Below, piece after piece: positions 1 to 41,769 of a DNA stretch of 41,769 nt. The notes below the pieces were generated by a model, which saw only the letters and a program-made list of their open reading frames with translations, ran no database searches and was not told the origin of the DNA. The stretch lies in sequence record DRR723986_7890, one strand, 5' to 3'. The stretch's first letter is position 1, and the number at the start of each line of letters is the position of its first letter. Made by a program: the position numbers and the translations under genes.

Positions 1-198
1 GATCGAGAGCGGCGACCGAAGCGATCGAGAACCGCTTAGGGCTTCCCATTAGCGCCCCTCCGAACCTACTCACCTCGGATACGTTATCGCGTTGAGGCGA
101 TGCATCTTTCGCCCACTAGCGGTTTAGAGCACAATTGATTCTGATGTTCTTCAGTACTCCTCCCCCTCCCTCGCTGCCCTGATTTCCAGAATCGGTCG

Positions 199-1515
199 AT
201 GAATCACTCCGCAGACAATCCACAGACTCGAGTTGTTGTGACTGGCATGGGCCTAGTCAGCCCGCTTGGAAATGAAATTGACCAACTGTGGGACAACTTG
301 CTCGCAGGCAAGTCCGGCATCGCTCCGCTGGAACTAGTTCCGACAGATTCCCTGCCCTACAACTCGGGCGGCGAGTGCAAGGAATTCACCGGCAAAATCG
401 ACTGCTATGGCCCAATGGAGAAGAAGCTCCAGCGTTCGATCAAGAAGAACATGAAGGTCATGTGTCGCGAGATTGAGATGGGCGTGGCGGTTAGCCAGAA
501 AGCGCTGACTCACTGCGGCTTGCCTGAGGAGCGGGATGCGACGCGATGCGGCTGCCACTTTGGTTGCGATTACATTCTGACCCGCCCCGAAGAATACGTA
601 GATGGAGTTCGTGCCTGCCGCGATTTCAACTCGCCCTACGACGACAAGGACTGGCCCGAGCACGGACTGAACCAAGTCGAACCACTTTGGCTGCTGAAAT
701 ACTTGCCCAACATGCCGAACAGCCACGTGTCGATTTACAACGATTTCCGTGGGCCGAACAATTCCATCACGATGCGTGAGGCGAGCATGAACCTTGCCAT
801 CGCCGAGGCAACGTCGATCATTCAGCGCGGCGCCGCCGACTTGATGGTAGTCGGCTCAACAGGCAGTCGACTGCACCCCCTTCGCACATCGCACGTGACG
901 ATGATCGAGAACCTGGCCAGCCAGCGCGAAGACCCAACGGAAATGGCTCGCCCATACGACTCAACGTGCGACGGAATGGTGCTAGGCGAAGGAGCTGGAG
1001 CACTGGTCCTAGAGTCGCTTGAACACGCCCAAGCACGCGGAGCAACGATTTGGGCTGAAGTGATCGGTGCTGGTTCTACGATGGTTGGACCATCCCAGGA
1101 CGACTACATTTGCCAGGCGGTCGAGGGAGCGTTGAAAGCCGCGATCAGTGCCGCGGGCCAGCGCATGCCGGAGAAATGGCACGTCCACGCACATGGCTTG
1201 AGCAACCCAGAATTTGACGCCGGTGAATCACGAGCAATTGGCAAAGTGCTGTCCGGACACAACGACGTTCCGGTCACGGCTGCCAAGAGCTACTTCGGCA
1301 ACTTGGGCGCGGGCGCTACGGCAATTGAGTTGATTGCCAGCATTCTTGCGATGAAGAATCAGAAGCTATTTCCGATTCACAATCTGAACTCCCCGGCCGA
1401 TCACGTTACTTGGACACCTGCGACGCTTGATAGCTGCCCCGGCGAGGCAGTGTTGCACTCAAGCTACACGCAACAGGGCCAGGCCAGCAGCCTTATCCTT
1501 AGTTCTGCCACTTAG
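199..1515 (+). CDS. Beta-ketoacyl-ACP synthase II (FabF)-like protein with non-canonical active site
   Basis: RVVVTGMGLVSPLG N-terminus, ARPYD...DGMVLGEGAGALVLESLEHA, HAHG and TAAKSYFGN motifs match the KAS family. The catalytic Cys position is Glu and the second His is Asn. Confidence 0.88.
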   Translation: MNHSADNPQTRVVVTGMGLVSPLGNEIDQLWDNLLAGKSGIAPLELVPTDSLPYNSGGECKEFTGKIDCYGPMEKKLQRSIKKNMKVMCREIEMGVAVSQKALTHCGLPEERDATRCGCHFGCDYILTRPEEYVDGVRACRDFNSPYDDKDWPEHGLNQVEPLWLLKYLPNMPNSHVSIYNDFRGPNNSITMREASMNLAIAEATSIIQRGAADLMVVGSTGSRLHPLRTSHVTMIENLASQREDPTEMARPYDSTCDGMVLGEGAGALVLESLEHAQARGATIWAEVIGAGSTMVGPSQDDYICQAVEGALKAAISAAGQRMPEKWHVHAHGLSNPEFDAGESRAIGKVLSGHNDVPVTAAKSYFGNLGAGATAIELIASILAMKNQKLFPIHNLNSPADHVTWTPATLDSCPGEAVLHSSYTQQGQASSLILSSAT

Positions 1516-1635
1516 TTGTGACGACGACGCTTGCTCTTCATGAGCGAGGTCAAAACACGCGGGAGCGGGGCTTGGCTTGATCGCTGCTAACCTCCTGGCT
1601 CTGGTAGAATGCCCAGAATGAGGGCATTTCCTGCG

Positions 1636-1664
1636 TTGACACTCCCAATCGGCATCATTAGGAT
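1636..1664 (+). promoter_or_regulatory. Sigma70-type promoter of the nusA-infB-rbfA operon
   Basis: TTGACA (1636-1641), 17-nt spacer, TAGGAT (1659-1664). Confidence 0.75.
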
Positions 1665-1689
1665 TATCGGACTAACACTGAAACTTACC

Positions 1690-1875
1690 CAGCAGCGGTG
1701 GGTTTTGTGGGCCGAATCAGCCAATCACATTGGCTGAACCTGCCCCAAGTTTGCGATTGTCTATCTTGCCCGACCCTTACTTTTTGGTCGGAACGGTTGA
1801 AATCGCTTGGCTGGCACTCTCCAATTCTGAGTCCCGTCGGTCTTGGGTTTTCGGGCCGAATGGACCACCGCGCTG
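1690..1875 (+). ncRNA. Candidate structured 5' leader RNA of nusA
   Basis: Closing helix 1690-1701/1865-1875; internal hairpins 1717-1737, 1745-1810 and about 1837-1859. Confidence 0.5.
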
Positions 1876-1904
1876 ATTTACGGCGCGTACAAAAGCCAGC
1901 AAGT

Positions 1905-3365
1905 ATGAATCCTACGGAACTCCTCAGGCTCGTAGACTCACTCCATCGCGACAAAAACATCGATAGCGAGCTCGTCTTTACGGCGATTGAGTCTGCTTTG
2001 GTAACCGCGATGCGCAAATTGCGCGGCGAGGAGGCGGATGTAGTCGTCGAGATCAACCGAAGCACAGGCGACATCAGTGCGGCGTGCGACGGCGAAGAAC
2101 TGGATCAGGCTGAGATTGGTCGAATCGGTGCCCAGACCGCTAAGCAAGTCATTATTCAGAAGATCAAGGAAGCCGAGCGGGATTCGCAGCTCGACGAGTG
2201 GCACGATCAGGTCGGCCACTTAGTTACCGGAACAGTACAGCGTAGTGACCGCGGCGTGACTACGGTGCAGATGGGAAACATGGAAGCCATCTTGCCGCGC
2301 GGTGAGCAGATTTCCGGCGAAGCGTATCACAACGGCGACCGAATCCGAGCCGTTGTTTACGAAGTAAAAGCCGCTGGAAATCGCGTTAAGGTGATCCTTA
2401 GCAGAACAAAACCTCAGTTGGTCCAACGTCTCTTTGAACAAGAGATCCCAGAGATCACCGAAGGCGTTATTGAAATCAATGCGATCAGCCGCGAACCCGG
2501 CCATCGCAGCAAAGTGGCCGTTAGCAGTTCCGACCAACGTGTTGATTGCGTTGGAGCCTGCGTTGGTGTCCGCGGTAACCGAATCAAGAACATTACCAGC
2601 GAACTAGCTGGCGAGCGGATCGACATTGTCCGCTGGAGCGAAGACCCGCTGGAACTGATCCCAGCCGCACTTCAGCCCGCTGAGGTTGATCAAGTGCTGT
2701 TGTGCGACATGATCGGTCGTGCCATTGTGCTGGTGAAGGACGATCAGCTCTCGCAGGCCATTGGGAAATACGGTCAAAATGTCCGCCTCGCCAGCAAACT
2801 GGTCGGCTGGGACATTGAAATCATGACCACTTCAGAGCTTGAAAGCCAGATTGACCGGGCGGTCACGGCCTTCATGGAACTCAAGGGCATGACGGACGAA
2901 TTGGCCCAAAGCCTAGTAGAACAGGGGTATTTATCGTACGATGACCTATCCGTCATCGAACCTGAACACCTCATGGAGATGGGCGGCATGACCGAAGAAC
3001 AGGTCGATGCCATCGTGGAACAGGCCGATGAGCGAGCCGAAGAGGCGGAGCGAATCGCTGAAGAACAGAAGCAACTGAAGAAACAACTCGAAGCTGCGGG
3101 AATCGACCCGTCGAAGTTGGGCGCGGCGAAACCAGCCCCAGCACCTGAAGCCGCTGCACCCGAAGCCCCCACGCAGCCCGAACCAGCCGAAGAAGCTGCC
3201 AGCTCGGCAGAACCCACAGATGCACCAGCTCCTGAAGCAGCACCCGCTGCCGATGAGCCAGCATCTACTGAAACAACAGAGATAAACGCGGAAGCGAGCG
3301 AAGGCTCCACAGAGACTGCGACCGAGGAAACAATGGATAAGACCAATGTCGCCGATAGCAAGTAA
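1905..3365 (+). CDS. nusA: Transcription termination/antitermination factor NusA
   Basis: GRIGAQTAKQVIIQKIKEAER, S1 and KH motifs (SREPGHRSKVAV, GACVGVRGNRIK, AIGKYGQNVRLASKL), acidic Ala/Pro tail. Start reassigned from 1698 to ATG 1905 (MNPTELLRLVDSLHRDK), where recognisable NusA sequence begins. Confidence 0.96.
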   Translation: MNPTELLRLVDSLHRDKNIDSELVFTAIESALVTAMRKLRGEEADVVVEINRSTGDISAACDGEELDQAEIGRIGAQTAKQVIIQKIKEAERDSQLDEWHDQVGHLVTGTVQRSDRGVTTVQMGNMEAILPRGEQISGEAYHNGDRIRAVVYEVKAAGNRVKVILSRTKPQLVQRLFEQEIPEITEGVIEINAISREPGHRSKVAVSSSDQRVDCVGACVGVRGNRIKNITSELAGERIDIVRWSEDPLELIPAALQPAEVDQVLLCDMIGRAIVLVKDDQLSQAIGKYGQNVRLASKLVGWDIEIMTTSELESQIDRAVTAFMELKGMTDELAQSLVEQGYLSYDDLSVIEPEHLMEMGGMTEEQVDAIVEQADERAEEAERIAEEQKQLKKQLEAAGIDPSKLGAAKPAPAPEAAAPEAPTQPEPAEEAASSAEPTDAPAPEAAPAADEPASTETTEINAEASEGSTETATEETMDKTNVADSK

Positions 3366-3559
3366 AAAGCTGGTCATGTTTGATCGGCCAACCGCTTCGG
3401 CTAACTCGTGTTTCCAGGTAGGCATCCATTCTTTTAAAGGGTGGTTGCCATGTAGATGACACATCCACGTGCACCCATGGTGGTCGTGTCAGCAGCCGAG
3501 TGCCAGCGCCTCGAATTCGCTCGTACACACCATTTTTTTGTCCCTAGGAACGATTGCAC

Positions 3560-6442
3560 GTGCCGAAACGCATCTACGCGTTAGCGAAAGAGCTAACGAT
3601 GGATAGCAAAGATCTGGTTGATCTTTGCACCAAACTCGGAATCCTCAATAAGGGTTCCGCTCTTGCCAGCCTTGATGATGGCGAAGTTGAACGCATCAAT
3701 CAGCATCTTGCTGAATCCAAGGCCAGTAAGGAGACCGCTGCGCCCGCAGCCGCCAAGCCAACCAAGGATCTCAAGCCGCAGCGACCATCTCGAACGGGTC
3801 GAGACGACGGCAGGATTCGCGTCCTCAACAAGCCAGCGTCGACGAAGGCTCAGGACGAACAAGGCGATTCCGATAGCAGTGTGGCTGTCGAGGAAGCTCC
3901 TGCTGAGCCTCCAGCGGACGCAGTTGCCGCCGAAGCGACCACTGAGAGTCCAGCCGAAACTGCCGAGCCAGTAGCCGAAGCCGCCCCAGAGGCACCTGCT
4001 GGCGTGGTTGAAACTCCAACAGCGGAACCGGAACCAGCCGAGGAAGCACCTGCTGCGAAGAAGCCACTGGCACGCCCACTATCACGGAAAGACTATGTCT
4101 CTCCCGGTGCCGCAGGCGGAGGACAAGTTCGTTCGCTTGACGCTCGACGCGGTGGTGGTGCCGAGAAACCAGCGACCGAAGAGCGCAAGCCTGAAGAGCG
4201 CAAGAAGCAACAGCGCCGCGCCCCAGTGATCAACCTTGCCAAGCTTCCGCAAGGCAAAGCTCCTCCAGTGCCGCCGCCAAAGTCGAGTGAGCCAGCGCCG
4301 CAGCGCCCCGAAATTCGATTCACCAAAGATGACATCTCCGGTCAAAAACAGGGCATGAAAGCCCCGTTGGCGGAGATGGAAGAGAGCAACAACGCTGCCA
4401 AGGAATCGCCGCGTGGCCGCGGTGCCAACCCTGGCGGACTAAAAGACTTCAACGCCTCGCGGACCAAGGGCGGCAAGCCTGGACGCAAGGACGAAGATGA
4501 TGACGGTCCACGCAAACGCGGCTCCGGCTTGGCAGCTGCCCGGCAGGATCGCAAGCGTCGTGGTGGCCGTCGCGGTGACGACGACGATCGACGCTCACGC
4601 CGCGGCTCGCGACTGGTCCGCAAGGGCACCAACACGGCAGCTCCGCGGAAGGAAGCCGTAGGACTGGAACTGCCTTGCACCGTTCGCAGCTTCTCCGAAG
4701 CCGCCGGTGTTCCCGCTGGTCGCGTTCTCGGAACGCTCATGCAAATGGGCCAAGGACTCACGATCAACGCCAACCTGGAAGCGGAAATGGCGGAGATGTT
4801 GGCCGTTGAACTGGATGTTGAAATCGAGTTCAAGCAACCACCAACACTCGAAGAACGACTCATCGATGACATCGAAAGCATCGAAGACGCTCCCGAAGAG
4901 CTGGCATCGCGACCGCCAATCGTCACCTTCCTTGGACACGTCGACCACGGTAAGACCTCGCTGCTGGATTACATCATCGGCACGAGCGTTGTCACCGGTG
5001 AAGCTGGTGGTATCACGCAACATATTCGTGCTTACCAGATCGAAAAAGACGACAAAACAATTTCGTTCGTCGATACACCCGGCCACGAAGCGTTCACCGA
5101 AATGCGTGCTCGTGGAGCCAACGTCACGGATATTGCGGTTCTCGTAATCGCCGCCGACGACGGCATCATGCCGCAAACCGAGGAAGCCATCAGTCACGCC
5201 AAAGCGGCCGAGGTGCCGATTGTTGTCGCACTCAACAAGATCGATGTCCCTGGCGTCGATCCAAACCGCGCGATGACGCAAATGACTGAACATGGCCTTA
5301 CACCTAGTGAATGGGGCGGCGACGTGGAAGTCGTCAAGACAAGTGCCATCACTGGTGAAGGCATGGACGAACTCCTTGAAACCATCCTCACCGTTGCCGA
5401 ATTGCACGACTACCAGGCGAACCCATCGCGGCCAGCCGTCGGTGTCTGCTTGGAATCCGAGCAACAATCCGACAAGGGTGTCATCGCCAAGATGGTCGTC
5501 CAGAACGGTACCCTCAAGGTTGGGGATGTAGTTCTCTGTGGCACAAGCTACGGACGAGTCAAAGCACTTTACGACACGCTGCGACCCTCAGTACAACTGC
5601 CTGAAGCGGGACCAACCGTTCCAGTCAACGTCACCGGTCTCGATACGGCCCCAGGTGCTGGAGATCGGTTCTACGTGCTCGACGACATCGCCGATGCACG
5701 GGAACTTGCCGAGACGCGTGGCGATCAAACTCGAGCACAATCGCTCTCGGGCACTTCGCCGAAGGTATCCTTCGATGCATTCCAAGAAATGCTGCAAAGC
5801 GGCAAACTTGGACAAGTCGAAGACAAGGTTGAACTCAACCTTATCATCCGTGCCGATGCTCGTGGCTCGCTCGAAGCGATCGAGAAAGAACTTGGCAAAC
5901 TCGAACACCCAGAAGTCGACATTCGCATTCTGCAAAAGAGTGTGGGTGGAGTCTCTGTTGCTGACGTGACACTTGGCAGCGCCTCACAGGCGGTGATTGT
6001 TGGATTCAATGTGATCCCAGATGAAAACGCTCGCATGCTGGCGGATGAAAAGGACGTTGAGATTCGACGTTACGACATCATCTACAAGCTTGCTGAAGAC
6101 ATCAAAGCCATCATCGAAGGTCGGCTTCGTCCTGAAGAACGCGTCATTGAACTGGGCCGAGCCCTGGTCAAAACCGTCTTCAACATCACTCGAGTTGGCG
6201 CTGTAGCTGGCTGTTATGTTGCCCAAGGTGCCATCGAACGCGGCTGCCGCATTCGGGTCAACCGGGACAACCGAACAATCGGCGACTACCCGCTGGATTC
6301 ACTGAAACGCCACAAAGACGACGTCAAAGAAGTCCCTCGTGGAATGGAATGCGGTATTCGGCTCTCTGGCTTCAATGATTTGAAGCAAGACGATGTTCTC
6401 GAAGCGTATCGCATCGAAGAGGTTGCTCGGACGCTAGATTAG
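3560..6442 (+). CDS. infB: Translation initiation factor IF-2
   Basis: [31 protein letters not shown]-motifs; IF2 N-domain RIYALAKEL. Probable start GTG 3560 (ORF track gives 3554). Confidence 0.97.
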
Positions 6443-6614
6443 AATCGGCCACACCACTGCCGAGCATCTCTGGTTCGAATTGCACCGCAATCGTCCCAGC
6501 GGATGCTCTCCACGCAGTCGGATGCGTCCGCCCTTCCGCACCACTGGGTAGATTACCTGCCTCAGTGGCGAGCCAATCACGCCAGAGAACCAACGCAAAG
6601 AATTCAACTCAAGT

Positions 6615-7034
6615 ATGCCAAGCCGTAGAACACTGAAGGCCGCTGAGGCAATTCGCGAAGTCGTCAGCATGGCGATTCTGACCGAAATTCGCGATCCGCG
6701 TGTCGAAAACGTCACGGTCACTGCCGTGGACGTCGCACCCGACATGCGAACTGCCAAAATATTGGTCAGTATCATGGCCGAAGAAAGCAAGCAGCAATTA
6801 TGCTTGCGTGGCCTCCAGAATTCGGCCGGATTCCTTCAGTCGAAAATTGCCAAGCGGATCGACACACGCTATACGCCGCGACTTACATTTGAAATCGACA
6901 CCGGCATTAAGAAGAGCTTGGAAGTTGGCCGTATTCTGAGCGAACTGGCCAAGGAACGCGAACAGCGCGAGGCGGAACGAGCGGGAGAGCCCGCAGCGGA
7001 AGAGCCTCCTGCCCAAGACAACAACGAAGATTAG
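6615..7034 (+). CDS. rbfA: 30S ribosome-binding factor A
   Basis: IRDPRVENVTVTAVDVAPDMRTAK and RYTPRLTFEID motifs; follows infB. Confidence 0.95.
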   Translation: MPSRRTLKAAEAIREVVSMAILTEIRDPRVENVTVTAVDVAPDMRTAKILVSIMAEESKQQLCLRGLQNSAGFLQSKIAKRIDTRYTPRLTFEIDTGIKKSLEVGRILSELAKEREQREAERAGEPAAEEPPAQDNNED

Positions 7035-7169
7035 TGAGCTAGGATTGTCCTAGCCGGACACCTGCCCCGAACGATACACAACTATCCGGAGCCAACGCAT
7101 CGCGTCCGGACGGCTTAGGCTCCCGATCAATTTGAACCAAGCATAACCTGCAGATAGACCGAGTTACGA

Positions 7170-8072
7170 ATGAGCGGCAAGAATCGCGGCGACAAAATTT
7201 CATTGCTACACAAGGTTGTTCTTAAGCACTTCACTCCGATCGACCCGCCAGACGATCATTCAGTGCTGGAGACTTTGCTGTACGCCTGCTGTCTTGAAGA
7301 CGCAACCGACGACGCTGCCGATGAAGCGTTCCATCGCCTCCGCGAGTCGTTTTTTGACTGGAACGAGATTCGTGTAACGACCATTACCGAACTCTGCGAT
7401 TCACTCCATAACTTGCCCGACCCGGCGGCTGCCGCAGTTCGGATTAAGAAGAACCTGCAGTCTTTGTTCGAGACGCGCTACAGCTTCGACATTGACGACA
7501 TGGTCAAGATGAATCAGGGCAAGGCCGTCGCCGAACTAGAACAACTGGCTGGCATGTCCAAGTTCGTTCTCGGCTACACAACCCAGCACGCTCTGGGCGG
7601 CCATTCAATCCCAGTCAGCAAATCGATCATGGCAATTTTGCTTGCCACCGAAATTGTCTCCGAGGCAGAAGCGGCAAAGTGGCAGGCCCCAGGCCTGGAG
7701 CGGACGGTACCCAAGACGAAAGGCGTTGCCTTTGCCTCTTGCCTTCACCAACTTGCCGTTGCCAACGCAGCCTCTCCGACTAACAAGAATGTTCTAGCGA
7801 TTATGAAGGAGGCCGGGGCGAAGCCGGTGGCTGCTCCGAAGAAGGCGGCCGCGAGAAAAGCTCCAGCTAAGAAATCGGCAGCCAAGAAGGCCGAACCGAA
7901 GAAAGCTGAGCCAAAGGCAGCAGAAGCTAGTGATGCTGGCGAGTCGGAAAAGCCAGCGAAGAAAACCGCGAAGAAGTCAACCAAAAAGGCTGCTCCGGCG
8001 AAGAAGAAAACCGCGCCAAGCAAAAAGGCTGCCGGTTCAACGAAGAAGATCTCCAAGAAGAAGCCGCGATAG
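7170..8072 (+). CDS. HhH-GPD/endonuclease-III-like fold protein with Lys/Ala/Pro-rich histone-H1-like C-terminal tail
   Basis: FFDWNEIRVT...EL...RIKKNLQSLF resembles the HhH-GPD superfamily. The C-terminal ~85 aa consist of PAKK/KKAA repeats. Confidence 0.6.
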   Translation: MSGKNRGDKISLLHKVVLKHFTPIDPPDDHSVLETLLYACCLEDATDDAADEAFHRLRESFFDWNEIRVTTITELCDSLHNLPDPAAAAVRIKKNLQSLFETRYSFDIDDMVKMNQGKAVAELEQLAGMSKFVLGYTTQHALGGHSIPVSKSIMAILLATEIVSEAEAAKWQAPGLERTVPKTKGVAFASCLHQLAVANAASPTNKNVLAIMKEAGAKPVAAPKKAAARKAPAKKSAAKKAEPKKAEPKAAEASDAGESEKPAKKTAKKSTKKAAPAKKKTAPSKKAAGSTKKISKKKPR

Positions 8073-8096
8073 AACCCTAGCGAAAGTGCTTGATTC

Positions 8097-8849
8097 ATGG
8101 CAGGACACTCCCACTCAGCCAACATCAAACACCGCAAAGCTGCCGTTGATGGAAAACGCAGCAAACTCTGGTCAAAATTGTCCAAGGCAATCATCGTTGC
8201 CGCACAGATGGGCGGCGGTGATCCAGACACAAACATTCGCCTGCGAACCGTCATCGCAGAAGCAAAGTCGGTTAGCCTGCCGAAGGACAATATCGAACGC
8301 GCCATCAAGAAGGGCACTGGTGAAATCGAAGGCGGCAACGTCGAAGAGATCATCTACGAAGGCTACGGACCAGGCGGCGTAGCGGTCATGTGCGATATCA
8401 TGACCGACAATCGCAATCGCACCGCGCCGGAACTCCGCAAACTCTTTGATACCTTTGGCGGGAACCTCGGTGCAACTGGATGCGTTGCCTATATTTTCGA
8501 CCGCCGAGGCCTGATTGCAGTTGAGAAACAGGCTGCCAATCCTGAAACGGTGATGGAAATCGCCATGGAGAACGAGGCACTCGACGTCATTGATGAAGCC
8601 GAGCACATCGAAGTCCACACGGCACCGGAACAGTTCTCAACGGTGGTTGAAGCTTTCGAGCAAGCTGAAATTCCAATGTTGATCAGCGAAGTCAAACGCA
8701 TACCGCAAAACACGGTTGACCTTGACCAGGAAACGGCCGGCAAAGTTCTTCGCCTCCTAGAGCAACTGGATGATCACGACGACGTCCAAAGCGTCTCCAC
8801 CAATCTCAACTTCTCATGCCCCGCGGTGGCTGCTGCTATGGACTCTTAA
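8097..8849 (+). CDS. yebC: YebC/PmpR family protein
   Basis: MAGHSHSANIKHRKA, YEGYGPGGVAV, TDNRNRT, DDHDDVQSVSTN signatures. Confidence 0.95.
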   Translation: MAGHSHSANIKHRKAAVDGKRSKLWSKLSKAIIVAAQMGGGDPDTNIRLRTVIAEAKSVSLPKDNIERAIKKGTGEIEGGNVEEIIYEGYGPGGVAVMCDIMTDNRNRTAPELRKLFDTFGGNLGATGCVAYIFDRRGLIAVEKQAANPETVMEIAMENEALDVIDEAEHIEVHTAPEQFSTVVEAFEQAEIPMLISEVKRIPQNTVDLDQETAGKVLRLLEQLDDHDDVQSVSTNLNFSCPAVAAAMDS

Positions 8850-9014
8850 TCCGCCTCTTGCAATTGTCAGGATCCGCTAGTGTCGCGCAAACCCTGATCA
8901 GCCGTTATGCCCCAAGCTGTACGCTAAGGCTTCTCGACTTTCAAAAGCTGATCTGATTTTGCGATATACTGCTTAGTTGGAATCCGCGCGGTTGATCGTC
9001 GAAAGCCCAGTTAG

Positions 9015-9893
9015 ATGCATGCAGATGAAAAAGCGACTGGGGTTGATTCGACAGGCCCCGACGTCGACTACGCTCAACCGCAAGTTATCCCTCCGAGTGC
9101 GAGAGCATGGCTCGGAACGGCAGTGGCCAATGCGTTCATGCTGTTCATAAGCGTTCCATTGTCTGGGCCCGACGTGTGTATCAGCATCTGCATGGGCCAA
9201 TTGATCGTCCTGTGTTTCTGGATGATGTTTGGCACTGAGGATCTTCGCAACAGACTCCAGCTCGGACCTCTCCTGGCAGCGTCGACACTCTTCATTTGCG
9301 CCAACCGAACCGGCTTTGGCCTCGACAACCTAATTAGCCAAACCTTCGGCCTTGGCACAATCGTTGTCTTTCTCTTCGCGGTTCCGTTCTGGTACCTAAA
9401 GAGTCGTGGCTGGGAATTTACACATCCACATGATGTACTCACCGAGAATCACCAGTTTTCGATTCGCTGGATCCTGGCCGCAACGCTAGTGTTCGCCGTC
9501 ATCGCCGCAGTTCATGGTGCATTTGCGGATAAGATCGACGTGGCATCTACGAGCGTGGTGCCATCACTAGTGCGTGCGTTGGCCGTCCCAATTGCATGGA
9601 CCTTCTTCGCCGGCGGAACCATTGCAATCATCTGGGCCGTACTATCGCCCCTCAATCTGCCCAGCCGATTACTGAAGGCCCTGCTCTATTTTGCACCGGC
9701 GACTTTACCACTCACGGTTGAACTCGGGTCCAAGCCCCACCAACAGTGGCTTATTTTGATCGTTCCTGCAGTCGTCTGCGTCACCGTTTCACTTCTCTGC
9801 GTACGCCAGTCGGGTTTGAGGTTAGTCAACCGGAATGAGTGGCTTCGCAAGCAGGAAGCTAGTCGTTCTGATGAATCACTACAGCTCGATTGA
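9015..9893 (+). CDS. Multi-pass membrane protein, unknown function
   Basis: 292-aa ORF with about 8 hydrophobic segments and a QFSIRWILAAT motif of the kind seen in planctomycete membrane proteins. The 3' end overlaps convergent leuA by 35 bp. Confidence 0.65.
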   Translation: MHADEKATGVDSTGPDVDYAQPQVIPPSARAWLGTAVANAFMLFISVPLSGPDVCISICMGQLIVLCFWMMFGTEDLRNRLQLGPLLAASTLFICANRTGFGLDNLISQTFGLGTIVVFLFAVPFWYLKSRGWEFTHPHDVLTENHQFSIRWILAATLVFAVIAAVHGAFADKIDVASTSVVPSLVRALAVPIAWTFFAGGTIAIIWAVLSPLNLPSRLLKALLYFAPATLPLTVELGSKPHQQWLILIVPAVVCVTVSLLCVRQSGLRLVNRNEWLRKQEASRSDESLQLD

Positions 9894-11526
9894 TGGCTGA
9901 CACCAAGCCACGCAGCGAGGCCTTGGTGATTGACTTGTGCTCACCAACCCCGAACAATTCCTCGCCGCTGGGCGCTTTAACCAAGATATAAGCGGCAGCC
10001 TTGGAGTCACTCCCAGACTCAAGCGCGTGCTCGGAATAGTCAATAATATCGTAGGCCAAGCCAAATCTATCGGTGAGGGCATGGACAAGCGAATCGAGCG
10101 GCCCGCCCCCCTGCCCTTGCAGCGTCGCACTCTCTGACTTGTAGACTACTTCGAACTCAAACCGTTCGACGTCTTCCTCTTCGCTTGGCAACAGTTTGTG
10201 TGAAACGTATTCCAGCGGCCCTTCAGGCTCAAGATAAGTTGCCCTAAAGTGTTTAGCGACTTCTGGACCACTAATTTCAACACCGCTTGAATCGGTTATC
10301 CGCTGAATCACTTTGCTAAATGCGACCTGCAGTCGTCTCGGCAGGCGGAAGCCTAGCTCATGCTCGACTAGGAACGCGACCCCGCCCTTGCCCGACTGCG
10401 AGTTGACGCGAATAACTGGATCGTACTGCCGCCCAATATCGGCCGGATCGACCGTAAGGTAGGGCACTTCGAAGCGATCCGACTCGGCGTGTCGCATCGC
10501 ATCGTAGCCCTTCTTGATGGCATCTTGATGCGATCCCGAAAATGCGGTGAACACAAGATCGCCCGAGTATGGAGTGCGTTCGTGCACTTTGATCTCGGTG
10601 CAAAACTCGGCGACCCGACGTATTTCTTTGATATGCGAGAAATCTAGGTTCGAATCTACGCCCTGCGTTGTCATATTGAGGGCCATGGTCACGATGTCCA
10701 AGTTCCCAGTGCGTTCGCCGTTGCCGAAAAGGGTCCCTTCAACTCGATCGCCCCCGGCCAGCAATCCCAGTTCACTAGCGGCAATACCGGTGCCCCGGTC
10801 ATTGTGAGTGTGCAAAGAAATAATGGCAGCCTCACGATGCTTGAACAGCCGGCAGAACAGTTCGATCTGATCTGCGTAGACGTTCGGCGTACTCAATTCA
10901 ACCGTAGAGGGCAGATTGATGATCGTCTTGTTGGCCGCGGTGGGCTGCCAAACTTCGCATACTGCGTCACAAATGTCAGCCGCATACTCGACCTCCGTTC
11001 CAGTGAAGCTCTCCGGCGAATACTGATAACGCACAGTTGCGTCGGAAACATTTTGAGCCAGCTCGTGGATAAGCTTTGCTCCATCGACGGCAATTTTGGT
11101 GATCTCTTCCTGATCCGCACGGAAGACGACCCGCCGCTGGAGTTCAGACGTCGAATTGTATAGGTGGACAATCGACTGCTTTGATCCCTGAATCGCGTCA
11201 AACGTCTTCTCGATCAGGTGTGGTCGCGCCTGCGTAAGCACCTGAATGGTGACGTCATCAGGAATCAACTCCTCTTCGATCAGCTCTCGAACGAATGCGA
11301 AATCGGTATCCGACGCAGCGGGAAAACCGACTTCGATCTCCTTGAAACCTATCTTCACGAGCGTTCGAAAGAGTTCCATCTTCTTGGCTGGGCCCATCGG
11401 ATTGATGAGTGCCTGGTTGCCGTCACGCAGGTCGACCGAACACCAGACCGGTGCCTGATCGATGGTGCGGCTGGGCCATTTTCGATCGTCCAATTCGATG
11501 GGTGGGAACGCTACGTATTTGGCCAC
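9859..11526 (-). CDS. leuA: 2-isopropylmalate synthase (yeast/actinobacterial-type LeuA)
   Basis: WCSVDLRDGNQAL, YSPESF, HTHNDRG, GNGERTGN, AFSGSHQDAIKKG, VNSQSGKGG; C-terminal regulatory domain; GTG start with AGGA RBS. Confidence 0.96.
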   Translation of the reverse strand: MAKYVAFPPIELDDRKWPSRTIDQAPVWCSVDLRDGNQALINPMGPAKKMELFRTLVKIGFKEIEVGFPAASDTDFAFVRELIEEELIPDDVTIQVLTQARPHLIEKTFDAIQGSKQSIVHLYNSTSELQRRVVFRADQEEITKIAVDGAKLIHELAQNVSDATVRYQYSPESFTGTEVEYAADICDAVCEVWQPTAANKTIINLPSTVELSTPNVYADQIELFCRLFKHREAAIISLHTHNDRGTGIAASELGLLAGGDRVEGTLFGNGERTGNLDIVTMALNMTTQGVDSNLDFSHIKEIRRVAEFCTEIKVHERTPYSGDLVFTAFSGSHQDAIKKGYDAMRHAESDRFEVPYLTVDPADIGRQYDPVIRVNSQSGKGGVAFLVEHELGFRLPRRLQVAFSKVIQRITDSSGVEISGPEVAKHFRATYLEPEGPLEYVSHKLLPSEEEDVERFEFEVVYKSESATLQGQGGGPLDSLVHALTDRFGLAYDIIDYSEHALESGSDSKAAAYILVKAPSGEELFGVGEHKSITKASLRGLVSAINRAVVIHQND

Positions 11527-11592
11527 TGGTTGGTTCCTAAGGTTCTGCAGGCTGACGACAAACGCGAGGCGGTCAGCCTAGACTTTTCATAC

Positions 11593-11631
11593 AAAAAAAG
11601 CCCCGATGCTTTTGGGAAGCGTCGGGGCTTT
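11593..11631 (-). terminator. Attenuator terminator hairpin of the leuA leader
   Basis: Minus strand AAAGCCCCGA-C-GCTT-CCCAA-AAGC-A-TCGGGGC followed by T7. Confidence 0.9.
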
Positions 11632-11658
11632 GGATTGAATCACTAACGACGTACGCCC

Positions 11659-11721
11659 CTAACGCTTGCCCAGAGCAAGCGGGAATAGGAGGCCGGATAG
11701 CAATGAAAGTTGAATTCTCAT
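11659..11721 (-). CDS. leuL: Leucine attenuator leader peptide MRIQLSLLSGLLFPLALGKR
   Basis: 20 codons with 7 Leu (CTT, TTG, CTA, CTC, CTA, CTT, CTG). It ends 27 nt before the terminator upstream of leuA. Confidence 0.85.
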   Translation of the reverse strand: MRIQLSLLSGLLFPLALGKR

Positions 11722-11760
11722 AATTGCCAATATTTCCGAAGGCGAAGTCGAACTAACAGA

Positions 11761-11789
11761 AAAGTATCCGCCGCCGGACCCAACGTCAA
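11761..11789 (-). promoter_or_regulatory. Sigma70-type promoter of leuL-leuA
   Basis: Minus strand TTGACG (11789-11784), 17 nt, TACTTT (11766-11761). Confidence 0.6.
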
Positions 11790-11926
11790 CCCTTTGGCTG
11801 ATTTGCGTCACTCTGGCACCCGCTGAAACGCGCCGCCCAAGCTTCCGATTAAGATAGGGCACTGAGCAAGCCCGCTGACGAGAATCCGAACGATTCTCCA
11901 CTGGCGAATACCACTTGAGCCACACC

Positions 11927-13129
11927 ATGACGAGAACAAAACGCGAAGCCCCCCGACTGCTCGACTGGCAGCGCGTACGTCGCCTGAGCGAGTTGACGCT
12001 GCTAAACCGCATCGCGTTGGTTTTGCTGGTTGCTATTCCAATGGTTGTCGCAGTTTGGCCCAAGTATCAGTCATCGGTCCTGCGGTACAACCGAACGCTG
12101 GACGCGGCTCGAGAGCGATTCAACCTGCGTCGTCCATCCACCGATAGTGCGGTCCCGCGTACTCCCAGCAGTACAGACGCCTCGGGCGAAGCTGCGGAGG
12201 CACCTGCTTCATCAAGCTCGATTGAGAACAACCCGGCAGCGGATACCACCTCGCCCGACTCTACTTCGCCGGATTCCACTCCGCCGTATGCCAGCGACGA
12301 TTCAGCAAGTAACCGTGCAACTGGCGTTTCTGCCGATGGAGCAAACGCCTATCCTGAGCCAGCCGCAACGGCGACGACAGAAAAGCCTGAATTAGCTGAT
12401 GACAAGGCTGACGCGAAGCCCGCGCCAGCCATCGATCAAACGGCCTCCACACAAGAACCGGCCGAACAAGAGCATTACGCACAAACCGCCGCACCCGAGC
12501 CGCAACGAGCGTTGGAGCCGATTGCCGGCGCGGGAGGTTACATTCGCGCTTGGGGAATGGACCAGCCACTATTGGAAACACGGGTGGAAGCGAACTGGAT
12601 TGATCCGCTTCCACAGAATCGCCAATTGCCAATCATTCCGAGGACTTGGGCCATGGCTTTTATGGCGGCCCTATGCATCTTGATCGGTGATACGCTCCGC
12701 CAGTTGTTTTGCCCAACCATTGTTCGCGACTTCAGCTTGACCGACTACATTGATTCTCGAGTTCAGCTATTTGCATCCGCACCGTCGAGCGACACATTTT
12801 CACGAGCTGTCAGGCAGCTACGAACAGAAGCGCTCAAGGAAAAGACACCTGAGAAAAAGGCGCCCGATGACGAGCCCTCCGAAGAAGGCACAGCGGACGA
12901 AGAAGAGCTTCCTGAGCACCTCGATGCACTGCATGGTTCGACTGGTGCGTCGCCGGTATCTCTCGGAAAAATAGAATCAGCCAGCCGCTCGACGTATGAA
13001 TCACTGGCCACGAAAAGACCCATCGCCATCTTGCTAAGCATCATTGCCTACTCGGCGGCCGTGGTGATCATCGTCAAGATCATCCAGGAGCAGACGATCA
13101 ACGTGCTCTCGGCAGCAGGCTGGATTTAG
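11927..13129 (+). CDS. Membrane protein with long low-complexity Ser/Thr/Pro/Ala region, unknown function
   Basis: Three hydrophobic segments separated by disordered linkers (DTTSPDSTSPDSTPP). Start ATG 11927 or TTG 11915. Confidence 0.65.
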   Translation: MTRTKREAPRLLDWQRVRRLSELTLLNRIALVLLVAIPMVVAVWPKYQSSVLRYNRTLDAARERFNLRRPSTDSAVPRTPSSTDASGEAAEAPASSSSIENNPAADTTSPDSTSPDSTPPYASDDSASNRATGVSADGANAYPEPAATATTEKPELADDKADAKPAPAIDQTASTQEPAEQEHYAQTAAPEPQRALEPIAGAGGYIRAWGMDQPLLETRVEANWIDPLPQNRQLPIIPRTWAMAFMAALCILIGDTLRQLFCPTIVRDFSLTDYIDSRVQLFASAPSSDTFSRAVRQLRTEALKEKTPEKKAPDDEPSEEGTADEEELPEHLDALHGSTGASPVSLGKIESASRSTYESLATKRPIAILLSIIAYSAAVVIIVKIIQEQTINVLSAAGWI

Positions 13130-13160
13130 TGCTGTCCGCCAAGGCCAGCGGTACTTCGCA

Positions 13161-13841
13161 TTAGGCTACGGTTTCAAACCGATATGCTACGTGGGGTTCT
13201 GGCTGAAAGTTACTTGGAGCTGCGACGGGCGGCACCACCTCCTCTCGCAGAGCTTCCAGACGGTCAGTCTTACGAACAACTTCAGCCAGACTCTGCGCAC
13301 GGAGCTTCCGATACAGCTTGGCTCGACGCGACTCAACGGTCCGAACACTTACGTTCAACTGCTCTGCCGCTTCGCGGTTGGAAGTCCCTTGAAGTACGTG
13401 CTGCAAGACGTCAACTTCGCGGCTGGTCAGTTTCGAAAACTGCTGATTAAGCTCGTCGTATTCGTTCCGCTTAGCAACAAAATCGCTCAGGCTGTTCTTG
13501 GCGTTTTCGAGTACCAGCCCCATTTTGCCTGCCTCATGTGGACGCTCAAGTGCGTAGACTACGCCTTTGTGCATCATGGCCGCCACTTCCGCGGCGGTTA
13601 AGCTTGGTGCGGTCGCAATGAATTTTCGATGTGTAAACTGACTAGCAGCGCGAGCAAGCGTGGCCGAAAGGTCCCCATCAACGGATGACCTGTCGACTAC
13701 TGTGATATTAGGTTCCGTAACCTCTGCCTGCTCAGAAACGAGAAAACGACTGCGGATCGTTGCTCGCAAACCGTGCGACGTCGCAACCTGCGTCCACAAC
13801 ATGATGGACTCAGGATTAGTTTCAAAAAGGATAAATTCCAC
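13161..13841 (-). CDS. FixJ/LuxR-family regulator with degenerate receiver-like N-domain
   Basis: LTSREVDVLQHVLQGTSNREAAEQLNVSVRTVESRRAKLYRKL is a LuxR HTH. Confidence 0.85.
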   Translation of the reverse strand: MEFILFETNPESIMLWTQVATSHGLRATIRSRFLVSEQAEVTEPNITVVDRSSVDGDLSATLARAASQFTHRKFIATAPSLTAAEVAAMMHKGVVYALERPHEAGKMGLVLENAKNSLSDFVAKRNEYDELNQQFSKLTSREVDVLQHVLQGTSNREAAEQLNVSVRTVESRRAKLYRKLRAQSLAEVVRKTDRLEALREEVVPPVAAPSNFQPEPHVAYRFETVA

Positions 13842-14349
13842 TTCCGAGGGACCCAGCGATAGCAGTAAGTAGTAGATAAGGAATGATGCAGCCTAAAAAT
13901 TTGGCTACAAGAGTTGAAAGCGTTGCTACTTGCACAAACCCGCAATCACTTTTTCGAATTATTCTGCGACACTGAACAGATGTGGTTTTCCGCATCGGCT
14001 TGCTGGAGCGGTGGCTTTGGATTGCAATGCTATTAAATCAGTAGTTTTGCGGCGTGGCTGGTTCTAGGCAGGCGGATCGAGGCCGACGTTTCGCGAGCCC
14101 TGTGCTGGTGAATTGCCCCTGTGTTGGTGCCGTATGATGGCGAGGGAATGATGAGGCAAAACCGTTGGCCCGGGGCAAACTGCCTGAGTAACCCGCCGGG
14201 TCGAGGAACTAAATGTTCTTGAGCAGCTACAAATTGAGACTCCGAACTTAACCTGCAACCTAATGCTTGGCCGTGACACCAAGCCCCTGCTTTGTAGAAG
14301 ATGACCTTCACATCGCAGGCAGTGACAGATCGATAGCGAGGCGGATTGA

Positions 14350-14880
14350 ATGATGAACGAAACCCCGGAAGCCTCCGGTGAGTGGATAGAGAAGATGTAC
14401 GATGAACTTCATCGTATGGCGACATCTTATATGCGCAATGAGCAGAACACGGTTTCCCTTTCACCAACGGTGCTCATCCACGAACTCTATTTACGCCTGC
14501 CGTCAGACGCCAGCAAGAAACTTTCGCGCACTCACTTCTTTGCCCTCGCGGCAGCAAACATGCGAAGAGCTCTGGTCGACCAAGCTCGATTTCGCAACAG
14601 AAAGAAACGTGGCGGTGGGTTAGCGCGTCGACAAATGGTCGACTGGGAAATGATCAGCCCGGCCAATAGCGATCATGTCATCGCCGTCGACGAAGCGCTC
14701 ACTGAACTTGCCAATCTCGACAAGCGTCAAGCCGATGTGGTCGAGATGCGTTTCTTTGCTGGCATGACGATGTCTGAAATTGCGCAGCACTTGGGCGTTA
14801 GCAAACGAACCGTCGAAGGAGACTGGACGATGGCAAAGGCTTGGCTACGCCGTTGGTTCGACGAAGAAGGTGACGCGTGA
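14350..14880 (+). CDS. ECF-type sigma-70 factor (kinase-associated, planctomycete type)
   Basis: YDELHRMA, LSPTVLIHELYLRL, HFFALAA..MRRALVDQAR, KRGGG, VVEMRFFAG, region-4 HTH. Confidence 0.92.
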   Translation: MMNETPEASGEWIEKMYDELHRMATSYMRNEQNTVSLSPTVLIHELYLRLPSDASKKLSRTHFFALAAANMRRALVDQARFRNRKKRGGGLARRQMVDWEMISPANSDHVIAVDEALTELANLDKRQADVVEMRFFAGMTMSEIAQHLGVSKRTVEGDWTMAKAWLRRWFDEEGDA

Positions 14881-17168
14881 CTGCCGACTTTCACCAACGA
14901 GCCAAAGCCCTATTCGCCGAGCTAGTCGATGCACCTACTTCCGTTCAAGAGAAACGGTTAAAGGAGATCTCAAGCGACGACCCTAATCTGGCTAGCGAAG
15001 TAGGCTCACTCCTGCACTATCACACCGCCCAGTCGCTTGTCACCACGCCATCGACGCCCAAAATCCGAACGCGCTCCACACTTAGCACACAATACGAAAA
15101 CCAAGCCCTTGAGTGGTTCACGATACCGGGGCGAGCACTACTGATCTCACTGCCGCTTTTCATCCTGGCAATCGTGCTGGCCAGCCTAGCAGCGACACAG
15201 ATCGAATCACAACTATCCGAAATGGTTTCCAACCATCTGGTCGATGCGCTAAAGCTGAAGATCCAGGACTTTGATGCTTGGGAAAGCCAGGAGATTGAGC
15301 GGGCTGAACAATGGGCGCAGGATGCCAGAATCACCGCCGCAATTGAAGAACTCGTCAGCACTGCTCGGGAAGCCCCCGCCGACAAACTTCGCGAACACCT
15401 CGAGCAAACCGATGCGTCGGCGTCAATCTCAAGCACGCTTCAAGAGCTAGCTGGTCGCCCAGTCAAGTACGCCGTCTGGGACCGGCAAATGAATACGCTG
15501 GCCGACTGGAACCAGAATCGTAATCCCGAAATTCTCGGTGCATATGTCACCCGGGACGGAGCTAACACGCTGGCCCGAGTACTAAAGGGGCGGCCCGCGA
15601 TGTACCTGCCCAATTTGAGCGTCCCCATTTCACTCGGATACACATCTGACGGCACGTCCCCAATCCTCTCAATCTTCATTCCAATTCGCGGATCCAATGA
15701 CCGCATCATCGCCGTCCTCATGCTTCGCGGCTACGGGCTTGAAGAACAATACAAATCGATGATCCAAGATTGGAACATCGACCAGACCAAAGAGTTCTAC
15801 ATCGTCTCGCGAGATGGAGCCATGGTCACCGAGAGCAAACATGATGTTGAAACGTTCAACCTGAGCTACCGAGACCAAAACAAGAAGCGGATGATCGTCC
15901 TTCGCGACCCAGGCGTGAACCTACTTGCGGGCGAGACTCCTGGCCAGCCGGCATCCTCGTGGCAAGAGACTCTGCTCGCGCGGCAAGCGAAAACAAAAAA
16001 TGACGGCATGAACGTCAATGGCTACCGCAACTATCTCGGTCAGAAGGTCGTTGGTGCTTGGCAATGGATGCCGCGACATGGCGCATCGATGGCAGTTGAG
16101 TCCGACTACGCTGCAACGTTTCGCGCGGCAACCGCCTTCCGATGGACCATGTACGCTATCAGCGCCGTATTCGGTCTAAGCCTGCTAGCCTTCTGTGTGA
16201 CCACCGCCTGGAAGCAGTCTTCCCGTCGACGATTGAGAGATGTTTCCGAGGTAGGCCCCTACCAGATCCAAGAGGTCATCGGTGAAGGTGGTATGGGTCG
16301 AGTCTACTTGGCCGAACACACGCTACTCTGTAGGCAATCTGCCGTTAAGGTCTTGCTCAAGGGAGACAACGACCTAAGCATCATCAGCCGATTCGAACGC
16401 GAGGTGCAGCTTGCCAGTCAGCTAACACACCCGAACACGATCGCCATCTATGACTTTGGCCGCAATAAAGATGGCATCTTCTACTACGCAATGGAATACA
16501 TCAACGGTGCGCACCTGGGCCAGTTGATCGAATACGCTGGACCGCTTCAACCCGGTCGCTGCATTCACGTGCTTCGCCAACTGTGCCGCGCTCTACAGGA
16601 AGCTCACCAAGCGGGTGTCGTCCATCGCGACATCAAGCCGCAAAACATAATGGTGTGCAATCGAGGAGGAGAGCCAGACTTTGTAAAGCTCTTCGACTAC
16701 GGACTAGTGAAAGCGTTTGCCCCCGGCGTCTCACACTCAACCTCTCAAACCGAAGTGGTCGTTGGTACGCCAAGATTCATGGCACCAGAACGACTCAGTT
16801 CGCCCTGGTTGGCTGACCCTCGAGTCGACATCTACTCCATTGGTGCACTCGCCTACTTCTTACTCACTGGACAATTGCCTCCGCTTGTCTCTCCATCAGA
16901 ATCGATGGAGTACGAACAGCCAGGCGTCGAAACTCTCGATCTCCCCGCCGAAGTGGTGCAGTTTGGCGGCTTGTTGAGTATTTGCATGAGTGTCGAGTCG
17001 TCGGCGCGGCCGTCCAGCATGAATTCACTTCTCCACGAACTGGACGTGCTTTCTGAAGAATTTAGCTGGACGCGTGAAGACTCCGAGCAGTGGTGGGAGG
17101 AAAATGAAGCAAAACTGCTTCAGTACGTTGCCACCAAACGAAAAAATCTCAACGCTCCGTTAAACTAG
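14877..17168 (+). CDS. Membrane Hanks-type Ser/Thr kinase with extracytoplasmic (Cache-like) sensor
   Basis: GEGGMGRVY, AVK, HRDIKPQN, DYG, GTPRFMAPE; two TM helices flank a ~320-aa domain; GTGA overlap with the ECF stop. Confidence 0.9.
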   Translation: MTADFHQRAKALFAELVDAPTSVQEKRLKEISSDDPNLASEVGSLLHYHTAQSLVTTPSTPKIRTRSTLSTQYENQALEWFTIPGRALLISLPLFILAIVLASLAATQIESQLSEMVSNHLVDALKLKIQDFDAWESQEIERAEQWAQDARITAAIEELVSTAREAPADKLREHLEQTDASASISSTLQELAGRPVKYAVWDRQMNTLADWNQNRNPEILGAYVTRDGANTLARVLKGRPAMYLPNLSVPISLGYTSDGTSPILSIFIPIRGSNDRIIAVLMLRGYGLEEQYKSMIQDWNIDQTKEFYIVSRDGAMVTESKHDVETFNLSYRDQNKKRMIVLRDPGVNLLAGETPGQPASSWQETLLARQAKTKNDGMNVNGYRNYLGQKVVGAWQWMPRHGASMAVESDYAATFRAATAFRWTMYAISAVFGLSLLAFCVTTAWKQSSRRRLRDVSEVGPYQIQEVIGEGGMGRVYLAEHTLLCRQSAVKVLLKGDNDLSIISRFEREVQLASQLTHPNTIAIYDFGRNKDGIFYYAMEYINGAHLGQLIEYAGPLQPGRCIHVLRQLCRALQEAHQAGVVHRDIKPQNIMVCNRGGEPDFVKLFDYGLVKAFAPGVSHSTSQTEVVVGTPRFMAPERLSSPWLADPRVDIYSIGALAYFLLTGQLPPLVSPSESMEYEQPGVETLDLPAEVVQFGGLLSICMSVESSARPSSMNSLLHELDVLSEEFSWTREDSEQWWEENEAKLLQYVATKRKNLNAPLN

Positions 17169-17275
17169 CTAGCCCCCGAAAAAGCTGACGCTCGGCAACG
17201 GACCAACATCGCCGCTGCGCTAGGCTCAGGACGGTACGTTCTGCCGATGGCACTTCTCTGGCGCGAGGCTCCCCG

Positions 17276-18370
17276 ATGCAACACCTTACCCAAAAAATCA
17301 AACTAGCCCACTATGCCAGAAGCGTGGCAGTGGCGGCCGTTGCCCTGACTTGCGTGCTATTGCTAACAACGATCAGTTACGCAGAAATCAAATTCTCAAG
17401 CGATGGCGACCATCAGATCATCGAGATTCGCCACGGTAGCACTACGGCGAAGCTATGCCCCTCGCAAGGAGCGAATGTATTCTCGATCGAAGTTGCTGGA
17501 CACGAATTCCTTCGTCAACCAGAAAGCGACGACAAGATAGGCGGAGTCTCATGCGGTGTCCCCGTACTCTACCCGACTCCGAATCGAGTCAAGGACGCTA
17601 AGTTCACTTTTGACGGGACAGAGGTGACTTGGAAACCAAACGCTGGTGGAAATTTCATTCACGGTTTGGTCAATCGACACTCCTGGAAAGTTGTCAATGT
17701 TTCCTCCACTGGATCCGTTCAAGGAAACTCGTCAACCGTTGTGATGAAGGCCGACTTCAATGAAAACAGCGAACTGCACCAGCAGTTTCCATTCGCCCAC
17801 GCACTCACCCTGTCGGTAAAAGTATCCGATGGTCGTGTCAGATGGACCTACGAAGTAGACAACTCCTCGGGCCAGCAGCGAATCCCCTTTGGCTTTGCCC
17901 TACACCCCTACTTCACCTACCAAGGCTCTCGCGAATCAACGTACCTTACGATCCCAGCAACCCACTGGATGCACTCGGAACAGAAGCTTCCCTCAGGAAA
18001 ACTGGTCCCTGCAAAAGACTTGGACTTTCCTCTCGGCAAGCCTATGTCGCTCGCTGGCACAAAATTCGACGATGTGTTTTTCGGAATGAATCCGAAAGCC
18101 CCGACGACCATCGATTTCCGCGACGCCGATTGCTCCGTCGAAATCGCAGCCTCAGAAGCGTTCACCCACTTAGTCGTTTGGACTCCGCAAGCCAACTACT
18201 TCGGAATCGAATCCCAAACCTGCAGCACTGATGCTCACAATCTACATGCTGCTGGATTTGAAAAAGCCGCACATTTGCAAATATGCGAACCTGGAAAAAC
18301 GGCCACCGGCTGGGTTGAATACCGGGTCACTGCTCCGGCCGATCAAGCCGCAACAGGAAATCAGCCTTGA
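17276..18370 (+). CDS. Aldose 1-epimerase (galactose mutarotase-like) family protein, probably exported
   Basis: PVLYPTPNRV, IHG, GFALHPYF, FDDVF, GIESQT motifs; N-terminal signal-like segment. Confidence 0.85.
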   Translation: MQHLTQKIKLAHYARSVAVAAVALTCVLLLTTISYAEIKFSSDGDHQIIEIRHGSTTAKLCPSQGANVFSIEVAGHEFLRQPESDDKIGGVSCGVPVLYPTPNRVKDAKFTFDGTEVTWKPNAGGNFIHGLVNRHSWKVVNVSSTGSVQGNSSTVVMKADFNENSELHQQFPFAHALTLSVKVSDGRVRWTYEVDNSSGQQRIPFGFALHPYFTYQGSRESTYLTIPATHWMHSEQKLPSGKLVPAKDLDFPLGKPMSLAGTKFDDVFFGMNPKAPTTIDFRDADCSVEIAASEAFTHLVVWTPQANYFGIESQTCSTDAHNLHAAGFEKAAHLQICEPGKTATGWVEYRVTAPADQAATGNQP

Positions 18371-19140
18371 ACGACTGGTTTTGGTACGCACTACTCATTC
18401 CTGCAGGCTTTGCCGCGGGGATCATCAATACGATCGCTGGGGGCGGTTCGTTCTTGACCCTACCGGCCCTTTCGCTTCTCTGCGGACTAGACTGGAAAGC
18501 GGCTAACGGAACCAACCGCATCGCCATCCTTCTCTCCAGCGCTTCTGCCAGTGCAACCTTCCACAAGCACGGTCACCTGGACAGAAGCCTGGCACTAAAA
18601 CTTGCCATTCCAACGCTGCTCGGTGTCCCCGCCGGTGCAAGATTGGCAATTGCGCTTCCAACCAGCGCCATTGAACCCATCTTCGGTATCCTGTTCCTGC
18701 TGATGGCGGCCCTGATTGCAACCAATCCGAAACGCCTACTTGCATCGACCGAGAACAAGAAGACAGTTCCGGCGTCGGCCTACATCGTGTTCTTCGCAAT
18801 TGGTATCTACGTGGGCTTCATCCAAGCAGGAATGGGGATTCTTATCCTGATTGCAATGAATCTAGTCGGCGCGGGCAGTCTGGCCGAATCGAATGGAACC
18901 AAGAACCTAATCGGCTTCCTAGTAACGCTGACTGCCGTCATCGTATTCGTCGCCTACAACCAAGTCTACTGGATCCCGGGTTGCATCATGGCGATCGGAA
19001 ACATCGCCGGGGGATACGTAGGCGCTAAACTTGCAATCAAGAAAGGCAATAAGCTTATTCTGACGGTCCTGCTGATCGTCATGGTGGGTACCGGCTGCAA
19101 GCTTCTTTGGCCCCAGCTTGCCAATCTATTCGCAAGCTAA
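18367..19140 (+). CDS. Sulfite exporter TauE/SafE (TSUP) family membrane protein
   Basis: GFAAGIINTIAGGGSFLTLPAL, ANGTNR, GIYVGFIQAGMG; TTGA overlap with the upstream gene. Confidence 0.9.
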   Translation: MNDWFWYALLIPAGFAAGIINTIAGGGSFLTLPALSLLCGLDWKAANGTNRIAILLSSASASATFHKHGHLDRSLALKLAIPTLLGVPAGARLAIALPTSAIEPIFGILFLLMAALIATNPKRLLASTENKKTVPASAYIVFFAIGIYVGFIQAGMGILILIAMNLVGAGSLAESNGTKNLIGFLVTLTAVIVFVAYNQVYWIPGCIMAIGNIAGGYVGAKLAIKKGNKLILTVLLIVMVGTGCKLLWPQLANLFAS

Positions 19141-19192
19141 CATCGACAGACTGAGGCAGCCTGATGGACGCCATTGTTTTATTTATTCAGCT

Positions 19193-20776
19193 TTATTTGT
19201 TCAGCGCGTTACTTAGCCGGTTCACCAGTTCGGCCCGCTCTTGACTGTCTTCGGTGTTCTCAAGTCGTTTTGCCAACTCAAGGATAAAGGCGGCGTAGTC
19301 GTTGTACCAATCGTGCTCAAGGGCTGTCTGTTCGACTCGCTGCGCGACGCGACCTTTGCTGGTGGCTGAACCGGCAGTCAGCTCGAATCGTTCATCAAAC
19401 TGCGGCAAGTAGATGGAGTCTTCTGCAAACCCACGATCGGCCAGCATGTTCTTCATTTCGGCGCGTGCGTCGTCTTCGCCATGGTTAAGGAATAGCCCAC
19501 CCACAACTGGTCCACGCTCGACACACCAATCCAACAGCTCACTTTGGTCAGCATGAGCGGAATAGTTCCCGATTCGACGTATCGCTGCGTTCACCTGACA
19601 CTTGCGGCCATTGATTGTTACATCCTTGGCGCCACTGGTAATAATGTGACCAAGTGTTCCAGGCGACTGGTATCCAACAAAAAGAACCGTACTCTCTTTA
19701 CGCCAGATGTTGTTCTTCAGGTGATGCTTGATCCGCCCTGCAGTACACATTCCGCTGGCGGAAATAATGATCGCCTTCGACTTGATCCGATTGACCGCCT
19801 TACTTTCATCAACAGACTGAACGATCCGGAAATTCTCGTTCTTGAATAGATCAGCTTCATCGACTGCAGTATCTTGCATCAAATTGGCGTGGCGAATGAA
19901 TACCTCAGTCGCCTTACGAGCAAGGGGACTGTCCAAGTAGACCGTTGCACCGGCGAGATGCCCCTCTTCGAGCAGGACGCCAATATCGTGCAGCAGTTCC
20001 TGGCTACGTTCGACAGCGAAAGATGGAATGATGACATTCCCACCTCGCGCGAGCCCGTCGACGAGCTCTCGCTTCAGAGCCGCTCTCCGCTGCTCAAGCG
20101 TGTAATCATCCCGCTCGCGATTCCCGTATGTGCTTTCACAAACGATGTAGTCGAACCCTTCGGGTGCATCGGGCTCGGGATGGAAGACTTTTTCATCTGG
20201 ACCGAGATCACCTGAGAACAGAATTCGCATCATATTGCCAGTCGACGAATCCGAAAACTTCACTTCAGCGGAGGCCGATCCCAACAGGTGACCTGCGTTC
20301 CACAAGCGAAACTCGATTCCTGATTCAGTCTTATTCCACTGCTCGTAGGGTACCGGCTCCAACAGCCCCAACACAGCCTCAGCGTCTTGTTTCGTATAGG
20401 CCGGTTCAATTTCAGGCAGCCCCTGTCGGCGTCGGGAGCGATTCACTCGTTCGGCATTGGACTGCTGAATATAAGCAGAATCGAGCAGCATGAATTCCAG
20501 AAGATCGGCCGTTGGCTCGGTCGCATAGATTTTCCCTTGGAACCCATTCTTTGTCAGCTTCGGCAGCAGACCAGAATGATCAATGTGTGCGTGGGTCAGT
20601 ATCAGAAACTTCGCCTTCGATGCATCAAAGGGAAATGGCTTATCATTCAGCTCGCGAGTCGTCCTGTTACCCTGAAACAATCCGCAGTCGACCAGGAATT
20701 CGCCATGCTCGGTCGAAACGCTGTTGCACGATCCCGTTACCGTTCCAGCCGCACCACAGAAAGTTATGGAAGCCAT
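19193..20776 (-). CDS. MBL-fold beta-CASP RNA-metabolising hydrolase
   Basis: GAAGTVTGS, DCGLFQG, THAHIDHSG, AGHLLGS, SGDLG, ESTYG, SAHAD, NHGE. Start reassigned to ATG 20776. Confidence 0.92.
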   Translation of the reverse strand: MASITFCGAAGTVTGSCNSVSTEHGEFLVDCGLFQGNRTTRELNDKPFPFDASKAKFLILTHAHIDHSGLLPKLTKNGFQGKIYATEPTADLLEFMLLDSAYIQQSNAERVNRSRRRQGLPEIEPAYTKQDAEAVLGLLEPVPYEQWNKTESGIEFRLWNAGHLLGSASAEVKFSDSSTGNMMRILFSGDLGPDEKVFHPEPDAPEGFDYIVCESTYGNRERDDYTLEQRRAALKRELVDGLARGGNVIIPSFAVERSQELLHDIGVLLEEGHLAGATVYLDSPLARKATEVFIRHANLMQDTAVDEADLFKNENFRIVQSVDESKAVNRIKSKAIIISASGMCTAGRIKHHLKNNIWRKESTVLFVGYQSPGTLGHIITSGAKDVTINGRKCQVNAAIRRIGNYSAHADQSELLDWCVERGPVVGGLFLNHGEDDARAEMKNMLADRGFAEDSIYLPQFDERFELTAGSATSKGRVAQRVEQTALEHDWYNDYAAFILELAKRLENTEDSQERAELVNRLSNALNK

Positions 20777-21019
20777 CAATTTACCTTCAAAGTTATTGAG
20801 AACCGACCAGTAAGTCGCCAAGTGCACTCAGAGTGCCGACTGCAAAACCTATTTCCGTCTCCACAGCGGGCAGTTACCCACCAATGCGTCGTTCGGTTAT
20901 GCTCTTGGGATCGAACGACCGCGACTGCTGTTTCGTTGGCTCCGTCAGTCTACCAGCTTCGGCCTTCGAGAAACTACCGCTCCGACCACAACAAGTCCTC
21001 CAACTCCAATCGTCCATTC

Positions 21020-21706
21020 ATGGGTTGCCGCTTAACACTAGTACCAACCGAATTCGAACGGTCACAGCTTCCACGTGGCTTGGCGGCGACAAGCCCTGGA
21101 CAAGCCTGCGAGTTGTGCGGTTTTGGGCCAGTTGTCGCAGCCGCTCGCACGACTCAACTGATTTCTCACTACAAACCAGATTCGGTTACGTTGATTGGAA
21201 TCGCGGGAAGCCTCACCCCTACCCTTGTCGTTGGACAGGCTTACCAGTTCAGCTCCGTCCGCTGCGACGGAATTGGCGTCGGTCAAGCTGACCGATTCAA
21301 ATCTGCGGACCAAGTCGGCTTTGCACAGTGGAATCAAAGCGACAACTCTGCAGCAAATCCGCAACTGCCGATCCAGACCTCAATTGGCGATGCCCTGCCG
21401 CTGACGACACCACCACCGCAAGTGCCTGCTGAAAGCGAAGCGCTTGAACTGCTCTCGGTGTGTGCTGCGTCTGCTGATCCAAGCGAGGCCGCTAGCCGAC
21501 GAAGTAGATATCCGTCTGCGGCCGCGGAAGACATGGAAGCTTTTGCGGTAGCCGCTGCCTGTGCGTTGAACAACGTACCTTTGACCGTCTTTCGTGGCAT
21601 CTCCAACGTCGCAGGTGACCGCGACAACGATAATTGGCGGGTCCAGCAGGCCATGCAGTCTGTCGCCAAGCTGCTCGGGCAACACTTCTGCCAGAATACC
21701 GGCTGA
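21020..21706 (+). CDS. mqnB: Futalosine hydrolase (menaquinone futalosine pathway)
   Basis: CGFGPVVAAA, LIGIAG, AEDMEAFAVAAAC, RGISNVAGDRD..W (PNP/UDP fold); adjacent to mqnD. Start reassigned to ATG 21020. Confidence 0.85.
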   Translation: MGCRLTLVPTEFERSQLPRGLAATSPGQACELCGFGPVVAAARTTQLISHYKPDSVTLIGIAGSLTPTLVVGQAYQFSSVRCDGIGVGQADRFKSADQVGFAQWNQSDNSAANPQLPIQTSIGDALPLTTPPPQVPAESEALELLSVCAASADPSEAASRRSRYPSAAAEDMEAFAVAAACALNNVPLTVFRGISNVAGDRDNDNWRVQQAMQSVAKLLGQHFCQNTG

Positions 21707-21787
21707 CAGACCTACAACCTTGCAGGAAGCACCACACAAGACATTGTGTCTACATTAATTCACTCACGTTAAAGCAGATCATACCGA

Positions 21788-22618
21788 ATGAAAATTCGTA
21801 TTGGCATTTCGACCTGCCCGAACGACACATTCGCCTTCCACGGGCTATTGGCAGGGACCGTTGATACGGGCGACCTTGAGTTTGCATTTGAGTTGCTGGA
21901 CATCGAACAGCTCAACGAAGGATTATTTGCGAAGCGTTTTGACGTTGCCAAAGTCAGTTTCCACGCTGCCCTGATGGCGTCTGACCAAGTCGTTGTCCTC
22001 CCATCCGGTTCAGCCCTTGGATTTGGAGTCGGCCCGCTGCTGCTGGCCAGCAAACCGGAATCCGTGCCTCAATCCCTCGAGCAGCTTACCCTCTGCCCCG
22101 GTCAACACACAACAGCTTCATTGCTCATGCGTTTGTTCTATCCAGACGCCAGTCGCATTGAACACACGGTTTTCTCGGAGATCATGCCGGCACTGCAAAA
22201 GGGCGACGCGGATTTTGGTGTTTGTATCCACGAGGGGCGATTCACCTGGGCTGAGCAGGGCCTTCACTTGGTAGAGGACTTGGGTGTACGGTGGGAGAAA
22301 CAGACCGGCTGCCCCCTTCCCTTGGGCGGCATCGTTGCTTCTGACAATCTTCCTTCGGCAATTATCAACCAAGTTCAGGTTTGCATCCGAACCTCTTTGG
22401 AGCAATCACTTGCATCTCCTGAGCTTGCGTTGCCAACGATGCGAAGATACGCACAAGAGTTCAGCGATTCCGTTTTGATGCAGCACGTTGACCTTTACGT
22501 CAACGACTGGACGGTCAACCTTGGTGAAACTGGCCAGCAAGCCTTCTCTCAGTTGTCCAGTTTGGCACAGTCATCCCGCATCATCCCCACTCACCAGACC
22601 CTACGCATCTTTTCTTAG
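21788..22618 (+). CDS. mqnD: 1,4-dihydroxy-6-naphthoate synthase
   Basis: STCPNDTFAF, DIEQLN, GSALGFGVGP, IHEGRFT, PLPLGG, HVDLYVN signatures. Confidence 0.93.
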   Translation: MKIRIGISTCPNDTFAFHGLLAGTVDTGDLEFAFELLDIEQLNEGLFAKRFDVAKVSFHAALMASDQVVVLPSGSALGFGVGPLLLASKPESVPQSLEQLTLCPGQHTTASLLMRLFYPDASRIEHTVFSEIMPALQKGDADFGVCIHEGRFTWAEQGLHLVEDLGVRWEKQTGCPLPLGGIVASDNLPSAIINQVQVCIRTSLEQSLASPELALPTMRRYAQEFSDSVLMQHVDLYVNDWTVNLGETGQQAFSQLSSLAQSSRIIPTHQTLRIFS

Positions 22619-22660
22619 CCGATGCGCCACTGCCGCAACTGAACGAGTGAACGTTCGGCT

Positions 22661-22818
22661 CGCACCCACCCTACAAATTCGTCGTGCGTGGGAGTCAGAA
22701 AAGCGCATGGCGTTAGGGTGGGTTTTCACGACTGTGAAGGAGGCTGTAGGTGGAATGCTCGGCAATGCGGTCCAGTCCATGTGACTCTGGTTTATCGGGG
22801 CGAGCGTTGGTGGGTGCG
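22661..22818. repeat. Degenerate REP-like palindromic elements
   Basis: CGCACCCACCCTAC (22661-22674) is complementary to TAGGGTGGGT (22714-22723) and GGTGGGTGCG (22809-22818). Confidence 0.45.
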
Positions 22819-22883
22819 GCTGCGCGTTGTTATACTAGATGAACGTCTTTCGAATCCGCAAAAGTCAAACACCTTCGTCTGAA

Positions 22884-25800
22884 ATGTCCAACTTACCTCC
22901 CGTTGTCCGGCCACCAAGCAACTATACCACTGCCAACCCCACGCTGCAGTCTCGTAACAGAGCACCAGTTTACATCGTCGGGTGCTTCGGCATGTTCTTT
23001 ATAGGGTTCCTGATCCTCGTTGGCGTTGGGATATACATATTCCAACAAAGCGCCGAGAACGGACGAAAAACGCTTGAGCAGCAAAGAGCGGATACTGGCA
23101 GCACTGGATCGATACCGGAGGAGATACGCGAGGCCATTTCTGCGGCGGGCTATGCTAGTGCTCAGACTACCGAAGGGACGAAGCCTTGGTCCAAAGCAGA
23201 CGACAAGAAACTCGAAAAACTATTGCAGTTGCTTGAGAACGAAGACACCGACGCAATCGACTTCCAGCGTTTGGTCGTCGAGATGACTCGCGTGAACCGG
23301 AAGGCTGTGAGGCCATTCTCGGAACAGCAATGGGCACGAGATCTCAGGGACGCGCTGGCAACACCGGAAATAGATGGCAACTTCAAATGCATCGACGCCA
23401 GGTGGATTGGCGAACACGATGCACGAGTAATCCTCACTTCGACCGACGCTCAACTACAAACGCTGATGATCGTCTATCTGCACGAGAAGTATGGTGAGTT
23501 CAGGGCCTACGATTGGCGAGAAACACTGGAACCGATGAGCGAGGTTGAGTACTGGGTAGACTACGCAGAAATCCCAGAACCCAACTGTTACCGACACAGC
23601 AATTTGATCCAAAAACTAGATAATATCTACTGGGACGATAGCCAGGATCCCGACACCAAAGCAGCTCGATTGTACGCCGCTTACACTCGAAGCGGGGTCC
23701 CTAGGGAATACCGAGCATTCGCTCAGAACCAGACGGCCGTCTACCTTTACTTCACTGAGAATTCGGACGATGAAGCTAGACGGCTATCGGTCGAGATGAA
23801 GCCTGACTCTTTCGGCGGGGCACATTTATGGCAAGCCAGAGCCTGTATCGAAGACGCTCCGCAACGAGCCTACTCCTTGGCGATGCAAGCCATGGAGGCG
23901 GTGGGCTGGCACCCGGCTGCAACGAATATCGTTTTGCAGACGATAGACGGCGAATCGGATGAACTAGAGGCGGCCAGTGAGTATATCGCCCAGAGTATAC
24001 AATTCGATACACTTTCGTCCCCCTACTGGCTCTTGGCAAGCGACCCGGCTGTCGTCAACAACGTGGTCGAGAGTCTCTTCAGTCGTTGCACTTCCGAGAT
24101 TGCCTCGGACCGACTGTTCAGTTTGCTGAAAGACAACTACCTCGCCCCGGATGCTCTTGAACACTTCGCCGAATCGTTAAAAAGCGTGCAGTCGAGTGAT
24201 CTGCTGGATGCATATCTTGACCTTCAACGGGCCGAGCTTACCGCTGACGCAGAAGCCGAATACATGGCGCTTGAGAGAATCATCCAGTGCGAGCTAAATG
24301 AAGAAACACAGAAGGAAATGCTTCAGCAGTTCCTCAGTTGTGCGGGACGTACTGGGAGAATATCGAAGGGCATTGCATGGCTACGAGCAAGTGAGCAATA
24401 CGATTCGCATGAGGTTGAACTGGCGCTCGCACGGGCAATCACTAGCTCACCAACAGAGAGTGAATGGTTGTCGACTGTACCATTGCACCTTCTTCAAACT
24501 AATTCGCCGACCGTACAAACGGCCAGGGCTACCCTACTCGATGCGCAAGATCGATCGCAGGAAGCACTTTCGGCGCTGCTCGAAATCTGGCCCGAACGGG
24601 AGGCTGAGATCAAAGACACCGCTACATATTACGACCTGGACTACTCGTTTGCAGCATTGAGCTTGGTTGGGCGATTGGCTATCGAGCTCGGGCAAGAAGC
24701 CGCAGTAATCGACCGCATGCAGGACAAGTCGCTTGCAACCTCGCTGCTCACCAGCACACTGTTCGCGAAAGGCGACATCAATGAACTGCATCGATTCATT
24801 AGTGAAACCGACCGCGAGATTGTCTTTCGACCTTACTACGAAGCCTACTGTGATTTACTACTCGCACCCGAATCTTCTGCGAAAGCGGTTGCGAAAGCGA
24901 TCCAGTGGATCGATGAAAACGCTGACCAAGAAGACGGATGGCCCAACCTAGATGCCCCCGCGGTAACCGCTCCCCTGGGTGCGGACTATTGGGAGTTGCA
25001 AGACACTTTAATTAGCATATCAACGCAAGCAAGTGTTCTACCACAGGTATTGGACTTGCTGCCAGAGGCGAGCCGCACCCGCCTTGCCACGCAGCACAGC
25101 AGCCTTGTTTATTCGACTGAGGTCCGCGAACAACTCGCCCAAATACTCGACAGACTCGGCGATGACGCAGCAGACTTATTGAAACACAAAATCGAGAAGA
25201 AACTCTATCTGCTGGACAACAGGCTACGCGAAGCCGCAAGTGCCCAGGTTGCCGACTTGGAGGCGATGGATTCGCACTACCGCGCTGCTGAGAATACGCT
25301 GATAAACTTTTTGGCAGAGACCGGACAGCTCGATTTATCCGATGAAATCCTGGGCGAACTGGACGCGGAACACCACAGTGACGAGCACGATGCTTGGCTT
25401 GCACTTGCCAAACAGCTTCGGGAGCGAGATGGCTCTGCACTGCGCGACAACCCACTGTTCAGCGAGATCACTTGGGCAAACAGCCTGCCGATGATCGAGA
25501 TACTGTCAGAGTCAGGTGTGCTGTCAGCAGTAAGCGAGCAACACAAGTTTAGCTACCGGGCATTCGACACAGCGTCCACCTTGGTCGAATTGACGCAATT
25601 ATCCGCAGAGGAAGTGAACAACCTGAAACAATTTGCGTCATGGAAGCAAGTCGACGAAGTGGACCGATTTCCGGAAGCGTTGGCAGCTTGGACACGGAAA
25701 ACAGAAACTGGCTGGTGGACTGCTGTTGCATATCAAGGCATTCCGCCTGGGCTGACGGATAGCGATCTTCCGATCACTTTGGGTAGAGAGTCGACGTATG

Positions 25801-26234
25801 TTCTTATTGGCAACTGTCAAACTCCGACGCCCGCGCGAAGACCATCGGCGGTGCACAGATTCGTTGCCGCTAGTTTTGGTCCGTCGGATATAGTTCGCAG
25901 TGTCTACACGCCTGAATTGGCAGTTTCCTGGCCCGCTGCGAATTGGCCGAAGGCTATGGAACGGTTCGCCAGTGATGGAAAGTTGGATGTCCGCTGGATC
26001 AACTATTCCGAGGGCTGGACAGCTTATGCGATTCGTTACCCAAGGCTCGATGGAAAGGCTGGCCGAATGGGGCTGAACTTCGGTGGGATTCTCGAGGACA
26101 TTCCAATCGTAGAAGTGCTCGTAGATCGCAGCAGTCCGCCAGCCGACCAATCCTCACGTGACGCAGCAGTCTACAAAACAACTTCGCGGTCCATTTGCTT
26201 TCCACCGCTCGAGGCTGGCATCTACGCACAGTAA
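22884..26234 (+). CDS. Large membrane-anchored acidic, probably alpha-helical (TPR-like) hypothetical protein
   Basis: Open ORF of more than 1100 aa with a single N-terminal TM helix. Start ATG 22884 or 22839. Confidence 0.7.
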   Translation: MSNLPPVVRPPSNYTTANPTLQSRNRAPVYIVGCFGMFFIGFLILVGVGIYIFQQSAENGRKTLEQQRADTGSTGSIPEEIREAISAAGYASAQTTEGTKPWSKADDKKLEKLLQLLENEDTDAIDFQRLVVEMTRVNRKAVRPFSEQQWARDLRDALATPEIDGNFKCIDARWIGEHDARVILTSTDAQLQTLMIVYLHEKYGEFRAYDWRETLEPMSEVEYWVDYAEIPEPNCYRHSNLIQKLDNIYWDDSQDPDTKAARLYAAYTRSGVPREYRAFAQNQTAVYLYFTENSDDEARRLSVEMKPDSFGGAHLWQARACIEDAPQRAYSLAMQAMEAVGWHPAATNIVLQTIDGESDELEAASEYIAQSIQFDTLSSPYWLLASDPAVVNNVVESLFSRCTSEIASDRLFSLLKDNYLAPDALEHFAESLKSVQSSDLLDAYLDLQRAELTADAEAEYMALERIIQCELNEETQKEMLQQFLSCAGRTGRISKGIAWLRASEQYDSHEVELALARAITSSPTESEWLSTVPLHLLQTNSPTVQTARATLLDAQDRSQEALSALLEIWPEREAEIKDTATYYDLDYSFAALSLVGRLAIELGQEAAVIDRMQDKSLATSLLTSTLFAKGDINELHRFISETDREIVFRPYYEAYCDLLLAPESSAKAVAKAIQWIDENADQEDGWPNLDAPAVTAPLGADYWELQDTLISISTQASVLPQVLDLLPEASRTRLATQHSSLVYSTEVREQLAQILDRLGDDAADLLKHKIEKKLYLLDNRLREAASAQVADLEAMDSHYRAAENTLINFLAETGQLDLSDEILGELDAEHHSDEHDAWLALAKQLRERDGSALRDNPLFSEITWANSLPMIEILSESGVLSAVSEQHKFSYRAFDTASTLVELTQLSAEEVNNLKQFASWKQVDEVDRFPEALAAWTRKTETGWWTAVAYQGIPPGLTDSDLPITLGRESTYVLIGNCQTPTPARRPSAVHRFVAASFGPSDIVRSVYTPELAVSWPAANWPKAMERFASDGKLDVRWINYSEGWTAYAIRYPRLDGKAGRMGLNFGGILEDIPIVEVLVDRSSPPADQSSRDAAVYKTTSRSICFPPLEAGIYAQ

Positions 26235-26399
26235 GCCAACGAGGGCCTCGCTGTCAAAGTTTACGCTCAAATTCCATGACCGCTGCGTGATAAACTACGT
26301 GAGTATTTGAACGGCCTAACGGTTAGTCGTGGATGCAAGCACGCTGCCTAGTTTACGGCGTAGCCGCCCAGCTCTGATCACCCCCAAGGATCTCATGTC

Positions 26400-26915
26400 A
26401 TGTGGAAGTACACTGGTAAAGAACGGCCAGACTTTGCAGAATCGCCCAAGGACGGTGAGGAGTCGGTCTGGGATTACCCGAGGCCACCCAAGTGTGCACC
26501 TGATGCGCGACGGATCGTCGTCAAGCTGGGAAGCACTGTCATTGCCGACACCAAGAATGCCGTTCGAGTCTTAGAAACAGCAAGTCCGCCGACGATTTAC
26601 ATCCCGCCGAGTGATATCGACCTGACCAAACTTCAGCAAGCATCGGGCAGCTCATTTTGCGAATGGAAAGGCAGAGCGAGCTACTGGAATATCGCAGCAG
26701 ATGGAAAAGTCGTCCCCAACGGTGGCTGGAGTTATGCAAGTCCCAGTGGTTCGTTCCTGCAAATCAAGAACTACCTTTCGTTCTACCCTGCCCTTCTGGA
26801 CTGCTTCATTGACGATGAACAAGTTCGCCCGCAGGCAGGCGGCTTCTATGGTGGTTGGGTTACCAACGAGATCATTGGACCACACAAAGGTGAACCCGGG
26901 ACAAGCGGCTGGTAG
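26400..26915 (+). CDS. DUF427 domain protein
   Basis: ESVWDYPRPP, VLETASPPTIYIP, SFCEWKGRASYW, QAGGFYGGWVT. Confidence 0.9.
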   Translation: MWKYTGKERPDFAESPKDGEESVWDYPRPPKCAPDARRIVVKLGSTVIADTKNAVRVLETASPPTIYIPPSDIDLTKLQQASGSSFCEWKGRASYWNIAADGKVVPNGGWSYASPSGSFLQIKNYLSFYPALLDCFIDDEQVRPQAGGFYGGWVTNEIIGPHKGEPGTSGW

Positions 26916-26919
26916 GCGC

Positions 26920-28023
26920 CTATGATGCCTCGCGCATTCGCTCAACGAGCTGCACCAGGCCAAGTGCGGACGAACGGATATTGAAACGCTCCAGTGTCCT
27001 TGTCTGGGCCTCGCGTAAGTTCTCTTCGAATCCGCTGGGAGGCTGCTTGAGTGTCTCGAGTGCACGTTCAAGGGCACTGGCCAGGCTATCGGTATCCTTG
27101 GGCTGGCTTGGCCAGAAGCCCAGTTGTTTTTCCGGTCCAGTATCCAAGACTTCACAAGCACCGCCAACTCGGGTTGCAACAATTGGTGTAGCCAGCATTT
27201 TCGCTTGAATCAGTACCAGAGAAAGCCCTTCTGAGTGCGATGGGTGGACAAGCAAATCTGCTGCGTCGATTAGATTATTGACGTCGTCGCGGTAGCCCAA
27301 GAGCTTCACATAGTTTGCCACCCCGAGCGTATCGGCTTGTTGCTGAAGCTGCTTTGCATTTGGCCCTGTGCCCGCAATCGCAAGCACAAGATCGCTGCGT
27401 TGTTGCCGCGCAAAGGCGTCGATTAGCTCCGAGTGCCCTTTAACGTCAATCAAGCTACCGACGGCGACCAACAGCCTGCCTTCGGTGGAAACACCAAGCT
27501 CTTCTCTGATTTGAAGCGAGCGGCCAGGATCAACGTCAGGTGGAGGGCAACCGCCGGGTACCACTGAAGCCAGTGAACTATCCAATCCGCCGTCGACCAC
27601 GACCCGGCGTGCAGCCTCAGAGACACAGGCAACCTGATCGCTCAGCCATCGATACTTAGTGGCACTCCGCAATGGAAAAATCGTGTGCTTGTAAGCGACC
27701 CTTAGCGGCTGACTCTTTCCCCACCATAAACACGTTGGTCCAGCAAGAGTGACTGAGTGCGTATCATTCAGAACAACAACGTCGGGGGACCATTTGCGAA
27801 GCTGTCTCCGAAGCCTGAACCAGTCGACGATGCCACCATGTCGGCTTCGTGCAGCGTAAATGACTTCACCGGAATCGTCGGAAAGTCGCTCCAACACATC
27901 GGTTCCGCGTCGGGCCACCCAACAGACGACGTGCCCGAGCTCTTGGAGCTGACGAGCGAGTTGAAGCATGAGGTCTTCACCGCCACCCCAATTCTTCTGC
28001 GTGCTCACAAAGCAGAATCGCAT
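26920..28023 (-). CDS. Glycosyltransferase family 4 (GT-B)
   Basis: WGGGE, VGSLIDVKGH, LGYRDD, PSHSEGLSLVLIQA, TRVGGACEV. Start reassigned to ATG 28023. Confidence 0.9.
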   Translation of the reverse strand: MRFCFVSTQKNWGGGEDLMLQLARQLQELGHVVCWVARRGTDVLERLSDDSGEVIYAARSRHGGIVDWFRLRRQLRKWSPDVVVLNDTHSVTLAGPTCLWWGKSQPLRVAYKHTIFPLRSATKYRWLSDQVACVSEAARRVVVDGGLDSSLASVVPGGCPPPDVDPGRSLQIREELGVSTEGRLLVAVGSLIDVKGHSELIDAFARQQRSDLVLAIAGTGPNAKQLQQQADTLGVANYVKLLGYRDDVNNLIDAADLLVHPSHSEGLSLVLIQAKMLATPIVATRVGGACEVLDTGPEKQLGFWPSQPKDTDSLASALERALETLKQPPSGFEENLREAQTRTLERFNIRSSALGLVQLVERMREAS

Positions 28024-28387
28024 GCTGAATTCGCTGTCGTCCAGTTGAGTTTTCTGATCATTCGCGGGCAGAAACGAGCCCGAAAGAACTGCGATTGCTC
28101 GCACGATGCCGAATCCTACGCACTTTGCGGGCTCCCGGCTATGGCAGAGCGACAGAGTTCCGGAAGTGCCGGAAGCGCCGATGCCAAAGCACGCATGGCG
28201 GACTGAGCTGAACCTGTTTTGGCGCAGAATCATTCAGCGTAGAGCCCAGACGCGGGCGTGGCGGTCTGGCTCGGATTGAAATTGCTGATTTGATTGTCCA
28301 CGGATAGTCTACGTAGCCCTAACAATCAGAATCTCTAAATTTGGTGTGCTATTGCTAGCATAGGGTGGACGATAACACTTGCTCACA

Positions 28388-28523
28388 GGTGCGTCGCCAG
28401 GTCTCCTCTTAAAGTGGCTACGGACAGTTCACAACCTTTCGACAAGGAATGTGGCGCACCGCTCTTGACCCTGATCAAGAAACTGTCCTATAAGTGCAAT
28501 AACCACTTTACCGCAGGGGAGAT
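28388..28523 (+). ncRNA. Candidate cis-regulatory structured RNA in flgM 5' leader
   Basis: Nested helices 28401-28420/28500-28523 and 28422-28429/28481-28488, two inner hairpins, and a crossing helix 28388-28397/28451-28460. Confidence 0.55.
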
Positions 28524-28532
28524 TGACCCAAT

Positions 28533-28844
28533 ATGCAAATTCAAGGTTTGCAATCATCTGTAGCTTCACAGCCGATTCAAAGAGCTGCTAACAGCTTGCC
28601 GACAGAGAATGTCGCCAAGCCGGCATCTTCGGCTGCGAATCCGGTTGACCAAGTGAGCTTCTCGGCCGAGGCCCAGCAGCTTCTCAAGGCACAGGCCACT
28701 GGCGCGACCGAAGCGCCGGGGACGACCGACGGCATTCGCGTCGACAAAGTTGCGGAGATTCGGCGAGCGATCGCAGATGGATCTTACGAAACTGAAGACA
28801 AGATGTCCGCGGCGCTCGATCGCCTGCTGGATTCATTCGCTTAG
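28533..28844 (+). CDS. flgM: Anti-sigma-28 factor FlgM
   Basis: DQVSFSAEAQ and IRVDKVAEIRRAIADGSYE motifs; GGGGAG RBS. Confidence 0.9.
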   Translation: MQIQGLQSSVASQPIQRAANSLPTENVAKPASSAANPVDQVSFSAEAQQLLKAQATGATEAPGTTDGIRVDKVAEIRRAIADGSYETEDKMSAALDRLLDSFA

Positions 28845-29459
28845 CTAGCCTATTAGGTTCACGCCCGAACCTACTGGTGCAAGACTGGCCAGCGCTCGCG
28901 AATCAGCTTATTCATTTAGTGCGTCTGCCAATGGAAGTGGTTCCAAACCACCGGCAGTCTCGCTTTGGCGGGTGCACTCGGAATCTATTCTCACGCCAGT
29001 CTAAATACCGCGGATCTCTTCACACCGAGCCTCTTCTATGAAGGCTCGAATCGGGAAACTGACCAGCTCGAAGATCTGCAGCTCGGTGCGAAGTCCCTGG
29101 AAGTGTCCTGCGAACCCTACCTGACTGGCAAGGAATCCTTTCCAGGCCAATTAGACGCCCGGAACTACTCCATCTGTGGATTTGCCACACGACATTTCGG
29201 GGGCAAAACCGCCAGGGCTATCAACTTTGGTTGTTGAGTCTGAACCTGGGCCACGAGATTCCAACGACGACCTGGTTGGCAACCGCCTAAGAGCCAAACG
29301 CACTTGGCGATGCAAGCATTGCCGCCGAGGCGTACAATGGGACAAATGGTCGGGCTGGACGGTTCCGTGGCACCACCCCAATCGTCTATTTGCTTGATTC
29401 CGCGCACCAGAGAATTCGTTCCAGAAGCTAATAATTTGCCTGCTGAGCCAAGAGAGATC

Positions 29460-29978
29460 GTGAGTAACCAGGAAGAACCATCCGAAGATAAGTCACTCGG
29501 CAGAGTCGAGGTTTCTCAAACTCCGATCCAGCGTTTTGAAGAGTACCTGCTGGCGAGAGGGCAACGAAAGACGAAGCAAAAGACTTACCTTGTGGAGCAA
29601 GTCTTCAGTCGGCACGAGCATTTTGACGCCGATCAACTCATCGACCAATTGCCGAGCAAAGGCGATGAAAACTACGTCAGCCGTCCAACTGTCTATCGGA
29701 CGCTCAAAGAATTTGTCGAAGCGGGACTACTGAGAAGTTTTGAGCTCAATGGCAGAAGTGTCTACGAGCACGATTACGGCTACCCAGAGCACGACCACTT
29801 CTATTGCATTAAGTGCAATGAACTGACTGAGTTTCAATCGGAAGAACTCGCTCAGTTGCGCGACTCTATCGCTCGCAACCATCGATTTCGTGTGCGAAGC
29901 CACCGCTTGATCATTCAAGGCATCTGCCATGAGTGCAGTAGTCGCCGTAGCAAGAGACGCAGCCAAGACCGCGTCTAA
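29460..29978 (+). CDS. fur: Fur-family transcriptional regulator
   Basis: HFDADQL, VSRPTVYRTL, EHDHFYCIKC, GICHEC. Start reassigned to GTG 29460. Confidence 0.9.
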   Translation: MSNQEEPSEDKSLGRVEVSQTPIQRFEEYLLARGQRKTKQKTYLVEQVFSRHEHFDADQLIDQLPSKGDENYVSRPTVYRTLKEFVEAGLLRSFELNGRSVYEHDYGYPEHDHFYCIKCNELTEFQSEELAQLRDSIARNHRFRVRSHRLIIQGICHECSSRRSKRRSQDRV

Positions 29979-30034
29979 TGGATTTGCTCACCTCGCGTAC
30001 GCGAGTCGATTGTGGGAAGTGGCCAAGCTGCGGC

Positions 30035-30745
30035 CTAGCAGGTTGATGAACCTGATTCTTCAGATTCCATTCCCAACCGCATCGTTAGCTGCTGGAACTG
30101 TTCGTACATCTGGTCGCTACTCGTGTGAACATGCTCAGCTTCGGTAATGAAGCGAATGTCTTCATCGACGTAAACATCGTGAGCAATCATGACACGCTCG
30201 TATGACTCCAACGGTGAACCGTAGGCGATAACAAGCTTGTGCTCATCGAGCTGAACTTCCTGCTGTCGCTTGGGATTCAGTACCGCGATGCCGGTGCAGC
30301 CATCGTTGAGCAGCATGTCCTCAAAATCGTAGAGGATGCTTTTCAAGACTGGCATATCGATGTGTTCTCGATAATGGTCCTGATGCCCGCCAGAATGGTA
30401 ATGACTGGTTTCAAGTACAACATCGACAACTGGGCCGAGTGTATCAATCATTTCGATAAAGAGATCGAACAAGCGTTCCTTTGAGGCTGCTGCCATTACA
30501 ACAGGAACCTTGGCCTGGCTGCTTGGGTCGACATAGGTGTCGTGCCGAAAGCCTTGTTTTGGAACAATTTTAAGGTCGACCGATGGGCGAACGGCTCCCG
30601 TTAGTTCGAAAACTCCGTAACAGGAAACCTCTAGGTGAGCTTCCAACTGCTCATCACTCAGGCTTCCGAAACTGGTTAGAGCGTCCGCCTTGTTGCTACT
30701 TGCTGAAGCGGAACTGGTCGTTTGGGAGCGTTGCTGCGAGCCCAT
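30035..30745 (-). CDS. Hypothetical protein (globular, His/Asp/Glu-rich motifs)
   Basis: 236-aa ORF with protein-like composition (VDVVLETSH, YREHIDMPVLKS, LLNDGCTGIAV, QLDEHK, EAEHVH); AAGAGAAG upstream. Confidence 0.8.
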   Translation of the reverse strand: MGSQQRSQTTSSASASSNKADALTSFGSLSDEQLEAHLEVSCYGVFELTGAVRPSVDLKIVPKQGFRHDTYVDPSSQAKVPVVMAAASKERLFDLFIEMIDTLGPVVDVVLETSHYHSGGHQDHYREHIDMPVLKSILYDFEDMLLNDGCTGIAVLNPKRQQEVQLDEHKLVIAYGSPLESYERVMIAHDVYVDEDIRFITEAEHVHTSSDQMYEQFQQLTMRLGMESEESGSSTC

Positions 30746-31061
30746 CGTTCTTCTCTTGGTTAGACAATTTTTTGGGGGGAGCTGTAAGTTTCGAAATCGA
30801 AACCACGACGTTCTGTTGCTTTGTCAGCCACACCCAAAGCTAGGTCACCTGTGATCAAGGTCTGGAAGAAGCCCAAAAGTTGCGACTTTTCCCAGCCCAT
30901 TTGAGCTAGCTAATCATCAAATACGTCACAATCGGCTCGACGAATTGCTCTCGATGCCGAAAGTCAACTTGTTACATGTACAATTGATTCCGATTCGCAT
31001 CACTGTGATTAGCCTCAATTGAATCTGTTCACTCCGCCTCTCAAACCGATGGGTCGCTACG

Positions 31062-32756
31062 TTGCGTTGCTCTAGCAAAATATTCGCCCTTTCTGCACTC
31101 GCGCTCTTCGTTTTGAGTGGGTGTGATTCCAAGCCGACACCCAAACCAACAAGCAGCACCGGAGACACGACGGATCTGCTCGCACCACTCAGCGAGCGGC
31201 TTGCCGCACAAGCTGAACGCGAGGCACAGGAAAAAGCTGCTAACGGAACCGAGGACGATTCATCGGAGCCGTCACCGGATGAAGGTCTGCTTTCCGAGTC
31301 CGGGAAGAAGCCGTGGATTACCGCAGAGGAACTTCCCTGGAATGCGAACTTTCTACAGTTCGTTGATGGACGGCGGATCGGCTACACCGAGCTGAAAGTC
31401 TTACCGCCGGCCATGTCCTCCAGCCGTCGAATCAATGTCATCCGAAACGACTCGGTCGAATTCACTCGCGCCGGTAGCGCTATCCGAGTCCAAGTTGCCA
31501 TGGATGGACTCGAAATCAATGATGGCCGGTTGGACTCGTTCACCGAAACGACCATCAATGGTGAACGCGAAATCATCACAACGGGCAAGCTCTCTCGCGG
31601 TGTCCTGTCGTTGAATACAACAATGGGCGACACGACCAAGAATGAGAAGATCGATGTCGAAATCGGCGTATGGGGCCTGATGGGCATGCAAGCGGTGCTC
31701 ATGAGCGAACCGATGAAACCGGGGCAAAAGCGGAAAGCAAAGTATTACGTTCACTCCCTCCGCAAGGTCGTCGACGCGGAATTCACTGCCCTGGAACCTG
31801 AGATGACAGCCATGCTCGACGGGTCCAAGCTAGAGCTGATTCCCATCGATGTCGTTCAAATGGCGAGCGAGGAGAACGGTCTGCGTTCTCGGAACTGGGT
31901 TAACGAGCGCGGCGAACTCTACAAGACTGTTTCCTTCAGCGGCTTAAACATCAGTTGGTTCCGCACCACCACAGACGTGCTCAACAGCATTCGCGATGGT
32001 TACCGCATTCGCGGCGGCGAATTCGAACTGACCATGCCGATCAAGGGCGATACGAGCGGCATCGATGCTTCGACGCGGCGAATCGTTTTCAGTGTTGATG
32101 GCCTGCGCGATGATCCCTTCCAAGCGTTTGCTTCTGAAGGACATCAGCAAATGAAATCGGTAACGGCTCGATCCAGCACGCTGACAACCGTTTCCGCCAC
32201 GCCAGAAGAACTGCCCTCGCCTTCGGCACCCGAAGATATCCAGCAATACCTGGCATCGTCCAAAACAATCGACTCCGAGAGCAGAGCGCTAAAAACGATC
32301 GCCGACGGTTGGATCAGTGGTGACTCAGCGACCGAAAAAGCTGCTTCGCTTGTTCAGTCATTTGCGTCGGAGTTTGAAGAGCTGCCTGAACTGCAACCTG
32401 AAGTGAGGACCTCGTACCAGTTGACCACATCAAAGAAGGCTGACGTCCTAGAAGCAGCGCGACTTTGCACCGCAATGCTGCGAACCCAGGAAATTCCAAC
32501 TCGCATCGCAGCCGGAGCTGTTCTTGATGTTGATTCGCAAACCCTTCAATTCCACGCCTGGATCGAGGCATGGGTCGACGACAAGTGGGTTGGTTTGGAT
32601 CCGACGTCAGGAAAACAAATCGGTGCACGACACATCAAGTTCGGTGATTCTGCGATGGCGACAGCCAACCCCTTTGAACTTCTCTTTGATGTCATCGAGC
32701 AATTTGAGAACTACGACTTCTCAATCAGCAGCGTAACTGGCTCGGCCGCTGAGTAG
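31062..32756 (+). CDS. Lipoprotein with C-terminal transglutaminase-like domain (catalytic Cys missing)
   Basis: Lipobox VLSG/C; LR..EIPTRIAAG, FHAWIEAW, WVGLDPT motifs. Confidence 0.85.
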   Translation: MRCSSKIFALSALALFVLSGCDSKPTPKPTSSTGDTTDLLAPLSERLAAQAEREAQEKAANGTEDDSSEPSPDEGLLSESGKKPWITAEELPWNANFLQFVDGRRIGYTELKVLPPAMSSSRRINVIRNDSVEFTRAGSAIRVQVAMDGLEINDGRLDSFTETTINGEREIITTGKLSRGVLSLNTTMGDTTKNEKIDVEIGVWGLMGMQAVLMSEPMKPGQKRKAKYYVHSLRKVVDAEFTALEPEMTAMLDGSKLELIPIDVVQMASEENGLRSRNWVNERGELYKTVSFSGLNISWFRTTTDVLNSIRDGYRIRGGEFELTMPIKGDTSGIDASTRRIVFSVDGLRDDPFQAFASEGHQQMKSVTARSSTLTTVSATPEELPSPSAPEDIQQYLASSKTIDSESRALKTIADGWISGDSATEKAASLVQSFASEFEELPELQPEVRTSYQLTTSKKADVLEAARLCTAMLRTQEIPTRIAAGAVLDVDSQTLQFHAWIEAWVDDKWVGLDPTSGKQIGARHIKFGDSAMATANPFELLFDVIEQFENYDFSISSVTGSAAE

Positions 32757-32828
32757 GAGCGACTGAGTAGGAGCAAACCGGGTAGAGACACCCCGGGCGG
32801 GTCAACTGTTGGCGAGTGCAAACGAAGA

Positions 32829-33257
32829 CTATCCCTGTCGCTTCTTTAAGTGCTGAGAAACGGCATCCACCAGCGGATCGATTGTTTGTGATTGAATCGA
32901 TTCCGAGGGCGGCCAATCCTGCCACTCGTAGCCGACGTGCTCTGTCAGCTTGATATCGCACGGCTCGGCAATGTAGCCCAGAAAATACGTCGACCGCTTT
33001 AGATAGTCGCCGCGCTTCTTTCCGCTGACTTCGTATTCCAACCAGAATTCAAAGTCCTCATCCAGCTCAATTTTCTTGCGTTTGATTCCCGTCTCTTCCT
33101 CGGTTTCGCGGAGAGCCGTTTCGACCAACGTTTCCCCTTCGTCGGCGTGTCCCTTTGGGAGATCCCAGCGGTTCTTATGCTTCATGAGCAAGAACTGCAC
33201 CGGTTGGCTTCGGGTCATCAAAAAAATTCCCGCAGCATGGACTGTCTCTGAACGCAT
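32829..33257 (-). CDS. Nudix hydrolase, asymmetric bis(5'-nucleosyl)-tetraphosphatase-like
   Basis: WDLPKGHADEGETLVETALRETEEETGI Nudix box; LTEHVGYEW. Confidence 0.88.
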   Translation of the reverse strand: MRSETVHAAGIFLMTRSQPVQFLLMKHKNRWDLPKGHADEGETLVETALRETEEETGIKRKKIELDEDFEFWLEYEVSGKKRGDYLKRSTYFLGYIAEPCDIKLTEHVGYEWQDWPPSESIQSQTIDPLVDAVSQHLKKRQG

Positions 33258-33341
33258 GGCTGGCCACCGCTATATCGTCTAAAGTAAAACCGTCGTAACT
33301 CGCAAGCGAGCAACCAAGAACTGGAAACTCCCCTCGGTCAC

Positions 33342-33391
33342 ACCGACTGCTGCAGGCACAGAGTGCTGCAAACCGACTGCTGCAGGTACAG
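33342..33391. repeat. 20-bp direct repeat, 30-bp period
   Basis: ACCGACTGCTGCAGG(C/T)ACAG at 33342 and 33372. Confidence 0.8.
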
Positions 33392-33628
33392 GCTCCCTTG
33401 GGATACTGCCTGCGGTGCACACAGCCTACGACATGTAGCGAGCTTCGAGGAGGCCATGGAGGGTGATTGCCACCTGTTAGCGGATTGCTGCTGCAGAAAA
33501 TGACACACACCGGCGGACAAGCGATCACTCCAATGAATCGCCGTCTCACTGAAATTGTATCGTGACTCAGGCAAGAGCCTCGTGCCCTGCCAGCAACTAG
33601 CGAACTATCTGAAACCTGTACAACACAA

Positions 33629-34213
33629 ATGAAGATTTATACGAAGACCGGTGATGACGGTACGACCGGGTTGTTTGCTGGCGGACGAGTCTCGAAAGTG
33701 CATCCCCGCATCTGCGCCTATGGTACCGTCGACGAATTGAACGCTGTTCTCGGCTCGGCCGCCACCCAACTTACCAAGGGCGACGGGCTGCCGGCGAACG
33801 CCTTGCCCAGTGGCGAAGGCACGCTTGCCGAACGGTTGTTGCGCATCCAGTCTGATTTGTTTTGCCTGGGAGCTGAGCTGGCGACGCCGAATCCGGACGA
33901 GCACGGCATGCGCATGCTGCCCGAAGCAAGTCTCGCGGCCCTCGAGGCGACAATTGACCTGCTGGAAGCCGAATTGCCCGAGCTAAAGACGTTTATTTTG
34001 CCCGGCGGTACCGAATTGGCCGCCAGTCTGCACATTGCCCGCACCGTTTGCCGGCGAGCTGAGCGTGAAGTGGTTGCACTGGCCGCGGATACGGACTGCG
34101 ATTGTGAACAAGTACTGATCTACCTGAACCGCCTCAGCGACCTGCTGTTTGTCATGGCAAGATGGGCAAATCACGCTGCAGGCTTGAAAGACGTCGCCTG
34201 GGAAGGCAACTAG
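33629..34213 (+). CDS. PduO-type ATP:cob(I)alamin adenosyltransferase
   Basis: MKIYTKTGDDGTT, YGTVDELN, FILPGG, ARTVCRRAER, YLNRLSDLLFVMAR. Confidence 0.95.
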   Translation: MKIYTKTGDDGTTGLFAGGRVSKVHPRICAYGTVDELNAVLGSAATQLTKGDGLPANALPSGEGTLAERLLRIQSDLFCLGAELATPNPDEHGMRMLPEASLAALEATIDLLEAELPELKTFILPGGTELAASLHIARTVCRRAEREVVALAADTDCDCEQVLIYLNRLSDLLFVMARWANHAAGLKDVAWEGN

Positions 34214-34442
34214 CTGGGCACTTTTTGCCCCTCGGATTCCGATACTGACTTCGAGCGGGTAAACTGAAGCATCCGAAATTGGCTTGCTTCCAGTATTTAG
34301 CTGATAGTGCCTGGACGCAATGAGCGCTCGGCCTGGGGCTGAGAGCCGCCCAAAACAGGAAATCATCGCCGCCTCGATGAGGTTGGTGAAATTATAGAAC
34401 TAGAAATCGAAATTCAATCCACTCGGCGTAACGTAACGCTAG

Positions 34443-34805
<363 letters not shown>

Positions 34806-34974
34806 GCTTTGGGCCAACGTCTGCTCCGGCATGCTCTTCATGTGGCCGGTACACTTGTCTACGCCTCAAGTCGCTCGTCCTTTTCTCAAATCGCGTGCGC
34901 GTCGCTGGTAGGATTCTCCGTCCCTAACACTGCAAGGACGCCTGCGAGTCGATCTTTACACAGGGTGTAACTGC

Positions 34975-37641
34975 ATGTCTTCTGCCGGTGGGTTACCGCC
35001 CGAAGTTCTCGAAGCCCGAAAACGCATTGATGAAGGACGGCAGCGCCTGCGGGCGCAGCATGATGCTGGCGCGGGTGGCTTGCACATATGCGTCCGTATG
35101 ACTGACCTGGCCGACGCTGTGGTGCTTGACCTGTTTGACGCCGCATTGCGCAGAGCCGGCGTAGATCAAGATGCAGGTGGTCTGACCCTGGTGGCCCATG
35201 GCGGCTACGGTCGTCGCGACCTTAGTCCGTTCTCGGACATTGACCTCATGCTTCTTTATCACAAGTCGCGTGAGAACGACGCCCACGAAGTTGCGAAATA
35301 CCTATCGCCCTGGATCTCCGACGTTGGCTTTCAGCTAGGGTTTTCTTTTCGCTCGCCTGTGGAGTCTCTAAAACTTGCCTGGCAAGACGCAAAGACCTTC
35401 AGCTCGCTTGCCGAAAGCCGCTTCTTAGCTGGCAGCATCGAACTCTACACCGGTTACATCAAATCCCTACATCAGGGAACCAAACGCCGGTGGCGGAAGT
35501 TGACAGCAAAGGTAGTCGCCGCCCGACGTGAAGAGCAACGAAAGTACGGCGAGACCGTCTACTTGCTTGAGCCCAACATTAAACGATCGCGCGGTTGCCT
35601 GAGAGACATCCAGCTTGTTCGTTGGGTTGGATTTGCAAAGTGCCAAGAAACCGACCTAGAAGAACTTGCCCATCTGGGACACCTATTGGTCGAAGATCAC
35701 CAAGCGCTGCGGAAGGGCTACGAATACCTGCTCCGCTTGCGCAACCAGATGCACTTTGACGCCGGCAAGGCGCAGGATCAGCTAGACCGCGGCTTGCAAA
35801 TGCGACTAGCCGAACGAGCTGGGTTCGAGGGCGAGGAAGGCATTCTGCCCGTTGAACAGTTCATGAAGCAATACTTTGAACACACCAGTGAAGTCCGCTA
35901 CTCTAGCTCTCACTTTGTTGATCTCGCTCGACGTGAGTCACAGCTAGCGAAGACTCTCGGGCGTACGCTAGCGTTCTCCGTGCACACCGACTTTCGCGTG
36001 GGACTGCGGCACGTATTTGCTACCAAGAGTGGAATGGAACGGCTCAAACGCGATCCAGCCAGCGTTCTCGAGCTGATGAGTATATCCAGCCAGTACGACA
36101 AACCAATTGAACACCAAACCTGGCGAGAAATCCGCGCTGCAATGAAAACGCGTGAGGTTGCCGATATCATCGACGCCGTCACGATCAAGCGGTTCATGGA
36201 ACTGCTTGCAAGTTCGGGGAATCTCGCCGAGCAACTTCGACGATTGCACGAACTGCGAGTTCTTGAGCAGATTGTCCCCGGCATGACGCACGCCCGTTGC
36301 CTGCTGCAGTTCAACCAGTATCACAAGTACACCGTCGATGCACACTCTATTCGTGCCGTTGAGTGCGTGACGGACCTTGATACGGACAACTCGCTGCTAG
36401 GTGTCATCTATCGCGGCTTGAAGAACAAATCGATTTTGCACCTAGCACTCCTGATCCATGATCTCGGAAAAGGATTCCCGGAAGATCACAGCGAGGTTGG
36501 ACGCCGAATTGCGGACAAGACAGCCGTACGCTTGCGATTGTCTGAACAAGATCGCGAAACGCTGATGTTCCTGGTGCACAAACACTTGCTCCTTGCTCAC
36601 ACGGCGTTCCGATTCGATTTGAGTGATAATCAGTCTGCTGTAAAGTTCGCAGCCGAGGTAGGCTCGAGCGAACGACTACAACTGCTCCTTCTGCTGACCT
36701 ACGCCGACTTAGCAAGTGTTGGCCCGGACGTTGTCAATCAGTGGAAAGTGGATTTGCTTCTGCAGCTTTATTACCAAACTGATTCACACTTTCGCGACGA
36801 TAAGCCCGGCGAAGGCTTCCGCGGTGAGATTGCTGCTCGGCGACAAACAATCCTCAAGGCGGTCCCCACCGAACTTACCGCCCCCGAAACGGACTCCGTT
36901 GGCAGCCGTTCTTGGTGGGAAAAGCAGATTGCTGAACTGCCGATTGGCTACTTGATGCGAACCGCGCCCCAACGGGCCGTCCAAGAAGTAGCAAAGCTTC
37001 GCGACCTAGGCGATAACTCGTCGATTAGCTGGGGTAGGTATGTCGAATCCCTGAAAGCGGTCGAGTACACGATTGCGAGCCGGCAGTCAGGAAAGTCGAT
37101 CGGAGTCTTCCACCGAATCACCGGTGCAATAACCAGTCTTGGCATGCGGATCAACGCCGCAGACATCCACACTCAACCAGGAGGAATCGCCTGGGATCGA
37201 TTCCTGGTCGAAGACGAGCAATTTGAGGGAGCCCCGCCCGATGGACGAATTGACGAAGTATGCGAAAAGATAAACCTAGCAATTTCGCCAGAGGAAGAAC
37301 TCTCGCCGACTTTCCCAGCGAATTGGCTGCAACGCAAAAAGCAGTCCGAAAAACTGCGTACACAGCCAACGCAAGTCCGTTTTGACAACGCCACGAGCGA
37401 CAACCATACGATCATCACGCTATTCGCGTATGACAAACTAGGATTGCTCTACGCCGTTTCAAAAGCTCTCTACGAAATGCAGTTGGTCTTGCACTCGGCC
37501 AAAATCTCGACGCACCTCGACCAAGTCGTTGACGTGTTCTACGTGTCTGGGACGGACGACGAAAAAATAACCGAAAGTACGCGGCTGTACATGATCCGCC
37601 AACGTCTGCTGCAGGCGGCCGACAACCCGCTGCGGCGTTAA
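34975..37641 (+). CDS. glnD: [Protein-PII] uridylyltransferase/uridylyl-removing enzyme
   Basis: GGYGRRDLSPFSDIDL nucleotidyltransferase motif, LEPNIK, HKYTVDAH...IHDLGKG HD domain, two C-terminal ACT domains. Confidence 0.96.
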   Translation: MSSAGGLPPEVLEARKRIDEGRQRLRAQHDAGAGGLHICVRMTDLADAVVLDLFDAALRRAGVDQDAGGLTLVAHGGYGRRDLSPFSDIDLMLLYHKSRENDAHEVAKYLSPWISDVGFQLGFSFRSPVESLKLAWQDAKTFSSLAESRFLAGSIELYTGYIKSLHQGTKRRWRKLTAKVVAARREEQRKYGETVYLLEPNIKRSRGCLRDIQLVRWVGFAKCQETDLEELAHLGHLLVEDHQALRKGYEYLLRLRNQMHFDAGKAQDQLDRGLQMRLAERAGFEGEEGILPVEQFMKQYFEHTSEVRYSSSHFVDLARRESQLAKTLGRTLAFSVHTDFRVGLRHVFATKSGMERLKRDPASVLELMSISSQYDKPIEHQTWREIRAAMKTREVADIIDAVTIKRFMELLASSGNLAEQLRRLHELRVLEQIVPGMTHARCLLQFNQYHKYTVDAHSIRAVECVTDLDTDNSLLGVIYRGLKNKSILHLALLIHDLGKGFPEDHSEVGRRIADKTAVRLRLSEQDRETLMFLVHKHLLLAHTAFRFDLSDNQSAVKFAAEVGSSERLQLLLLLTYADLASVGPDVVNQWKVDLLLQLYYQTDSHFRDDKPGEGFRGEIAARRQTILKAVPTELTAPETDSVGSRSWWEKQIAELPIGYLMRTAPQRAVQEVAKLRDLGDNSSISWGRYVESLKAVEYTIASRQSGKSIGVFHRITGAITSLGMRINAADIHTQPGGIAWDRFLVEDEQFEGAPPDGRIDEVCEKINLAISPEEELSPTFPANWLQRKKQSEKLRTQPTQVRFDNATSDNHTIITLFAYDKLGLLYAVSKALYEMQLVLHSAKISTHLDQVVDVFYVSGTDDEKITESTRLYMIRQRLLQAADNPLRR

Positions 37642-38043
37642 GATTTCCAATCGGGCAAACTATCCGGCCCACTTGGCTGCCCCGATGCCAGCCCGTTCTG
37701 CCCAGTCGCTACGCCTTGCGCGATCGATATCGAATCGCCAATCATACACGTCGCCGCATCCATGTCGACCTGATGTCCGTAGTTGGTTTGGAAGAGAATT
37801 TCGCCCGTGCTAATTTGCAATCTACCGCCGTGGGTGGCATTGTTTATCGAGCACCAACGATGCCCGCTGCAACACCAGCCTTGCAGTCTCTAAGTGGTTT
37901 ACGTTACCACGAATCAGGGATTCGTTCGTGGTGCCCTTTCCCAATGTGTCAAATCACTGAGTGATCTTTTTACGATGAACTTAACTGTTCTCGATCACTC
38001 GCCATGGATTCGGCCTTGCCACACTCGCGTGAAGGGTACCAAT

Positions 38044-38916
38044 ATGAAAATTCGAATATTCGCTATCGGCATTGCACTCTCCGCAATTGCTCCAGGCTAC
38101 GTATGCGCCCAACAGTTCAGCGCTTCTGGCAACGTAGACTTGACTCCTTCCGCGAGCGATTTGCAGTTCAGTGGATCAAGCCGAAGTGCTGAAATCGGCC
38201 CGGCCGACGGCATTTCCCTGGAGGCGTCTGACGATCTCAGCCGGGAACCCAAATCATTGCCGGTCGCTATCCACGGCCAAGATCATGTGAACAACGCACT
38301 TGATGCGGCTGCTCTCGGCAACGTTCCCCACGTTTGCGACACGCCAGTCGTTTGGCAGCAGCAACAAATGGGCGGTCGAAATGGTCAGCGATCCGCGATC
38401 ATGCACGTGCTACTACGTGACGACTGCAACTATGCAGCGCTGTGGTCTGGCTATCCTGCCGAAAGAGCGCAGGAGTGTGCTCACATGTGGTCGAAACTCA
38501 ACCGACAATCCGGCTGCAAGTCCTGCAATGCGGGCTGCGGATGCGACTCGGCCGTTTCACTAGCCCCGCGAGAGCGACACCGCCCGCTGAATCGGTACCG
38601 CCAACAACCATGCGATTCGTGCGACGCGCTGGCTCAAGCACGTGCTCTGCCCTCGCCACAACAGAACACTCAATTAGCATCTCATCCAATGCAGCCTGCT
38701 GCTCAGCAGACTGCACACTCGTACGCTCGGCCCGCAGACGGAACTCATCCTTCGGCTGCGAATCAACCGGCGGTTCCTCGTCAGGCTACCCCGCCACAAA
38801 CGGTGCCTGGCAGGACCTCTCCTTCGCAACCGCGTGCTAACCTGGGCCGTCCGCCATACACGGCCTCAGCAACTCCACACCAGCATGCGGCTGTGCCCGT
38901 TAGCTACCGCCGTTAA
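38044..38916 (+). CDS. Secreted Cys-rich, Pro/Gln-tailed hypothetical protein
   Basis: Signal peptide MKIRIFAIGIALSAIAPGYVCA; GCKSCNAGCGCD and PCDSCD motifs. Start reassigned to ATG 38044. Confidence 0.7.
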   Translation: MKIRIFAIGIALSAIAPGYVCAQQFSASGNVDLTPSASDLQFSGSSRSAEIGPADGISLEASDDLSREPKSLPVAIHGQDHVNNALDAAALGNVPHVCDTPVVWQQQQMGGRNGQRSAIMHVLLRDDCNYAALWSGYPAERAQECAHMWSKLNRQSGCKSCNAGCGCDSAVSLAPRERHRPLNRYRQQPCDSCDALAQARALPSPQQNTQLASHPMQPAAQQTAHSYARPADGTHPSAANQPAVPRQATPPQTVPGRTSPSQPRANLGRPPYTASATPHQHAAVPVSYRR

Positions 38917-39407
38917 GTCCAACGGTTCGCCGGTGATAATGACTAGTCTCGTTGAAAGCCACTCAACGCTAAGAATTAGTCAAGCAGTTTTTTTAAAATT
39001 GCCTCATCGCGACAGCCAGCAACGGACGATACAGGTAGTACCACGGATTGGGAGGGTGGAACAGATTCTCAGATTCTGTTCCAGCGACATAAATGGTCAT
39101 GGTGTGACGATGGAGCGGCATATCATGACCATTTTTCATGCGCCACTCAGGTGCATCTCTTTACCAAGCGGCCGATCTCCCAAGTGGCTCCTTTCCGATG
39201 CGCGCGTCGAGTGTCACCTGCTCCCATCCGGTAGACACCGCAAATATCTTCCCCCCCGCACCTCATTCTGATTGTTTGCCAGCAATTGCGGAACACCGCA
39301 GTCGGATAGTTTCACGAAGGTAGTTCAACGTAGGTTGCAGCGCCATGGATACGGCAGCGACCAATTGCGCCCGCAGCTAGACGGCGAGCGAGGACTCTAC
39401 TGGGAGG

Positions 39408-40118
39408 ATGGATCCAGTGCGAAAGCTATTCTTTATTTTGGCGATGCTAACTGTCGCTATCGCATCCGCGTCGCGGCCCTGTCAGGCGCAAGTGGGTGAT
39501 TATGTGTCGATTCACTCCGGTTGGGCTCTGCTGGATCAGTACAACGGCATGCAAGAACAACCACCTGCGCCACCGCCACCACCACCGCCGATTGCACGTA
39601 CGGGTACTTTTAAAGACGGTTTCAACCTTGGTGGAGCGATCGGATGGTACTGCAGTGAAGACTGGCGTGCAGAGCTAGAATTCACCTATCGAAACAACCG
39701 TGGTGACTGGTGGAGCGCCGGACCAGTTGGCTCTTCGCCGACAACCCAGGACTGGAACGGCAAGATCAACAACTACGCCGGGATGGTCAACCTGTATCGC
39801 GAGCTTGGTGCGTTCAGCCTGTGCGAATACATCACGCCCTACGTTGGAGGCGGCTTGGGGGTTGCTGTCCAGGACGGCCAGCTTTCGACGGCCACAACGA
39901 ACTACCGCTTCGACGAGGCCGCCTTCGCATTTCAGGGAATGGTCGGAGTCGACGCACAACTCTGCGAGAGGCTAACGTTCTTCTCGGAGTATCGCTTCTT
40001 TGGCAACACGGAAACGTCGCTTGAGAACGCCGACATTGCGCCGCCAATGGAGGAAGAAATTGGACGGTTCAACTACTCCGCCAATAACGTACTCTTTGGA
40101 CTCCGCGTTAGCTATTAA
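39408..40118 (+). CDS. Outer-membrane beta-barrel protein (8-stranded OmpA/opacity-like)
   Basis: Signal peptide; WRAELEFTYR, TPYVGGGLG, FAFQGMVGV, C-terminal LFGLRVSY; GGGAGG RBS. Confidence 0.88.
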   Translation: MDPVRKLFFILAMLTVAIASASRPCQAQVGDYVSIHSGWALLDQYNGMQEQPPAPPPPPPPIARTGTFKDGFNLGGAIGWYCSEDWRAELEFTYRNNRGDWWSAGPVGSSPTTQDWNGKINNYAGMVNLYRELGAFSLCEYITPYVGGGLGVAVQDGQLSTATTNYRFDEAAFAFQGMVGVDAQLCERLTFFSEYRFFGNTETSLENADIAPPMEEEIGRFNYSANNVLFGLRVSY

Positions 40119-40148
40119 GCGACGACGCTGCGTGAGCAACCCGAGTGC

Positions 40149-41345
40149 TTAGCCAACTCGACAAATGAAGCACTTCAGATATTCACTCTCGGGACAATTG
40201 ACATCGATCGGATGATCAAAATCCGCTCCATGCGTCTCGAGAATCTGAATGCTTCGACGACTGCGTTTGGCCACAGACGCCAGCATGCCGGAGAAGTCAG
40301 ACCGTGTTACTCGGCCCGAACAACTGCATGTGATCAGTGTGCCTCCGGGAGGCAGCAAGTTGACGGCGGATAGATTCAATCGATGGTACGCCCGCAACGC
40401 AGCAGTAATCTGGTGCCGATTGCCAGCCATCCGTGGTGGATCCAAGACGATCGAATCGAACTTGGCTTTCTCGCTCGACAGCTTCTCTAGATAGTCAAAA
40501 CAATCCGCTTTGACGAATTCGATTTGCTCAAACCCATTCGCCTGAGCATTTCGCTGCGCGGCCTCTAGGGCTGGCTTACTCGAGTCGACCGCAACGATCT
40601 TGTCAGGACGGCCATGTTGGCAAGCGGCGAGCGAAAAACCACCCGAGTAAGTACAAACATCAAGCAGGCTACCACCCTGGATCCACTTTGCCGCGTGGAG
40701 TCGATTCAGGCGCTGGTCAAGGTAGTACCCCGTCTTCTGTCCACTGTTAGGATCGATAACCAGCTTCACATCATTTTCGGTTACCACAACTGGTCCATCA
40801 GGAGCCGACCCGCGGACGTAGTCCGATGTGATGTCGAGCCCTTCGTTGGCGGCGGTCTTTTCATCGATCCGCACCTGAATACCCTTGGGCGACCGATTCT
40901 TTTCCAACCAATCCAGGATCGGCTCAAGCCACCGATTCACGGCGTAAGAGGTCACTTGCACAACCAGATACTCACCAAACTGATCGACGATCAGCCCACT
41001 GAGTCCATCCCCTTCGCTATTTACTAGCCGCAGACAATCCAGATTGCCCATCGCACTCATGCGACGTTCGCGCATGGAGACGGCATCGCTCAACTTGCCA
41101 AGCACCCAGGCCTCGTCAAGTTCGGCCTTCTGGTCCCACTGAAAGAGTCGAACGCGGATTCGACTTGCTGGATTGTAGATTCCTCGGCCGATCCAACCTC
41201 CGCCTGGCAACATCAGTTCTACGACTGTGCCTGGCTCGAGCGGAGCCACAGGCTCCACAACCGAATGATTCAGGACCCAAGGATGATGCCCCGAAAAGAA
41301 CTTGGCTTTTTTGGGATTGAGAAAGAGCTGTGCAGTGTCTGGCAT
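40149..41345 (-). CDS. rlmI: RlmI-like 23S rRNA m5C SAM-dependent methyltransferase
   Basis: PUA-like GHHPWV, SEGDGLSGLIVD, GQKTGYYLDQR, LDVCTYSGGF, LDPP, TCSCS, PESEYLK. Confidence 0.88.
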   Translation of the reverse strand: MPDTAQLFLNPKKAKFFSGHHPWVLNHSVVEPVAPLEPGTVVELMLPGGGWIGRGIYNPASRIRVRLFQWDQKAELDEAWVLGKLSDAVSMRERRMSAMGNLDCLRLVNSEGDGLSGLIVDQFGEYLVVQVTSYAVNRWLEPILDWLEKNRSPKGIQVRIDEKTAANEGLDITSDYVRGSAPDGPVVVTENDVKLVIDPNSGQKTGYYLDQRLNRLHAAKWIQGGSLLDVCTYSGGFSLAACQHGRPDKIVAVDSSKPALEAAQRNAQANGFEQIEFVKADCFDYLEKLSSEKAKFDSIVLDPPRMAGNRHQITAALRAYHRLNLSAVNLLPPGGTLITCSCSGRVTRSDFSGMLASVAKRSRRSIQILETHGADFDHPIDVNCPESEYLKCFICRVG

Positions 41346-41467
41346 TTGAACGACAAAGAAGAAGAGGTCGATGCCTCCGCAGCAAGCGACAAGGCGTCAG
41401 CCATCTCCCCAAGGACGGGGAAATGGCTCTAGAGACCATAGCCTAGTCACTCCGCGCCGATTCGTCG

Positions 41468-41769
41468 ACATTGCACCCAAGAACATTGCACCCAAGAAGT
41501 AAGGAGCAAGTCGCGACATCAGTTTGCAAATCCCATTAGCCAGCAACAGGACGCAGTCATGTCTACTGGGACGCAGTCTTGTCAACCAAGGATCCCGGTC
41601 AGGCCACGAGCAGCCCAGTCCGGCCAAACAGGAACACAGGGAACTGACAACGCTGTCTTTTCGCTAGCTGGCACCGCAGCCCTCTGGAAGGCAACGCTGT
41701 CCTTGGTGTCGAGGCGATGTCCTTCTCCTGGCTACGCGCTCCTCCGGCTACACTTTCCTCCGGCTACAC
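41468..41769. repeat. Cluster of short tandem/direct repeats
   Basis: ACATTGCACCCAAGA x2 (41468-41497); GGACGCAGTC x2; CAACGCTGTC x2 (41648, 41692); TCCTCCGGCTACAC x2 (41740, 41756) plus a degenerate copy at about 41723. Confidence 0.75.

Follow-up and report, generated by a model that had tools for sequence, protein, structure and literature searches.

The segment at 28368-28532 of the window (the whole 41,769-nt stretch analyzed, from sequence record DRR723986_7890) is the 5′ untranslated leader of flgM, driven by a putative σ28 promoter, and belongs to an undescribed family of cis-regulatory RNAs present in single copy upstream of flgM across the Pirellulales. Because it is conserved in relatives, we regard this leader as very likely a real cis-regulatory element, through which some regulator, a CsrA-type protein being the best candidate, probably adjusts the amount of FlgM. 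The reading that we favor, at a probability of about 0.4, is that CsrA may operate a relay in which Shine-Dalgarno (SD) mimics, an anti-SD, and the SD together control flgM. The gene itself (28533-28844, on the + strand like all features below, with an ATG start codon at 28533) encodes an anti-σ28 factor of 103 aa that matches Pfam family PF04316 (E 6.9e-11) and has 31 homologues (best E-value 3e-45). No Pfam family was found in the small ORFs 3′ of flgM or in the 1131-aa ORF upstream. FlgM is the checkpoint protein by which the expression of late flagellar genes is linked to a finished hook-basal body. Planctomycetes alternate between swimmer and sessile stages, a life cycle whose regulation is, to our knowledge, almost unknown, and the leader family offers a concrete handle on post-transcriptional control of the FlgM checkpoint.

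An earlier note on this DNA had drawn a pseudoknot-capable fold for the leader, and a pair-by-pair check found all of its helices in place. They are P1a (28401-28409 with 28515-28523; seven Watson-Crick and two G·U pairs, no mismatch), P1b (28410-28420 with 28500-28510; 10 Watson-Crick pairs, one mismatch), P2 (28422-28429 with 28481-28488; eight Watson-Crick pairs), a first hairpin (CACA/UGUG plus CCUU/AAGG, four Watson-Crick pairs each), a second hairpin, H4 (28463-28468 with 28475-28480; six Watson-Crick pairs), and a crossing helix, here called helix A (28388-28397 with 28451-28460; eight Watson-Crick and two G·U pairs). The minimum free energy (MFE) fold of 28376-28545, at -48.7 kcal/mol, holds P1a, P1b, P2, and both hairpins. 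Shuffles of the same segment average -40.0 kcal/mol (z = -2.02), 9 of 200 being as stable. Since the stability of this single fold is only modestly above chance, the reality of the element rests on its conservation in relatives. When 31 related leaders were compared, the structure drawn earlier was not supported as a whole, its covariation being no higher than that of shuffles (87 of 500 reach the observed value). P1b, whose 3′ strand is UAACCACUUUA (28500-28510), was not supported as a general feature: it is paired in 36% of cells, the level of slid controls, and is confined to the clade of the window's closest relatives, with equivalent pairing visible by eye in the closest leaders, L186 and L027. 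The first hairpin is paired in 47% in the register originally given, the register of the family being UUCC/GGAA instead.

The noncoding leader DNA is conserved in relatives whose FlgM is merely ~50% identical. Of the genomes searched with a sequence-only model (R1), 36 of 49 from the same genus and 34 of 151 from the same family gave a match, exactly one in each. A model of the structured core (R2) matched once in each of 21 of the 151 genomes searched from the same order; no second significant R2 match appeared in five genomes searched with lax filters. An FlgM ORF lies 3′ of every one of 60 nhmmer matches and of 16 of 22 weak R2 matches. Pairing was counted on 31 type-A leaders (A3), on a sequence-only, unfitted alignment of 66 sequences (A4), and on an alignment of 95 matches (A5; 94 distinct rows, nearly all followed by an flgM ORF). 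The sequence 3′ of the conserved domain is highly variable (100-470 nt), and the minimal core seen in other families consists of a 7-bp stem and a ~25-nt loop, with one GGA site each and site 1 absent. As had been supposed, the leader falls into no Rfam class: none of the 4227 models of Rfam 15 matched that of the window at E ≤ 10 or those of 10 related loci at E ≤ 1. The sole Rfam matches fell outside the leader, one to c-di-GMP-II-GAG within the flgM ORF (18.7 bits, against a cut-off of 40) and one to CRISPR-DR9 (17.2 bits). A published description of the flgM leader element was not found in the literature.

Upstream, the leader is preceded by a σ28 (FliA)-type -10 box, GACGATAA (28368-28375), which resembles the element GCCGATAA and predicts a transcription start at ~28382-28384. 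All 72 family members compared carry a box of the CGAT(A/G) or CGAA type 6-26 nt 5′ of helix A, a pattern that by our own estimate chance would produce in ~0.2 of such windows. The proposal of a structured leader behind a σ28-type box is supported. The earlier remark that a canonical -35 is missing was also confirmed, as the window has no TAAA ~15 nt 5′ of the -10 box, the nearest (28336-28339) being 28 nt from it. Some relatives display TCAAAGTT- or TCGAATC-like boxes.

Helix A is the conserved unit of the leader and the sole helix with clear covariation. Its 5′ strand, GGUGCGUCGC (28388-28397; family core GCG(n)UCGC at 28391-28397), pairs with GUGGCGCACC (28451-28460; family core GCGRCGC at 28451-28457) and encloses a loop in which AAGUC and pyrimidine tracts are accompanied by an invariant ANGGA motif or a pair of them. 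On A4, pair 9-83 is GC in 61 sequences, AU in 2, and GU in 2; pair 14-80 is UA in 43, UG in 17, and CG in 5; and pair 15-79 is CG in 49, UG in 10, and UA in 1. Helix A is paired in 71.8% of A4 cells, against 26-43% with the partner slid, and its covariation score of 0.138 (0.113 in shuffles) was reached by 0 of 500 shuffles. On A5, its pairs are 94-97% paired (pair 14-196, for example, is UA in 47, UG in 32, and CG in 13), and again 0 of 500 shuffles reached the observed value on any measure. The crossing helix, which had been put forward either as part of a pseudoknot or as a competing fold, is therefore real and the best supported of all helices. Its outer extension (GGU/ACC in the window) is not conserved, with 23-38% paired (15-25 of 66 on A4). 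Within the loop, the three invariant pairs of a GUC/GAC inner helix are uninformative about covariation; its fourth pair, U·C in the window, and its fifth are each formed only weakly in excess of expectation (46% against 35%, p = 0.007, and 38% against 29%, p = 0.009, respectively). A K-turn at the junction of helix A and GUC/GAC was rejected, as the two bases before GUC are, by eye, mostly AA or AG and not GA. The 5′ tail (S1) was also considered as a partner of the sequence that follows helix A, or of that ahead of the SD, but neither pairing has a cognate advantage in type A.

Helix A crosses P1a in a pseudoknot-compatible topology. P1a connects the conserved A(A/G)GUC and pyrimidine tract UCUCCUCU (28399-28409), of which 28401-28409 form its 5′ strand and the anti-SD, to the SD region AGGGGAGAU (28515-28523), which contains a GGA within the SD GGGGAGA (28516-28522). 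P2 connects GGACAGUU (28422-28429), which overlaps GGA site 1, to AACUGUCC (28481-28488), directly followed by an invariant UAUAAG (28489-28494; the whole block spans 28481-28494). Both helices are conserved in sequence, the GGGGAG of the SD being invariant and CUGUCCUAUAAG on the 3′ side of P2 nearly so in type A, but, in contrast to helix A, they barely covary. Across the 31 type-A leaders, 81% of the P1a cells are paired and none of the pairs has changed in both strands at once, while the six core pairs of P2 are 84-100% paired (26-31 of 31 leaders) with one compensatory change and C·A mismatches in two leaders.

Partition-function calculations give the SD of the window a mean probability of being unpaired of 0.00, with all of its pairing (share 1.00) to the anti-SD tract. 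Over 71 leaders the mean is 0.14, and the main partner of the SD lies inside the core loop in 61. The MFE has 6-7 of the seven SD bases paired in 14 of 15 type-A leaders folded. Duplexes between core and SD are predicted at -13.17 kcal/mol for cognate and -11.73 for non-cognate combinations, with p = 0.0002 in a permutation test that, like those on the hairpins below, ignores phylogeny and comes with nonsignificant controls and small effect sizes (0.3-1.4 kcal/mol). Among 46 long leaders, the core is the single best SD partner window of its length in 27. That the core loop is the best predicted SD partner in most leaders, even 200-380 nt apart, supports SD sequestration, which the earlier note had predicted for the window, where a GUCUCC tract is predicted to cover the SD, and which finds a counterpart in core-SD complementarity throughout the family. 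We consider it likely, on these predicted pairings, that the leader acts through sequestration of the SD by the core.

The window leader also contains at least two GGA motifs including one that overlaps the SD, the arrangement by which CsrA/RsmA leaders are recognized: ACGGACAG (28420-28427), AAGGAAU (28444-28450), and the SD GGGGAGA. Site 1, ACGGACAG, sits in the loop of a mini-hairpin, H1 (28414-28432), closed by GUG (28414-28416) and CAC (28430-28432). The stem, of 2-5 bp, covaries (on A5, pair 44-120 is GC39 AU7 GU5 CG1 UA1 and pair 45-119 is CG52 UG21; cognate versus non-cognate permutation p = 0.0005), but in type A the site can alternatively pair to CUGUCC in P2. Site 2, GACAAGGAAU, belongs to hairpin H3 (28437-28450), made of UUUC (28437-28440), a GACAA loop (28441-28445), and GGAA (28446-28449). 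H3 is paired in 54-58% of cells, with the variants AUUCC/GGAAU, CUUUC/GAAAG, and AUCCU/AGGAU (permutation p = 0.002), and the site falls either on its 3′ strand or within an internal loop that separates helix A from GUC/GAC. Both A.GGA and GACA.GGA are invariant in A4. Among the 95 aligned members of A5, GACA.GGA is present in 93, GACANGGA in 93, and a second ANGGA in 77. By eye, all but a few of 71 leaders have an SD window with a GGA of the GGGAG or GGGGA type; one of the windows reads GAGGGGA and one is off the likely SD. A leader peptide encoded by an upstream ORF does not explain these blocks, since GACAUGG has an AUG only if the variable base is U (in others it is C or A), and gaps in the leaders that are not multiples of three also disfavor it.

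CsrA (PF02599) is encoded in 5-8 copies in five of five related Pirellulales genomes, and FliW in one copy in four of four relatives' genomes, adjoining csrA in two. In Campylobacter jejuni, flgM mRNA was reported to copurify with CsrA and to be shifted by CsrA in gel assays (PMC4894983). Judged from the sequences, the invariant ANGGA motifs point to a CsrA-type protein rather than to a small ligand, and we tentatively propose CsrA as the effector of the flgM leader, at somewhat less than even odds.

In the CsrA relay, a promoter-proximal domain would be formed by helix A (GCGnUCGC with GCGRCGC), closing a loop with A(A/G)GUC, pyrimidine tract(s), and ANGGA motif(s), which read CUAYGGACAG and GACAnGGAAU in the family. 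As the pyrimidine tracts are complementary both to the GGA motifs and to the flgM SD (GGGGAGA), there would be three players: the SD mimics (the GGA sites), the anti-SD (GUCUCC in the window), and the SD. A free anti-SD would pair with the SD (through P1a in the window, together with P2) and block initiation, and an anti-SD kept inside the helix-A domain would leave the SD open. The balance would be set by a factor that binds GGA, the likeliest candidate being a CsrA paralogue of the FliW-CsrA module, which would couple FlgM synthesis from the late (σ28) transcript to the state of flagellar export. That two folds alternate, and which factor sets their balance, are inferences, and its effect may be either activation or repression. 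Helix A was absent from the MFE of all 15 full-length type-A leaders tested, in which forcing it costs +2.4 to +14.2 kcal/mol (in the window, 7.5 above the MFE with nested folding), and the two-fold switch is therefore a model and not an observation.

This absence, and the near lack of compensatory changes in P1a and P2, count against the CsrA relay. At site 2, predictions often place the GGA in a stem (H3), unlike the loop of classical CsrA sites, and the minimal cores of other families have one GGA site only. Flagellin leaders of the same genomes do not share the core motif, as inspected by eye in four relatives. Finally, the long invariant block GACAnGGAAUGCGRCGC and a helix A conserved in sequence exceed the typical, degenerate CsrA sites, and would also fit a ligand pocket or another protein.

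A ligand pocket would make the leader a small-molecule riboswitch, in which the helix-A domain would be an aptamer, for c-di-GMP or ppGpp for example, that holds or releases the anti-SD and so gates flgM translation. Much of the architecture agrees with this: a 5′ domain that is kept throughout the order, covaries in the helix that closes it, and has invariant nucleotides in its loop, a variable downstream sequence (100-470 nt) resembling an expression platform, an anti-SD inside the conserved domain, and the pseudoknot-compatible topology of helix A and P1a. We nevertheless find such a switch unlikely, as it matches none of the 4227 Rfam models, its minimal core would be just the 7-bp stem and ~25-nt loop, the bases that never vary in it amount to two ANGGA copies, which mark a protein (CsrA) site and not a pocket, it is tied to one gene per genome, and the gene context suggests no candidate ligand. 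The more specific proposal that the domain is the aptamer of a new orphan class, sensing a cyclic dinucleotide or an alarmone and gating translation of the anti-σ28 factor, seems distinctly unlikely; if true, it would wire the swimmer-to-sessile decision of Pirellulales to a metabolite directly through RNA.

Should the core be read by another trans-acting factor, be it a base-pairing sRNA or a different RNA-binding protein (FlgM itself, for example, a flagellar chaperone, or a factor like FlbT), this would account for invariant single-stranded blocks (AAGUC and GACAnGGAAU) that are longer than a CsrA site needs. Translation of the Salmonella class-3 flgM transcript has been reported to depend on a chaperone. 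In C. jejuni, an sRNA is documented to repress flgM directly (PMC11187230). However, the analysis turned up no candidate sRNA or protein, R2 gave no second related locus in five genomes, and CsrA is the simplest explanation of the GGA signature; we consider such a factor unlikely.

The leader could also do without any factor, an early helix-A fold leaving the SD open until refolding into P1a and P2 shuts translation. Such a device would be a kinetic timer or, if the anti-SD:SD helix melts with heat, a thermometer. The energies favor this device, the SD-sequestering fold being 2.4-14.2 kcal/mol more stable than helix-A folds in 15 of 15 leaders, and it would agree with helix A being under the clearest selection and transcribed first and with the G·U pairs within P1a. 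It leaves unexplained, however, the invariant ANGGA and AAGUC loop nucleotides and the duplication of the GGA site, and neither the window leader nor those of 10 related loci matched a ROSE- or fourU-type thermometer in Rfam; we think it quite improbable.

Between helix A and the 3′ strand of P2 lies H4 (28463-28480), an UCUUGA-CCCUGA-UCAAGA hairpin with six Watson-Crick pairs and an invariant CUUGAC (28464-28469). On A3, 63% of the cells in this region are paired, and hairpins form there in three registers (mean z -1.56 over 31 leaders). The UAUAAG block follows exactly 19 nt after CUUGAC in 29 of the 31 leaders despite a variable spacer, and at the DNA level TTGACC-N18-TATAAG (28465-28494) matches the σ70 consensus at 10 of 12 positions. 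The leader might accordingly be conserved as DNA, promoter or operator, with incidental RNA folds, and this second, housekeeping-type promoter would yield a short, unregulated leader; a GCTAGCA palindrome that recurs 5′ of the -10 box would also suit such a reading. We regard it as very improbable, given that a promoter scan reports 0 sites here (TATAAG is not called because it ends in G where T almost always stands), that the G·U and compensatory changes of helix A are meaningful only in RNA of this strand, that core-SD complementarity is kept across unrelated downstream sequences, and that the two blocks are adjacent in other subfamilies (UGACGUAUAUU), which is impossible for a -35/-10 pair.

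The CsrA relay has its closest parallels in the CsrA-controlled flagellar leaders of Bacillus subtilis hag, part of the Hag-FliW-CsrA partner switch, and C. jejuni flaA. As in these, a late-flagellar promoter of the σ28/σD type feeds a leader with at least two GGA motifs, one in the SD and the upstream one predicted in the loop of a short hairpin, and relatives of the window encode FliW and CsrA. The C. jejuni parallel extends to flgM itself, for which CsrA binding to the mRNA was reported in vitro (PMC4894983). In contrast to these leaders, the controlled gene here is an anti-sigma factor and not flagellin, the GGA sites belong to a larger domain closed by a long-range helix conserved in sequence, each GGA has its own pyrimidine partner, and a role for CsrA is a prediction. 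Moreover, the core may be 100-470 nt away from the SD, so that control would proceed by an anti-SD relay and not by a bridging dimer that simply blocks the SD. Should CsrA prove to be the effector, the anti-sigma factor would join flagellin under the FliW-CsrA partner switch, and an SD-mimic/anti-SD relay would span hundreds of nucleotides, unlike textbook occlusion.

Translational riboswitches of the SAM-II and preQ1 types are similar in that a conserved 5′ domain, which includes the anti-SD, is joined to a variable platform, and in having a crossing, pseudoknot-capable helix, here helix A with P1a. The flgM leader differs from them in lacking an Rfam match, in invariant bases that look like protein-binding GGA sites, and in its single locus per genome; were the effector a small molecule, it would represent a new riboswitch class. 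Post-transcriptional control of flgM has a precedent in the C. jejuni sRNA CJnc230/FlmE, described as repressing flgM and tuning late flagellar gene expression, although that sRNA acts in trans and arises by processing of the flgE mRNA, unlike a cis element in the flgM leader (PMC11187230). From Planctomycetes, the Rhodopirellula-1 motif has been presented as a candidate cis-regulatory RNA (Weinberg et al. 2010; PMC2864571), and we found no other planctomycete-named candidate cis-regulatory motif in the literature. As given there, its sequence (AACAA..GAUGAAC...CGUUAUC...) is unrelated, without the helix A or the GGA blocks of the flgM leader, and a supplement flags it for overlap with a transposase-associated motif (PMC2864571).

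Whichever the effector, the A5 alignment could serve as the basis of a new Rfam family. A pattern scan of metagenomes returned 54 loci, of which three were true members, two of them identical. By record title, cultured carriers include Blastopirellula marina DSM 3645, Rhodopirellula europaea 6C, Neorhodopirellula pilleata, and Stieleria species.

Upstream of flgM, the window encodes a real and previously undescribed leader RNA that recurs across the order, and the anti-Shine-Dalgarno (anti-SD) segment is part of its conserved domain. Since flgM (28533-28844, + strand; Pfam PF04316, E 6.9e-11) is divergent from an upstream GT4 glycosyltransferase gene on the opposite strand (26920-28233), the element sits in a 299-nt divergent intergenic region, immediately 5' of flgM. 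We gathered relatives outward from FlgM, from 31 aligned homologues (alignment A1) to 80 loci from species genomes, and blastn revealed that the non-coding leader is kept at the DNA level where FlgM is only ~50% identical. A sequence-only model of 11 leaders (R1, from alignment A2) gave matches in 31 of 81 sources, every one on the + strand and upstream of flgM, and on whole genomes it found exactly one copy in 34/151 family genomes and 36/49 genus genomes. An FlgM HMM match lies 3' of all 60 nhmmer matches then collected, with an assignable start codon in 59. Applied to 151 genomes drawn from the order, a model of the structured core (R2) found one copy in each of 21; with lax filters, no second significant copy was seen in five genomes, the extra matches having E values of 0.3-0.6, and 16 of 22 weak matches examined sit 119-469 nt upstream of an FlgM ORF. 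A pattern scan of metagenomes yielded merely two additional distinct leaders. Rfam 15 in lax mode gave nothing in the window leader and two weak matches elsewhere, far under cut-offs, and the leaders of 10 related loci are likewise without an Rfam match, which agrees with the earlier note, where no recognised riboswitch class had been found. The literature searched held no description of such a flgM leader element, and the sole planctomycete-named candidate motif it offered, Rhodopirellula-1, is unrelated. A c-di-GMP-II-GAG match within the flgM coding region (28659-28722) scores 18.7 bits (cut-off 40; E 1.7) and is taken as chance.

A pair-by-pair check recovered, exactly as described, every helix that had been proposed for the window. 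P1a, pairing the anti-SD (28401-28409) with the tract that holds the SD (GGGGAGA, 28516-28522), has seven Watson-Crick and two GU pairs; P1b, next to it, has ten Watson-Crick pairs and one mismatch; and P2, further inside, has eight Watson-Crick pairs. Within P2, hairpin 1 consists of two 4-bp segments and hairpin 2 of six Watson-Crick pairs, while the helix crossing P1 and P2, hereafter helix A (28388-28397 with 28451-28460), has eight Watson-Crick and two GU pairs. The minimum free energy (MFE) fold of 28376-28545, at -48.7 kcal/mol, contains P1a, P1b, P2 and both hairpins. As a single sequence, the window leader is only modestly unusual in fold (z = -2.02; 9 of 200 shuffles are equally stable).

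When 31 full-length type-A leaders, those of the clade to which the window belongs, were scored against this structure (alignment A3; slid controls 38-47%), the core of helix A was 89% paired, P1a 81%, P2 78% and hairpin 2 63%. P1b, at 36%, is at the level of the slid controls; by eye, similar pairing is present in the nearest relatives (L186 and L027) and is not general. Hairpin 1 in its proposed register reaches 47%, and covariation of the structure as a whole is not above shuffles (87/500 reach it). P1a and P2 provide little covariation evidence because both of their strands are conserved; in P2, a single compensatory change was seen, in L193, and both L183 and L184 have a C.A mismatch. What stands of the earlier structural interpretation is the flgM leader, helix A and the SD pairing, but not P1b, the register of hairpin 1 or covariation of the whole.

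The conserved RNA unit is helix A, in which GCGnUCGC pairs with GCGRCGC around a single bulged base that differs between members; the three outer pairs of the window's copy (GGU/ACC) are not conserved. In a MAFFT alignment of 66 sequences that is not structure-fitted (A4), helix A scored together with H1, H3 and GUC/GAC has 71.8% of cells paired versus 26-43% with partners slid, and a covariation score of 0.138 versus 0.113 in shuffles, reached by 0/500. Its pairs vary in type (GC61/AU2/GU2; UA43/UG17/CG5; CG49/UG10/UA1). Among 95 matches (A5), an alignment that is model-fitted and favours the model by construction, helix-A pairs are 94-97% paired, with one position being UA47/UG32/CG13.

The loop closed by helix A holds three invariant or near-invariant blocks: A(A/G)GUC, GGA site 1 (A-Y-GGA-n-n-GC; 28420-28427 in the window) and GGA site 2 (GACA-n-GGA-W-W; AAGGAAU at 28444-28450 in the window), which is directly followed by the 3' strand of helix A. 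Of the 95 members of A5, 93 have GACANGGA and 77 a second, upstream ANGGA. Site 1 is presented by the loop of a short stem (H1, 2-5 bp) whose sequence changes freely (GGC/GCC, CAGC/GCUG, UGC/GCA, GUG/CAC, UGUGA/UCACA; permutation test p = 0.0005, four controls non-significant). A UCC or UUCC tract lying 5-9 nt before site 2 is a possible partner for it; the resulting helix, H3, has 54-58% of cells paired, with compensatory variants (p = 0.002). Other families of the order display a ~50-nt minimal core composed of the -10 box, helix A, AGGUCGA, a C-rich tract and GACAYGGAAU, from which site 1 is absent. Other subfamilies carry a different, GGA-containing block 18-21 nt after helix A, (U/G)UGACGUAUAUU and then GGGACGGA(C) (L105, L107, L052, L048, L110, L095 and L092).

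As for the SD, predicted folding and core-SD duplex energies support the proposal that it is sequestered, and suggest that it is the conserved domain that carries the anti-SD across subfamilies. Folded from the predicted transcription start, 14 of 15 type-A leaders have an MFE structure that pairs 6-7 of the 7 SD bases, and the mean probability of the SD being unpaired is 0.14 over 71 distinct leaders from all subfamilies. Its main predicted partner lies within the core loop in 61/71 leaders (positions 18-45 counted from the extracted leader start, 14 nt upstream of GUC), and is either the tract right after GUC, accounting for over half of the pairing mass in 34/71, or the C-rich tract before GACA. 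This pairing persists in 200-380-nt leaders with unrelated intervening sequence. Duplexes of core loop and SD have an energy of -13.17 kcal/mol when cognate versus -11.73 kcal/mol when non-cognate (permutation p = 0.0002), and the core outdoes every other segment of equal length as an SD partner in 27 of 46 long leaders.

Besides the SD, the GGA sites are potential partners of the same pyrimidine tracts; the window offers each purine element a tract of its own, CUGUCC for site 1 (P2), UUUC for site 2 (H3) and GUCUCC for the SD (P1a). Helix A, which crosses both P1a and P2, has a best nested fold 2.4-14.2 kcal/mol above the MFE in 15/15 leaders. Because helix A is thus disfavoured, but is the most clearly selected of the helices and the first transcribed, we read the leader as a relay, in which the balance between two alternating folds, or a pseudoknot, would be set from outside, with the GGA sites as putative SD mimics competing for the anti-SD. 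Both ACA-n-GGA and A-n-GGA are invariant, with ~20-30 nt between the copies and one copy placed in a predicted hairpin loop; duplicated GGA motifs of this kind, with a hairpin-loop copy, are what a CsrA dimer recognises. CsrA paralogues number 5-8 per genome in 5/5 Pirellulales relatives searched, and FliW is present in one copy in 4/4 relative genomes. In two genomes fliW adjoins csrA (G003:C5:671933-673864 and G004:C10:194961-195779), with a flagellin gene directly after in G003. Free CsrA signals blocked flagellin export, and activation of FlgM synthesis by CsrA would therefore make a coherent circuit; CsrA binding that released the anti-SD would instead repress it. We infer an effector of the CsrA type and tentatively put the probability of a CsrA-operated relay of SD mimic, anti-SD and SD at about 40%. 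In Campylobacter jejuni, flgM mRNA is described as co-purifying with CsrA and being shifted by it (PMC4894983).

A small-molecule riboswitch would account for a conserved domain joined to a variable platform, with the anti-SD inside the domain, but it is unlikely, as no model matches, the domain is very small and its invariants resemble a protein site. Those invariants might be read by another protein, or an sRNA might be the trans-acting factor, which we rate slightly below the riboswitch. A factor-free device, governed by folding kinetics or temperature, is a little more doubtful again. Set beside the pair changes in helix A, a DNA-level explanation of the conservation is highly improbable.

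A sigma-28 -10-type box, CGAT(A/G) or CGAA, precedes the first helix by 6-26 nt in 72/72 cores, the window's member being GACGATAA (28368-28375); as previously remarked, the window has no canonical -35. A GCTAGCA palindrome 7 nt upstream of the box (28354-28360), which also precedes it in at least L183, L184, L186, L187, L189, L139, L180 and L048, is too near to be a -35, and may be a regulator site. Two invariant blocks inside the leader, CTTGAC and TATAAG (28464-28494), keep a distance of exactly 19 nt in 29/31 type-A leaders, with a spacer of varying sequence. TTGACC-N18-TATAAG resembles a sigma-70 -35/-10 pair at 10/12 positions, the last -10 base being G, and was not called by the promoter scan. 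CTTGAC and TATAAG may represent a second promoter, starting near 28501, which if true would give a short leader escaping the core, or a constraint on RNA geometry.

No flagellar gene is among the neighbours of the window's flgM. The ~460-nt gap (28845-29303) that separates it from a downstream Fur-family regulator gene (29304-29978) contains small ORFs without a Pfam family, and no flgN-like gene follows flgM. Ten nt past the flgM stop, there is a perfect 7-bp hairpin (28854-28873, UAGGUUC-ACGCCC-GAACCUA) without a U-tract, not called by the terminator scan. Within the genus, L196 (G197:C35) retains the 3' two-thirds of the leader but has unrelated sequence in place of the 5' part, with its promoter, AAGUC and 5' strand of helix A; the 3' strand of that helix is GCAAUGC.
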